Positions 1 through 64,000 of a stretch of DNA of 64,000 nucleotides are shown here, piece after piece; the first letter of the stretch is position 1; every line of letters starts with the position of its first letter. A program made the position numbers and the translations under genes. Below the pieces are notes generated by a model. That model ran no database searches and was not told where the DNA came from. It saw nothing but the letters and a program-made list of their open reading frames with translations. The DNA comes from Perkinsela sp. CCAP 1560/9 (Eukaryota > Protista > Euglenozoa: Kinetoplastea): assembly GCA_965644495.1 (NCBI GenBank), contig CBFFSA010000021.1, forward strand, positions 119,756 to 183,755, given 5' to 3'.

Positions 1-86
1 GAAATAAAGTACTTTATTAAAGTTTCCGCGAACCCTGGATAAGATTACTGATACTTGTTTTTTGATGCTTTCTATACTTTGTATGT

Positions 87-2135
87 ATGATAACGTTGAA
101 AAATAGAATTAAAGAATATGGCGTTTTATTGAGTGGGTTTTCCGAAACCTCCTATTACACGGCCGGGTGCATCCTTCATTATCGATCCCGAGGATTTCGT
201 GTGAAGAGATGGAGTGAAATAGTCTTCACTGATATTCAGATTCGGAATCGACTCATGTTGCTCTTTCTTTTATCGGACCTTCCTCAACGGAAGTTGGATC
301 TTGCCGATTTAGTCAAGCATCCTGAACAGGAGCACCATCAGAATCTTCTACACAGTATTTCCCGAGGCTACGAGACTACGTTCCTTCCAATACAATTGAC
401 GAATAGGAACCTAAGTAAAATTGATAATTGGAACGAGTATTGCTTAGGTCGCTCTTATCTAAATTTCGCTACGCCGAATGAAAGACAACAGCAAAATGCT
501 TTGCAACGTAAAAAAAGTACACATTCTCAACTGCCTTTAAGTGTGAGAGTGGTTGCCCTCTTGGTTTTAACTCCCGACGCATGCCCTATCCTATCACATG
601 TATTTCTAGGGGATGCTGATTCGCAAGTTGGTATAGAAAGTTGTTTGCCTCTAAAAGCAATTCAATACAGAACACTTATTCCTGCATTGAAGCATTTAGA
701 AATGCAGTGGAAAGCTAATGAAATCGTCATACGAAAAATTGCCTTGAGAAACATAGAAAATTCTGTAATTCGAATAACACATTCGAATTCTCTACAATCT
801 GAGATACTGCAAATAGTACATAATGTCGCGAGCACGTGTACACGTACTTTCCAAGGCCAGACCAGGTTACCCACAATGGACGAGAGGACAGACATATATT
901 TTATGGTTCGCGCGATGTCAATGTTATCCCTTCATCGATTACTGTATCCGAATGAAACATCGCCATCATTAACATCAGACACTCTTGAGGAAGTACTATG
1001 TGCGTGCGCTACGCATTTGTATGAGTGCGAATCGCTGGGCTTGTATGACAAATCAATGTTCAGCCTGACAATTCACATTTTTGAGGCACTTATGATTCTT
1101 CGTCGTGCAATCATTGCCTTAAGCAAAACTGATTCGCTCACAGAGCGGGAAAGTTTTTTGATAAAACGAATTAGCGAAGTAATAACAAAGAAAATAACAG
1201 ATTTACAAAAAGAGTTTAATTCAGGAGATCCCACTCTGGAAGAGTGCGTTGAATACTCACAATATGTCAACATTTGCTTTTCGGAAGGTTCGCCAAAATT
1301 ATCAAAAATAGCACTCATAATTTTCGATAGACTGCGTTTGACATACAAATCTGCGCAGCTTCGAGTCAAAGAGAGAGAACTAAACACGGAGAAGAAAGAC
1401 CCCAATAAGGACAATTTTATCGAATTCGTGAAGTTGCATGGGCTCATACTCCACGTCTATTACCAACGAATCTTGCTGGATGCTTTCGAGGAGACCGGGT
1501 GCACCAAGTATCTGGATGAAGCCTTGACTCTAGGCAATGTAATCGACGATGTCTTTTTCTTCACAGCAGCCTCTGTGAAAAAATTTCTTCCCAACATCCG
1601 TGCTAAGGGATACTATTGCGATCTCGCAGTCCGTGAAAGAATGTTTTTTCCCGTAGTACAGCACTGCGATGATATAAATCAGCCGTGTGCAGTTGCCGTA
1701 TTACTTCAGAATTTGCACCGTTTGAATCACATGCGCCATCCACTAAAATCTGAATACCGTGCGAAATTAAACACCTCCTTATCACATATAGTACCCATAA
1801 TAAAAAAGAATCCTGAAAAATATTTGCAGCTCATTCACTGTGCGTTGCTTTGTTCGAAGAGTCCTTTCCTTGTAATTGTTGCAAATAAAGGCAATACCCA
1901 CGAAGGACTTCGGAATATTATTGATGCTATTCCCACAAACAGATTGTCCATCATAATACGTAATACGAATCCGTCACACCCTGATTTTCTTCACCCATTC
2001 GCAATGCATCCCGTTTTTCGAAATATCACCATGTCTTCTTCAAACTTTGTTGTGTGTATTGGCGATACCGCTGTAGCCCACTGCGATTCAATATCTGAAC
2101 TGGAGGATGCGTTGCGAAAAGAGCGCAACATGTAA
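87..2135 (+). CDS. Divergent YyaL/SSP411/SPATA20-like protein (degenerate thioredoxin-like N-terminus plus alpha/alpha toroid)
   Basis: 682 aa. Ordered motifs LTPDACPI, LYD, LLDAFEETGCTKYLDEA, QPCAVAVLLQNLHRL and FVVCIGDT..ELEDAL resemble the family motifs FLTPDxxPF, MLYD, LLxLYEATGxxxYLxxA, PSGNSVAxxNLLRL and AYVCxxxxC. Recognised by eye only. Confidence 0.55.
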   Translation: MITLKNRIKEYGVLLSGFSETSYYTAGCILHYRSRGFRVKRWSEIVFTDIQIRNRLMLLFLLSDLPQRKLDLADLVKHPEQEHHQNLLHSISRGYETTFLPIQLTNRNLSKIDNWNEYCLGRSYLNFATPNERQQQNALQRKKSTHSQLPLSVRVVALLVLTPDACPILSHVFLGDADSQVGIESCLPLKAIQYRTLIPALKHLEMQWKANEIVIRKIALRNIENSVIRITHSNSLQSEILQIVHNVASTCTRTFQGQTRLPTMDERTDIYFMVRAMSMLSLHRLLYPNETSPSLTSDTLEEVLCACATHLYECESLGLYDKSMFSLTIHIFEALMILRRAIIALSKTDSLTERESFLIKRISEVITKKITDLQKEFNSGDPTLEECVEYSQYVNICFSEGSPKLSKIALIIFDRLRLTYKSAQLRVKERELNTEKKDPNKDNFIEFVKLHGLILHVYYQRILLDAFEETGCTKYLDEALTLGNVIDDVFFFTAASVKKFLPNIRAKGYYCDLAVRERMFFPVVQHCDDINQPCAVAVLLQNLHRLNHMRHPLKSEYRAKLNTSLSHIVPIIKKNPEKYLQLIHCALLCSKSPFLVIVANKGNTHEGLRNIIDAIPTNRLSIIIRNTNPSHPDFLHPFAMHPVFRNITMSSSNFVVCIGDTAVAHCDSISELEDALRKERNM

Positions 2136-2517
2136 TTTCCAATTTGACCTAACGTTTACATACCAGAAGGAGTAGCGTTATTTTTACACATGATTCTTCT
2201 CTACTAGAAAAATATCGTGAAACGGAGCTTTCCTGTGCCAACCAAAACATTCTAAACGTACTCCATTAAACGTACTCCATTCGGACGCCACATTAACTCC
2301 CTAATCCCCTCGACATTATCGTAAGAGATCCACGTATTGCGGACCGGACAAGAAATTCGAGAGTTCACTTGCCATCCTCTTTCCATACGACAACTGTTTA
2401 ATATGAATCTCCTTTCTACTTCTCTGTAGAAGTGGTATGGCTAGAATTCCATTATCAAACATTTGTAATCTCAAACATTAACTTTAGAAAGGTATACTAT
2501 ATCTTTAGCGGGTCTTA

Positions 2518-4023
2518 ATGGAGCCTGATGAGGCGCGTGCCATAGAGCATCTTCGTCGTCTGTTATGCAGTACCGAGCAACAGGATAATTTGATATTTTT
2601 AGACAACAGCGCTTTAGAAAATCAGAGGTTGATTGCCCAACAGTTAATTAGATACCCGTCCCTGTTAGAGTGGGAAAAAATATGTTCGCTGTACCAACTT
2701 ACTCAGAATAAAGATTCATGTTCTCCAGCGCTGGAGAAAGTCGCTCCATTTGATTCAATGATACGTGAGCGGACTGCAGGAGTAGAAAAAGATTGTAACT
2801 GGAAAGTGGGAATACATCTTGTTCAAGAAGGTCGTTCGGCTGTATGCATACTCGCTGGAGGTATGGGAACACGATTAGGATCCAACATGCCTAAGGGCAT
2901 GTTACCATTATCCGGACTTTTGTCACATGACTCAGTATTCGCTTTCATAATGAAGAAAATACGCCGTGTAAAACATCTTGCCGATGCTTCGACCACTCCA
3001 CTTCCCGTTCTTATAATGACAAGCGACGCGACTCACGACCTGACAAAACATTTTTTTGAAGTTCATAACTTTTTTGACCTCAATCCGGACCATATTCATT
3101 TTGTAGAGCAGTCTATGCTACCGTGCTTCACCATTAAAAATGGCACACCTCAGTACGTATTCGATACCTCATCGATAGCCATGTCACCCTGTGGTAATGG
3201 TGATCTCTACGCGACACTGGCTCGCTCTGGAATGCTGTGCAAGCTTAAGGAGGAGTACAACACGGAGTATCTCCATATTTTAAATGTAGACAACCCACTC
3301 GCTCGGGTAGCCGATCCCTATCTCTCCGGCTACATGAAGGCAAATAACTTAGACTTCGCGGCCAAGTATGTGGGCCGTGAAGACCCCAGTGAGTCCGTGG
3401 GTGTGTTTGTGGTAAGTCGAAGGCGAGATTGTGAAAAAGGGGTTTCTGCGGCTCCCGATGAATACTCAATATGGAAATGTCATGTTGCTGAATATACGGA
3501 GCTTGATAAGGCCAGTCAACAGAAACGGAAACCCAACGGAGAGTTTTATTATTTGTGCGCGAATATTGGCATGTATTGTGTAAGCATGAAACTGGTTCTT
3601 TCCCTTTGCGGTGATTCCTTAGGACGTCCTTCTGTAAATTTGCCCATGCATTTAGCTACGAAGAGACACCCTACTCAGCGGAGTGAAACAGGTTTTGTGA
3701 ACATCGTTAAATTAGAGTCGTATGTATTTGATATCATTTCTTATGCGAAGCACGTTGGACTTCTAAACGTCGAACGCTGTGAAGAATTTAGTCCAGTGAA
3801 GTGCGCGGATTCGACTAACACGATTGAATGTAACACACCCAGAAGGGCTGCAGAGGACATCATGTCCCTTCACGAAAGCTGGTTGAGAGCGGTCGGAGCC
3901 ATTATTATACCCAATAATGATGGTATTTATCGAGTTGAAATCTCACCTTTGATAAGCTACGACGGCGAGGGGCTAGAAAAATACAAAGGCAGACAAATTA
4001 GTTCTCCTTGTTATTTGAATTAA
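2518..4023 (+). CDS. UAP1: UDP-N-acetylglucosamine pyrophosphorylase
   Basis: LAGGMGTRLG..PKG, SPCGNGDLY, VDNPL, VAEYTE, KLESYVFD and EEFSPVK motifs. Confidence 0.93.
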   Translation: MEPDEARAIEHLRRLLCSTEQQDNLIFLDNSALENQRLIAQQLIRYPSLLEWEKICSLYQLTQNKDSCSPALEKVAPFDSMIRERTAGVEKDCNWKVGIHLVQEGRSAVCILAGGMGTRLGSNMPKGMLPLSGLLSHDSVFAFIMKKIRRVKHLADASTTPLPVLIMTSDATHDLTKHFFEVHNFFDLNPDHIHFVEQSMLPCFTIKNGTPQYVFDTSSIAMSPCGNGDLYATLARSGMLCKLKEEYNTEYLHILNVDNPLARVADPYLSGYMKANNLDFAAKYVGREDPSESVGVFVVSRRRDCEKGVSAAPDEYSIWKCHVAEYTELDKASQQKRKPNGEFYYLCANIGMYCVSMKLVLSLCGDSLGRPSVNLPMHLATKRHPTQRSETGFVNIVKLESYVFDIISYAKHVGLLNVERCEEFSPVKCADSTNTIECNTPRRAAEDIMSLHESWLRAVGAIIIPNNDGIYRVEISPLISYDGEGLEKYKGRQISSPCYLN

Positions 4024-4483
4024 GAATTCCTTTATTCGCTGCTAGATGTTCGGGTACGTATCTACTTCGTTGACGGGTCAAGCAAATGGCATCCACTTCG
4101 TTGACAGTCGGATTTACTTTCAGTAATGCTCTTTTTTGGGGAAAAAGTCCCTTTTCACCCTTTTTATTCTACTGTAGCATTGAAATCACATCAACGAATC
4201 TTGAATTGTATTCCAATCTTCACTCTCCTTCAAAGTCATGTTATATGTCTTAGTAGTCTTCATCCCTCTCTACTTCATCTTTTTCCACTTCATCTCTTAC
4301 AGACATTAGCGCCAACATTTAGCGCCAAGTGGCAGGACTCGTGGTAGCCAAGTGGCATTCGTACTCCCTCCTTTGTAACAAACCTATATAAACCTATACC
4401 TTACTTATACCTTTCGTGCTATGATTCACGACTCGATGTTTTCATAGTTCGATTTGTTTTTATAGATTTGAGAAATTTTATCG

Positions 4484-7400
4484 TTGGAAAAGAGCATGCC
4501 TTCGAAAAGGAAAGTGTCAACGCCGAAGGCGAAAAGCATAGGTGCGAAGAAAGAAATGAGCCCCGAAAAACGATCAACGAAGGCACGAGCAAAGAAAACG
4601 ACACAGCCTAACAATGATGTGGAAGCAAAAAAGGAAACCCGAAAGCGGACAAGTCCGCAACCAGAGTCTAGTAACGTGGAACCAAGAGAAAAACCGACAA
4701 AAAAGAAAGAGCCCCATAAGAGCGGATCAAAATCACACACAGAGAAAGATGGGTGTTCCAACACAGACGAAGACGTACGATCTATTGTCGTGAGTGCGTT
4801 TCAAAAAGCTCAACGCACTTCGGGATCTCATAACGCTCAGCGGAAAGTGTGTATGAAACTTCGCGCCTCCCTCTCTCACTCCGGCCTACTTACGCACACC
4901 ATGTCTTCCTTCCTACTTCGGCTCTACACGGAGGTCTCCTCCTTACCCACAGACGCTATGAATCGACTGATGAGTTTCCTACGTGACTATGTGCTGGAAT
5001 GTCACCGTGAAGACAAAAACGACAACGAGGGGGTGGCTCTAATTGAGTTCTTCCTGCCCTATGAGAACGCGATGGAGAAACACACACGGCTACGTGTGCT
5101 TCACACGCTCCACACCCTTCTGGAGACCCTGGACTATCGCCAGTCCCGTCACGCGCTCTATGACACTCTCGTTGATATCCTGAGGCGTAGGATCCATGAT
5201 AAGGCCCCCGCAGTGGCTGAGCGGGCGGTAAAAACTTGTGCATGTTTTATTTCCCAGGAGGATGTGGTACAGCATCTATTGGGAGTGCTGTGCTCCCATG
5301 AGAGCTCGGCGGTACGCGCTGCAGCCGTCGCGGCGCTCACCCAACACCCTCCGAATGACACAGCGGTGGTACCGCACGTGCTGCGCTGTGTGCGGGACGT
5401 AAGCGCTGTGGTGCGTCGTGAGGCATGGGAGGGGCTGGGGCGGCTGAAATGGAACCGATTTGTGGCGTACTCCGGGGACCAGGTACTGTTTTATCTCCAC
5501 CATGGACTGCAAGAGACCTCCACGGCGCTGCGTACTGCGGTAGCGACCACCGTGCTCTCCTCCTGGACTACTCGGGATAACCACAATGATATTGATGCTA
5601 TGCTCGCCCCGATGGATCTGTCGAATTACACTCACGTGGACACGGTGGTGGGTCGGCTGCTGGCGCATGTCGCACGGATTGAGCCCAGCTGCGGACGTGT
5701 GCCTTTGCGGTTGACAAAACTCACCACACAAAACACGCTGTTGTGGCGATTGTCGGTGGATAGCTGGAATGAGGCCCCCAGGGTTAAGGAGACCGCGTCC
5801 GAGAGCACGACAAAGAGTACCGGCGAGGTGTACGACATGAAGATTGGTGATTACATTTCTCTTTTGCATGGTATTGCGATTCAAATCCATGATCCGAGCA
5901 AGGAGTGTGTGGCGGGGGACGTTCCCATCCATATACTGGACTTTGAAAACCAAAGCCTCTCCATTGTTCGAGAGTTACTTTTAACACTTCCATTATTTGA
6001 AAGCCGTGGGCTTTTACAAACTGCTACGGATAAGGATCGCTCGAAGTTACGCACAACGTTTGCTTTACTGTTCACAGCTGCCGTGGAAGACGACGCTCGA
6101 ATTCTAGTAAAGGAGTGCATGCATTCCGCTCCACTGGTGATGCAGCAGGATGACTTAGTGGCGCTGCTAACACATAGTTTAGAGCGATTGTACAGTCACC
6201 TGGGCGTCGTGTCCCGAAACCGAATCTGTCTGGACGACGTAGAAGCCTACATTCAAGCCGAATCGAAGAGAGGTTCGGTGAAGGCGTCTCGAATTTCTCC
6301 CGAAGTTGAACGTGAAATTGAGGTCGATACCGTATACCTGCTACGAATGGCATACATTGTACATTGCTGGCTCGGTATTCATCGAAAGAAGGGGGTCTCC
6401 ATTCCGAGCACATTTTTACAGATTTTGAAGCTTTGTCGAGAGAGCTCACTCTCGTCTGACGTTAAGGCACAGGCCATACGTGCGACGGCAATGGTGTGTT
6501 TTCTTCATGCCGACACCGTAAGTACCTTCTTTAATGTGATTCACAAGAACCTTCACGATTCTCACAGCACCATATCGAGCGCTTCAGCGGAGGCTATTAT
6601 CGATCTCATGTGCGAGTACGGAGTAAAAATATTTATGCCCACAACAACGAAAAGTGATAGCGCGGCTCTTGTAGCTGAAAGAGAAGCCACCTCCCAGGAA
6701 CTCTACGCCAAACTCCTCAATGAGCTCTTGCAGGGCGACAAAAACCAACTCCCCATCCACGTCGGGATCTGCAAACTCCTCTCCTGTGGCCGAATTAAAG
6801 TCGAGGACAGCACGGCAGTAATGACCCCCCTGCTCGAGCACCTTTTCCGCCAACAATTTCTCCAAGACAAAACCCACAAACACCACCCCGAGGACCTACG
6901 CTCGATCCAATGCCTGGACACGTTCTTCACCCTCTACGCCCACTCCCACCCCCGCCGCATGTACGCCGTCGCCCAATCCGCCATCGCGGTCCTCCAATCC
7001 CTCCTCCCCCACCCCGCACTCACCCGTCAAGACTTCCGCAAAATCTGGCAACGCATCCTCTACCTCACCGATGCCTGGCACCTCTCCTGTGTCCGCCAAC
7101 TCGACCCCGAGGCCTCCGTGAAATACTCCCTCTCCCGCGAGGGCGAACCCCCCCACAGTGAGGACGAACTCGACAACAACAACAACAACAACACGCTTCC
7201 CCCCCACACGAACCGTACCCGCGCCCACTCCCCCTACCCCTACCCCTCCCCCTACGGCCGCTCCCTCTCCCGCGAGCTCTCCCGGTGCAGCTGCCACGAG
7301 CGCCTCACGCTCGCGATGCTCATCGAGGCCCTGTGCCTTCCCCGGCCCGTGGCCGCGGCCCGGGTCCTCCCCGGGCTCACCGCGATCCGGGTCTATAAGC

Positions 7401-8302
7401 GGGACCCGGTGCTGCTGGCGCAGCTGCGGGTGGCCGCGCTGCGGTGCGTGGGGGGGGTGGCCGCGGGGAGTGCGGAGCTGCAGCGGCCGCTGCGGGCACT
7501 GCTGCGCGCGCTGGGGAGGGTGGAGGGGGGGGAGGGGGGGGTGGAGCCGGGGAGGCAACAGGGACAGGGGGAAGGGGGGGAGGGGGTAGAGGGGACACGG
7601 GAGGGGTCGGGGGTAAGGGGGAACGGGGGTAAGGGGGTAGAGGGGTACCCTGGGGGGACACGGGAGGGGTCGGGGGGGAGGGGGAACGGGGGTAAGGGGG
7701 TGGAGGGGTACCCTGGGGGGACACGGGAGGGGTCGGGGGTAAGGGGGGACGGGTGGGGGGTGGATTATGGTGTGGCTACGTATTTGTCCTCCCGTGCGGT
7801 GTCGGTGGCGACGACACGGAATATGGAGGATACGGTAACCGCGATGGTGGAGATGAGGATGGGGAGGGGGAGGGGGGTGTTGGGGGTTTCGCGAAAGGGG
7901 GTGAAGGAGGTGGGGGGAGAGAAGGAGGACAGGGTAAAAGATGAGGATGCGGAAGAGGAAACGGTGTTGAGTGGGAAGAGACGAGGGGTGGCGGCGGGGA
8001 AGGAGGATGGAGATTCTGTGGGGACGAAGAAGGTATCGGGCAAGAAAGCGGCAAGTGTGGCGAAGTCTCCGCGTTCGTCTCGCAGTTCTATACGGGAGAG
8101 TGCAAAGTCAGCCTCTCAGCGGAGTTCATTGCGGAAGGGATCACAGGAGATAAGTCCACGAAGAAAAGGAGAGCAAAGTTTTTCATCAGCTCCGTCTCCA
8201 ATGTCTACGCATTCCATGAGTACGAGGAGTAGTAGAAAAGGTGCGACGGCGTGTGAAGAAGTTTTCGTATCATCGCAGAGAAGTACAAGGAAAGGTAGAT
8301 GA
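4484..8302 (+). CDS. CAPG: Condensin complex subunit CAP-G (Cnd3/Ycg1), HEAT-repeat protein; first ATG at 4496
   Basis: FQKAQ..GSH, RLRVL, RIHDKAPAV and CVRDVSAVVR HEAT motifs; Cnd3-like GICKLL and QCLDTFFTLYA; basic low-complexity termini. Confidence 0.8.
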   Translation: MEKSMPSKRKVSTPKAKSIGAKKEMSPEKRSTKARAKKTTQPNNDVEAKKETRKRTSPQPESSNVEPREKPTKKKEPHKSGSKSHTEKDGCSNTDEDVRSIVVSAFQKAQRTSGSHNAQRKVCMKLRASLSHSGLLTHTMSSFLLRLYTEVSSLPTDAMNRLMSFLRDYVLECHREDKNDNEGVALIEFFLPYENAMEKHTRLRVLHTLHTLLETLDYRQSRHALYDTLVDILRRRIHDKAPAVAERAVKTCACFISQEDVVQHLLGVLCSHESSAVRAAAVAALTQHPPNDTAVVPHVLRCVRDVSAVVRREAWEGLGRLKWNRFVAYSGDQVLFYLHHGLQETSTALRTAVATTVLSSWTTRDNHNDIDAMLAPMDLSNYTHVDTVVGRLLAHVARIEPSCGRVPLRLTKLTTQNTLLWRLSVDSWNEAPRVKETASESTTKSTGEVYDMKIGDYISLLHGIAIQIHDPSKECVAGDVPIHILDFENQSLSIVRELLLTLPLFESRGLLQTATDKDRSKLRTTFALLFTAAVEDDARILVKECMHSAPLVMQQDDLVALLTHSLERLYSHLGVVSRNRICLDDVEAYIQAESKRGSVKASRISPEVEREIEVDTVYLLRMAYIVHCWLGIHRKKGVSIPSTFLQILKLCRESSLSSDVKAQAIRATAMVCFLHADTVSTFFNVIHKNLHDSHSTISSASAEAIIDLMCEYGVKIFMPTTTKSDSAALVAEREATSQELYAKLLNELLQGDKNQLPIHVGICKLLSCGRIKVEDSTAVMTPLLEHLFRQQFLQDKTHKHHPEDLRSIQCLDTFFTLYAHSHPRRMYAVAQSAIAVLQSLLPHPALTRQDFRKIWQRILYLTDAWHLSCVRQLDPEASVKYSLSREGEPPHSEDELDNNNNNNTLPPHTNRTRAHSPYPYPSPYGRSLSRELSRCSCHERLTLAMLIEALCLPRPVAAARVLPGLTAIRVYKRDPVLLAQLRVAALRCVGGVAAGSAELQRPLRALLRALGRVEGGEGGVEPGRQQGQGEGGEGVEGTREGSGVRGNGGKGVEGYPGGTREGSGGRGNGGKGVEGYPGGTREGSGVRGDGWGVDYGVATYLSSRAVSVATTRNMEDTVTAMVEMRMGRGRGVLGVSRKGVKEVGGEKEDRVKDEDAEEETVLSGKRRGVAAGKEDGDSVGTKKVSGKKAASVAKSPRSSRSSIRESAKSASQRSSLRKGSQEISPRRKGEQSFSSAPSPMSTHSMSTRSSRKGATACEEVFVSSQRSTRKGR
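7580..7755 (+). repeat. G-rich 63-bp in-frame tandem repeat (about 2.5 copies, unit GGTREGSGVRGNGGKGVEGYP)
   Basis: ACACGGGAGGGGTCGGGG recurs at 7595, 7658 and 7721; many G4-G7 runs. Confidence 0.9.
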
Positions 8303-8631
8303 ATTAATGTTTTTTGTTCATGTAGCATTAGCCACGTGTAGATCAATCACGTCACGGAGTGCGTATAGTGTGTTCACCATCTTGTACATATCACTAGTTG
8401 TATAAACAAAATTCCTGTACGTTTGTTTGTTTTTTACCATCGTACAGGAGTTCAGTACTCCTAGGGATTTATAGCTTCATAGATCAGAAGAGAAGGTAAC
8501 ATTTGATTGAGTCCGAATTTCGATCTCCTTATGCACCCATTTCTATGCCTTATGCACCCAATTTCTATTGAATTCTGCAGAATATGATTTGACTTTGATA
8601 GATCAAGCTTGCCGATTCATATTCTTGTCTG

Positions 8632-10269
8632 TTGCTTCAGAAACCAATAGTTCTGATGACAGTCTGCTACTTCTGCGAAGTATCTCGTTCTCCGGAGTGG
8701 AGAAAACTTGAGTACCTTAGTGTGATCCGGGATCGCCAGATTCCAAGCCAACGATTTCACAAACGCATGCAACACGAGGAGAGTTTCCGGATTGCGCTCC
8801 CGTCTTTTGAGAAGGAAGCGAATTTAATAAAAGTTCAATGCAGTACTACTATTGACGAGGAAATATTGAATGCTCTATTTGACTTGGCGCGTGCCAGGGG
8901 GATCTCTCACGAGCTTGACAGACTTTCAGCGGGCGAAAATATGAACACAACCGAAGATCGCGCAGTGTCTCATGTTGCACTTCGACGCATAATTCGAACT
9001 CGAAAAGAAAACTTAGGGAAAGCTCCACAAATTGCATGGTTTCCAGAGCTCCGCGATTTCTGCGAATCCATTCGCAATGGTTCTCGTCTCACCTACACCC
9101 GTGAGACGTTCTCCCATGTCGTTCATATCGGTATTGGCGGCAGCGAGTGGGGCCCACGACTGCTATGCGATGCGCTCCAACATGACATACATGGCCTCAC
9201 TCCGTATTTTGTTTCCAATACGGGAGGACAGTCTCTTGTGGATGTGTTAAATCAAGTCACTCTCTCCCGTACACTTTTTGTAGTATGCACCAAGACGTTT
9301 ACGACCGTCGAAGTCCTAGCCAATGCTTTAGATGCGCTAAGTGCCCTACAAAATACGAATCTTGGTTCCTCTTTTCCTGTTCCTTTGCGATCTCAATTGC
9401 TAGCGTCTCACTTTGTGGCGGTTACCTCAAATATGGAGAAGGCGTCTGCGTTTGGTATTCCCCAAAATTCAGTATTTCTGCTTGACGAAGGTATCGGGGG
9501 TCGGTACAGTGTGTGGAGCGCCATCAGCCTTACCGCTGCGTTATGTCTTGGATTCCACCGATTCGATCAATTTCTTCATGGAGGCTTCGCGATGGATGAA
9601 CATATTCGGCAAGCCCCTTTACGGGGGAACGTTCCGGTTCTTTTATCTCTTTTGGATGTGTGGTATCAAAACTTTCTCGGGGCTTCTACCCATGCTGTGC
9701 TTCCCTACCACACCCGACTACGATTTCTTGTGCCCTACTTGCAGCAGTTGGAAATGGAGTCCAACGGGAAGAGAGTATGTAAGTGTTCGCATGGCTCTGT
9801 TGTCCATACTGGACCTGTGCTTTGGGGTGGCGTGGGAACGAATGCCCAGCATACGTTTCTACAACACGTTCACCAAGGCACACGGCTGATTCCGTGCGAT
9901 TTTATAGCAGTGGTGAACCCCATCGAAAATTCGAGCGAAACTGTCAGAAAAAGGCACCAAAGTTTACTCAATCATTGTGCTGCGCAGGTGAAGGCGCTGC
10001 GAATCGGTACGACGGATGACCATCTCCCAATGTACAAACAAGTAGTTGGAGCCAAACCATCAAACGTGATCATACTTGGCTCGCTCACTCCGGCAGCACT
10101 AGGAGCACTTCTGGCGCTTTATGAGTACAAAACTTTTGTGTCGGGCGTTTTATGGGGCATTAACTCTTTTGACCAATGGGGTGTGAATGTCGGCAAGTCG
10201 CTTGCCACAGAAATTGAAGATGAAACGAACGCTAGAACGAAAAATCGGTGGGGGAAATCACATTTATAG
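8632..10269 (+). CDS. PGI: Glucose-6-phosphate isomerase with C-terminal PTS1 (-SHL), glycosomal-type; true start probably a downstream ATG
   Basis: IGIGGS, KTFTT, GGRYSVWSA, QQLEMESNGK, GTNAQH and INSFDQWGV..GK motifs; ends GKSHL. Confidence 0.95.
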   Translation: MLQKPIVLMTVCYFCEVSRSPEWRKLEYLSVIRDRQIPSQRFHKRMQHEESFRIALPSFEKEANLIKVQCSTTIDEEILNALFDLARARGISHELDRLSAGENMNTTEDRAVSHVALRRIIRTRKENLGKAPQIAWFPELRDFCESIRNGSRLTYTRETFSHVVHIGIGGSEWGPRLLCDALQHDIHGLTPYFVSNTGGQSLVDVLNQVTLSRTLFVVCTKTFTTVEVLANALDALSALQNTNLGSSFPVPLRSQLLASHFVAVTSNMEKASAFGIPQNSVFLLDEGIGGRYSVWSAISLTAALCLGFHRFDQFLHGGFAMDEHIRQAPLRGNVPVLLSLLDVWYQNFLGASTHAVLPYHTRLRFLVPYLQQLEMESNGKRVCKCSHGSVVHTGPVLWGGVGTNAQHTFLQHVHQGTRLIPCDFIAVVNPIENSSETVRKRHQSLLNHCAAQVKALRIGTTDDHLPMYKQVVGAKPSNVIILGSLTPAALGALLALYEYKTFVSGVLWGINSFDQWGVNVGKSLATEIEDETNARTKNRWGKSHL

Positions 10270-10452
10270 AAAATACAATAAATTGGAAAGACTATGGAAG
10301 ACATGTACGTGTAGATTGTAGATGACGGCCTATTATTGGGAGAGACTCGAGATATCTGTATATTTTTGACTACACTACTTTCCCTTTTTCGGTTCTTTAG
10401 GTACTGTCATAATGTATGACGAATTGGTCAGAAGATAGCAGCCAACATTCTA

Positions 10453-13400
10453 ATGACCACTTCGTATTTATTCAACAGCCAGAAGTTGGATTATCGGACG
10501 ATTGCTACAGAAGGAAGATCTTACCGAATATGGAGAACCTTGCAGGACGTCACTAAAAAACTGGAGAGAACTTTTAAAGCCCATTTTGAGAATGATTTTT
10601 CACTCGACATCGAGCTGCTAAATAAATTATGGGACGCTTGGAACAGTTTTACCAACGAATGTGAATCATGCGTAAGAGATGGTGACATTCATGGATTTCG
10701 ATGCCTCAGTGGTATTGCGAAAGGCTCCCTTCTGAAGATTAGCAATTCTAGCTTGGCAGTACTCCGCAGGGTGAATCAGAAGATGGACGAGACATTGGTT
10801 ATGCGTGTTTTGTCTGCTATCATTCAATGCGCCTCTCTATTCAGTAATTTGGACCTGGTTGATCGAACCACCCAAGCTTTTCAACTTAATGCCACAGAAA
10901 ACAATGAAGAGACATCTTCTGCCGCTGATTTTAATTTTGAGCGTGGAAGCCTACCCACCGGTCAACTGGGACCTCCAGCTGAATTAGCAGTGTTTCTTTT
11001 ACAGTGTGGAGAGATTATGTTGAAATTACGTGATCAAATTGATGATTCCGTAAAACCGGCATTGACACGTATTTTTACTGCGCAGCTTGCGGGTGAACTT
11101 AGCCATGGGGGACAGTGGAGACGATGGTGTGAGGCAGTCTCCTCCCACCCGGATCTTCGCGAGGAGCACTGTAGTCCCTGTTTGTCACTTCTTGCGATGT
11201 ATGACTACCTTAGATCGGAAGACAAAAAAGAAAAGGAATGGGACGAAACAATCCAGCGTATTATAAGCAACACTCTAACCTGTGATCTAGAGCTTTTTAA
11301 CTCTGTGCTTCCGGAGCTTGATTTAATTCTGGGCGGGGAAGAAAGTGAAAATAAGGAGCGCAAGAAAAAGATTGACGAAAAGTCTGCGACTTCGTGCACT
11401 TTCCTGACTGAACTTTTTAGAAATGCAGAACAAAAAGAGAATCGTGGAATTTTTAAGAAGATTTCTTACCAACGAATCTACATGGCTATTTCGGCGTGCT
11501 TAATACTCCACTACAAGGAGGAGTCCGAATCAACTTCCTTTAATAATTCGGAATCCCGCCCGAAAAGACCTAGAGTGGATGTGGCGAAAACCGAAGAAAA
11601 GGGAGATAGAGTGCTTTCCTCAGTGAATGCTATCTGTCTTTGGCTCGAGGTTTCTTATCATTTTTCGATGGATCTTCTGGCCCATTCCTTGATGCTTTGT
11701 GTATCTGAAGACTCATTGTTGATCTTTCCTACCGCTTCCATTGAAGATTTATTCCATCGAAAAATTAATCATATCTTGGACCAGTGCGTGATTCAAGAAA
11801 TGAAGAAAACAGAATTAAGGGTGCTGGAAACTCTTGAACACACAGACCCTGTCGTCTTAAAGGCAGGGCTTTGTATAGGCCAGTTGCATGCTACCGCGTT
11901 TTTTAAAGATCGCACTGGAAGTCGTGAAAAATTAGGAAAAGATGCCCCCTTTACAATGCTCATGCAACATTCAATACTCTGCCCGATTAATCAATTTGAC
12001 GATTTTCGTGCCTTATGGGAGACATTTATTTCCCGCGTTTGTTATCTCCATTACGAGAAGCGGTTCTTTCGTTCGTTTTACAAGGCGTGTTGTGCGCAGC
12101 CCCATGAGAAACTTCTAAACGCTTTTCATATTCTTGAGCAGTTGCTGCTGATATTCTTTCGAAATGCTAACTCGTCTAGTCAGAGTCTGACTACCTTTCT
12201 TGAGGACGTATGGCCTCCTGATTCTAATTTAATTTATGACGCAGAAGCTTTGACACCTGTACTATCGGCAAGCGCCTCCACCGATTTGAAGTGCGATTCT
12301 AATTCCTCAGCTGCAGTGTTTTCATGCCTGGTTTGCAATGCTGTCAGCGACTTGGCGCTCGGCTTAGAATCCTATCAATGGTCGGACCCTCCTCTATGGC
12401 TGGCGTTAGTGAAGGACAAATTTGAAGACACTCTGATTTCTTGTTTGCAGCATACGACGGTGAATCTCGAATTCGAAAGTATCTTTTGCGATATCTGCAA
12501 GACCAATACTGAAAATGTCAATCATATTCAGAGCAGATTGAATTTTTGCTTTCGAACGCTATATGGAATGAATCGATTGCGCTGCCTAACTCTTCGATTT
12601 TCCCAAGAGCACTCGAATGTGGATACATCTGCTCCCTTTAATATCAGGGTTCACGAACGTTTCCTTCAATTGTTTGTTCCGGATATACGCGTAGCAGAAC
12701 AAGTGGGAGGTTTATCAGATTTTTCAAAATTATTGTTAAAGAAATGCGGCACTGCTATCTTTAAAAAATGGGGCACGTGTGCAGCCCCGTGGTGGTGGCT
12801 CTGTAGCTTGACGTTAGACTACAGGCTCTTGCGCGCCTACAATGTGGACCACACAGACGCACCTGTAGTGTGTCAATTCTTACAACAGCTCGTTCAGTTT
12901 CTTCGTGAAAAGGTGACAGTATGCAAAGAAGGACGCTGCAGAGCAATTCAAGAATTATGTGATCTACTTAAAAGTCTAGATGAAATAATTTTTGGTGCCG
13001 ATCCCAACACCGTAGTAGAATCTATTTTTTGCAGCAGCGAACTCGTGGAAGATGAAGAGCAGCACATGGAAAATCAAGTTATTTCAAGTCTTTCGCGCCT
13101 TCCCCACATGTCAGTAGAACATTATGTAAGATGCGTAAAATGGATTCTGAATGGTGGCACTGATACATATATTTCAAAACACGCTAACAATGTGACAAAC
13201 GAATGCACAAAAGGTGGACTAACCTCGCTTCGTGATACTACGTTAGGTTTGATCGGTGCACTTTGCTCCTGTTCACAAGACACTTGCAAATCCTTGCATG
13301 CTGCATCGACATCCACTCGAGATGCAGAATTCAATCATTTCGTCGCAACAGATTATCAAAAATTGCTTAAAAAAATTCTAAACGATTCACCGAATACCAA

Positions 13401-15153
13401 AGCATCCAAATATCGCATAAATGATCACACTCATCTGCGTACAGACTACATAGATATATTCTTGAAACTTATACAACTCTCAGATTTACAATCTATTTGT
13501 GTTGCTGGGCGTGCCTTGATAGATTATATCAAGGATACTCCTTTGAGCTTGTCATCCCTTCAAGAAGACAAGAGTCTTGCTCTTCAGTTAACATGCGCTT
13601 TCTTCGAAGAGGCGACCCAAAAGGCAATCCAATCACGCTTTTCGAACTTGGAAACGTCGCCGTCTGCATTCCAAGACGAGGCCTTCGATACGCTCAAAAA
13701 TCTGTGCTTTGTATATTTGAACTCCACAAAGACGCTGATGCGAGCGGCTGTGAACAGTGCAATAGGGAAAGATGAAGCAATGCATTTTCTTACGAACGGC
13801 ACGCATGTGCTGCGATTGCTCAATCTGTTGATTAGAAGTGAAGACATTGACAAATTCGGGGATACACTCCCACGAATGCTGCTTCGATTTTGGAAAATTC
13901 ATCGTCGATTCGTTAACAAAACACGGGGTGAACGAGCGTGTGAACCTGAAAATCTTACGTCCTTCGCTATGGAATTGATAGCTCTGACGGATTATTTCAC
14001 AGCCAGCATGAACTCGGATGAATGGTGTACGCTATTTCAAAGTCGTATCACGGGTAAAGAGGAGTTTGCCCCATCAAGTAAGTACCACGGTCTGAACTCT
14101 AACGTGGTGCAATTCGTCTTGGATGAAACTACTTCAGATATGAACCCGAACGCATTGCCTACAATTTTAAGGGAAACCAGAGTTCTTCGCACCGTTGGCT
14201 CTGTGCGTCATTACTTTTTACAAAAATTACAGGACAGAATTCGTCGAATCGAGGTCGAAACTTGTCTTGAGACAGATGAGAAACGCTTGCTACACTTTCA
14301 GTACATCTTAGATATTTTTCGATCATTTTTAGTAACTCTGTCAAAACCATCGGTTCAGCTATCACAAATCTTCACCTCACTTTTATCAAAGGTGAGCATA
14401 CTTCTAACAGTGGAAACACGTAGTCAATCTGAAATTCTCAATAAAACTCTGCCAATCGTTTGTGAGGCTTTGGTCCGATCGAAACTTATATCTCTTTCAT
14501 GTGTAACCACTAGTCTATTGCTACGTGTTGTGGCGCAAGCAACGAGATCTACGTGCAAAATTTCGCTTCCCACGAAAGTCTTGCATAATATCCTTGTAGC
14601 ACATGGACAAAGCATATCCACCGCTGCATTTCCATTTCTTTTGCTCACCTATCGTAATGTTCTGAGAATGAGCTTTTCGTGCTTCATGGCGAAAAATGAA
14701 AATGTGAATGCAACGAAGTGCTCTGTAGAGAAGTTTGACGAGACAAGAAAAGTCGACACATCTAATACCACCAACACAACAACATTTCTTAGATCTCTGC
14801 GCTTGGTGCGTGAGTTCATTAAAGTTGATCTTTCTTTGTCCCAATCTCGTTCTTTGCTGAACACTATTTTTGATACACTTGGCTCCTGTACAGTGCCTAT
14901 TAATTCACTGTGCCTGAAGGAAGCCTACTTGGTTCTTCGTCCTCTTTTAGAAAAGCACCACAAGTCAGATAGCGAGATTCGAAGAGCACAAATCACAAAA
15001 TCAGATGCACAATCTAGCAAGGATGCCCAGAGAACTTTCTGCAATGATAATTATTTCATAGTTCCAAAGTACGATATCACACTTTGCTCATATCAATCCG
15101 ATATCGTGAAATCTATCATGCAGTTCCATATGCAGAGCCTGGGGATTCGTTAA
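10453..15153 (+). CDS. Large hypothetical protein (1566 aa, probably alpha-helical)
   Basis: Long uninterrupted ORF in cluster orientation; no motif recognised. Confidence 0.8.
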   Translation: MTTSYLFNSQKLDYRTIATEGRSYRIWRTLQDVTKKLERTFKAHFENDFSLDIELLNKLWDAWNSFTNECESCVRDGDIHGFRCLSGIAKGSLLKISNSSLAVLRRVNQKMDETLVMRVLSAIIQCASLFSNLDLVDRTTQAFQLNATENNEETSSAADFNFERGSLPTGQLGPPAELAVFLLQCGEIMLKLRDQIDDSVKPALTRIFTAQLAGELSHGGQWRRWCEAVSSHPDLREEHCSPCLSLLAMYDYLRSEDKKEKEWDETIQRIISNTLTCDLELFNSVLPELDLILGGEESENKERKKKIDEKSATSCTFLTELFRNAEQKENRGIFKKISYQRIYMAISACLILHYKEESESTSFNNSESRPKRPRVDVAKTEEKGDRVLSSVNAICLWLEVSYHFSMDLLAHSLMLCVSEDSLLIFPTASIEDLFHRKINHILDQCVIQEMKKTELRVLETLEHTDPVVLKAGLCIGQLHATAFFKDRTGSREKLGKDAPFTMLMQHSILCPINQFDDFRALWETFISRVCYLHYEKRFFRSFYKACCAQPHEKLLNAFHILEQLLLIFFRNANSSSQSLTTFLEDVWPPDSNLIYDAEALTPVLSASASTDLKCDSNSSAAVFSCLVCNAVSDLALGLESYQWSDPPLWLALVKDKFEDTLISCLQHTTVNLEFESIFCDICKTNTENVNHIQSRLNFCFRTLYGMNRLRCLTLRFSQEHSNVDTSAPFNIRVHERFLQLFVPDIRVAEQVGGLSDFSKLLLKKCGTAIFKKWGTCAAPWWWLCSLTLDYRLLRAYNVDHTDAPVVCQFLQQLVQFLREKVTVCKEGRCRAIQELCDLLKSLDEIIFGADPNTVVESIFCSSELVEDEEQHMENQVISSLSRLPHMSVEHYVRCVKWILNGGTDTYISKHANNVTNECTKGGLTSLRDTTLGLIGALCSCSQDTCKSLHAASTSTRDAEFNHFVATDYQKLLKKILNDSPNTKASKYRINDHTHLRTDYIDIFLKLIQLSDLQSICVAGRALIDYIKDTPLSLSSLQEDKSLALQLTCAFFEEATQKAIQSRFSNLETSPSAFQDEAFDTLKNLCFVYLNSTKTLMRAAVNSAIGKDEAMHFLTNGTHVLRLLNLLIRSEDIDKFGDTLPRMLLRFWKIHRRFVNKTRGERACEPENLTSFAMELIALTDYFTASMNSDEWCTLFQSRITGKEEFAPSSKYHGLNSNVVQFVLDETTSDMNPNALPTILRETRVLRTVGSVRHYFLQKLQDRIRRIEVETCLETDEKRLLHFQYILDIFRSFLVTLSKPSVQLSQIFTSLLSKVSILLTVETRSQSEILNKTLPIVCEALVRSKLISLSCVTTSLLLRVVAQATRSTCKISLPTKVLHNILVAHGQSISTAAFPFLLLTYRNVLRMSFSCFMAKNENVNATKCSVEKFDETRKVDTSNTTNTTTFLRSLRLVREFIKVDLSLSQSRSLLNTIFDTLGSCTVPINSLCLKEAYLVLRPLLEKHHKSDSEIRRAQITKSDAQSSKDAQRTFCNDNYFIVPKYDITLCSYQSDIVKSIMQFHMQSLGIR

Positions 15154-15433
15154 TCGCATGTTTTATGTTTTCAGCCATCCAGTAGTTTCAGTCATCTTCA
15201 AACGTTTAAGCTTCGCAAACACGAGATGCCATTCCAGATCATCCTATGGATCACATCTGAATTTTATTTGACGACTTTTATATGACTTTCATTTGACGAA
15301 GTTTTATTGGTTTTATTCATACGTGTATATGTATGTACATTTATATTCATGAAAGGTTTGAGTGTGTATGAAAACATGAAACTCTCCCAAAAGGAGATAA
15401 TCCAAAGTTTTCCACTTTATCTTTATCCTACCT

Positions 15434-16315
15434 TTGACCCCATGCTCCTCTTCGACCTCTCCCCTAACTAATCCCTCCATGCGGCGTTGTCTTTCCCACT
15501 TGATCTCTCAAGCCGCTCCAAACGGGAAACCCAACTTCTGTATTCACTCCTCCTTCCCGACGCTTAATATAGAAATCCTGACCCTTCAATCCACTCACGC
15601 TATTCACATACTGAACGAGCAGATCTCGAGTGAAATGATTTCCGTATTGCGTCGTGCCCAGGAGAGCACAACTACTGATGTTGTGATCCTTACCTCCGAG
15701 GGGAAGTCTTTTATGGTGGGAGCAGATGTAAAAATGATGGCCAGCTGGAGATCTTCTTCTTCTTCCTCATTTCAGGAAAGCACTCTGGAGCCCTTTCGAG
15801 ATCTACAAGAGACCTTTTTAAATTTTCCAAAACCGCTGATCGCCGCTGTAAATGGATTTGCTCTAGGATGTGGCTGTGCGTTGGCTACGTTGTGTGATAT
15901 TGTGATGGCTTCTGAAAAAGCAGTGTTTGGGTTTCCGGAGGTTCGTCTAGGGCTGATTCCGTTCCTCGGCACCACGCAGAGACTCCCCCAGTTAATTGGG
16001 AAGACCCGAGCCATGGAGTGGATTCTCTCTGGGAAGTATTACTCGGCGACCGAAGCGGAACATGCAGGGCTTGTGTCGAGTGTACACCCTGTGGGGGATT
16101 TAACGACCAAAGCCGTGGAGCTCGCGACAACGATAGCCTCTCGTCCGGCATCGGCCGTGCGTCTGGCTAAAGAGGCGATGAGTTATGGCCATCAAGAGAG
16201 AGCGCTTCACGGTTTGAAATTTGAGCAAAGATGTTTCACTACTGCATTGCAGTCTGCTGAATCAAAAAAGGAGATGGAACGTTTAATCCAAGGCCTAGAT
16301 TCGCGCAATTCGTAG
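15434..16315 (+). CDS. Enoyl-CoA hydratase/isomerase (crotonase) family, probably mitochondrial
   Basis: FMVGADVK, PKPLIAAVNGFALGCG, FGFPEVRLGLIP and GTTQRLPQLIGK motifs. Confidence 0.9.
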   Translation: MTPCSSSTSPLTNPSMRRCLSHLISQAAPNGKPNFCIHSSFPTLNIEILTLQSTHAIHILNEQISSEMISVLRRAQESTTTDVVILTSEGKSFMVGADVKMMASWRSSSSSSFQESTLEPFRDLQETFLNFPKPLIAAVNGFALGCGCALATLCDIVMASEKAVFGFPEVRLGLIPFLGTTQRLPQLIGKTRAMEWILSGKYYSATEAEHAGLVSSVHPVGDLTTKAVELATTIASRPASAVRLAKEAMSYGHQERALHGLKFEQRCFTTALQSAESKKEMERLIQGLDSRNS

Positions 16316-16543
16316 CCGAGTTCTACAGCTACGCAGTATTTCAAGTTTGGCGAACGCTACTTTGTAAGGAATTGCGCTCCGGATACCTTTTAAAGGGCAT
16401 ACATATTGCGAATACGCCCCAAAAGAATTTAACAAGCCATTGAGTAAAGCATAAATACTTTGACCAAAATACTTTTTGCGATTGTGACAAAAAAATAGGT
16501 CTTCAGTTTGTTTCTCGAACAGCTTTTCTTTCCCCTTTTTCCC

Positions 16544-17602
16544 ATGTCTCAAGGCTTCACATTCACCCGGGCTTGGATTAACGGGCGCAAACTACGCTAC
16601 CCGGTCTACGGTATGGAGTACTCCAGCTTCCTCCCCCACTACAACATTTGGGCATGGAAACAAAGTGAACTGTACCGCCAGCTCTATGAGGCCCAGATGG
16701 AGCACCTGCGTCGGGTCTACCGCAGACAGTGGTATGAGTCCTACCGCACGAACGCAGATGAGTACATCAGTGTGTATTCCGTAACCAAAGCCGCACAATA
16801 TAAAAAGTGGAAGGCGGAGGTCATCCTAGAAGACGAAAAACGACGGAACGCTATGTGGAAACGAGCCGCCGCAGATTCCTTAAAACAGAAGCAAAACGAA
16901 ATGTGGCGCGAGTTCAGCGAGAAGCAGTTCTTTTACTGGTACGAGAGAGCCTCGGAACGACTGCAGCACATGAGTCAAATCAAGTGGATTGCTCGACCGC
17001 AACTCTCTACGCACATCCAGCAGGAGCTGCAGCGTTACGTCGCGCGGGATAACATGGGGAAGGACTCCTCGGAACATCGCTACCCGTTAAACTTTGTGGG
17101 ACAAATGCCGTTGCTGGAGGATTCAGAGGGGAATATTGTCGGCGTCCCTCACCATCTCGCGCCGTGGCATCATCTCCGAGAAAGAGACCTGCAACGAAAG
17201 AGCGATGCTGCAGACGAAACAACCTCGGGGGCGAAAAAATCAGAAATGGCACCCTCCTCTAAAGTGTTTTTCTATGGTCCTGAGGGAGACCGTTCGGAGA
17301 GCATGGCAGCGAAAACGGACAAGGACGCTATGTTTTCCGTAGATCCTCACTCGATTAGCAGTGAGCCAATGCGCTTCACGACGCAAAAGAGTGCTCCAGG
17401 GGAGGAAACGCGCTTTAAAGCTGAAGTTGAGGCCCAGGAGTCCATTGACGCTACTTTTGAAAATACTTCCGAAAGCAAAGCCGTAGAAAGATCTGCTGCT
17501 CAAATGCAAGAGGACAAGGAACGGCTTCGATTGCGCGAACGTGAAGGACTCTCACACAAAACCGCCTCGAAAATGACAAAGAAGAAAACAAATCCTAATT
17601 GA
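16544..17602 (+). CDS. Aromatic-rich helical protein; possible mitochondrial ribosomal small-subunit protein (mS26-like, tentative)
   Basis: ATG at 16544 follows a polypyrimidine tract; long helical YEAQMEHLRRVYRRQW segment. The gene is well supported, the family call is weak. Confidence 0.5.
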   Translation: MSQGFTFTRAWINGRKLRYPVYGMEYSSFLPHYNIWAWKQSELYRQLYEAQMEHLRRVYRRQWYESYRTNADEYISVYSVTKAAQYKKWKAEVILEDEKRRNAMWKRAAADSLKQKQNEMWREFSEKQFFYWYERASERLQHMSQIKWIARPQLSTHIQQELQRYVARDNMGKDSSEHRYPLNFVGQMPLLEDSEGNIVGVPHHLAPWHHLRERDLQRKSDAADETTSGAKKSEMAPSSKVFFYGPEGDRSESMAAKTDKDAMFSVDPHSISSEPMRFTTQKSAPGEETRFKAEVEAQESIDATFENTSESKAVERSAAQMQEDKERLRLREREGLSHKTASKMTKKKTNPN

Positions 17603-18209
17603 TGTAGTCAGAAGCTCTGACACTGCTTTGCTAACATTCTACTAAGTTTTCTTGGAGCTTCCAAGAGAGTACCAAGAGAATGGTAGTCCTTCCTTAATGT
17701 TCGAATTACCGTATTCGCAGGATCGCCTTATCTAGTCCTCGCAATAGAGTACAGAGGATACAGAATTGTGAACATGTTACGGCTTCTAAATATCAATCTC
17801 ATGGTACACCACGATATTAAGAGGTTTCACGTATCAGTATTAGATGTGACCACTTTTCGCACCCCGAGACATTCCCTTAGATAGCATTTCCTCTCCATTA
17901 CCCACGTTTCGGCAGAATGCTGGACAACGCGAGAATGAAAGGCGCAACCTTTAGTACCCACCTTTAGTACCTTTCCGGGAAAGTCTAGAGCTACACAAAA
18001 GAGTTCGTCGGTCTTGTGACGTAGACTTTCTAAGTCAAAAGTGTAAGTCACGGCCATTTCAACGCGAAGCAAGTAGCTTTGTCTTTGCGGTTGACGACGA
18101 TCATGTTTAACAAAGCCTATAGTTTATTACGATATTATGATTCGTGAACAGCTGCGCAATACAGCGCGTTCAATTTTTATAGGTTCAGTTCTTGCTTATT
18201 GTATTAAAA

Positions 18210-19073
18210 ATGTCCGAGAACGTGGATGAAGAAACGGCATCAAGCAGGTCATCGCTGCGAGATGGTGAAACGAAGCTTAACCCCAAGAAACTACTTTCCC
18301 GGGAAGAATTTTACACACTCTATCAGCAGCAGAAGAAACATTTACTAGCGACTTCTTCGGGGAATGAGAATGTACTTTCATGTTCTGATTCTCTCAAATC
18401 TGAATCCTCCAACACTTTGTCGAGACCCCATCGCAATCTCTCAGCTGTGGCCGCAGCGGCGATGGCACGTGCAGAACGTCAACGAAATCAGTCCGGTGCA
18501 CAACAAAATGCGGATCAAGCCACAGAATGCGACGAAGAATCATCCCGGGATCATTCCGAAACCGTTCCGAACTCATCTGAAGTGATTCGGGACCTAAAGA
18601 ACGATTCTCCAGCCATGCCACAGGAAATTTCAGAACTTATCGAAGAAAACAGCGAGGGACGAATGCACATGGAGGACAGCGCGGCGCCAGGGTTTCAATT
18701 TATTGCTGTTATCCGTCTTTCGCATGAATTTCGATTATTGCTTCTTAACGTTATTAAATGTGCTTTCCTTAGTGCGTTAGTCACTCGAGGACTTTCATCT
18801 CGTACGCTTCTCGTTTTTTTCTTATTGATTGCGTCCAGTGTATTGCGGTATTTTTCGAGTTTTATCGTTACGCGACAACCAGACAGGAACGCGCGAACAA
18901 CAAGCGCTGTCCGTTCTGGTGAGAATGCTCCACCTGTTCCCATATCCCGGGTAGCTTATGTATCACTCATCTGTTGTCGCACCCTTACTTTCTTATGGCA
19001 AATATTATTCACGTTTCTGTGTTCTCTTTACCCTGGTTGGAGAATAGAGACGTTAGAAAGCGTGGAATCATAA
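18210..19073 (+). CDS. Membrane protein with a HERP/Usa1-like C-terminal membrane region (tentative)
   Basis: Hydrophilic N-terminus, two adjacent hydrophobic segments, then C-terminal FTFLCSLYPG resembling FFxSLxP. Confidence 0.5.
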   Translation: MSENVDEETASSRSSLRDGETKLNPKKLLSREEFYTLYQQQKKHLLATSSGNENVLSCSDSLKSESSNTLSRPHRNLSAVAAAAMARAERQRNQSGAQQNADQATECDEESSRDHSETVPNSSEVIRDLKNDSPAMPQEISELIEENSEGRMHMEDSAAPGFQFIAVIRLSHEFRLLLLNVIKCAFLSALVTRGLSSRTLLVFFLLIASSVLRYFSSFIVTRQPDRNARTTSAVRSGENAPPVPISRVAYVSLICCRTLTFLWQILFTFLCSLYPGWRIETLESVES

Positions 19074-19430
19074 ATAGTAGGGTTACATTCATAAATTCAA
19101 AATTTAATTGCCGCTTAAATGAAAAACGCGAATTTTTGAATATCTTGCACATTTTTGCTATGTTTTTCTCCTACCCAAACTATTTTTTGGACGAGGAATT
19201 AGGGATCACGCGAACTGCATGATGAATGTCTGCATAAAGTAGGAGACCATATTCTTTACCCGCTTAATTTTATAATGCGGTTACTTAGAGGCGGCGTATC
19301 ACAATTTTCAAAGTTGAATCCTTTTTAAATGCCATGATAAACAGGTATTTCATTGTTTACGCCAATCCTTTTGCAAACTGCTTAAAAATTTCCTAATCAT
19401 AACCTAATCATAACCTACCCATAACATTCA

Positions 19431-19829
19431 ATGCCTCCTAAGCAAAAAGCAGACCATGTTGTGTTGCATAAGTACGAAGGAATGATCAGCGAACATCGCG
19501 CTCTCATGGCCAAAGTAGCCGAAGTCGATGCTGAGAAAAATCAAACCGAAATGACACTAGAAGCGCTACGTAACATGGAGGCAGAACGACGCTGTCACCG
19601 ACTGGTTGAAGGAATTTTGATCGAAGGAACGGCTCGGGATACGATACCAGAGTTGGAGGACGCGACTACCCAAATGGAGCGTCTTTTAAAAATTTTACAA
19701 GAACAGCTGGAAAGAAAATCACAAGCTTTGCGAGAATATGCTGCGGAGCACAACTTAGAAGAGCGTCTGGGATCAAATAATGTGCAGAAAGATGAGACCA
19801 GTACTTCAACTCCTGGAGTGCTTGCGTAG
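19431..19829 (+). CDS. PFDN2: Prefoldin subunit 2 (beta type)
   Basis: 132 aa coiled coil with the RRCHRLVEGILIE beta-hairpin (family RKCFRMVGGVLVE). Confidence 0.85.
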   Translation: MPPKQKADHVVLHKYEGMISEHRALMAKVAEVDAEKNQTEMTLEALRNMEAERRCHRLVEGILIEGTARDTIPELEDATTQMERLLKILQEQLERKSQALREYAAEHNLEERLGSNNVQKDETSTSTPGVLA

Positions 19830-20225
19830 TGTTTTAGCGGCGTAAAGGGATGAAGGCGTGCCCATGCCCTAAGCAGACGCACTCATATTCCATGTTTTCC
19901 GTGTCATGCCTTCTGCCACGTGTTTGAGTCGACTACCTTGCACCATGTATTCATTGCAGAAACCCGCACTTCGAAAGTTCTTTTATTTAGAGAAAAAATA
20001 ATCTTAAGGAGTATACAAGAGAACCCACGAGCATACACGATATACTGGACTAACTAAAAACTCTAAAGGACGCGACAAATACATTAAGGAGAAAAGATTA
20101 CATTGGATGTAGTACTAGTCCACATCCATGTATCGTCAAAGAGTGTATTTTTCTGCATCGCATTGTCACTTCTCTTTCCCTTTTAATCCCTATTCCTCAA
20201 TGCTCACGCAAATCTTCGATATTAA

Positions 20226-22451
20226 GTGAATGGAGAGAACATCTTAACCATGCCCACCGAATCATCTCTACCCTCCGAACCCTCGCTCTCTGACATCCTC
20301 CATCCCTACTCCCACCTCGGGGACCCCACCACCTGTTACCTCTGCGAGAGAAAACTTCTACTCTCCGAAGACCCAACGAATCAAACCATTCATCCAACCC
20401 CAGCAGACGACTCGCCTCAGCAATGTAACCGCTGCGGGGGCACCGTGTGTTCCTCTCCGAGTTGTTTCCTGAATAGCGCTTCGAATTGTGCAGCCTGTGA
20501 GGGGCTGTGGCGTGTGGGGTCTCAGACGGCCGTGTCACACAGCCCGACACACATGGACCCCAACCTCGGGGAGACGTTGCAAAAGATTTCGAGTACGAAA
20601 AAAGGGACGAAAGGAGGTGTAGGAAAACACCAGCCTGGAACTCAAAACGAGTTCTCTTCTCAAAAAGAAGGACAAAGAAAAAGGGCGCATGGTGTGAGTA
20701 GAGCTATGGATCACGACTCGTTTCGCCCGTTTTATGGTGTGGACGCGCTGCGAGGATCCACTCTCGACGACGAGAGCGACCAGGAAGAAGATTTTGTATT
20801 GTGCGGGAAGTCCCGGTGGAGCAGCGGTCGACGTGATAGGTTTGATGAAACCAATCCGTATTTTGAAATGTTGCGAAATACTGCATATGGGGACCGTTTA
20901 CCGGAGTTATGTCCTTTCGTGACTCCAGACCCGCATAGTGTTCACAGCACGTTCTGTCCCTCAAGGAGTCTTTTGCTGCGTATTGGAGCATATGCTGCTG
21001 GCCTGTCCAACACAAACATGATGCCTGTACCTTCGTCCGGTGAACATGAAACCTTTGAGGGTGCGAAAGCTAAAGACCCCAACAATGAAGAGGATATTCT
21101 CACTGGATTTTGCAAAACTGTCCAAACCCAAGGTGTTGCGATGACTGAGGAGCGACCATCACCTCATCAAGATGGGAGGATTCTCTTGGCCAGTGATAGT
21201 GTAGGAGTAGGATCCAGTGCCAAGTTATTTACACTAATTGCCCGAGAATCCGTTTCTTCCTTCATACTAGCGGCGCATCCTTCTCGAAGACATTTTTATA
21301 TTTGTCCTGATCCGTACCTTCCTTGTGATATAGCACTTGACATTGATAAGGCTGTGCACATTCCCCGCACACTTGAGAAAATAAAAAAGAACGGAGTTTT
21401 ACTGCTGGATCGTATTATTAGAGCGATTGAAACACATTTGGATGAACAATGGAACGCACGGGTAAGCTCCATAGTAATTTTAACAGGTTGTCGTTCTGAA
21501 AAAATTAGTTTCCATCTTCACATTCGCTTGCAAGATCAAAAAGCGTTTCGTAATCTCGAGGCTGCGCAACACTTTATCTCTCATCTAAAGCTTCATCCGA
21601 GATCTATCGCCACTGAAGAAGATTTGAATTGCATTGACATTTCTCTGTTTCGCAAATGGCATGCGCTTCGATTGCCCTACTGCAGTAAGAAGGAAAACAG
21701 CCCGAAGGTATACATGCACGGTGAGGCAAGATCCGATGCCCTTCGTTTCATGGGGACATCTGAAATCAATTTATTGCTGCAGAATGAAACGAGTCAGACA
21801 CAACTTCCCTGGACCAAATTATTGGAAGGTGATTCCGAAGAGGCTTTCGAGCACACACTCATTACACGAGATCCATCGAAGGAGTATTCCTTCCTATCAA
21901 AACTTCCTGCTGAGCCCGACACCAATGAAATAGCACTCATTTCTAATCCTCCGGCCATCACCCCGGTCTACTGGGAATGGTTCGTAGATATTCCTCCCGG
22001 GTCTAGAACCTATCGATTGCTCTTGACGCACATCAGAGGTCTGCATGAGGCAATGCAAGCGATACGGACTCCTAGTATTCGATTCAACATAGGGAATCCC
22101 TATTGCTACCGCATAAAGCAGCGAAACACGAAATATTGCCTGTACCTCAACCGTACGCACAGAACAACATACGGAGAATTTCATATTTTTTACAACGACG
22201 TCTACTTCAAGTGTTGGAGTAACGATTGTGGTGATACAGCTATGAAATCGTTCGGAGCACTTCCCGAGGAGATGCGATCCGTTGTGTTTCCAGAAGTCCC
22301 TTTGGACGACGCGAGAAGACTAGCTTGGCCAGAAGAAGCACAAGGTGAATCAATGAAGGATAGCAAAGAAAGCAGCACAACCAAACAACACGCTATTACT
22401 TCTGAGGATCAAGTCGCCGAAGAACAATCTCACCGGGTTATCTCAGAATAG
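20226..22451 (+). CDS. PrimPol-like archaeo-eukaryotic primase-polymerase (PPL type)
   Basis: AEP motifs DIALDID (DxD), KISFHLH (SxH) and ID.SLF...ALRLPYCSK; C-terminal UL52-like Zn finger C..H..CWSNDC; extra Cys-rich N-terminus. Confidence 0.85.
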   Translation: MNGENILTMPTESSLPSEPSLSDILHPYSHLGDPTTCYLCERKLLLSEDPTNQTIHPTPADDSPQQCNRCGGTVCSSPSCFLNSASNCAACEGLWRVGSQTAVSHSPTHMDPNLGETLQKISSTKKGTKGGVGKHQPGTQNEFSSQKEGQRKRAHGVSRAMDHDSFRPFYGVDALRGSTLDDESDQEEDFVLCGKSRWSSGRRDRFDETNPYFEMLRNTAYGDRLPELCPFVTPDPHSVHSTFCPSRSLLLRIGAYAAGLSNTNMMPVPSSGEHETFEGAKAKDPNNEEDILTGFCKTVQTQGVAMTEERPSPHQDGRILLASDSVGVGSSAKLFTLIARESVSSFILAAHPSRRHFYICPDPYLPCDIALDIDKAVHIPRTLEKIKKNGVLLLDRIIRAIETHLDEQWNARVSSIVILTGCRSEKISFHLHIRLQDQKAFRNLEAAQHFISHLKLHPRSIATEEDLNCIDISLFRKWHALRLPYCSKKENSPKVYMHGEARSDALRFMGTSEINLLLQNETSQTQLPWTKLLEGDSEEAFEHTLITRDPSKEYSFLSKLPAEPDTNEIALISNPPAITPVYWEWFVDIPPGSRTYRLLLTHIRGLHEAMQAIRTPSIRFNIGNPYCYRIKQRNTKYCLYLNRTHRTTYGEFHIFYNDVYFKCWSNDCGDTAMKSFGALPEEMRSVVFPEVPLDDARRLAWPEEAQGESMKDSKESSTTKQHAITSEDQVAEEQSHRVISE

Positions 22452-22658
22452 TATGAAATGATAAGTTTTGCAACGTGTAATTTGTAGTGTTTTAAGACTT
22501 TGTACGAACAAAGAAAGTGATACTGTCCGCGCCTTCAAGCTCATATTTAGTTTGTTGACTTCAGTCACCATTCTGTTATTCTACCTGTATTGCCCTGTAT
22601 AGATAAAATAAAATACTATGCCTATAAAGAGGGATATTGCTAACTTTAAGAAAAACTC

Positions 22659-22886
22659 ATGAACCCCTCACACACACCTAGCTCTTCTGCAGAAGTACTG
22701 CTGAGCTTACGAAAGATACGATCTGCTTTGCAGCAAGATTCAGATGCGGCGAATCAAGCTCAGCAGGAGTGCATTTCTCTGCGAAATGAGAACGAAGAGT
22801 TGCGTAGAAAGATGGGCAAATTGGAATATCGAATCAAACATTTGCTACGTGAACTCGAAACGCCTTGTGCAGTTAGTCAGAGTTAA
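22659..22886 (+). CDS. Small coiled-coil protein (75 aa)
   Basis: ATG-started ORF in cluster orientation with heptad pattern ENEELRRKMGKLEYRIKHL. Confidence 0.6.
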   Translation: MNPSHTPSSSAEVLLSLRKIRSALQQDSDAANQAQQECISLRNENEELRRKMGKLEYRIKHLLRELETPCAVSQS

Positions 22887-23187
22887 TAGTGACTTCGCGT
22901 TGCTCAGCCATTAGCTGAGTGTAAATTCCTCGAAATTTGGCAGAAGCCAGGCAGAGTCTTGCTTCTTCCGGAGGTTTTCTTAATGTCTTTGTGGAATTGC
23001 CCACTGCATTTCCTTTTCATTTTTCGAAATATGGTTATCTGACAGAAAATGTTCTCCATTTGTTCCAAATGTTCTCCATTTGTTGGACTATGTAGTGAGT
23101 AGACGCATTGTCATAAATATTATTCTTTCAAATCATAGCGATAATTTATACACCTTACAATACAGTTTCTTTTAAGCACTCGCTTGT

Positions 23188-24981
23188 ATGTCATACGATT
23201 ACCAGCCGGGGCCAGACCGAATGGCCGATTTAGGTTCCAATCTGACCGAAGTTGATTGGGACGAGGTTAAAACCGGATATACCCTCCCTAAGGACCCACT
23301 TACTTCCGCGACGTTGGAGCGTTCCCCCGCAGAGATACGTCAATGGCGTGAAGAAAAGAACATTACTATCGTAGAAGGTGCAAAAGACTGCGCTCCCCCC
23401 ATTCTGACCTACGACGAGTGCCAGAGCTATCTCCCTCCCTTCATTAAGAGCAGTTTTCGGCAGCAGAATTTCCAAGCCCCCACACCTATTCAGGCACAGT
23501 CTTGGTCTGTTGCGCTACGTAATCAGGATATGGTCGGGATTGCGAAAACAGGAAGTGGGAAAACTCTCGCGTTTGTTGTCCCTGGTATATTGCATGTCAT
23601 GGCACAAGCCCCAATCCAACGCTATGATGGCCCTATCATGCTTGTACTCGCTCCTACCCGAGAACTTGCGCGTCAAATTGAAGATGAGACATTGAAAGTA
23701 ATTCGCGGCTCCCAGATTCGCACCGTTTGTCTGTATGGGGGGACACCCAAGTTCCACAACCGTCAGCGTCTGATGGAAGGAGTGCACATTGCGATTGCGT
23801 GTCCCGGTCGCTTGATTGATCTTCTAGGGATGAAGGTCACAAATTTGTACCGCGTCAGTTACCTTGTCATGGATGAAGCCGATCGCATGCTTGATATGGG
23901 ATTTGAACCCCAAATTCGTATGATCTGCTCGCAACTTCCGGAAAAGCGTCAGACTCTTATGTTCAGCGCAACATGGCCTCAAGAAGTACAGGACTTGGCA
24001 CATTCCTTTCAGCGCAACTACATTCGTATTCATGTCGGATCCCTTGATCTTATGGCGAACGCCGACGTCAAGCAACACATCATGGTCGTCCAGGACTACG
24101 AAAAATCACAAAAACTCGGAGAGCTGGTGCAAAAGCCTGGACTAAGTAAAATCCTCGTGTTCGTCGCCACCAAGCGGGATGTGGATGTCGTGTGTGACCA
24201 GATACGTGGTATGAACATATGGGCACTCGCCATTCACGGGGACAAGACTCAGATGCAGCGAGACAGTGCAATCAACCAATTCCGACGTGCTCCAAAAGGT
24301 TGCCTGGTGGCGACTGATGTAGCCCAACGCGGCTTGGACATTCGCGATCTCGACGCTGTAATTAACTACGATTTTCCTATGGGTATCGAGGACTACGTCC
24401 ACCGCATTGGTCGCACCGGACGTGCTGGTGCCAAAGGACATGCCTTCTCCTTCATCAACACCGCCCACGCAAAGCTGGTCCCGGAGTTAATGAAACTGCT
24501 ACGCAAAGCGAACGAGGAGATCTCCGCGGACCTCCAAGAGTTGAACCAGCACTTTGCGGAAGGGCGCTCTTTACGTAGTCGGTACGGACGTAACGCCACG
24601 ACGTGGAAGCCACGCCCTCGAAACGCTCCCGCGTTTTCCATGGGATACAATAACAGTGCCTCTCGTCGTCCCCCACCCCCGAGTGGGCCCTCCGGGGGTT
24701 ATGACTCCCGCAGCTACGGATCTGCACCTCCTCCGCCTTCGTCTGGTTCCTATGGCAGTTCATCCCGCAGTGCGCCGTATCCCTCATATGGGGAAGAACC
24801 CCGTAAACGAGACCGCAGCCCTCGACGAGACTATGATCGGGATTATGGACGCGATTACAACCGGGACTATAACCGGGACTATGAGCGACGTTATGAACGA
24901 GATCCCCACGGTAACTCCTACCGTGAGGAACCCCGCTCCCGGGATTACGGAGACCGATCGCGTGAGTATTCTAGATACTAA
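23188..24981 (+). CDS. DBP2: DEAD-box RNA helicase, DBP2/p68 (DDX5/17) type
   Basis: Q motif PTPIQAQSW, AKTGSGKT, PTRELA, DEADRMLDMGFEPQIR, SATWP and HRIGRTGR; RDY-repeat tail. Confidence 0.92.
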   Translation: MSYDYQPGPDRMADLGSNLTEVDWDEVKTGYTLPKDPLTSATLERSPAEIRQWREEKNITIVEGAKDCAPPILTYDECQSYLPPFIKSSFRQQNFQAPTPIQAQSWSVALRNQDMVGIAKTGSGKTLAFVVPGILHVMAQAPIQRYDGPIMLVLAPTRELARQIEDETLKVIRGSQIRTVCLYGGTPKFHNRQRLMEGVHIAIACPGRLIDLLGMKVTNLYRVSYLVMDEADRMLDMGFEPQIRMICSQLPEKRQTLMFSATWPQEVQDLAHSFQRNYIRIHVGSLDLMANADVKQHIMVVQDYEKSQKLGELVQKPGLSKILVFVATKRDVDVVCDQIRGMNIWALAIHGDKTQMQRDSAINQFRRAPKGCLVATDVAQRGLDIRDLDAVINYDFPMGIEDYVHRIGRTGRAGAKGHAFSFINTAHAKLVPELMKLLRKANEEISADLQELNQHFAEGRSLRSRYGRNATTWKPRPRNAPAFSMGYNNSASRRPPPPSGPSGGYDSRSYGSAPPPPSSGSYGSSSRSAPYPSYGEEPRKRDRSPRRDYDRDYGRDYNRDYNRDYERRYERDPHGNSYREEPRSRDYGDRSREYSRY

Positions 24982-25760
24982 ATCGTCGGGGAGAATCACT
25001 GAAACGACCAGGAAGCAACACAAGTGCACAACGACTAATTAAGCGAAAATTCTATCCATAAAAAACTGGTCTTCAAATTTTGTCAGAATATATTCAGTCT
25101 GGGCGATCAAAAAGATCAAAAAATGCATGCATTCAGTCAAATTCACATTATGTTTTGAACATTTTATTGAACGGATACCAAGTTTCTATTTTTTATATGA
25201 TTAGCATATTATTTTTCTTAATTATTTCCATCATGCTTGATAGGAGCATGTACGGATGGCTCCAAATAGACAATCGGGCGCATAGCTCACGGTCGTTCTC
25301 TCCACTCTGCCACCCCGCTGAGAAATCGAACGTAGTCTTTCGAGAATCTACGATAATCAGCGGAATATGTGGTAGATCGAGAGACGAGTCTGTGGGCATT
25401 CCTATCATTGCGCGATTACCTGTTGTCCTATTTTATTAATACGAATCTTTACCTATGTACCTTCCGAATATTTCTATTATTATGACCACGATAACTTTAT
25501 TATTCGGACAACTTTAATACGCTGGCACTTTCTATTTTACTTACATTTTGCATTTGCTTATTGTCCCTAAATTTAGGATAAATTCTGCTGAAAGTATAAT
25601 AATTTTTGAACGTTGATTATTCGTAAGACTTTTGAGCACTTTAAAAATTGTCATGGTCCCGTATTCTGTTACAGAGTACTACTGTTACAGAGTGATTCAA
25701 ATAATTCCAGATTGATTAATTTTCCCAGTTTCTTAAGCTCTTATCAGCATATCTTTGAGA

Positions 25761-27626
25761 ATGAACCATCAGGAACGAAACGTCTCCAAACAAAGAAGAA
25801 AGTCCATTAAGGAAGACATAAAATTCGGCAGTACACAGGGATGGGGACTTCATAATCTGCACCCTGCTATATTGCACGCACTTCAGACACAGAAGTGGTT
25901 AGAACCTACTTTGATACAGCAGGCTGCGCTACCTATTCTAATAAAAGGAGGGGATGCCATGATACACGCTCGAACAGGAAGTGGTAAGACGGCTGCGTTT
26001 ATAATTCCATTGCTTCAGAGGTGTATGGCACAACGAATGAATGCTCGTTCCTTGGCCTATTCCGAGTCTGAAGCCAGCTGCGCGTTTCAGTTTGTCATTG
26101 TGGTCCCCACAACAGAACTCGTACTTCAAACAATTCGAGTACTACAAAAGCTTTGCTGTCATCTGCCTCATTATCTGAATACCAGTCGAGACTTTGGCGC
26201 GTCATCTAATGACGTACGAACTAGTGCTCCGAATTTGACATCAGATGCGATACAAATATTAGAAATTAGTACCACCGGGGTTGCTTCTCTTTTTTCTCCG
26301 GGGAGACAGTACGACTTTGTCGTCTCCACTCCTGCGGTGCTGCACTCTTACCTTCGAAAAGAACCATCCTGTGTAAGAGCATTCCGCAAGGCCTCTTATG
26401 TTGTTCTCGATGAAGCGGACGCCATTACGTCGCTCGGAAGCATGAAAGCGTTACGGCAATACTATCCTGTGGCGTGTCACACAGTACTTGTCTGTGCAAG
26501 CATGTCCCCTGCGACAATTCGCATAAAAAAACTTTACTTACGAAAGCCTTTCTTAGTTTCTCTGGAAGAGGAGGATCCCACCGAGACATTGAGCACGCAG
26601 CCATCAAATAAAGAGGAGTCTGCGGCGAATCTCACCAACACCGATTCAACCGTGGTCGAGCAACACGGTCACGTGGAGGAGTACTACATACCCGCGACGA
26701 CCATGGAGGACCGTCTTGTGTGGCTGTACGCCATACTACGTAACCTCGCTTCGCACCGGCAGCCTCAAAAAGTGTTGATTTTCGTCCGGACCACTGCCGT
26801 CGCCTACCGCACCAAACTCTTTCTCGAGGGGTTTCGTATCCAGTCCTTTGTGCTCCACGGTACCGTCCCCGTGGAGTGCCGGGAGCACATTCTACAAATT
26901 TTCAACCACTCCCCATCGGGCCAGCTTATTGTCGTGGACCAGGACGTCCATGAGGAGAGAATGGGTGAGAGCCTCCCCGGGTCGCCCTCTCCAAGTCTCA
27001 CCCTTCACCGGGGGATTGATTTCGTGAACGTCTCGCATGTCGTGATGCTCGACACGACAATCTCAACAGAGCCTCGGGCACTGCTGGCTTACACGCACCG
27101 ACTCGGGCGTACGGGTCGGGCGGGGCGTCACGGCGTCTCGTTGCTGTTTCTCGCGGAGAATGAGGTAGAAAGCTGTTTGCCGCGATACAGTGAGGAAGCC
27201 CTACGTCGTGGGACATCCCCGCTGGTCCCGTACCTCTGCGTCGGGCCCGCGGATGTCACCCCACTACGTTACCGCTGCGAGGACGTGCTGGCACGGATTA
27301 CACGGAAACGAGTGCGTCAGGCACTGGTCCAGGACGTGGCTTTGGAGATCTTAAATTGCGACAAACTGCAAACCCACTTAAGGTCGAATACACAAGATGA
27401 GGAGACACTGCGTCATATTGCGGAGCCGATTGCGGAGGTTACGAGGGGGTCGCAGTCACTGGGGTGTGTCCCAACCTACCTGAATGCACGGGGCAAGTTC
27501 TCTGAGACTATACCGGTGCTTCCGGCGGTAGGGGACGCCACGTCCACAGGTTTTAAGGCCAAACGGAAGAAGCGATCATCTGTTGGTAAGGATCCGATTG
27601 AACTGGTCCGAAGGAAGTTCAAGTGA
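25761..27626 (+). CDS. DBP9: DEAD-box RNA helicase, DBP9/DDX56 type
   Basis: PTLIQQAALP, ARTGSGKTAAF, DEAD, RGIDF and HRLGRTGRAG; DBP9-like tail LRYRCEDVL..IT..V. Motif III is degenerate (CAS). Confidence 0.8.
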   Translation: MNHQERNVSKQRRKSIKEDIKFGSTQGWGLHNLHPAILHALQTQKWLEPTLIQQAALPILIKGGDAMIHARTGSGKTAAFIIPLLQRCMAQRMNARSLAYSESEASCAFQFVIVVPTTELVLQTIRVLQKLCCHLPHYLNTSRDFGASSNDVRTSAPNLTSDAIQILEISTTGVASLFSPGRQYDFVVSTPAVLHSYLRKEPSCVRAFRKASYVVLDEADAITSLGSMKALRQYYPVACHTVLVCASMSPATIRIKKLYLRKPFLVSLEEEDPTETLSTQPSNKEESAANLTNTDSTVVEQHGHVEEYYIPATTMEDRLVWLYAILRNLASHRQPQKVLIFVRTTAVAYRTKLFLEGFRIQSFVLHGTVPVECREHILQIFNHSPSGQLIVVDQDVHEERMGESLPGSPSPSLTLHRGIDFVNVSHVVMLDTTISTEPRALLAYTHRLGRTGRAGRHGVSLLFLAENEVESCLPRYSEEALRRGTSPLVPYLCVGPADVTPLRYRCEDVLARITRKRVRQALVQDVALEILNCDKLQTHLRSNTQDEETLRHIAEPIAEVTRGSQSLGCVPTYLNARGKFSETIPVLPAVGDATSTGFKAKRKKRSSVGKDPIELVRRKFK

Positions 27627-28016
27627 TGATTAAAAAGCAGTACACTTTTTGTGCTAAAAGTAGTACAGCTTTTTGACAGTTATTTCTTCGTTATAACGTT
27701 ACAGTAGTTATTGAATTTAGAGGATTTGTTATGCTACACCATTGAACAACTGTCCAGCATGTTTTTTTTGTAGTGTAGTACGACTAATCGAACAAATTGT
27801 TCCACATTATTGAACAAAGAAGAGACTAGTTTTCTGACGTACTTGTCAATCTGTGTATGAATAAAGCTATAGAATATGGTGCAGCATGGCATGCACTACG
27901 CTAGTAGTAGCATAGTCGACTTCTGTGGAGAGCAGATTAGATGTTCTCGAATATTCACAGAGTAGCTTAATTTCCCGATCATCCATTCCGCTAGTATCGT
28001 CCAGTCCACGTAGGAA

Positions 28017-29492
28017 ATGTCGAATTGGAGATTAGCCGTTGCGGAACATATTCGGAACACGTTGATGTCTCCAGAACGGTATATCCTGCTTACTCAGAGA
28101 CGTAGGCAATTTGCAAAACAGTTCCTCACGGACTGGACGCACAACAAAGTAAAGAATCCTCAACTGTATTTGTACGGCTCGACTCTGTCCTGCACGGCCT
28201 TGAGTAACGGTGACGTGGACTACGCGATTAGTCCCTGTGATGACTTGAAGCAGATTGATCGCGCCGAGCAAGCGGATTTGCTGACAAATTTGTACCACCA
28301 CTTAACGCCAAAGAGCGAAAACAGAGGGAACTTGGTTGTTGAGACACGTGTAGCGGAATCAAGCTGTCACATGAAGGGTTCAAGTGAATCATTAGGAAGT
28401 TCAAGTGTAAATAATTCGATCGAATCGGATCGAGGATGCGACACGGATACCCAGCACATTCAACTACAAGATACATTGGCAGGGACTGAGAATTGTCAAC
28501 GAGAATACCTACCGCTAGAATGCATGCATCGGATATTTTGTGCACGTGTCCCTGTCCTGCAGTACACCCCGAATCCACTAAAAGGTTTACCAGCGGACAG
28601 CTCGGCTGTTGACAAGCAGAGTAAGCTGCTCCCCTACGATTTCGATTTAACCCTTTCACTTTATGGGGTAAAGAACTCTCTGTTGTTGCGAGAGTACGTA
28701 CGACGCTTCCCTATTGTGCGCCCACTGCTTCTGCTCGTTAAACTTTGGGGGCACACACAAAATATTATTGACTCCAGAAATGGATGGTTCAGTAGTTATG
28801 CGCTCACGTTGATGATGATTGAGTTTCTGCAGCTTTCGAACCGAATTGCGGTGATCAATCCCAGGAACGTTCGAATCCAACCCGATCCTTCAAAATACGA
28901 CGACTGGATAGAATTTCAGGATAATCACGTGCCTAACGACATCCGGCTCATTCTACAAGAGTTCTTCCAATATTACGCCAATCAGTTTGACTTTGATGAA
29001 CACGTTGTGGATGTTAGCGGAGTGGACCTCGAGCAAAACCTTGAGGTTGGCCCCAGTGACCCTCAATGTGAAAATAGGGTCGGCAAGAAGAGCATAGAAA
29101 ACAGTAGCACGGATGTTATAGCGTGGAGAGTGACCCCAGAAGGGATCATACTTCACGACAGTGTCGATGGGAACATTTATGCTCCAAAACGAAAAGAACG
29201 AAGGGCAGGAGTCTTGGAGCCGTACTTTACAGCCGAAGAAGAAAAATCCTTAACGGACGAGGAAAAATGGCATCGAGTAGGTCACGCACGAATCCAAATT
29301 CGGGATCCTTATGAAGCCCACTCACTCGGCCGCTCCGTAGAATTTTTCAAGGCAGAGGCTTTTCGGGAACTCTTGGAACAGAGCATTGAATTGACCAGCG
29401 AACGCAAGGAATTTACAGATTTTGTTACTTCTCGATGTTTGATTCCGAAGACACTTCTAAGGAGCAATAGAAGGACGGGCATAATATTTTAA
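28017..29492 (+). CDS. Terminal uridylyltransferase / non-canonical poly(A) polymerase (Pol beta-like NTase)
   Basis: YGS..GDVD catalytic motif, ARVPVL, FDLT, GVKNSLLL, VKLWG, SSYALTLM and IRDPYE..LGR. Confidence 0.88.
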   Translation: MSNWRLAVAEHIRNTLMSPERYILLTQRRRQFAKQFLTDWTHNKVKNPQLYLYGSTLSCTALSNGDVDYAISPCDDLKQIDRAEQADLLTNLYHHLTPKSENRGNLVVETRVAESSCHMKGSSESLGSSSVNNSIESDRGCDTDTQHIQLQDTLAGTENCQREYLPLECMHRIFCARVPVLQYTPNPLKGLPADSSAVDKQSKLLPYDFDLTLSLYGVKNSLLLREYVRRFPIVRPLLLLVKLWGHTQNIIDSRNGWFSSYALTLMMIEFLQLSNRIAVINPRNVRIQPDPSKYDDWIEFQDNHVPNDIRLILQEFFQYYANQFDFDEHVVDVSGVDLEQNLEVGPSDPQCENRVGKKSIENSSTDVIAWRVTPEGIILHDSVDGNIYAPKRKERRAGVLEPYFTAEEEKSLTDEEKWHRVGHARIQIRDPYEAHSLGRSVEFFKAEAFRELLEQSIELTSERKEFTDFVTSRCLIPKTLLRSNRRTGIIF

Positions 29493-29639
29493 CCTTTGGT
29501 TTGTTAAATACGGTTATAAAAAATGTACAGTATTAAAAAAATACGATTTTTTTAGTTTGCTCCATTATAAAAATTTTCTCCCTCATAATTGCTTACATCG
29601 TATCTGTTTGAGAAGTTCGCCTTAGATAAGTGACCAACA

Positions 29640-30539
29640 GTGATGAATATAACTCGTACCAACAATGCCATGTTCACGCCGCACAAGACCAATCGTATTG
29701 TATTTCCTCCGTTACTCCAAATGATGCAATTTACTTCGATGATTCGCGTGCGACATGAAAGCTGGAGTATGAAAACAACACCCTGTTCTTGGAAAGGCGT
29801 CCTTTGTGATTCAACCGAAAAAATCGCTCACATACAGTGGCGTGACTTCCAGTTGGTTGGTAATGTTTCTTGGAGCTTCATCCCTATGCATACAGTGTCT
29901 ATAATGATTATCGAAAATTCGAATTTATGCGGCTCCTTGACTACATGCGTCTTGCCACGAACATTACTCTCAATTAACCTTATTCGTAACAGTTTTTCGG
30001 GCGATATTGATTCCATAACTTATTCCCCCTCTCTCACTCTTCTAGATTTGCGTCACAACGCTTTTTCAGAAAGCTGTTCATTCGAAACATTGCCACCCTC
30101 CCTGAAGAAACTTCGTGTCGACCACAATGATTTGAGTGGCGAAATTTTCCTTGAAACATTGCCTCGTGAACTCATCACATTCACCGCTTCATCCTGCGGT
30201 TTTCAGCACCTAGGACCTATGCACAGACTTCCACAACATTTGCGTACGCTCGACATTTCTTCTAATGAGCTGAATGGTGTTGTCACCCTTACCGATCTTC
30301 CTGATAGTTTACGGTCGATTCGTCTTCATTCCAATCATCTGATTATCACCCTTCACACCTATGATATGCCAAGAAGACTTCGATTTTTGACTCTCAATGA
30401 TAACGCATTAGTCACCGTCAAGGGAAATTTTTCACAAATTCCTGAAAATTTGGAATGTTTCCATCTTGATTCGAATGCAACCGATGAGAATCCGTCTTGC
30501 CGTCTCCCAGCTCTAAAACCACGTCGCCAAAGTTGCTGA
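29640..30539 (+). CDS. Leucine-rich repeat protein
   Basis: N-cap CSWKGVLC followed by LPxxLxxLxLxxNxLxG repeats. Confidence 0.85.
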   Translation: MMNITRTNNAMFTPHKTNRIVFPPLLQMMQFTSMIRVRHESWSMKTTPCSWKGVLCDSTEKIAHIQWRDFQLVGNVSWSFIPMHTVSIMIIENSNLCGSLTTCVLPRTLLSINLIRNSFSGDIDSITYSPSLTLLDLRHNAFSESCSFETLPPSLKKLRVDHNDLSGEIFLETLPRELITFTASSCGFQHLGPMHRLPQHLRTLDISSNELNGVVTLTDLPDSLRSIRLHSNHLIITLHTYDMPRRLRFLTLNDNALVTVKGNFSQIPENLECFHLDSNATDENPSCRLPALKPRRQSC

Positions 30540-31011
30540 GAGGCACTCCTTCCCAATCTTGTCTGGCTCGTACATACACTATGTTTTACTCGTTTTATCG
30601 TTGCCTTCTTTTTTCCCTTCGTTTCGTAGATTAGTTTCTTTCTATCCTATTTTCTTCTTTCCTCTTCCTTTCCTCTTTCCTTTTTGTTTTATATACAGGA
30701 TTTGGTCATTTAATTGTCTTCCTCGTAAATCACGTTGTTCAGTTTTAATGCTAGCCCTAGAACATCGTATAGAAGGCCCTGTAGACTTTCATCTGTAGAC
30801 TCAGAATTATACTTTATCATGTAGGGAGCCAATAGGGCATCTCTTTTTTCACATCGTTTGACTATTGCACGTTTGGAATAAATGAAGATAAGGATTTTGA
30901 GGCGTGCTTTGTAGTGCATACATGTATTATGATTTACAGCGAATTCTTCCAAAGAGGTCCCGATCGAAATTTTATCTACTTTTCCTTTAATCAGTTTGAT
31001 TTTGTAATTCC

Positions 31012-31548
31012 ATGTCCCTTGACACTAGCGTCGGCGAAGCTGGCAGTGCGACAAGTCGTTCTATGCGCGACATCACAGATCTTCATTGGGAAATTAATCA
31101 GGCTTTGAAATCCGTGAAGCCTACTCTTCCATGTCTTGTGCATTTGCGCATTTGCGTATCACAAGAATATTCGGAGGAAAGTGCACAAACAAAGAGAGGT
31201 GATTCCGTCTTTATTTTACCGCTGTACATAAAACCTGAGCATACGTTACAACAAATTGGCACGACAATATATCAAAGGGTTATGTTACGTCGAATCGTGG
31301 GGAATGATCAACAAAGAATCATACCAGTATCAAAAGAGCTTTCTTTTTGTGCAAACCAGATAGGCTTAGATCTAAGACTTTTGAAACCCATAAAGCAGGT
31401 AACGTTTTCCACGCCAGATATGTTCAAGCAATCTTCATGTAATAAAGATATTGCGACGATTTATCCTGGACAGACACAAGAAAATACTGCTACACTAGAC
31501 AGTCTGCACTGGCGTCCAGGAAGCTCGCTTCTTGCAAGTGTTCTATAA
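31012..31548 (+). CDS. SAP18-like ubiquitin-fold protein (tentative)
   Basis: PCLVHLR, LPLYIKPEHTLQQI and KDIATIYPGQTQENTATLDSLHWRPGSSL align by eye with SAP18 PxLLRVF, LQIYTWxDATLxEL and KEIGS..G....TLxxxxFxxGDYL. Confidence 0.5.
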   Translation: MSLDTSVGEAGSATSRSMRDITDLHWEINQALKSVKPTLPCLVHLRICVSQEYSEESAQTKRGDSVFILPLYIKPEHTLQQIGTTIYQRVMLRRIVGNDQQRIIPVSKELSFCANQIGLDLRLLKPIKQVTFSTPDMFKQSSCNKDIATIYPGQTQENTATLDSLHWRPGSSLLASVL

Positions 31549-31824
31549 TAAAACAACATACACGAAGTACATAAATTTTAGATGCTCTGGGGCTCACCCA
31601 CCTTCATAGAATGTGACGCTGTAGTTTTCTACGGCTGTAGCTCTAATTTTATGCCGATGCCGCAAATTTCGACGTTGGGAAGTTGGCATCAAATATTGTC
31701 TACATAACGAGAACGCTAGGAAATTCATATAGAAAAGTAGTAATTCAGATGTCTTAAATGACGTTTACAATTGTAATGTTTTGCTATGAAGTGACTATAG
31801 ATATTCGACGAATATATATGTATT

Positions 31825-33807
31825 ATGAGATTATATGCCACTGCTTGGAATTTCGGAGCTGGAAAACTGAGAGCTGAAATCTCCCAACCCCAAATACGTC
31901 CCCTGAAATGGATACTAGGCGAGAACGAAATGTCAGCTCAAATGATCGAAAAAGACGCCCAGTTGCAAGAATTGAGCATCGCAAGCCGAAATAAAGGTTT
32001 TACCTTAAGGCTTGGGAAAATATATCGATCGGAGAGTGAGCCACTTCTTGTGTTTCTATCACTTAGACATAACTTGTCAGATAAGGAAACATTTTATACC
32101 ACTGTTGATGTCTCTCCGCACATGCATGACTTCTTATGTACTTGCGATGACCTTGTCCTTAATTTCGCCTCTTGTGAAAATTATGAAATCAGTGAACACT
32201 GCAATCCGTTATTCATTAATCCTTGTTATCTATTCCGACCGCATCTAAGAGATAAGATAGATTATCCATATTGGATTTATCTTTCTGTAAATAATGCGGC
32301 CTCCGATGCTCAACTCACTGGAATGCTGGCAGCTATTCGTTTAGAATACAGATTACAATCCGGAGCGAATGGGACAAACGATATGTCTATGTTACTTGAA
32401 GACCTTGTTCACAATCAAGGTATCAGTTCAGCATCTTATACGACAATTCCCAAGATATCGGAAGTCATACATGAAGATCCAATAAAGAGCAGGTTACTAC
32501 GCCTAGAAGAATGTATACCTCTGGCCTCGGTTATTCTTCCCGGTAAGCTATATGTCGGCGGTGCAGAACCTGCAAAGGACCGAACACAGCTTCTTGCACT
32601 TGGCATTACACGAATCATCAACTTGAGCCCATCTAGTGTGCCGAACTACTATCCGGATTTGTTTTCATATGTAACGGTACCGGTCTATGATACCTCCTCA
32701 GAGGACATTGGAGCTCTGCTTCCATTTATTCTTCGCGCCATAGAGGGATCATCCAGTACGGAACGGCGTTTTCGTAGCTGTGTTCTAGAGGAAGATAAAT
32801 CGGACCTTTTCGAAGAGTCATTTGTAATCTATATGCATTGCCAACAAGGCGCTTCTCGGTCAGTTGCTTTTGCGGCGGCATATCTTATGTGGCGCTTCGG
32901 GATGTGCACCGATTCGGCGTTAGGACACATTAAAAACAAGCGGTCTATTGCAAGTCCGAACACCGGTTTTCTAGCACAATTGTTTGTTTATCAGGAAAAA
33001 TTGTCGAATCATGTCGCGCATGACTTCTATAGAGTCGGATACTACTTCGAACAAGACTGGGTATCGCGGTGCGAGGAATATGACATTTTCTTGGAAAACG
33101 TAAATGTTGTCAGTAATGCTCTACAGAATCCTCTAGTCTTGCACAAAGTGCACAGCGCAATACAGGATGAAGATATAACTAATGTTTCCTTCAATCAAAT
33201 ACAACTGGATTCCAGGTTTATTTACCTCCTGGAAACCTATAACTGCAGAGAAGATGTCGACGCATTGCACAACGGATTCTCTTCGCTTTGCCAATGGTGG
33301 ATTCCCCAGAACCTATTCTCCGAGCTCCAGGGGGGTGACACGAAAAATATTTCATCATGTGTTCTGTCCAGAAGTAGTCGACGATTTTTTTCTGACTTGC
33401 TGACTTGCACGTTTTCGCATATACGCTTTAGCCAATACACGAGGGACTTCTGTGAAGCCACTTCTAGCATTCTTTCGAGGCTTGTGGATCTTAATTTAGA
33501 TGTTTACGATATACAATGCAAGCAAGCTCAATCCAGCACTCGAAATGGAACTTCCATCATTTACCCTCTACGCTCTCTGCGTCTTACAGGAGGTGACGAA
33601 ACAGCTTTTACGTCACCTTTAGATGGATCAGTAAATGCGGACGACTGCGGAGACATTCATTATTCAAAATTTGAGTTGCCTATTCGTGTAACAAGTTATG
33701 GAACTGTAACACATAAAACAAGACCCAAAGAGCTAGTTCAAGCTGTACACCATCCCGGATTGAATGGTGCATTAAAGATGCTTAACGATACGTACTTAGC
33801 TCCGTAG
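31825..33807 (+). CDS. Dual-specificity protein phosphatase
   Basis: LYVGG, GITRIINL, VYD loop, HCQQGASRS (CX5R), AYLM and R.IASPNTGF. Confidence 0.9.
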   Translation: MRLYATAWNFGAGKLRAEISQPQIRPLKWILGENEMSAQMIEKDAQLQELSIASRNKGFTLRLGKIYRSESEPLLVFLSLRHNLSDKETFYTTVDVSPHMHDFLCTCDDLVLNFASCENYEISEHCNPLFINPCYLFRPHLRDKIDYPYWIYLSVNNAASDAQLTGMLAAIRLEYRLQSGANGTNDMSMLLEDLVHNQGISSASYTTIPKISEVIHEDPIKSRLLRLEECIPLASVILPGKLYVGGAEPAKDRTQLLALGITRIINLSPSSVPNYYPDLFSYVTVPVYDTSSEDIGALLPFILRAIEGSSSTERRFRSCVLEEDKSDLFEESFVIYMHCQQGASRSVAFAAAYLMWRFGMCTDSALGHIKNKRSIASPNTGFLAQLFVYQEKLSNHVAHDFYRVGYYFEQDWVSRCEEYDIFLENVNVVSNALQNPLVLHKVHSAIQDEDITNVSFNQIQLDSRFIYLLETYNCREDVDALHNGFSSLCQWWIPQNLFSELQGGDTKNISSCVLSRSSRRFFSDLLTCTFSHIRFSQYTRDFCEATSSILSRLVDLNLDVYDIQCKQAQSSTRNGTSIIYPLRSLRLTGGDETAFTSPLDGSVNADDCGDIHYSKFELPIRVTSYGTVTHKTRPKELVQAVHHPGLNGALKMLNDTYLAP

Positions 33808-34024
33808 ATGATCCATGTGTTTTATTGTGATCTGCCTAGGCATGTGCAGGCATGCTCACCTTTGAATACATGCGTATTAAACAGTACTGAAGTATTAGCA
33901 GAATCCACTCGTTTTGTGCATTTCCAACGGTTGTTTATTTGTCGTTGATACTAAATTATTTATAATCATTTGTAGTTTCTTTGTATTCTGTAGGCTTGTA
34001 CTGATTTTTTATTTGTCTTGAGAA

Positions 34025-36535
34025 ATGCTTGATGAGACTTCTGAAGTAGATTATTACCAAACTCTAAACGTCGAGGCCGATTGCTCACAGGATGCAATAA
34101 AGAAAGCCTTTCGATCCGGAAGCGAACAATATCACACAGATAAGCATGCAGGTCAGAATGAGGAGCAGCAAAAACTCATGAATTCTCGGTTTCAGACTCT
34201 AAATGAGGCCTACCAAGTGCTGAGCGATCCGCGAAAACGTGTTGCATACGATAAATTTGGCAGAATAGGGGTGGACCGTTTTCTCCCGCTTGTCCCTGCC
34301 ACATTCGAGGGTGAACGACTGACTTATGGGTTGGATATTCTTGCCGCCCGGCAGGAACTAGCGCGCAGACAAAGCCATTCAACTGCTACAAGTGATTTAG
34401 AGATTGGTCTGGATGTACAACCGCTGAGCCAACGGTTGTTCGGGGAGGATGCGCCGTCTGCTACTCCAGAGACAGAAACCGAGATTGAGGATAGCACAGA
34501 GACTTTTCCAGAAGAGCGCGAAGCAGAACATGAGGGTAAACCCGTGGTCGATACCTCTATTATGGAGGACGCAGATGAAATGACGAAAGCAACCGAGACC
34601 AAGCTGAAATCTGTAGGAGCCAGCAATGTACCCTTCATCCCAGGGGTTGTAGAAGTCGATGGGAAAAAGAAAGTTGTGCTTATTCCTCAGTCCGAGGAAG
34701 TTCAAAAAAAGCTGGCCTCACGTCTTGGTATGCGCGTAGATGACACCAAGACTACTCCGCTAATTTCGATTTCCCGCCCACCCAAAACCCCCCTTCTCCG
34801 GGCTCTGCGCCTTTCACACAGTTTTCAGCAACCTATTGGCTCCAACACGATTAAGTTCTTTGCCTCTACACGGGCGCTGCAACCAGGCACTGGCATACTA
34901 GTAGGGGCAGACCTCTTTGCACCCCTTAGCGCGTGTGCCCAGGCGGGTGGGAAAGTCGTGCTTGGACCAGGGGGATTCAAATGCAGCTTGAGCTATGACC
35001 GCCAGCTCTCCCCATATTGGGGATGGAAGGAGAGGATTCACGTTGGGTGTGGAAATCGCGAGCTCGACGTCACGCCCATTAAGGCGGGCTGGTATACAGG
35101 GATGACCTTCAGTCTCCGTAGGAAATTGTCGCCATCGCTGAAGGGTGAGCTATCACTTACCGTGAATTCTCGACGTTATGGAACCTCTGTGCCACAGGAA
35201 ATAGAGGTTCCTTCCACGGCACTGCAACTGACAGTTCTGAACCATTCGGAAACGTCTGCGAGTGGCACTATGTGGCAGGGCATGCTCAATTTGGGGTACC
35301 AAACATTATCTTTTGCAATCGTGCGCCACTTAGAAAATTTTGACCCCAGACTTTCGAATTTACTTGATGCAAGAGCTACAGAAGAGAGAGTTACGACGAG
35401 TGGAACAAGACTATCTTGGACAACTATAGTTTGGCGAGCTTTAATTCCGATAATAGCCGTTACGCGCAGTGCCTTCTCCAAGGCATTAGAATTTTCTCCA
35501 CTCCCCACGGGTAGAAGGACATCTCGCAAGCATAAAAATCCTGTGAAGGAACGCGAACCCGATACATTGAAACCAGGTTATACCGAGTCCATCTCAAGCA
35601 GCACAGAGGAAGACGACTCCGACGATGAAAGTGAAGCAAGCGATGACGAAAATCCTGCAGTGATCCCAACAAGCACCACCGCTCCACTGAGTGCGCTTGC
35701 CACCGAGGCACCGAAAAAACCTCGACTGTCGGCCACGCAAAATGGCATGCTGGATATTTTCCACGCCCGCGTGGTATACAACACAGAGTGGTGGCTGCGA
35801 ATCACAAAATACCACCAGTTCGGGCTTCGGGTCTCCACCTCGTTTCCTCTTTTTGGCGTTCCCTGGTTCGCCGTGCTGGAACTCTCACCTGGATACCGTC
35901 ATATGCAGCACACAATTCGAATTCCTCTGCTGTGTTCCACTTCTACCCGAGTTACTGTCACAGCATTGTGGTCCCTGGTGCCCTGGACCGCATGTAGACT
36001 TCTTTCGCGATTTGTACTTTGTCCTCTATTGATGCTGTATCGGTTGCGAAAAGCAGCGCGCCATCGTACAGAAAACAAAGAGCATATGTGGGCTTCTTAT
36101 CACCATGCGTTACAGGAGCAGACTGCGTTGCTCGGTAGCACACCTGAACCACTGATTGTTGGAGATTTAGCTTGTGTAGGGCAACTTGAAATTATTAAAG
36201 CAGAGTATGGTGTGCTACAGCGCACTTCTTTTTTCAAAAAACAAGGGTTTAAGCCTGAAATTTTTAGGGATAGTAAGGAATCTGAATTACCTCCATCACC
36301 GCCCCTTAGTATTGATGTTTGCAGATCGCTACAGCAAAAGATTGAAAATAACTCAATTTTTCTTGCAAAGGGGTCAAAATCAGCACTCGCTGGATTTTAT
36401 GACCCAGAACCTACAGGTTACATACGAAAGCAGCTGCGCATCGAGTATAGATTTCGAAACAATTACCATTCCGTTACATACGACGACATGGACATTGTGG
36501 AGATTCCATTAGAAGAGCATGCAAAGCGTAGATGA
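34025..36535 (+). CDS. DNAJC11: DNAJC11-like J-domain protein with a DUF3395-type C-terminus
   Basis: N-terminal J domain (DYYQTL..IKKAFR..YHTDK..AYQVLSDP.KR.AYD); C-terminal SKS.L.GFYDP...KQLRIEYRF. Confidence 0.8.
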   Translation: MLDETSEVDYYQTLNVEADCSQDAIKKAFRSGSEQYHTDKHAGQNEEQQKLMNSRFQTLNEAYQVLSDPRKRVAYDKFGRIGVDRFLPLVPATFEGERLTYGLDILAARQELARRQSHSTATSDLEIGLDVQPLSQRLFGEDAPSATPETETEIEDSTETFPEEREAEHEGKPVVDTSIMEDADEMTKATETKLKSVGASNVPFIPGVVEVDGKKKVVLIPQSEEVQKKLASRLGMRVDDTKTTPLISISRPPKTPLLRALRLSHSFQQPIGSNTIKFFASTRALQPGTGILVGADLFAPLSACAQAGGKVVLGPGGFKCSLSYDRQLSPYWGWKERIHVGCGNRELDVTPIKAGWYTGMTFSLRRKLSPSLKGELSLTVNSRRYGTSVPQEIEVPSTALQLTVLNHSETSASGTMWQGMLNLGYQTLSFAIVRHLENFDPRLSNLLDARATEERVTTSGTRLSWTTIVWRALIPIIAVTRSAFSKALEFSPLPTGRRTSRKHKNPVKEREPDTLKPGYTESISSSTEEDDSDDESEASDDENPAVIPTSTTAPLSALATEAPKKPRLSATQNGMLDIFHARVVYNTEWWLRITKYHQFGLRVSTSFPLFGVPWFAVLELSPGYRHMQHTIRIPLLCSTSTRVTVTALWSLVPWTACRLLSRFVLCPLLMLYRLRKAARHRTENKEHMWASYHHALQEQTALLGSTPEPLIVGDLACVGQLEIIKAEYGVLQRTSFFKKQGFKPEIFRDSKESELPPSPPLSIDVCRSLQQKIENNSIFLAKGSKSALAGFYDPEPTGYIRKQLRIEYRFRNNYHSVTYDDMDIVEIPLEEHAKRR

Positions 36536-36704
36536 GGGCTATTGTGGGCCTTGTAGAGTATGTAACAGGTGCGCATATTTATGAATGTTGAGCAAAAGCG
36601 TTGAATTGGAGAAGCAAAATTTTAACTCTCTTTTATCTGGATCTTCAAATAAAGTCTACCACGGATAGTCATAACACTTTCTCCATCTAATTTCATATTT
36701 ATTC

Positions 36705-37517
36705 ATGCTTCTTCCCAATACATACGCAGCAGATGATGCTTTACCTGCTCGCCCGGCCAAAGTTAGAGGCAACGCGCTGCCTGCTCAGTACGACCTTGCA
36801 CGTTTCCTACAAAACATCACAAACCTCCACCCTACTTGGACGACATACAATGACATAACTTCGTGGTATGGGGTAACGTGTGAGGAGGGAGAAGTCACTG
36901 AAATTCACTGGAATGGAATGTCACTACAGGGAACCATGAAATGGGCAGCGCTCCCCCCTACTGTCGTGCAGTTTGACGCAGGACAGAATGCAGTGGTCGG
37001 AACGCTTGAAACAGAAACGCTGCCACTGAACTTGCACCGTCTCAGAATGTACCAGAACAGGCTAGCGGGATTTCTAAATTTTTCTGCCTTACCCCCGGAG
37101 ATACAATACGTGAATTTAGCGAGCAATTTTTTTACTGGGGGCTTAACGCTTGAAGCTCTTCCGACCACATTATGCCGAATCTTGCTTCAAGGGAATGCGT
37201 TCAGCGGCGAGTTGGACCTTAGTGCACTACCCCCAAAATTAGACTCCATGGGGCTTCATGATAATAATTTGGAAGGTCCCGTGGAGCTTCGTTTTTTGCC
37301 GGAAAGCTTGGGCGTGTTGTACTTAAGCCTGAATCGCCTTTCAGGAGTGGCCTACCTGGACAAGCTCCCGAAAGAATTAACAGTGCTGCGGTTGTCCGAC
37401 AACTGCTTTGAAGGTTTTGTACCTACTCCTCCGCCGTTTCACGTGCAGTACGTGAGACAAGGAAATGTTGAGCGATGCGGCAAACGTTTGGCAATCCTTG
37501 CTCAAGGTAGGTCTTGA
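36705..37517 (+). CDS. Leucine-rich repeat protein (same family as 29640-30539)
   Basis: N-cap WYGVTC followed by LPxxLxxLxLxxNxxxG repeats. Confidence 0.85.
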   Translation: MLLPNTYAADDALPARPAKVRGNALPAQYDLARFLQNITNLHPTWTTYNDITSWYGVTCEEGEVTEIHWNGMSLQGTMKWAALPPTVVQFDAGQNAVVGTLETETLPLNLHRLRMYQNRLAGFLNFSALPPEIQYVNLASNFFTGGLTLEALPTTLCRILLQGNAFSGELDLSALPPKLDSMGLHDNNLEGPVELRFLPESLGVLYLSLNRLSGVAYLDKLPKELTVLRLSDNCFEGFVPTPPPFHVQYVRQGNVERCGKRLAILAQGRS

Positions 37518-37926
37518 ACCAGTGGTGCCAGTAAATCTCGTAATTTCTGATCTTTCTTTCACGTACACATGCTCGTTACGCCCAAAGGATATTTGCTCTG
37601 GTCCACTTCATATTTTAATCTTGAAAAGATGTAAAATATTCTTTTTGAAGATACCTTTCAGATGTTTATTTTTTATTTACTCTACGACGCCGTGCTTTCG
37701 CTCCTCAAAATTATCAGTGTTGAGTCTGGTACGCTTAGGCACGTTGCGTCGAAACCTAGGGGCATAGTATCTAATCAAACTTCACGCACTATGAATTACA
37801 ATAATATCACCTATTACGCAAGCAGAATAGTTTTTGAACAATTAAACAATTTCCCGAGGAATTGATTGAACGTATTTAGGATTTACTCTATATGTATCAT
37901 ACATGTTCTGCACTTAGACAGTATTC

Positions 37927-40900
37927 TTGGATTGCCCCAACAACTGCTACTTCATGCTGTTGAAATATTCCGATCAGAATGGCCAGCAGCTGTACAGAGA
38001 CGGCGAAGGGCCTGAGGCAAATCTCATTTGGTGTGATAATAAAATGTTGCGCTTGAACCTCCATATTCCTCATCTGGGTGAAGCGGGGATCGTGACGTCT
38101 GATTCTCAAGATAAACAAAGCATATCATCTTCGGCGTCGACGATTTTTTGCACACACAAATGTTCTTTTATAACGTTGGGCGAAGCGGAAAGACACGAGC
38201 TAACGATCTATGACACGGCGACCGAGGATATACAAGTCTTACCGCTCGATAATTTTCAACCACATCAATTAATTCCATTGAGCCATTACAGAGGTGTAGT
38301 TCTCATAGGTTCCACTGCAGTTACTAGATCCGATTTGAAAAGGTCAGAGCACAGCATTGCGTATTTTGTTAATCTAGAAGGTTCTCTGCACCCCATGCAG
38401 TTGTATCCGTTGGAACTATTGAGCTTTATTTCAGAGGAGCTGTACTCGTGTACTCCTAAAAAAAGCTTCCCGGCCTGTCAATTCGAGCCAGCGTCTATCC
38501 TAAAGGTGTTGGATATCACAAACGTGGATGCCTGTGCATTGCCTGCGTCGGTATTGACGACGAAAGACGATACAAAAGAGATTGGGTGCTATTTAGCGGT
38601 GATATGTGTGTTGGACATCGATTCCACACCTACGAAAAATAATGAGCATTCCCTTCAACATTACAGACTGCTACTCATTGCATTTGAGTTATCTCCTTGT
38701 GGATCCAAGCTTCGATGCTTTCCTTTGTCATACTTTGATCAGTGGAATTCATCGGGGTGTTCGTTAAGCGATGTCAGCGCTGCGCTTCAAATTCTTCATA
38801 CTGAAGATGACTTCATGGCGTGTATAGCCGTAAAGCATCCCGGTAAAGCTTTTCCTTTGGTAGATGACCCTTCTGGGGATGCCCACTCCTGGTGGATATC
38901 TTTGTACAATTACGACCTGCAAAAAAAGAACATTTTAAACTTACAGAAATGCCAATGGAATCTAGTACGCACGTTTCCTGTTGCATACCTCTCTCCCGGA
39001 TTCGTTATCAATTCACCCTCGGAATGGCCAGATATTTCTCTATCTCCAATGAGATGTCCTTCTGATGCGTACTTGTGGTCAAAAGTTGAACTTTTGAAAT
39101 GTCCCGAAACAAGGATGTTCATTTTTTTGTTGGAAATGACAGAGCAAATGTCTACTCGATCAACTTACGGGTATTATTATTTCCGTCCAAGAGACGGCAC
39201 GATAATTCCGGAAAATGACGTTCTGACGTTTACCGTTGAAAGGACACTGGATCTCTTGCATCAGAACAGGCACGATTCGGGACTACTAAGATCGCTCGAA
39301 CCATATGATACTCAAACAGGGGCATGTTTGAAGAATTTCCATCAAGTTTACCTAGAACATGCCCGCATCTCCTGTTCACTTCTAAGAGAGTTTCTTTATC
39401 TTGTACAAGAATCTGTCTGCGATACTACAGCCATGTATATTCGATCGTGGATAATTTGCAATAAAAATAAACCAAATGCCAACCAGACAGAATTTGCAGC
39501 TGCAGACCACGATTACGAAGACATCAAAAATGAATGGTTATATCTAAAGGAATATATTATTCGATTTGTTGGCACACAGAATTATGAGAGTGTTTCTGCG
39601 GAACGTGCTTTGAGTGCGACAGAGGATAAATCGCGGTTCCTCTCAAGCGCTATTGGGAACCACATACTTGCTAGTCTTCACTTACTGCGTGAATCAGTTT
39701 TGCTACAAGAGAAATATAGAAATGCATATTTAATGGTGCCTTCACTAATCGCTTTAGCAAAAGTAATAGGAGCCTGTAGTTATGAAAGGTACTATCAATC
39801 TTTTAACGATGCTAACGGACGCCTCCTTGAGGAATCTGTGTACGACCTGGAAGCGAAAACGGGAAAAGAAGATTTTCATTCACTTGTGATCTTGATTAAG
39901 CAGTCACACTTCAAAATAGCTCCATCGCATCTTTATAACGTAGTTTACCGAATATGTCAATACTTTGACGAGCAGTGCGTTCTGGATATTGAGACCTTAA
40001 TTAAATCTAGTCTTCGGAAAATAGTATCGTGCGCGGGCAGGCCACCAAGTAGAGCGTTTGAGCGTCATATTCCGAATTCTTTGTTTAAAAAGTACAATAA
40101 CATTATGTACTTATTCTCCATCATTTCATTTTTGCAGAGCACTGAGGAAAAGTACACAAATTTGACCGAAGCAATCGGTGTGCGTCATTCATGGTGGAAC
40201 AACTGGGAATCTATACGGAACGACGAACAGAAACACTTTTCTATTCAAGACGTAAATTACACTTACAGAAAAGGTGAAAAAAATCCCGCGGTTTTCCGAA
40301 TACTCAACGTAGCGGCGCAGCAACTCTGCGAATTAAACTCCTCTGTGGGCACGTCACTAAGAATTGAATTTAGAAAAAAAATTCTTCAAAATAGAGCTAC
40401 AGGCACAACGTCACAATTTTATGTTTTCATCGATAAAATAGAAATGATAAATGAGTCTTTGGAAGAGGGAAATCGTACTTTAGCATTGCAATTGAACGCT
40501 TCTCACACCTTAAAAATAGATAATTACGAGCAGGGCAACGACGTGCAGCCGATTCTGCGAAGACGGATGCTCAAAATATTGACACTACCCCTAGCACGTG
40601 GCCTACTTGGTCTGGCATCCCAAACTACGAATTCGATAAATCGGACTTCAGTGAAGAAATTGCCTCTTATCGCTTTGGAAGGAGTTGCGGAAAAGCTTAC
40701 TTTTGAAATCCAATGGAGTCAAGTAGAAGACATGTACCGAGATACGACGAGCACAGAAATAACTTTACATGGTTCTGTTCGTTCCACATTTATGTTTTGG
40801 GCTATTTTTCACAATGCTTGTTCGCACGGTTTAGCATTAATGCCTAATGCACGAGCCGACCCGAGTAAGATTTACTCAATAGAATACGCGAAGTCTCTAT

Positions 40901-43425
40901 TGAATTTTTTTCCCAGCGCAGTTGCACAAGCAGGTTGGCTCCTGGCTCTCGGATTACTTGGTCATTTGAGGGAAATACAACTGAGCGACATATACTCATT
41001 GACTACATCCCACGGTATGCGAGATGCGCTAATAGTCTCCATTTTGCTTGGTGTAGCCATCAGCTCCCCTCGAACAGGAAGAACTGATTTAGGCGAATAT
41101 ATCGCTATGCATATTCCCGGGTTAGAACAACGTATTCCCGTAACTGCATCTAATGATGATACAATCTTTCGCAGACCCTCAACCCCGTATCAAGAATCAC
41201 TGGCGCGATCGTGTTTGCCGAACATCGAGTATAGCTCAGCGATTCGCCAAGCAGCATTCGTTTCTCTTGGGGTGCTTCATATGGGATCTTGTCATGATAT
41301 CTACTCCGCGACGCTTTTAAAAGAAATGGGTAACACATATGAGTATCAAAGCGGCTCACCGGGATACTCTTTGTCCGCAGGAATCGGTATTGGATTTCTG
41401 TGGCTAGGAAAAGGAAGTTTGTTAACGAATTCCATGAAAAACCCTACGGTGCGAAGACTCTTAGAACTCATACCTCACTGTGAAGGAATGGGCTTCTATG
41501 ACGAGCAACAGGTGTTTGAACGAGTTATTGGGGAAAACAATGAATTCAACTATTTCGCTGCAGTTGCCAGGCTTTCGGATCTGAAGTCTAGGATCACTGC
41601 AAGGGCTTCGCTTAAAACTCTGAACGAAACGCGTACGGAGCGAAAACGAATGGCCATTGGCGCTTGTATGGGACTATGCGGTATGTTTATACATTCGAAC
41701 GACTCAGAACCATGTAGCGCACTTTTCTCAGCGCTTGATTCCCCGCTTTGTGAATACCTTACACCGGAACAAGCCCTTGTGTTCTCTCTATGCAGCCATC
41801 TCATACGCTGGGACGAAATCGGAGATGATCCGACGTGGTGCCGTTCACAAATATTGCCCGTGTTTCAAGGGGTATATTCTGAAAGCACCTATCGAGCAAC
41901 ACAGCTTCACACGCGTCCAGGTGGGGTGCAGCATTTGCAAAGGATTGAGACACATAAGCTCGCAGGAACATATCTTGCGCTGGCCTTTCGTCATGTGGGT
42001 AATAAGCGTTCCGACCTTCGAGATTTCCTTATCACTGAATTGATTTCGCTCTATGGGCACGCTGGAAACCGTGAGCGAGACGGCACTCATCCGTCTCTTG
42101 CTGAATTAGTTCTGAACTCACCTTTGGGTGCGATGTCCACTCCTTCTCTCCTCTCTCTAGTTCCTTGTATGGCAGCTGCAGTTCTTTCCCTGGGTCTTAT
42201 TATGGTTGGAACTGCAGACAAATCGACTATACAATCGTTTGAGAAAGTTGAGGCGGTTGCAGATAGCACATCCTGCTTCGGACTACATTATGCCCTTTCC
42301 CTTGCAAAAGGATTTTTAGGACTTGGAAAAGGACTGCTCACGTTTGAACACAATGCTGAGACTGTCTTTGCACTTCTCTGTTCCGTGCTACCAATACTTC
42401 CCGTAGGACCGTGGGATGAAGCCTCTTTTCTTCCGGCTCTCCGTCACCTTTGTGCATCTTATGCAACGAGTCGCGTCCTACATACCTTCGATTCGGGTAC
42501 TAAGAAATCCGTATCATGTCGAGTGCAAATCATGATGAACCGGAAAAGTAAACAAATGCGATCCTCAGTAGAAAATATTCAAGACTTTTCTCACGAGCCT
42601 GAATCATTTAACATTACATGCAAATCACCTTGCACAATACCAACTGTAGAGGATATTGCTATTGTTCGTATTGAATTTCGTGAGAATGAAAAATATTTAC
42701 CCATTGAACTCAATGGGTTCGATTTGAGCACGTATGCATCAAGAACTGGAAAGAAACTAGCTTATAATATCCCGCTTGTTCAAAGACCGATTCTCGCGCA
42801 CACTGAAATATCGTTGCTAGATAGCCTTCCACCCACCAGCAGCTCGACACGGAAAGATAGTGTCAGGTTGGTGGATCTTTCTATGAATGATGTTACGGAC
42901 GAGATTATAAATGAGTATGGTAATGTGCTCCACGATTCGCCAGGCAATGAAATAAGAATTCTAGAAAGCATATGTGAAAGAAGACGAAGCGAAACTCACC
43001 TTAAGAATTCTCAGACAGTTACGGAAACAGCTCCGAAAAAGAATGATTGGGAAGAACTACAAGATCAGTTGCATACGAGGTTTATTTTACCAGTCCAGCT
43101 TCTGAATAGGGATGCCAATGTGAATTCCTTGCAAACTGATTCAGAGAATGCAAGTAGCACTTTTTCTACATTGCCACGTAATAGTGAGACATGGGGATGG
43201 CACAGGCAGTTACTTCGGTGGTTTACCTCTAGAGGTTCCGATTCTTCTTCCGTTGGATGTTCCAACAAGAAATCGTTATCTACCTATGAAGACCTAGATG
43301 TTGGCGTATGCACAGTCTTGTCTAGATTCCGGAACAGCAATTGGGGCACCGAATCTACATCGAAATCTCTTTTAAATCTCGCAGTTAAATGTCAAAACAG
43401 GATAGCAACTTTCGATACAAGATGA
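37927..43425 (+). CDS. APC1: Anaphase-promoting complex subunit 1
   Basis: WAIFHNAC.HGL, AGWLLALGLLGHL, ILLGVA, AAFVSLGVL.MGS, YSLSAGIGIG, LSLGLIMVGT and LPALRHL PC-repeat motifs. Confidence 0.88.
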   Translation: MDCPNNCYFMLLKYSDQNGQQLYRDGEGPEANLIWCDNKMLRLNLHIPHLGEAGIVTSDSQDKQSISSSASTIFCTHKCSFITLGEAERHELTIYDTATEDIQVLPLDNFQPHQLIPLSHYRGVVLIGSTAVTRSDLKRSEHSIAYFVNLEGSLHPMQLYPLELLSFISEELYSCTPKKSFPACQFEPASILKVLDITNVDACALPASVLTTKDDTKEIGCYLAVICVLDIDSTPTKNNEHSLQHYRLLLIAFELSPCGSKLRCFPLSYFDQWNSSGCSLSDVSAALQILHTEDDFMACIAVKHPGKAFPLVDDPSGDAHSWWISLYNYDLQKKNILNLQKCQWNLVRTFPVAYLSPGFVINSPSEWPDISLSPMRCPSDAYLWSKVELLKCPETRMFIFLLEMTEQMSTRSTYGYYYFRPRDGTIIPENDVLTFTVERTLDLLHQNRHDSGLLRSLEPYDTQTGACLKNFHQVYLEHARISCSLLREFLYLVQESVCDTTAMYIRSWIICNKNKPNANQTEFAAADHDYEDIKNEWLYLKEYIIRFVGTQNYESVSAERALSATEDKSRFLSSAIGNHILASLHLLRESVLLQEKYRNAYLMVPSLIALAKVIGACSYERYYQSFNDANGRLLEESVYDLEAKTGKEDFHSLVILIKQSHFKIAPSHLYNVVYRICQYFDEQCVLDIETLIKSSLRKIVSCAGRPPSRAFERHIPNSLFKKYNNIMYLFSIISFLQSTEEKYTNLTEAIGVRHSWWNNWESIRNDEQKHFSIQDVNYTYRKGEKNPAVFRILNVAAQQLCELNSSVGTSLRIEFRKKILQNRATGTTSQFYVFIDKIEMINESLEEGNRTLALQLNASHTLKIDNYEQGNDVQPILRRRMLKILTLPLARGLLGLASQTTNSINRTSVKKLPLIALEGVAEKLTFEIQWSQVEDMYRDTTSTEITLHGSVRSTFMFWAIFHNACSHGLALMPNARADPSKIYSIEYAKSLLNFFPSAVAQAGWLLALGLLGHLREIQLSDIYSLTTSHGMRDALIVSILLGVAISSPRTGRTDLGEYIAMHIPGLEQRIPVTASNDDTIFRRPSTPYQESLARSCLPNIEYSSAIRQAAFVSLGVLHMGSCHDIYSATLLKEMGNTYEYQSGSPGYSLSAGIGIGFLWLGKGSLLTNSMKNPTVRRLLELIPHCEGMGFYDEQQVFERVIGENNEFNYFAAVARLSDLKSRITARASLKTLNETRTERKRMAIGACMGLCGMFIHSNDSEPCSALFSALDSPLCEYLTPEQALVFSLCSHLIRWDEIGDDPTWCRSQILPVFQGVYSESTYRATQLHTRPGGVQHLQRIETHKLAGTYLALAFRHVGNKRSDLRDFLITELISLYGHAGNRERDGTHPSLAELVLNSPLGAMSTPSLLSLVPCMAAAVLSLGLIMVGTADKSTIQSFEKVEAVADSTSCFGLHYALSLAKGFLGLGKGLLTFEHNAETVFALLCSVLPILPVGPWDEASFLPALRHLCASYATSRVLHTFDSGTKKSVSCRVQIMMNRKSKQMRSSVENIQDFSHEPESFNITCKSPCTIPTVEDIAIVRIEFRENEKYLPIELNGFDLSTYASRTGKKLAYNIPLVQRPILAHTEISLLDSLPPTSSSTRKDSVRLVDLSMNDVTDEIINEYGNVLHDSPGNEIRILESICERRRSETHLKNSQTVTETAPKKNDWEELQDQLHTRFILPVQLLNRDANVNSLQTDSENASSTFSTLPRNSETWGWHRQLLRWFTSRGSDSSSVGCSNKKSLSTYEDLDVGVCTVLSRFRNSNWGTESTSKSLLNLAVKCQNRIATFDTR

Positions 43426-43728
43426 ATTCCACTGTTAAAGTAATTGTATGGACTGTGTAGAATGCAAAATCCGATTGATCGAACAAATGAGTTCAAGGTC
43501 TGACTACACCTCTCCAATTACACTATTTGAACGCGCTTGGTCTGAATTTATGAGTTGCAGACGGAGAGGGAATTCTAGCTCCCGCTTAAGCACACTTTTC
43601 TACACAAAAAAAACTCTTTTAAACAAAGAAGACTACAAGTTTCTTGAAGTAGGGTGTTGTACGATGATGTTGCATTCTTTACTTTTATACACAGAAAAAA
43701 ACGGAATAGCTTGTTATACATCATTGCT

Positions 43729-44613
43729 ATGAAATGGAGAATGTCGCGTGCGGTGGTCCGGTATGTTTCTCTTAGTCAGGCACATTGTACACGGCAATGC
43801 ACCTTCTTAGTTCGTTCTTATTCGACCCTTAATGATGCAAAAGATCAAAACACGACAACTGTCAACTGTGCTGCTGGACATCCGAACAAGAACAAACACA
43901 GCCATGCGCTCGATTCGATGATTCGAGTAGATCTAGCCGGGGAAACGGCAGCTGTTCGTATCTGCAATGCCCATCTCTATTTTTATCCCCACAACTCCGT
44001 GCTGCAAGAAATTCTACACGAGGAACAGCGTCACTTGGCCTTGATGAACGAGTGGGCACATAGAATACGCGCACGCCCAACTCTTCTAGATCCCATCTTT
44101 AAATTCGCCAGTGTGGGACTTGGGGTCGTAACCGCATTGTTGGGCCCCTCTTCGGTGATGTGTTGTCACGCTGCCATTGAGGATGTGATCGCAGCTCATT
44201 ACAATGATCAGCTGCGACAGTTGTGTTCTTTTTCTGAGGAGTCCACGGATGATGAAAAAGCTACGGAGGGCAGTAAATTGTCCGAAGCCCATGAACAGGT
44301 AAGCACGAATGGGGGTGGACATTCAAATAAAATCTCTGGTTCATCTGGATTATTTTCTTTCTGGCCTTTCAGTGAAAAAGAACCACATGAACCAGAAAGA
44401 TCTGCTTCTCCCCGTAACTTACCAAATCTCGGTAACAAGGAAAGCCATGTTGAGGAGCTGCGAAAAGTTGTCCGAAGACTTCGAGACGAGGAGATGCATC
44501 ACCACGAACTTGGCATTACGCACGGAGGCCGGGATTTCATAGGATCTTCAGTGTTGTACGAGTCTGTCCGTATTCTCTGTAAGACTGGAATATGGTTGGC
44601 AAAGAGATTTTAA
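43729..44613 (+). CDS. COQ7: Demethoxyubiquinone hydroxylase (COQ7/CLK-1) with an N-terminal mitochondrial-type presequence
   Basis: IRVDLAGE, EEQRH, RPTLL, IE..I..HYNDQLR and RDEEMHH di-iron motifs. Confidence 0.9.
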   Translation: MKWRMSRAVVRYVSLSQAHCTRQCTFLVRSYSTLNDAKDQNTTTVNCAAGHPNKNKHSHALDSMIRVDLAGETAAVRICNAHLYFYPHNSVLQEILHEEQRHLALMNEWAHRIRARPTLLDPIFKFASVGLGVVTALLGPSSVMCCHAAIEDVIAAHYNDQLRQLCSFSEESTDDEKATEGSKLSEAHEQVSTNGGGHSNKISGSSGLFSFWPFSEKEPHEPERSASPRNLPNLGNKESHVEELRKVVRRLRDEEMHHHELGITHGGRDFIGSSVLYESVRILCKTGIWLAKRF

Positions 44614-45298
44614 CTTTTTACTGAGACCAGAGATCCTCATAAAAGTTAGCCTAAGGTTCTTGTAGGTTGGCTCTCTAGTTTTTGGTTCACTCCTGTTTTT
44701 GGGTACCTTCTTTCATCCATCTGGGATCTAGAATGTACCCCGGTGGTATTTTAGGTTTCCTCGGAAGTATTTTATTATTTTCCAACTTTTAATGTGGTCG
44801 TTTCGGTTGGTTTTCAGTGCAAAAGGGTGAGTGTGAAGGCCGTAAAAAGTAAGGATGCGCCTACGAAAGCTTGAAAAATAACAAAAATGGTGTTCAAACA
44901 CGACACGATTTTTTTCATACTACATGAAAAAAAACGAAAGATTGAAATCTAATAAATACAAATCTTGAAAATTTGAATTCTTTACCGCATCCCCTTTCCA
45001 CTTTATTGCGAAGTGTGTCACGGAGACATTCAAAGCTCTCTTTTGCACTATAATAATTCGAAACCGACTGACTTGCGATATTATGAGATGTGAAGGTGTT
45101 AGTGATGTCAAGGTATGTGTGTGTGCGCGCGTGTGCGTGCGCATGTGTGAAAGGCATTACGTTTATCCGAACAAAAAAATGTATTACAGTTTCTGTAAAA
45201 TACACTTTCTGTACCCCGCTGTTAATCCTTTCTTTCCCCGGCAACGGGCGTACTCTTACTGTATTTTTATGCCCGTACTAAGGTCAGAACTGTCCTCT

Positions 45299-45970
45299 TG
45301 TCGCTGAAGCAGGGGACGCGCCTTCATCCCTTTACTCCTACCCGAATCGCTCCCCTGGAGTGAGTGTGTTTCCCTCTCTCGGCCTTCTTCGACTTGTTTT
45401 TCCCTCTCCGAGAGGGCGTGCGTCACGGTGGCCTCCCTTGAGGATCACTAGACGTGTCCTCCGCCGACGAAACTTTCGGCTCTCTGCACCTGGCGGTCGC
45501 CCAGCTCTCTGCACCCCGGCTCTGTCGCAGCTCTCTGCACCCGGATTGCCCCCGAAGCTGTAATGTGGGGATTCCGCATCGGGATCTCCGCACCTGGGAC
45601 CCCAGCTCTCCGCTGGGGTCACACCTCCGACGAGGACGAACCCTCACATGATCCACCCGTCGTATGCGGGTAAGGACATAGTGAGCAAATCTCTGCGCTA
45701 TAAGTGAATGACCAAACAAAACGCGGCTGCTCCGAATTGTGAGACACTCATAAGAGCTCCTCTCACAGTGAGAGGACGGTCAACGCGCTTTGATTCGTAT
45801 TATTCGATGCTGTACGAGGATCGTACTGGCTGTCGTGGAAGCAGGGGACGCTCTTCTACTTCATCACACCCCTCCCCGGCTCACTCTCCTGGAGTGAGCC
45901 GTCTTCCCTCCCCTGCTTTGTCCTGGAGCCCTTTCCCCCGGGGAGCCATGCGTCATGGTGGCCTCCCTTG
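45299..45970. repeat. Two diverged about 140-bp direct repeats (45299-45440 and 45831-45970) flanking CTCTCTGCACC-type short repeats
   Basis: Shared blocks GAAGCAGGGGACGC, CTTCATC, CCTGGAGTGAG and GCGTCA.GGTGGCCTCCCTTG. Confidence 0.75.
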
Positions 45971-46608
45971 GGTACCCCCTTGGCTCTGTCTCATGTTATG
46001 TCGAGGCAGCGGTCGGTTGCAGTGCGCCCCACCGGCTACGCAAAGAGAGGCGAGTTGCCTCTCTACACCTCTACCGACAGAGTTCGTCGAAGTTAGTAGT
46101 CTATGTAGAATTCTATGTGTTCTATGCGTAGAATATTTTTTATGTCAGTGATTAAAATTGTAAGAATGTTGAAAATTGAAGGCGCGCGGGGCCCAAGCGG
46201 GTAGTAAGAGCAACGGAATGGAACTCACGTAGAACTCGTGTAATGTTGAGTTCGTTGGGAAGAATACTTAACACCGATGATTGACATACATGAGTCGCGT
46301 TTAGCAACCAAGGCAGGAACCCACAGATAAGCTTTTGCCGCCGTGTACACGACTGTAGATTTATAGTGCCCGACTGTCTCCCACCGCTTGAGCCCTGTGG
46401 CGTGACTAGTAGGGTTCCATTCGTAGTCACTGCGATTTAAGTAGGAGTACCATACATTGCCGCTGCGAAAAAAAGTCCCCATTATTATACGTTGTGCCCT
46501 TTCTGTTTATCTGTTAAAAATGAAAGCCGAGACGTCGCTATACGACAAGTATGAAATGGTAGAGTTCTAGCACTGTATGCTTATACAGGTGCTTATGGAT
46601 TGCTAGTA

Positions 46609-46791
46609 CTGCCCCCCCTTCCTTTAAGCGCACCCAGTCAGACTCCCCCGTTTAAGCGCACATATGTAGAGTCGAGATGCAGACTCCGGCGCCGCGAAGC
46701 GGCGGCTATTTCTTTTTAAGTACCGATTCAGACCCCCCGTTTAAATGCACTTTTCACGAAAAACGAGGTGCGTTTAAACAGGGGGGGATAG
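46609..46791. mobile_element. 183-bp MITE of the Tc1/mariner/pogo type
   Basis: TA|CTGCCCCCCCTTCCTTTAAGCGCACC ... GGTGCGTTTAAACAGGGGGGGATAG|TA: imperfect TIRs, TA on both sides, internal repeats of CCCCCGTTTAA..GCAC. Confidence 0.7.
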
Positions 46792-47278
46792 TATAATTTT
46801 TTTAATGGAGACTATTTTTTAAAGGTTTTGGCAGCGACTTGTTGCGAGTGATCTTTAACCCTATAAAGTCATTCGGGTGTGAAATACAAACGTATGTAAA
46901 ACGTGTGGCATACAAACAATGGAAAACAACGTTTAGTTTCTCCATGATGATCAACAATTATACATTAGAATAGCCATGATACCAAAATTTCGGATTCTTA
47001 GCCTCTGAATTTTCCTTGCAGTGCCTCGGAAACACGGGTGGGTACGTAAGTAGTTACAGTGTGGCACTAAAAAAAGTTACTTGATTATGAATTTGCGTCC
47101 CTCGTGACGTTGTACGATTTTCTATTTTTTCGACAATTTTTGATTTAAAAAGGCACTGGGGCATAAGAACTTTACATTACTCCCGTTTCTAGCTACTTAT
47201 GGGTAAACCCTCAATTTGGGCCGCAAGTTTTCCTCCTATTCATGATTCATAAATTACATTACACTTTAATTGATCAAA

Positions 47279-48115
47279 ATGACAAGGGTAACAACCCGTG
47301 GCGATCCATCTCCCAACACGAGAAATGAAATTATGGCTATTTTGGTACGCTATCTGCATCGTTGTGGCATAAAGCAAAATGTTCTTCAAGCGATTTGGGA
47401 TCACAAACATTCAAGAGCCCAGTCCCGCGTTTATCGCCACTTTGTAGATCAACTCAACGGGCTAATGTCTGTTGAACCTACCTGTTGTATCTCCGAGGAT
47501 CGTGGCCGTTCCTCCTCACCTCTTGCCGCTCCATTATCCGAGTCTTATACGATACATTCAGAAAGTTCCTGCGTTCGTGCGCGTAGTCATGGTTCACTTT
47601 CGGAGCTTTCTTGCTCAGAGTCTTCCTTTGTGGCCGAACCAACGTCATTTCGCCATGTTCATCATCGGTGTGGGCAAGTTCGATATGCAATCGACAGTAA
47701 TCTGGATCGTGTTACTCCACTGGATATTGAGGGCAACAAAGTAAAAGTGCCCCTGGAAGCAAGGCGCCTTGTGTGGAAGCCTAATCGAAAACCTCTTGAT
47801 AAGAAACACACATATGACCGGGGTCCTCATAAAAGGGACTACCAAAGCAATGGCGTTTCCATAAATTCGAATCGTAAGGGTAGAACAGCAAACAACAAGA
47901 TGTCCCGCGAAACTAAGGAACTTCATTCGTCGTTAAAGTCTCGAAACATTAAAAACAAAGAACTTCAAATTGCAAAGCGACAGCAGTCTCACAGTATACA
48001 AAGCGGAGCACTTAAACCGGAGTCTCTGAAAAGTGATTTGCAGAGTACAATTTCTGCGGATCACTTTGAATATGAACGGAATGGGCGTCATCGTCGAGGG
48101 GATGTGGATGCATAG
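47279..48115 (+). CDS. Hypothetical protein
   Basis: About 278-aa ORF in cluster orientation; no motif recognised. Confidence 0.55.
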   Translation: MTRVTTRGDPSPNTRNEIMAILVRYLHRCGIKQNVLQAIWDHKHSRAQSRVYRHFVDQLNGLMSVEPTCCISEDRGRSSSPLAAPLSESYTIHSESSCVRARSHGSLSELSCSESSFVAEPTSFRHVHHRCGQVRYAIDSNLDRVTPLDIEGNKVKVPLEARRLVWKPNRKPLDKKHTYDRGPHKRDYQSNGVSINSNRKGRTANNKMSRETKELHSSLKSRNIKNKELQIAKRQQSHSIQSGALKPESLKSDLQSTISADHFEYERNGRHRRGDVDA

Positions 48116-48344
48116 CTTAGAAACTTTTGTCCTTGAAACAAAGCATCGATTTACGGATGGTCTTCGTTAAAATAGTTTGCGCCTTTCGGCGTTTTATTTT
48201 TATCGCTTTGCATCACTTTGAGCATCTTCATACAGATTCTGCACATACATGTATATTTAAATACGATGATATAAATTATAATTACGCGTTCTATTTTTTT
48301 TCTATTGGAATTTCAGTTTTTGCCTGCAGTGTAATTCGCACGAA

Positions 48345-49079
48345 ATGTCTTCGAATCTGCGCGATCGACTGCTGCGCATTGTTCCCACGGGAGCTGTAGG
48401 CGTACCAGATGGTAAAGATATCCTTGATTCTTCCCTTCCGGAAGAAACCATAAGCAATATCTCAGACAGATGGATGGACAACGAAGAGTACAACAAAAAT
48501 GGGCCTCAGGATGAATCCAGCTATTCTAATAGAATGGTTTTCAAAGAATACTTTTCTCCCGATGAAGAAAGCGATCGATTCGCGTTACCTGATCAAGAAA
48601 TTTCTCAGATACGAGGCACACGTAAACAAAATGTGGAAAACTCGTCAGATGCATGTGGTGATGTATCGATTCCTCCACAACAAAATCTTCAATATATTCC
48701 TGCATTCAAAAGAGCACGTGTTCGGGACGCGCGCTCCGCCGTAGTCCTGCCCAGCAAATCGCAACCCGAAATATTCGCTGAGAATCCGAGCCTCGATGGG
48801 AGGAAAGTCGAGGCACCTGGGAAGGCCAAACATGGGCATTTCTCTGAGGGTGATCGCAAAAAGCATGCGGACAGGCAAGCTCGTCGTTTGGCACACTACA
48901 ATGCATGTAGGGATTATGCAACCGAGCACGAAGCTGAATACCGACGTAGAGAAGCTCTCACGACTCGACAACGTCTTAAAGAGGACAGATCTCGCAAACT
49001 TGACTTGATACCGAACAGAGATGAACCGTGCCCCCCACTCTCGAAATACATGTTTGAATATGTATCGAAATATGTTTGA
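48345..49079 (+). CDS. Hypothetical protein
   Basis: 244-aa ATG ORF in cluster orientation with a charged helical C-terminus. Confidence 0.65.
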   Translation: MSSNLRDRLLRIVPTGAVGVPDGKDILDSSLPEETISNISDRWMDNEEYNKNGPQDESSYSNRMVFKEYFSPDEESDRFALPDQEISQIRGTRKQNVENSSDACGDVSIPPQQNLQYIPAFKRARVRDARSAVVLPSKSQPEIFAENPSLDGRKVEAPGKAKHGHFSEGDRKKHADRQARRLAHYNACRDYATEHEAEYRRREALTTRQRLKEDRSRKLDLIPNRDEPCPPLSKYMFEYVSKYV

Positions 49080-49265
49080 ATCTGTTTCTATATTGTTTGT
49101 ATTCGGCTGTGAATTGATAGATAGAGCGCGAATTCAATCCTTAGTAGGCTCATGGTTTCCAAAATATTTTGAAATATGAAGCGTGTATAAACATCCACCA
49201 TAGAACCCCTTTATTGCCCATGTTGCACAATGTGTAAGTTTCCTATCCTTGGGTTTCCCATCCTT

Positions 49266-49947
49266 GGCGGTGTGGGCGTAGTTGGTAGACGGTGGGCCTT
49301 ACAACCTGCAGGTTGTTGGTTCGATTCCCGCTATCGACAAAACTCGCAACCTGGCGGCCTCACTACAAGGGGAAAGCGATCAGGAGTGCCTTCAAGGCCC
49401 ACACCCAACCCCGCTCCCCTGGAGGACCGACCCGGAACCGCCGAGCTGAACCAGGCTCCAGCGCAGCCGCTAAATTGCGAGCTGCTTACGCAAAGGAGGC
49501 TTGAGACACAGCCTACACGATGCAACGGGGTGGACGCCCGTCCTGGTAGCTACGGTTGGGTAGCCGTGCTCGGGCCGCAAGGCGCCGAGTGCCGTCTGGG
49601 AAGGGGGTAGCAAGACGATGAAAGTCGGTGACCTGAGACTCCACCCTAACGGTTGGCACTGCAGAGCCCTCCGTGTCTTCTTCTTATCCTTGGGTAGGAA
49701 ACTACCCAAGGATTTCATTTCAAATACCCAATATTTCACGCACCAGCATACCAGACTGAGGTTTGTTGTGGTTTGGTTGGAAAGAGGTCAAAAAAAAGGC
49801 TGGGGAAACCTTGACCTCCTCCGGCGGGCATTACCGCCAGCAGGGCACCTGCAGTGAGCCTCACGGTAAGGACTCATAGTTCCGTACCATTGGTTTTTCA
49901 CTCGGTAATCCCGACTGCGTTGTCCCCGATATGTATTATTATATTAT
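49266..49947 (+). mobile_element. tRNA-headed SINE-like element (degenerate tRNA-Val(TAC)-like head 49266-49339, structured body, (ATT)n tail)
   Basis: A-box-like TGGGCGTAGTTGG, CTTACAA loop and B box GGTTCGATTCCC; stems are mismatched; TATTATTATTATTA at about 49934-49947. Confidence 0.55.
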
Positions 49948-50081
49948 ACTAGTATGTATCCGGCTCCGACTGTATCGGGAAACATGATAGCATAAAATTG
50001 GTTTCATGTAAAATTAAACAAGGAATCAAAACAATGGGCCGAGAGACATGAATGCGTTAATATTTCTCTGGTGTTCCACTG

Positions 50082-51700
50082 TTAAATTAACTTAATGCGG
50101 TGTTCCCTACTGAAAAGAGTGGTTCCACAATTTTTATATTTTTGCAGAGCTTGCTGCAGCACAGCAAAGGTCGCTTGCTGCCGAAACTCAAATTCTTTTG
50201 TTTGTACCGCTTTCGAACGACTTCCTGAATCGGCAACGTTTTCTTCAGAGAGAAGATCAGCAATAATAAGATGCACACCAGAAACTTTCAGTTTTTGCAA
50301 TATTAGATTTACAATCTTGTCCACATTCTTGGACACCGAAAACCCCTTTTCGATGGACCAACCCACACAAGTGTTGTCGACGGCTCCTATGATTGTGATT
50401 GGTAGGGCAAATGAGAAACTTTTTTCAAAAGCTATTGCCTCAGCATGTTCGATCTGCAGCTCCTCCTCAAAAGCATCTCCCAAGTGATGTTGTATTGTTC
50501 CATCGTCTTGATAAATGCACGCAGACCACCGAGTCGGCGTTGCATCTGATGCAAAAAGTACCGAATCTTTGTTAACATGGGTTGCAAAGCTCAATCTATG
50601 TGACTACACTACACGTATCGTGGAGATCATCTCCAAGATCATCGCTAAAGGTTCCTCCAAATTTACTTCTTTTTTGTCCCATTCAGTAATCTGACCAAGG
50701 TCACTTTGAATTTTTGTGACTCAACAAGAGGACGGCAAACCGCAGAAATCCAAGAAATCGGGAGTAGACACGGGAGATTGCTTCTATTGGCGCCTGGGCA
50801 CTCACTTGCCACGCTTTGAGCAGCGAATTGTCAATCGACCAAGTAAGACCCAAAGGAGTTTGGCGAAGCGAGATACCGCAAAACGTAAATTCAGCTTTAT
50901 GTTTTTCCGCAGTGATGTACTTCAAGCTTAGTCTTGCCCTAAGCTCAAAATTACGGATCAGAATATCTTTCCAGCGCATTTGCAGATGGGACGAAACATA
51001 AAAGCATAGAGAGTCATATACCACAATAATTAAACCGCCATCCTGCAGCCGGAGACAGCCTTGCGCTTCAGTCCACTTGACGTCTTCTTCAGGTACGTAA
51101 AGCTCCCTGCGTTCCTCAGCAGTAAGATTAAGGAGGGCACCCCACACTAGGGCTTGGCAAATACCGCATGCCTTTTTGTAGCCCATTGGAAGAACGCATG
51201 ATTGTAGTATAGTGTCTCCGAACCGAATGCAACACCGACGGCGCAATTTTTCACGGATCGGTATTTGGTAGTGAGCGTTACGTATATCCAGGTGTACTGC
51301 GCGAAGGCGATGGCGAGCAACATCTGTTTCACGTAGCAACTCAAGAATGCCTCCAACACTCAGAAGAGAAAAGGATACTTCCTTCCTTTGGGATGCATCG
51401 TTCAGAGTTCGTAGGTCAATTATAGCTCTTGCGGAGGAAGCGTCCTTAACGACGCTAAAATAGTTTCCCAATAACCCCTCTTGCCCTTTAGGAAAGTTCA
51501 TGTATTGTGTGAGAACACCCACTTTCCATAGATATCTAATTGGGGTAGCCCACTTTTCGTTGTTACATCTACTGTATATAGTTTAGTTTGTAGCTCTTCG
51601 GGGGGCCCATCAGAAGGATGGACATAACATGAATCTACAGGATCTTCATTCAGAAGGCGGATAGCAGTGCCTACAACTGGCATATCAAGGACTGTTCGCT
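50082..51700 (-). mobile_element. Degenerate DIRS/VIPER/TATE-type retroelement remnant: RT (50701-51522) plus RNase H (50082-50594)
   Basis: RT motifs YFSVVK..ARAIIDLRTLN, LDIRNAHYQIPI, LPMGY and FTFCGI; RNase H motifs ASDAT, AEA.A, VDNT..KGFS and N.AD..SR; reading frame broken. Confidence 0.75.
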
Positions 51701-53061
51701 TGTAGTCAATTGATGAGACAATAAATTTACCGCGTCCAACATTGGCTAATTCCGAAAGCGGGGCATCGATGGATGCGCAATACTTCCTTTCCAGAGCACA
51801 CTTGTATTTTTACAAACTTTTTTCTCTAAGCTTCCATCGCTAGCTTCATCTTTTTCTTCTTCTATGCCCAGCTCATCAGTGCTTTCCACACCCATGAGAT
51901 GAATGAAATATGGCATGCGGTACGTTCAGTATAAGGTGCCGTATGAGAAACTCCTGTGTAAATCCTAAATTCGACTGATGAAATAAGAGTCTTAATCTTC
52001 TTTTCTTTTTTCTCTGGATAATGTGCTTTACCACTAAATCCTAGAAAAACATAGACGTAGAACATGGTCTGTAGAAATGTATAAATTATGCATGATTTGT
52101 TTTTGGAGAAATAGTAATAAAATTTATATGTAATAATATACACGTATGTATGTCACGTGTATGTCACGCGGTCGGTGTCGGGGGCGTTTTTCCAATTGCG
52201 ACCACCACACGGGTCATGCTCCACTTCCAAAATCACACGCGCAAACATTCCCTCCACGGCAATGCGCGAACGCAGGAGAACCACGTGCCGCAGCCCACCC
52301 GTCAATTCGCCCGCCTCTGCAGGAAAACTCCGAAGCTGTCGAAGTCTTTCTACAAAGGATGCCGACACTTTCGGGCAATCAACTGTACCAATGTCTGTCC
52401 GCGCCTGCCGAAGCAGTCGTCGGCAGACCGCTCCAAGAGACCTCTCATGACGGTCTCGAGCCTTTTCAATAATTCGATCCTCCTCTTTTTGTTGAGATCC
52501 GTGAGATATACTTTAGATATTTAATGGCCCATGCTACGTTACATATTATATTCACTCAAAATAATAGTTTCGCGTGTTTTCCGTTCCTTTATTTATTCAC
52601 ATGTTACCAGAGTTTGCGCACACACCTATCGAAATGTCTCCTACGCACTCTATACGCACGAAAAATAAAGGTAACCTGATAAATGAAAAGGGGAAACGAT
52701 CAAGATCCAAGGAGAAGCGTGAAAATGCGAATACGCACAACAACCAAAAAACACGAAAAACTGATGGAAAAAGGAGTACGAATACATATTCACCAGGATT
52801 AGCAGAGGTAACTTTAGCAAGAAAGCATCCACAAAGAAAGCGAGCTAATTGTGAAGAGGAGTGCAAGAGAACTCGAAAGGGGGGGAGCTCTTCTTCTAAA
52901 ACGTGATTTTGGAAGCCCAAAAGTTGAATGGAGTATCATTTTATTTATTTTGTTTATTTATTTATTTTTACTTTTATTTTATATTCAATAATGCGATTAA
53001 TTGGTCTGTTTCAGCAGTTGAAGAGGGGGTTGTGAGACGAAGGGTTGTTCATATATTTATA

Positions 53062-53442
53062 AACCCCCCACAGCGAAAAGTCACCCCCCTCTAACTTTTC
53101 AGCCAAGTGTCCGTTTGAGCTCATTTTTGTTGCATTTTGCTGTTCCCAACACAAAGACTATGCGCGTTATAGCATGAAACCAAGGCTCTCAAATGCGTGC
53201 ATCCGATAGATGGATTATCACTTTCTTCACATTTTTCAAGAGGCCAATTTCTCACACTTTAACAAATTATATCTTCTCCTCCCATGAGAATTCTAATTAT
53301 TTCTGTCCGTTTTTGCTGATTTTTGTTGCAAACGAGAGATCTCGTTCTCCTAGCAAAGATCTTTGCCGCTATTTTTTAATATTGACCCACTTGTGCCCCC
53401 TGGCCGCGGAGTGTTTGTTTTCCTAAATTATTGTGGTATGAC
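53062..53442 (+). mobile_element. Truncated left part of the MITE at 59454-60388
   Basis: Near-identical to 59454-59846 apart from a short duplication in the 59-kb copy; fused directly to Tc1 internal sequence at 53442. Confidence 0.9.
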
Positions 53443-54494
53443 AGCTGCGCCGCGAGGGCGTTGCTGATGTTGTTCCTCAGTCTATCCGAGTTTCGATGCA
53501 CCGCTTCGGACACAAAGGTAGAAAGCGTGTCCGCAAGCCCTACCTGTCCAAGCGCCATCGCAAGCTTCGGATGGACTTTGCCACGGCCCATGAGCACTGG
53601 ACAGTGCACGACTGGGCTCCAGTTGTATGGTCGGACGAGACGAAGATCTCGCGCTTTGAAACGGGGGGAAGTCTTTGGACATGGGGGACCCCGGGGGAGG
53701 AACTGGGTGAAAAAGGGGTAATTCCCACGGTAAAGTACGGAGGGGGGCACATCATGATTTGGGCGTGCATGTCCCGAAGCGGTGTGGGGCATGTGCGTCT
53801 AGTTCAAGGGAACCTGAACGCCACACAGTACGTCGAGATTCTTGAAGAGAATCTTGCCCCCTCCATCGAAACTATGGGTCTAGACCCCCCAATGGTCATC
53901 TTCCAACAAGATAATGACCCCAAGCACACAAGCCATTGTGCGCAACGGCACCTCCGGGGTACCGGGTTTGAAGTCATGCGGTGGCCCACGCAGTCCCCTG
54001 ACTTAAATCCAATCGAAAACGTTTGGGGGGAACTCAAGCGGCGCCTTGCAGCGCACGATGATCCACCAAGCGGGGTCCGAGAGTTGTGGGAGAGGGTAAA
54101 AATGGAATGGGCGAACATACCACCCTCAGTATGTCGTGCCCAGGTGGACAGTATGCCTGCCCGTATGAAGGCAGTGCTGAAGGCTCGTGGGGGGAATACT
54201 AAATACTAATTTTAGGGGCATAATCTCTCTTGGGCGATTACGTTTCATCTATTTTTTGGGACAAGATTTTCTCTATAATAGGTAGCAAAAAAACCTTTCG
54301 AATGCTAAACTTTTTTATATTCATTCTTATTTCTTTGGTAGAACGAACTGAGGTGAACTATCTACGGGTACTATTAGGTGACACTCATGCCTACACTACT
54401 AGCACACATTACCAGCGCAACGGTGATATTTAATCAATAGCTCTATACAAAAGAAAAAAAAACCGAAACATTCGAACGGTTTTTTTGCTGACTG
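53442..54494 (+). mobile_element. 5'-truncated Tc1 (DD34E) arm: transposase C-terminal part (ORF 53496-54209) plus terminus ending ACTG|TA
   Basis: WSDETK, FQQDNDPKH and SPDLNPIENVW motifs; nearly identical to 63241-64000 (offset 9799). Confidence 0.93.
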
Positions 54495-55575
54495 TATGCC
54501 GATGATATTGTGTTCTTTTCACCTGAAAGAAAGACGCTCCAAGAAATGTTAGTAGCCTTAACGAGAGTTGCAGAACGAGCTGGGCTTAAACTTAACATAG
54601 GTCCGTCAAAAACAGCTTGGATGGTAATCGGAGGACGATTGAACGTATGGACAAATGATACGATTACTCTAGGAAATTACGGCATTGTACCTAGGGCTGA
54701 CTCATATCGATATCTAGGCCACATGAAACACTCGCATAAGAATCGAGCCACTTTACAAGACCGTATACAATTAGCTTGGAGAGCATTTCATCGCTTAAAG
54801 CCGCTCTGGAGGGAACATTTAAGTGTAACGCTCCGCCTGAGAATATTTAATGCTCTTGTAACATCAGTTTTGTCGTACGGTTTAGCCTCTTTGGTTCCGA
54901 CAGGTGTAGAATTAAAGATACTTGACACAGAAGTCAATAAGATGCGCAGAATAGCGACAGGGACGCCGTTGTGGGATGGTTATAGCAAATACCAACATGT
55001 GCGCTGTATAGGGGAGAACCGAAAGTTTCAACGCTCCTGAGAGTCAACCGCGCTAAACTAGTTGGACACCTTTTGCGGCATGATTCCCCTATTGCGAATG
55101 TTGCATTATGGAACATAAGGGAAGAGGCACGCATACGCTCATTGACTGAAGCTTGTGCCCAGGATCTAGCAATAGATCCAATAGAAATGCACGAACGGGC
55201 ACTTGATCGATGTTCTTGGCGTAATCTTATTCAGAATTTGTACCAACGACTAGAACCTATCGCCTATTATAATCCTTTTGATTCAACTAAAAGAATAGCA
55301 GAAGTTGCAAAGATTTTGCAATCGAATCAAAACTCTCTGGAAAAATGGCACGCATTGCAGTTTCAAGAGGAGGGTGAGACACTTTGGCCCCATAACAACT
55401 TGCTTCATATATATTGTGATGGTTCAGTGAGAAAGCTTTCGAACAATATATTCGCAGGGGCATGTGCTGTAGCCTTCGAAGGAAACGAGATTCTAGCGAC
55501 TAACGACAAAACATTGGACTCTATTAACGCAACACCAATACGGGCAGAGCTTTCAGCTTTCTTATTGGCATACGG
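54495..55575 (+). mobile_element. LINE 3' half: RT from YADD onward, then RNase H (frameshifted, truncated)
   Basis: TAT GCC GAT GAT = YADD, GLKLNIGPSKT and YRYLG; RNase H IYCDGS..RAELSA. Confidence 0.85.
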
Positions 55576-56176
55576 TGACCGCCAGCCCTGCCGCCAGTCT
55601 TGTTGTAATTTATGCTGCTAACGAGCATGTTCCCCAACTGATCCGTTGGGTCCTCGATGCTTCAGAAGAAGCTGGATGAGTGGTGGTCGTGCTGGTGTTG
55701 GGGTCCTGATTGTCGCGTGAACTATTTTTTGGGAAATCTTTTGGAGGAATCTTTTTGGGGAGTGAAGAACACGGGTGCGAATTCGTCGTCGATGGTGCGT
55801 GTTCTGATGTGACTCGGTTCGCTTCTTTGGGATTCGGCGGTGATGATGCGTGTTCTGATCGAGATATGATTCGATTCGATTCGATTCTTGTATAGAAATC
55901 GGGGGCGGTGTCGTAGCGCTTTTGAAGCTAGAGAGTAGCTGGATCCCAGCGCGTGCGTCAGATTGCGTTGCATTATTTGCGAAGTAGATTTTCCTACGTC
56001 GAACGAGGTCTTTGGTCGATGCTACCAACGGATTTGTCTGTTGATGGGGCGGTGATGGGGCTTGAGCCGATTCTTGTGCGGGATTTGGCGGCAGTGATAC
56101 GCGTTCTGGCCGCGATGTTGTGACTTGATTGGATTCTTGCGTGGGATTTTGCGGCGGTGCGTGTTCTGGCCGCGGT

Positions 56177-56815
56177 GTTTTTTTTTTTTTTTTTGGTACA
56201 TGGAGAAAATCTTTGCCACAACCGCCTCGACCGCCACCCGGTGTCCAACCGGCAGGCCTTTCTTGGTCGAGTGAGCTGGCCACCTTCCAGTGGCAAGATG
56301 AATGGGTGTTTCCACCCACGCACCTCAGGGGAGACACCTCATTACAGGGTAGTGCGAGACTTGCATACCAGAGTTTTGTTGAATCTCGGATTGCGTCAGA
56401 GACTCTGGTAGCTCACTCGCTAAAAACTCCACTGCTCCGGATTGTTAGTCCAGGAGCGCTCCTAGCGTGGAGAAACGAAGGACCTAGCCTAGAAAAAAGG
56501 ATCTAGTCCCTTCGCCTCTCCGGGAGATGGGGAGGGATAAAACCTCAGCTAGCACCAATGCCGTTCCACCTCCACCGAGGGGGTAGGGTTAGCGCGCTCG
56601 CTAACAACACACATGCCTCGGCAACGGGATGCTACCCCGTCTACGCCCCGGAACGCGGTTAACGACGCCGCGAACAAGGGTTGAACAGGAATAGGAACGG
56701 ACACATTCCCTCCTGCCAGCTCGGAAACCCTTACGTCGGAAGGCTGGGGTCGCCACGCCCCATCACCGGCAACGTTCCAATGCCGGGCTCCTGACCTCAT
56801 CTTCCCCTTCTGACG
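56177..56815 (-). mobile_element. Non-coding GC-rich poly(A)-tailed retroposon-like element (RIME/SIDER-like architecture, tentative)
   Basis: A T run of about 16 nt on the + strand is a poly(A) tail on the minus strand; preceded by about 620 bp of hairpin-rich sequence with no convincing ORF. Confidence 0.4.
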
Positions 56816-56875
56816 CACCCAAAAGGATATGCCGTGGCAATGACGATCCAGTTAGGATAAACAAAAAGGGGTGTA

Positions 56876-57187
56876 TTGCCGCTTGCACGTGTTCTGGGCG
56901 TCCAGCAAAGCCCTGTTAGTGCTGTAGAAAGAAAACATCGGAAATACGTTGTAGAGAAAGGATTAGAACCAGAGTATTTTCGTTGCATCGCTTTAACGGA
57001 TTGTGGAATGTTACATGAAGATGCCAAGGTCTTGATCAAAGCCCTTGCAAAACGAGCGGATTCTGACCCAAAAGTTATACTTGAAGCTTTTCAATTGGAA
57101 AATGAAAAGTTTGCGGCTTACACTATCGTATCGCAATTGCGGAACCACATACAGGGAGAAAAATGGCTAGGTGGCATAAGCCTTTGA
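56876..57187 (+). mobile_element. C-terminal remnant of a restriction-like-endonuclease non-LTR retroelement (CRE-like)
   Basis: ERKHRKY..FRCIAL..G.LH..K.LI.ALA is paralogous to the end of 57858-58376. Confidence 0.6.
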
Positions 57188-57690
57188 AGCCAAATAATCT
57201 TCTAGTCTCCAAAGTCAAGTCTATCTCGTATTATTCAACATGGGCACAGATACAGGACCCAACAACAACATGGGCACAGATACAGGACACTAAACTCTGA
57301 GGGCTATTAAAAGGACAAAATTCCTTTTTGTTTAAGAAAGAAAGGTATTTTCTTTAGAAATAGATTTTTATATGAGGAAAATCCATATAAAAAGTGGGTA
57401 GGCTTCCGGTGGGCCTAGGAGGGTGCACACCAAAAAAAAATTATATCTACGTATAAATATACATCATCATCATACGATAATGAGAACTTGTGAAAGTAAT
57501 TGAAGCATTTATATGTAGAATAAGAAGTATGCATGCTGATCGAATTATTTATGATTAATTATGCAGTGTGATTTCAAAAGACCTTTCCATTCACGCTCTT
57601 CCTCAAAAACCCCCTTTTTGTTTAATACCCCCTTTATATACCCGTGTGGGATGCTAATCCCCACGTGGGACGTACGAAACCATGTAGTCC

Positions 57691-57857
57691 TTAAATAAAA
57701 AACCAAGCATCAAATAGCTCCTCATCAAACGATTCTTGCTTCTCTTTCTTTGCACCAGCCGTCGGGGAGTAAACATTAAATATACACGCCTTCATCTTTC
57801 CAATATGCATTGCTCCTTTCATAATGCGATCATTGATCTTTTCAACACCTTTCAAGC
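57691..57857 (-). mobile_element. LINE apurinic endonuclease (APE) fragment
   Basis: INDRIM..IFNVYSPT..KQESFDEEL matches the APE YAPT..FYEEL region. Confidence 0.65.
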
Positions 57858-58376
57858 TTGAAAGCTGGCATTCCTTGTGAGAAGGAACCGCGCCTATATT
57901 CAACGTATCGGTGCACGCAATGCAATGAAGTAGTCGGGCCAGAATACAGGCAGACACATAGTAAAGTGTGCGGAGGGAAATCTTTTCGGCGCTCTGGACC
58001 AGATCTCGTAATTTACTGGAATGATGGAGAAATATATTACGATTTCACCGTGGTACATGAATTAGCGCCTTCAAATTTGGGAACGAAATGCAATAAGCTA
58101 TTCCGGGACGCCATCAAACGAAAACACGATACTTATGTCGCAACAAATAAAATCGCGAAAGAAAAATTCAGATGTATTCCCATCCTCTATGGTGGATCCC
58201 TCCATTTCAATACGAAGTCGCTGTTAATGGCCCTCGCAGATGCGGGCAGCGTACCTCGACAGCAGCTTCAGCTTGAGCTACAACTTTTGCTACAGGAGCA
58301 AAATGGTGCCATACTATATTCACAACTTCGGAATTACCTTGAGAAGGACAAGGGGGCACTCCAGTTCGCTATATAA
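57858..58376 (+). mobile_element. Restriction-like endonuclease domain of a CRE/SLACS-type non-LTR retrotransposon (3' fragment)
   Basis: EPR, CxxC..H..C, GPDL..YYDFTVVH (PD..D) and K.K..Y. Confidence 0.7.
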
Positions 58377-58501
58377 AGAGTTTCTAAAGAGGGGAAGAGC
58401 TTCTAAAGCCTGCAGTCAGGATAGATTTTTCAGAACTTGAGATAGTAATTGGCGCATTTACATAACATATATACATGTATATATATACATGTATATATAT
58501 A

Positions 58502-59433
58502 AACCCCCGCTCACGAAAAGTGACCCCCCTCTTTTTTTTTGTACAAATGTCCGTTTGAGCTGATTTTTGTTGCATTTTGCAGATCTCAACACAAGGACTT
58601 TGCGCGTGAAGAAATGAGACAAAAAGAAACGAATACGCACAATTTAGAGAAGAATTACCATTTTGTCACTTTTTCGCCCTTCAATCTTATACACTCCTTA
58701 AGTCCAGAATCAAAACTTAATACTGTTTTGTCGATCACTTTTTGAGTTAAAGAAGATCATGCTTTACGTACACATCGGATAAGTGAAGGTTTGTCCGATG
58801 GCGTTTGTTCGTCTACCGCCTCTTGGACCATAGACCAGACGTTTTCTATGGGGGAAAGGTCGGGCGAGTTGGGGGGCCAGTTTCTTAGAACATCACTCAT
58901 TCGATTCTCAATATACTCTTTGGAGGCACGGGCAGTATGTGCCGTTGCTCTATCCTGTTGAAATACACTATTAGGGGGAAATCTACCTGTTTTAATGTTT
59001 CTATGTACGTCTCACTTGTAATAGATGTGTCATTGTAGATGTCTCACTTGTAATAGATGGTCACAGGACTCAAAGTGTATTCCTCACTAGATTTTTTTTC
59101 GTTCTGATATTTTTTGATTATCCTTCTAGAGACGTTAAAATCACGGGATAATTGTTTAATCGGAACACCTTCTGCCTGTCTCATCTTCAAAAGAACCTTA
59201 CCACAATCCGTAAGCCCCCTTTTGGGAGCCGATATGGTGATTTTGTCATTTTTGGAAAAAAAAGTTGAAAAACCAATTATGTTTTTGTGACTAAATTTTA
59301 AAATTTTAAAATCAGCTAAAAACAGCGGGAACGTATAGATCTCGAAATTTTGAACGAAACAGTGGTATGATAACCCACCCACGCCCCTCTGTGCTAAAAA
59401 TAAGGGGGGGTCACTTATTCGTGAGCGGAGGTT
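58502..59433 (-). mobile_element. Internally deleted Tc1-like (D35E spacing) transposon inserted in (TA)n
   Basis: TIRs AACCCCCGCTCACGAAAAGTGAC / GTCACTTATTCGTGAGCGGAGGTT; minus strand reads FQQDRATAH..WPPNSPDLSPIENVW (about 58835-58965) with a later in-frame stop; HTH-like remnant at 59100-59240. Confidence 0.85.
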
Positions 59434-59453
59434 TATATATATATATATATATA

Positions 59454-60388
59454 AACCCCCCACAGCGAAAAGTCACCCTCTAACTTTTCCCCCTCTAACT
59501 TTTCAGCCAAGTGTCCGTTTGAGCTCATTTTTGTTGCATTTTGCTGTTCCCAACACAAAGACTATGCGCGTTATAGCATGAAACCAAGGCTCTCAAATGC
59601 GTGCATCCGATAGATGGATTATCACTTTCTTCACATTTTTCAAGAGGCCAATTTCTCACACTTTAACAAATTATATCTTCTCCTCCCATGAGAATTCTAA
59701 TTATTTCTGTCCGTTTTTGCTGATTTTTGTTGCAAACGAGAGATCTCGTTCTCCTAGCAAAGATCTTTGCCGCTATTTTTTAATATTGACCCACTTGTGC
59801 CCCCTGGCCGCGGAGTGTTTGTTTTCCTAAATTATTGTGGTATGACGATGCAAAAAAATCAAACCTAAAAACAATTTTCTTCTTCAGTTTCTAAAATGAT
59901 CTAAAAATGGTGGGAACGTGTAGATCTCAGAATTTTGAACGAGAAAATGATATCTTGACCCCCTTAGGCCCCTTCAAGCAAAAAGTAAAGGGGACAGCTT
60001 AAAAAAGTTGATTTATCACCGTTTCAAGAAAGAACCAATCAAAGAGAAATATTCCACCACGTGACAAATTGAATGTTTGTTATCTGTTTTTGATCATTTT
60101 TGTTGCAATCGAGAGAACTCGTTCCCCTAGCGAAGATCTGTGACACCATTTTCATGTTGACCCCCTTCCCCCCCTGGTCGAGGAACATGGGATTTTTTGG
60201 GTAATATTGGCATGACTATGTAAAAACGTCATTAAAAAAATGAGTTTTAATTTGTTATCTGTGAAGAGGTCTAAAAACAGCGGGAACGTGCAGATCTCAA
60301 AATTTTGAACGAAAAAGTGGTGCCGCAACCCCCCTAAGCCTCGTTGTACAAAAAAAAGAAGGAGGTGACTTATTCGCTGCGGGGGGTT
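59454..60388. mobile_element. Non-coding MITE of the same family as 58502-59433, with an internal diverged duplication of about 370 bp
   Basis: TIRs AACCCCCCACAGCGAAAAGTCAC / GTGACTTATTCGCTGCGGGGGGTT; flanked by (TA)n; shares subterminal blocks GTCCGTTTGAGCT.ATTTTTGTTGC and GGGAACGT..AGATCTC. Confidence 0.85.
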
Positions 60389-60869
60389 TATATATATATT
60401 TATAAATTGTATTTATACGTTATTATTTGTTTTAGTTGTGTTTCGCCAGCAGATAAGGTGGCCAAGTGTATGGGAGGTGAGTTGGAGGACATTTTCGCCC
60501 CTATAGGGCCATTCTCATAAGAAAGTAATGAGGATGCACGAGTTCTTGGCTGCAGATGGACTCTTTGCGCGTAAATTTTATGTGAGTTTACATGGAGAAG
60601 TGTTTATGTTTATGGTGTAAATTGTAAACCCCCCAGCTGATACATATGTATCAGTGTCTTTGTTGTTGTTGTGTTGTATGGTGGGTAGCGTATGAACGGG
60701 TACCCGAGAAGCTGTTTCCGTTCCCCCCCGAAGACGATAGGGTAGTGGTCTGCGGAGGACGTGTCAAAGTTCCAAGGAAGAAGCAGTCTGAGAGGAAGCG
60801 TCGGTATTTCTTTCGGAAAGATGCTGAGCGTGGCAACCTCAGCCAAGAGATTCAAAGCAATTCCAATGC

Positions 60870-61609
60870 CAGGAACAAGAGTTTGACGATTATGTCACTA
60901 AATGTAACAACACTTGACCTTAAAGGGGGTGACAATGACCGAAAACAGTGCTTCTTCAGCAGCAATTTTGCATCTCATTAATGAGGTGTACTCCTCTGGT
61001 CAAATTCCACTCTCTTAGCAGGAAATTCTACACATTTCGATTCCTAAAAAGGGCGACCTTTCAAGTCTTACGAACTGGCAAGCAATCTGTCTCACGAATC
61101 ACATCGTAAAAATAATGAATAACATGATACTGAATCGCATACAAGCGATTATTGAACCAAAACTGAGGAACAACCAATTTGGTTTCCGGCCACTGCGTTC
61201 CACGGTTGGTGCCCAGGCGATCCTAACTGAGATTATTCAAAAAGCATTAAGGGGACCACAAGGCATTTTTCTTGGGTTCGTAGACTTTAAAGGGGCCTTT
61301 CCATCCATATCTCACGGGGCTATTGCAGAATGCTTGACAGCATTTTCAATCCCGCCTATGTTAAATCGAATGATTTTGGCGACAAACGAATCTCCGACAG
61401 GGTATGTGAAAACACAATTTGGCAAAACAGAAAACTTTGAAATCGCATCTGGGGTTCTCCAAGGTGATGTTTTGGCACCTTTATTTTCGTAATGTGTCTC
61501 GACAAGATTTTAGAGTTGGCCATGCAAATCCAATTTTCGGGTTAACTCTTTTTCGTTCGGGAACAAAAAGCCGTGGAGTTCAACAGTTAAGAATAACGGA
61601 CGTGGATTA
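60870..61609 (+). mobile_element. LINE 5' half: APE start (LTIMSLNVTTL) fused by deletion to the RT, up to ITDVD-Y
   Basis: IPKKGD..NW..ICL, NQFGFRP.RST, FVDFKGAF and GVLQGDVLAP; contains a stop and a frameshift; interrupted at TA 61608-61609. Confidence 0.85.
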
Positions 61610-61892
61610 CAGTCAGCAAAAAAACCGTTCGAATGTTTCGGTTTTTTTTTCTTTTGTATAGAGCTATTGATTAAATATCACCGTTGCGCTGGTAATGTGT
61701 GCTAGTAGTGTAGGCATGAGTGTCACCTAATAGTACCCGTAGATAGTTCATCTCAGTTCGTTCTACCAAAGAAATAAGAATGAATATAAAAAAGTTTAGC
61801 ATTCGAAAGGTTTTTTTGCTACCTATTATAGAGAAAATCTTGTCCCAAAAAATAGATGAAACGTAATCGCCCAAGAGAGATTATGCCCTAAA

Positions 61893-62901
61893 TTAGTATT
61901 TAGTATTCCCCCCACGAGCCTTCAGCACTGCCTTCATACGGGCAGGCATACTGTCCACCTGGGCACGACATACTGAGGGTGGTATGTTCGCCCATTCCAT
62001 TTTTACCCTCTCCCACAACTCTCGGACCCCGCTTGGTGGATCATCGTGCGCTGCAAGGCGCCGCTTGAGTTCCCCCCCAAACGTTTTCGATTGGATTTAA
62101 GTCAGGGGACTGCGTGGGCCACCGCATGACTTCAAACCGGTACCCCGGAGGTGCCGTTGCGCACAATGGCTTGTGTGCTTGGGGTCATTATCTTGTTGGA
62201 AGATGACCATTGGGGGGTCTAGACCCATAGTTTCGATGGAGGGGGCAAGATTCTCTTCAAGAATCTCGACGTACTGTGTGGCGTTCAGGTTCCCTTGAAC
62301 TAGACGCACATGCCCCACACCGCTTCGGGACATGCACGCCCAAATCATGATGTGCCCCCCTCCGTACTTTACCGTGGGAATTACCCCTTTTTCACCCAGT
62401 TCCTCCCCCGGGGTCCCCCATGTCCAAAGACTTCCCCCCGTTTCAAAGCGCGAGATCTTCGTCTCGTCCGACCATACAACTGGAGCCCAGTCGTGCACTG
62501 TCCAGTGCTCATGGGCCGTGGCAAAGTCATCCGAAGCTTGCGATGGCGCTTGGACAGGTAGGGCTTGCGGACACGCTTTCTACCTTTGTGTCCGAAGCGG
62601 TGCATCGAAACTCGGATAGACTGAGGAACAACATCAGCAACGCCCTCGCGGCGCAGCTGAGATGATACCTCTCGCGCAGAATTTCCGGAGAACACAAGTC
62701 GTCGCACACGGCGTGTGCACGGCTCGGAAAGCTTTCGAGGGCGTCCACCCTGCATCCTGAGAGTATCAGGCCTTTCTTTTTTAATATCATAGAAATTGTT
62801 GAGATACTTAAATTTACAGTATCAGAGATGGACCTCATAGACACACCGCTGTCGTAGAGCTCTGCAATTTGTTTCTTTACGTAACGTGGTGTGGGCCTCA
62901 T
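61893..62901 (-). pseudogene. Tc1 DD34E transposase, left arm, with two 1-bp deletions (real or sequencing error)
   Basis: 1009 nt against 1011 nt for the intact copy; deletions near 62135 and 62528. Confidence 0.8.
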
Positions 62902-62997
62902 AGAAAATAAGAATTTTAGGTAAGAAGAATTTTAGGTTATAGAGTTTATCTTACACTATTACATTGTTTATCTTACACTGTTACATTTGCACTCTAT

Positions 62998-64000
62998 ATG
63001 AGGCCCACACCACGTTACGTAAAGAAACAAATTGCAGAGCTCTACGACAGCGGTGTGTCTATGAGGTCCATCTCTGATACTGTAAATTTAAGTATCTCAA
63101 CAATTTCTATGATATTAAAAAAAGAAAGGCCTGATACTCTCAGGATGCAGGGTGGACGCCCTCGAAAGCTTTCCGAGCCGTGCACACGCCGTGTGCGACG
63201 ACTTGTGTTCTCCGGAAATTCTGCGCGAGAGGTATCATCTCAGCTGCGCCGCAAGGGCGTTGCTGATGTTGTTCCTCAGTCTATCCGAGTTTCGATGCAC
63301 CGCTTCGGACACAAAGGTAGAAAGCGTGTCCGCAAGCCCTACCTGTCCAAGCGCCATCGCAAGCTTCGGATGGACTTTGCCACGGCCCATGAGCACTGGA
63401 CAGTGCACGACTGGGCTCCAGTTGTATGGTCGGACGAGACGAAGATCTCGCGCTTTGAAACGGGGGGAATTCTTTGGACATGGGGGACCCCGGGGGAGGA
63501 ACTGGGTGAAAAAGGGGTAATTCCCACGGTAAAGTACGGAGGGGGGCACATCATGATTTGGGCGTGCATGTCCCGAAGCGGTGTGGGGCATGTGCGTCTA
63601 GTTCAAGGGAACCTGAACGCCACACAGTACGTCGAGATTCTTGAAGAGAATCTTGCCCCCTCCATCGAAACTATGGGTCTAGACCCCCCAATGGTCATCT
63701 TCCAACAAGATAATGACCCCAAGCACACAAGCCATTGTGCGCAACGGCACCTCCGGGGTACCGGGTTTGAAGTCATGCGGTGGCCCCCGCAGTCCCCTGA
63801 CTTAAATCCAATCGAAAACGTTTGGGGGGAACTCAAGCGGCGCCTTGCAGCGCACGATGATCCACCAAGCGGGGTCCGAGAGTTGTGGGAGAGGGTAAAA
63901 ATGGAATGGGCGAACATACCACCCTCAGTATGTCGTGCCCAGGTGGACAGTATGCCTGCCCGTATGAAGGCAGTGCTGAAGGCTCGTGGGGGGAATACTA
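62998..64000 (+). CDS. Tc1 DD34E transposase, right arm, open to the window end (predicted 336 aa, stop at about 64008)
   Basis: MRPTPRY..HTH..GRPRKL..WSDETK..QQDNDPKH..SPDLNPIE; 34 residues between the second D and E. Absent from the ORF track because its stop lies outside the window. Confidence 0.9.
   Translation, partial: MRPTPRYVKKQIAELYDSGVSMRSISDTVNLSISTISMILKKERPDTLRMQGGRPRKLSEPCTRRVRRLVFSGNSAREVSSQLRRKGVADVVPQSIRVSMHRFGHKGRKRVRKPYLSKRHRKLRMDFATAHEHWTVHDWAPVVWSDETKISRFETGGILWTWGTPGEELGEKGVIPTVKYGGGHIMIWACMSRSGVGHVRLVQGNLNATQYVEILEENLAPSIETMGLDPPMVIFQQDNDPKHTSHCAQRHLRGTGFEVMRWPPQSPDLNPIENVWGELKRRLAAHDDPPSGVRELWERVKMEWANIPPSVCRAQVDSMPARMKAVLKARGGNT

Follow-up and report, generated by a model that had tools for sequence, protein, structure and literature searches.

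A palindromic Tc1-type transposon with a transposase gene in each of two inverted arms

Canonical Tc1 elements carry a single open reading frame (ORF) between short terminal inverted repeats (TIRs) and duplicate a TA dinucleotide on insertion. The window, which is the whole 64,000-nucleotide stretch of DNA that was analysed, ends at positions 61610–64000 in two inverted arms that are 99.3% alike, with divergent start codons and a 94-bp spacer between them. The locus raises the questions of whether such a palindrome is a transposon that moves as one unit, and why it would carry its gene on both strands. The copies and insertion sites described below make its structure and its mobility as one unit almost certain.

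Architecture of the palindrome

The left arm (61610–62902, minus strand) is 1,293 bp long and consists of the terminus, an end region of ~210 bp, a 3′ non-coding part and the transposase gene. The terminus starts CAGTCAGC and, together with an outer putative transposase-binding motif, occupies 61610–61638 (plus strand); the end is identical on every copy, and the motif resembles the TIR start of two single-ORF relatives (L036 and L037, described below). An inner inverted copy of the terminal motif (61800–61820, minus strand; local alignment p=0.003 vs shuffles) lies ~200 bp inward from the end, an arrangement common to subfamily A′, family B and the TIRs of L036 and L037. The left transposase gene (61893–62901, minus strand; ATG at 62901) is frameshifted in the present assembly by four one-base homopolymer indels, three of which read otherwise in short-read contigs of the family. 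These indels are probably consensus errors, the short-read contigs coming from the family and not specifically from this locus; the equivalent arm of a copy on contig C1 is an intact 336-aa ORF. The unique spacer (62903–62996, 94 bp) is purine-rich in its first half and pyrimidine-rich in its second. The right arm (62997–64000, plus strand) is cut by the end of the contig at 64000, such that the last codons and the right terminus lie outside the assembled sequence; its transposase gene (62998–64000, plus strand) is open for 334 codons, matches HTH_Tnp_Tc3_2 and DDE_3 and contains D146-D238-E273. Over ~1,000 aligned bases, the arms differ at seven places (three substitutions and four single-base indels).

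A first-pass annotation placed outward-facing ATGs at 62901 (minus) and 62998 (plus) across a unique 94-bp spacer, as the sequence confirms, and no terminus motif is present in the spacer between them. It also described two inverted arms of ~1.29 kb, both reaching a CAGT-type terminus; the inversion and the left terminus stand, but only the left arm reaches its terminus inside the window. The YADD continuation that it predicted at about 64293 would lie beyond the contig end, and the empty allele described below takes the place of that check.

Transposases of the DD34E family bind terminal motifs, cut both ends and paste into TA, and the present enzyme is assumed to do likewise. The triad D146, D238 and E273 (spacing 34) is present in both arms of family A, to which the window palindrome belongs, and in both arms of the related family B. 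The N-terminal helix-turn-helix DNA-binding region matches HTH_Tnp_Tc3_2 (E 2e-7) and the GRPR-like linker reads GRPR in A+, A− and B+. The TIRs begin CAGT, and TA precedes 26 of 26 distinct family-A termini, all of one type. The canonical layout is absent, two divergent ORFs sitting inside the repeats in place of one between them. As placed by its predicted protein, its ends and its target-site duplication, the element is a structural variant of Tc1 (DD34E) within Tc1/mariner; the earlier assignment to Tc1 is borne out by the triad and the TA duplication.

Insertion site and copies in the genome

The palindrome interrupts a decayed LINE reverse transcriptase, the 5′ part of which (60650–61609, plus strand; RVT_1 E 7e-19) ends in the left copy of the TA duplication (61608–61609) and matches C11:96717-97678 at 99%. 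The right TA and the 3′ part of the same LINE, from YADD onward, are at 54495–55571 (plus strand; RVT_1 profile 153–203) and match C11:97677-98753 at 100%. On C11 the LINE halves are contiguous and their matches overlap by exactly two bases, a single TA; a 2.6-kb contig of the independent run X1 likewise crosses the insertion site without the element. C11 is an allele of the region on the window contig C21 (99% over 6.4 kb; C11:89451-105917). Since the empty site is present both on C11 and in X1, the insertion is real and came with a TA duplication, and its polymorphism indicates recent movement. The first-pass proposal that the palindrome inserted as one unit agrees with these empty sites. 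It had also joined the LINE halves with the help of a second terminus at 54494/54495; the halves do join, but that terminus belongs to an upstream, partly deleted duplicate and not to the visible palindrome. The duplicate retains the 3′ part of a right arm (53442–54494, plus strand; arm position 244 to the terminus) and has lost the left arm, the spacer and 243 bp of the right arm. A tandem duplication that ran between two copies of a 940-bp MITE in direct orientation accounts for the reversed order of the LINE halves on C21, although a mis-join of two alleles may be the source of this order and is expected to look the same.

Two adjacent non-coding Tc1-like MITEs of ~940 bp lie in (TA)n at 58493–59443 and 59443–60400 of the window, and each family has many copies at 92–99%. 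C11 also carries a 2.3-kb insertion (98754-101082) that is missing from C21.

A search of the genome gives 66 matches. The copy at C1:3079538-3082226 is a complete 2,689-bp palindrome with TA at both ends, unrelated flanks and two intact 336-aa genes, and the locus recurs with two 336-aa ORFs in ENA assembly ERZ24900291. Another full palindrome in this genome, at C1:1791098-1793762, has two stop-free ORFs in both assemblies. ERZ24900291 matches the present genome base for base at common loci and is thus a second assembly that probably does not represent an independent strain. With the window copy included, the genome has the A spacer at 11 places, in answer to the genome-wide count that the first-pass annotation had called for, and independent palindromic copies are present.

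It is scarcely credible that the palindrome is a one-off rearrangement or an artefact of fold-back or chimeric reads. The contig does break inside the palindrome, and no listed piece in public runs spans the whole stretch. However, the flanks differ on each side, TA is duplicated relative to the empty allele, the same asymmetric spacer is found at many loci, the arms differ by substitutions, the build occurs in four subfamilies, and the same C1 copies appear in the second assembly. For the family, an assembly artefact is rejected by the empty allele, the many-locus spacer and the second assembly; confinement to chimeric or fold-back reads, an outcome that the first-pass annotation had itself envisaged, is contradicted by the spacer at many loci and by the recurring C1 copies.

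Most copies have lost part of an arm, and the full copies that were read sit in repeat islands. The inner breakpoints of the truncated copies differ and run into unrelated sequence, none being alike except in allelic or duplicated pairs, so the one-armed copies are decay products; by this comparison of breakpoints, one-armed family-A copies are separate deletions of the palindrome. In two of them (L003 and L007) one gene is intact or almost so, and 7–12 bases are all that is left of the other terminus. A derivative with one full arm and gene and an internally deleted second arm is present at two unrelated sites (L029 and L031), and two genes are therefore not needed in cis for transposition. 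Among the 30 loci read there was no conventional family-A parent in which the left end is of a separate type, nor was any family-A copy read built as an ordinary single-ORF element, as would be the case if the palindrome were the exception.

Several other structures were considered. A conventional family-A parent with a distinct left end is rejected by the absence of common sequence at the inner breakpoints, two independent head-to-head insertions by the absence of inner ends, and a composite transposon, with two complete elements around a cargo, by the lack of a terminus motif in the spacer. A non-autonomous 3′-3′ foldback derivative needing a conventional parent is rejected by the two intact ORFs together with the lack of a family-A parent among the 30 loci.

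The two arms of a copy are maintained together. Between-copy divergence predicts 16 and 10.6 arm differences in two near-complete A copies, vs 3/1296 and 4/1000 observed, and in L039, a family-B copy, both arms carry the same changes, which are absent from the reference copy. Within-copy differences below the between-copy expectation and the matching changes in L039 show that arms are homogenised within a copy, by what we infer to be conversion or templated repair. Homogenisation fades in old deleted A copies. Leucine-rich-repeat genes are often neighbours of these insertions (L007, L015, L025, L030, L031, L035 and L039).

Related families and formation of the palindrome

The build is common to subfamilies A, A′, B and B′. 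Subfamily A′ has 82% nucleotide identity to A and consists of head-to-head pairs, two-armed like A, whose spacer is homologous to that of A (p=0.002) and has the same polarity; dN/dS between A and A′ is 0.11, reflecting purifying selection on the protein. The polymorphic insertion, the near-identical copies and this ratio are indirect indications that fit cut-and-paste mobility. Family B has 52% protein identity to A, its dS relative to A being saturated, and is represented by a palindrome of 2,663 bp flanked by TA, in which both 339-aa genes are intact and the spacer is 57 nt long. Subfamily B′ (79% to B) is also present as head-to-head pairs; three one-armed B′ copies (C13:190361-191711, C2:1301230-1302563 and C4:205941-207243) are outside the set of copies read. 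In a quick tree of 51 proteins A and B are sisters (SH-aLRT 95), and in both the arm boundary is one base outside the ATG on each side. A single origin of the build in the A/B ancestor is the simplest reading of these comparisons, although the A and B builds may have arisen separately given that homology between their spacers is not significant (p=0.10).

The ordinary layout is seen in L036 and L037, the nearest relatives read, which have 42–43% identity and are on long fungal-type contigs of JGI 3300063449; no close relative turned up when JGI metagenome contigs were scanned. Like the present element, they have a DD34E transposase with an N-terminal helix-turn-helix, TA duplication, CAGT termini and an end region of ~210 bp, and in their TIRs of 212–216 bp (about 213 bp) the outer motif and its inner inverted counterpart both recur. 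They differ in having a single ORF, a left half distinct from the right and a leader of ~115 nt that holds a TATA-like box, for which there is no counterpart in the A spacer, whereas the present inverted repeat holds the whole gene twice. Compared with this layout, the left part has been replaced by the inverted right part, and the palindrome thus corresponds to the mirrored right half of an ordinary element, moving as a unit of 2.7 kb whose two ends are identical and of the former 3′ type. In the A/B ancestor, the left half of an element with ~210-bp TIRs, including the left TIR and the promoter, would have been replaced by an inverted right half extending up to the start codon, with the old leader left behind as the spacer. 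With middling confidence, we take the element to be an autonomous Tc1-type transposon whose TIRs grew to include the whole transposase gene.

Bacterial composite transposons such as Tn5 and Tn10 have two inverted transposase-bearing modules that move via their outer ends; unlike these, the present element has neither inner ends nor cargo and its arms cannot move alone. In Rhodnius, the rearranged mariners Rpmar17 and Rpmar49, with long TIRs, similarly have the 5′ part replaced by an inverted 3′ part and both ends of 3′ type, but are short and non-autonomous with transposase fragments only (PMC4678618), whereas here a complete transposase can be encoded by each arm and the build is old. Foldback elements and Galileo (P superfamily) share very long TIRs, TIR extension with conversion and many deletion derivatives, but Galileo has its longest TIRs in ORF-less copies and a single gene between TIRs (PMC3573991). 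Mu killer of maize is likewise an inverted transposase duplication with two copies of one end that gives a read-through hairpin RNA, but contains a partial gene in arms converging from their 5′ ends and is a one-off silencing allele (PMC3440606), not a mobile autonomous family. In the literature, searched incompletely, we found no description of an autonomous two-gene palindromic Tc1/mariner element.

Other Tc1-like sequences occur in the same genome. Transposases 43–49% identical to family A, a possible third family, are at C1:2209615-2210559, C10:458453-459241, C7:476437-477408 and C6:577459-578220. A conventional Tc1-like element at L033:12088-13657, distant from the palindromic families, has 111-bp imperfect TIRs and one 373-aa ORF; there are about 30 ORFs of this type with long open frames in the genome. 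Among family-B copies, L039:3684-6215 is a palindrome minus the spacer and both start codons, with both arms and termini kept, and another (C5:827114-828167) has ~1 kb inserted into its spacer.

Expression and alternative explanations of the two-gene arrangement

Kinetoplastid genes are expressed by strand-specific polycistronic read-through and trans-splicing. The host has 21 consecutive intronless ORFs on the same strand, and in a tree of one gene, a DEAD-box helicase, it groups with Papus and Apiculatamorpha (100/100), Perkinsela and Ichthyobodo not being in the tree. The host is a prokinetoplastid (Prokinetoplastina) by this gene tree, and the same-strand intronless ORFs with the tree uphold the kinetoplastid affiliation proposed in the first-pass annotation. 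Polycistronic expression has been reported for the Prokinetoplastina group (PMC7859406).

The change in the spacer from purine-rich to pyrimidine-rich is significant in A, A′ and B (Fisher p 0.002, 0.008 and 0.001, respectively), and the ~50 nt that precede each ATG on its own strand form a pyrimidine-rich leader devoid of AG (in A). The last AG before the ATG is 29–54 nt upstream in A and B, compared with a host range of 1–71 nt. These features fit a spacer made of two back-to-back trans-splicing leaders without a promoter, composition being weak evidence. A bacterial promoter scan of the element is blank, such a scan being irrelevant here.

An element of this kind would have no promoter of its own, and host polycistronic transcription would enter from either side. 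The incoming transcript would cross the nearer arm antisense and then undergo trans-splicing at an AG in the spacer's distal half, perhaps aided by a pyrimidine tract that is the antisense of the first codons of the other arm. The product would be an mRNA of the far arm, and every insertion in a transcribed cluster could make transposase. For read-through in either orientation as a working mechanism, we judge the prospects to be evenly balanced. Such orientation-free expression would be the most likely reason for retaining two start codons and two leaders, at the price of instability. The first-pass proposal that a gene on each strand would free expression from insertion orientation is in keeping with the spacer composition and with the loss of the TATA-bearing leader. 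That read-through expression was the cause of the two-faced build is a more tentative suggestion, and we are similarly hesitant about a history in which the promoter was given up on entry into kinetoplastids and the two-faced form arose with each arm giving part of the other's trans-splicing signal. Ordinary one-gene Tc1-like families that have open frames abound in this genome, and two genes are thus not needed for survival here. Retained arms have no orientation bias relative to neighbouring host genes (~3 with and 5–6 against).

The second gene may alternatively be a passenger or repair template, caught when fold-back extension of the TIR took in the whole gene and conversion kept the arms alike. 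The homogenisation seen in the arms would by itself hold the second ORF open, one-gene elements do well in this host, and TIR extension by recombination or conversion has been described (PMC3573991; PMC4678618). We consider this structural ratchet unlikely though worth keeping in view, as it leaves unexplained the leader-like look of both unpaired spacer halves in three subfamilies, and gives no account of why both ATGs have stayed at the edges of the arms while the proteins diverged by 48%, or of why amplification continues in the larger form, which is prone to deletion.

At kinetoplastid divergent strand-switch regions genes face outward, as they do here, and the spacer with adjoining arm sequence could be a miniature region of this type, a bidirectional promoter driving its own transcription both ways. 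The full copies being in repeat islands, where read-through is uncertain, would agree with this, yet 57–97 bp leaves very little room for initiation together with two trans-splicing signals, and the A and B spacers have no common motif, TATA-like or other, making such a promoter improbable. Still more improbable is a self-limiting design, in which hairpin RNA feeds silencing and damps the family, the restraint aiding persistence. Unprocessed read-through is predicted to give a 1.3-kb hairpin RNA with a perfect stem (z about −54 for the central 500 nt), Piwi/Argonaute genes are present in the host, and Mu killer in maize is a precedent (PMC3440606). Against this, the protein is under purifying selection although intact ORFs are dispensable for triggering silencing; it is the palindrome that is mobile; and an RNase III domain was not detected in the genome, a weak argument as such genes diverge.

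Long near-perfect palindromes are normally unstable and prone to silencing, and the fold-back Tc1/mariner derivatives known to us are dead passengers. Here the palindrome appears to be the autonomous, recently mobile form and to have persisted through about 48% protein divergence. If read-through and trans-splicing do operate on both strands, the element offers a direct test of the polycistronic constraint on cut-and-paste elements and would be a transposon body plan shaped by the transcription mode of its host; with expression on both strands, the palindrome would also be a natural model for concerted evolution of the arms. Kinetoplastids were long believed to be without DNA transposons, the first report, in 2021, being of an inactive Merlin (PMC8101967); the present host has recently active Tc1 elements. 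The Merlin of Perkinsela and Bodo saltans is likewise a DNA transposase in a kinetoplastid but belongs to another superfamily, has no TIRs or target-site duplications found in Perkinsela and was judged inactive (PMC8101967), in contrast to the recently inserted, polymorphic elements described here. Our search of the literature, itself incomplete, found no account of Tc1 in kinetoplastids, Merlin alone having been reported.

Other DNA transposon superfamilies are represented in the same kinetoplastid by a Merlin-type sequence at L039:7038-7538 (DDE_Tnp_IS1595, weak), a hAT dimerisation region at L032:4871-5494 and a PIF/Harbinger-type sequence at L012:3196-4065 (DDE_Tnp_4). The Piwi-domain genes, at C7:656178-681371, C11:37638 and C21:115027, include three equally scoring 973-aa genes ~11–13 kb apart and a 926-aa Piwi-like gene. 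Elsewhere in the window are a G-rich 63-bp tandem repeat (7540–7779) within the ORF at 4484–8302, a ~425-bp repeat (49267–49692) whose copies cluster on C5, C1 and C15, a ~454-bp repeat (52604–53061) found on several small contigs, and two diverged tails of restriction-like-endonuclease retroelements (56876–57190 and 57858–58376).
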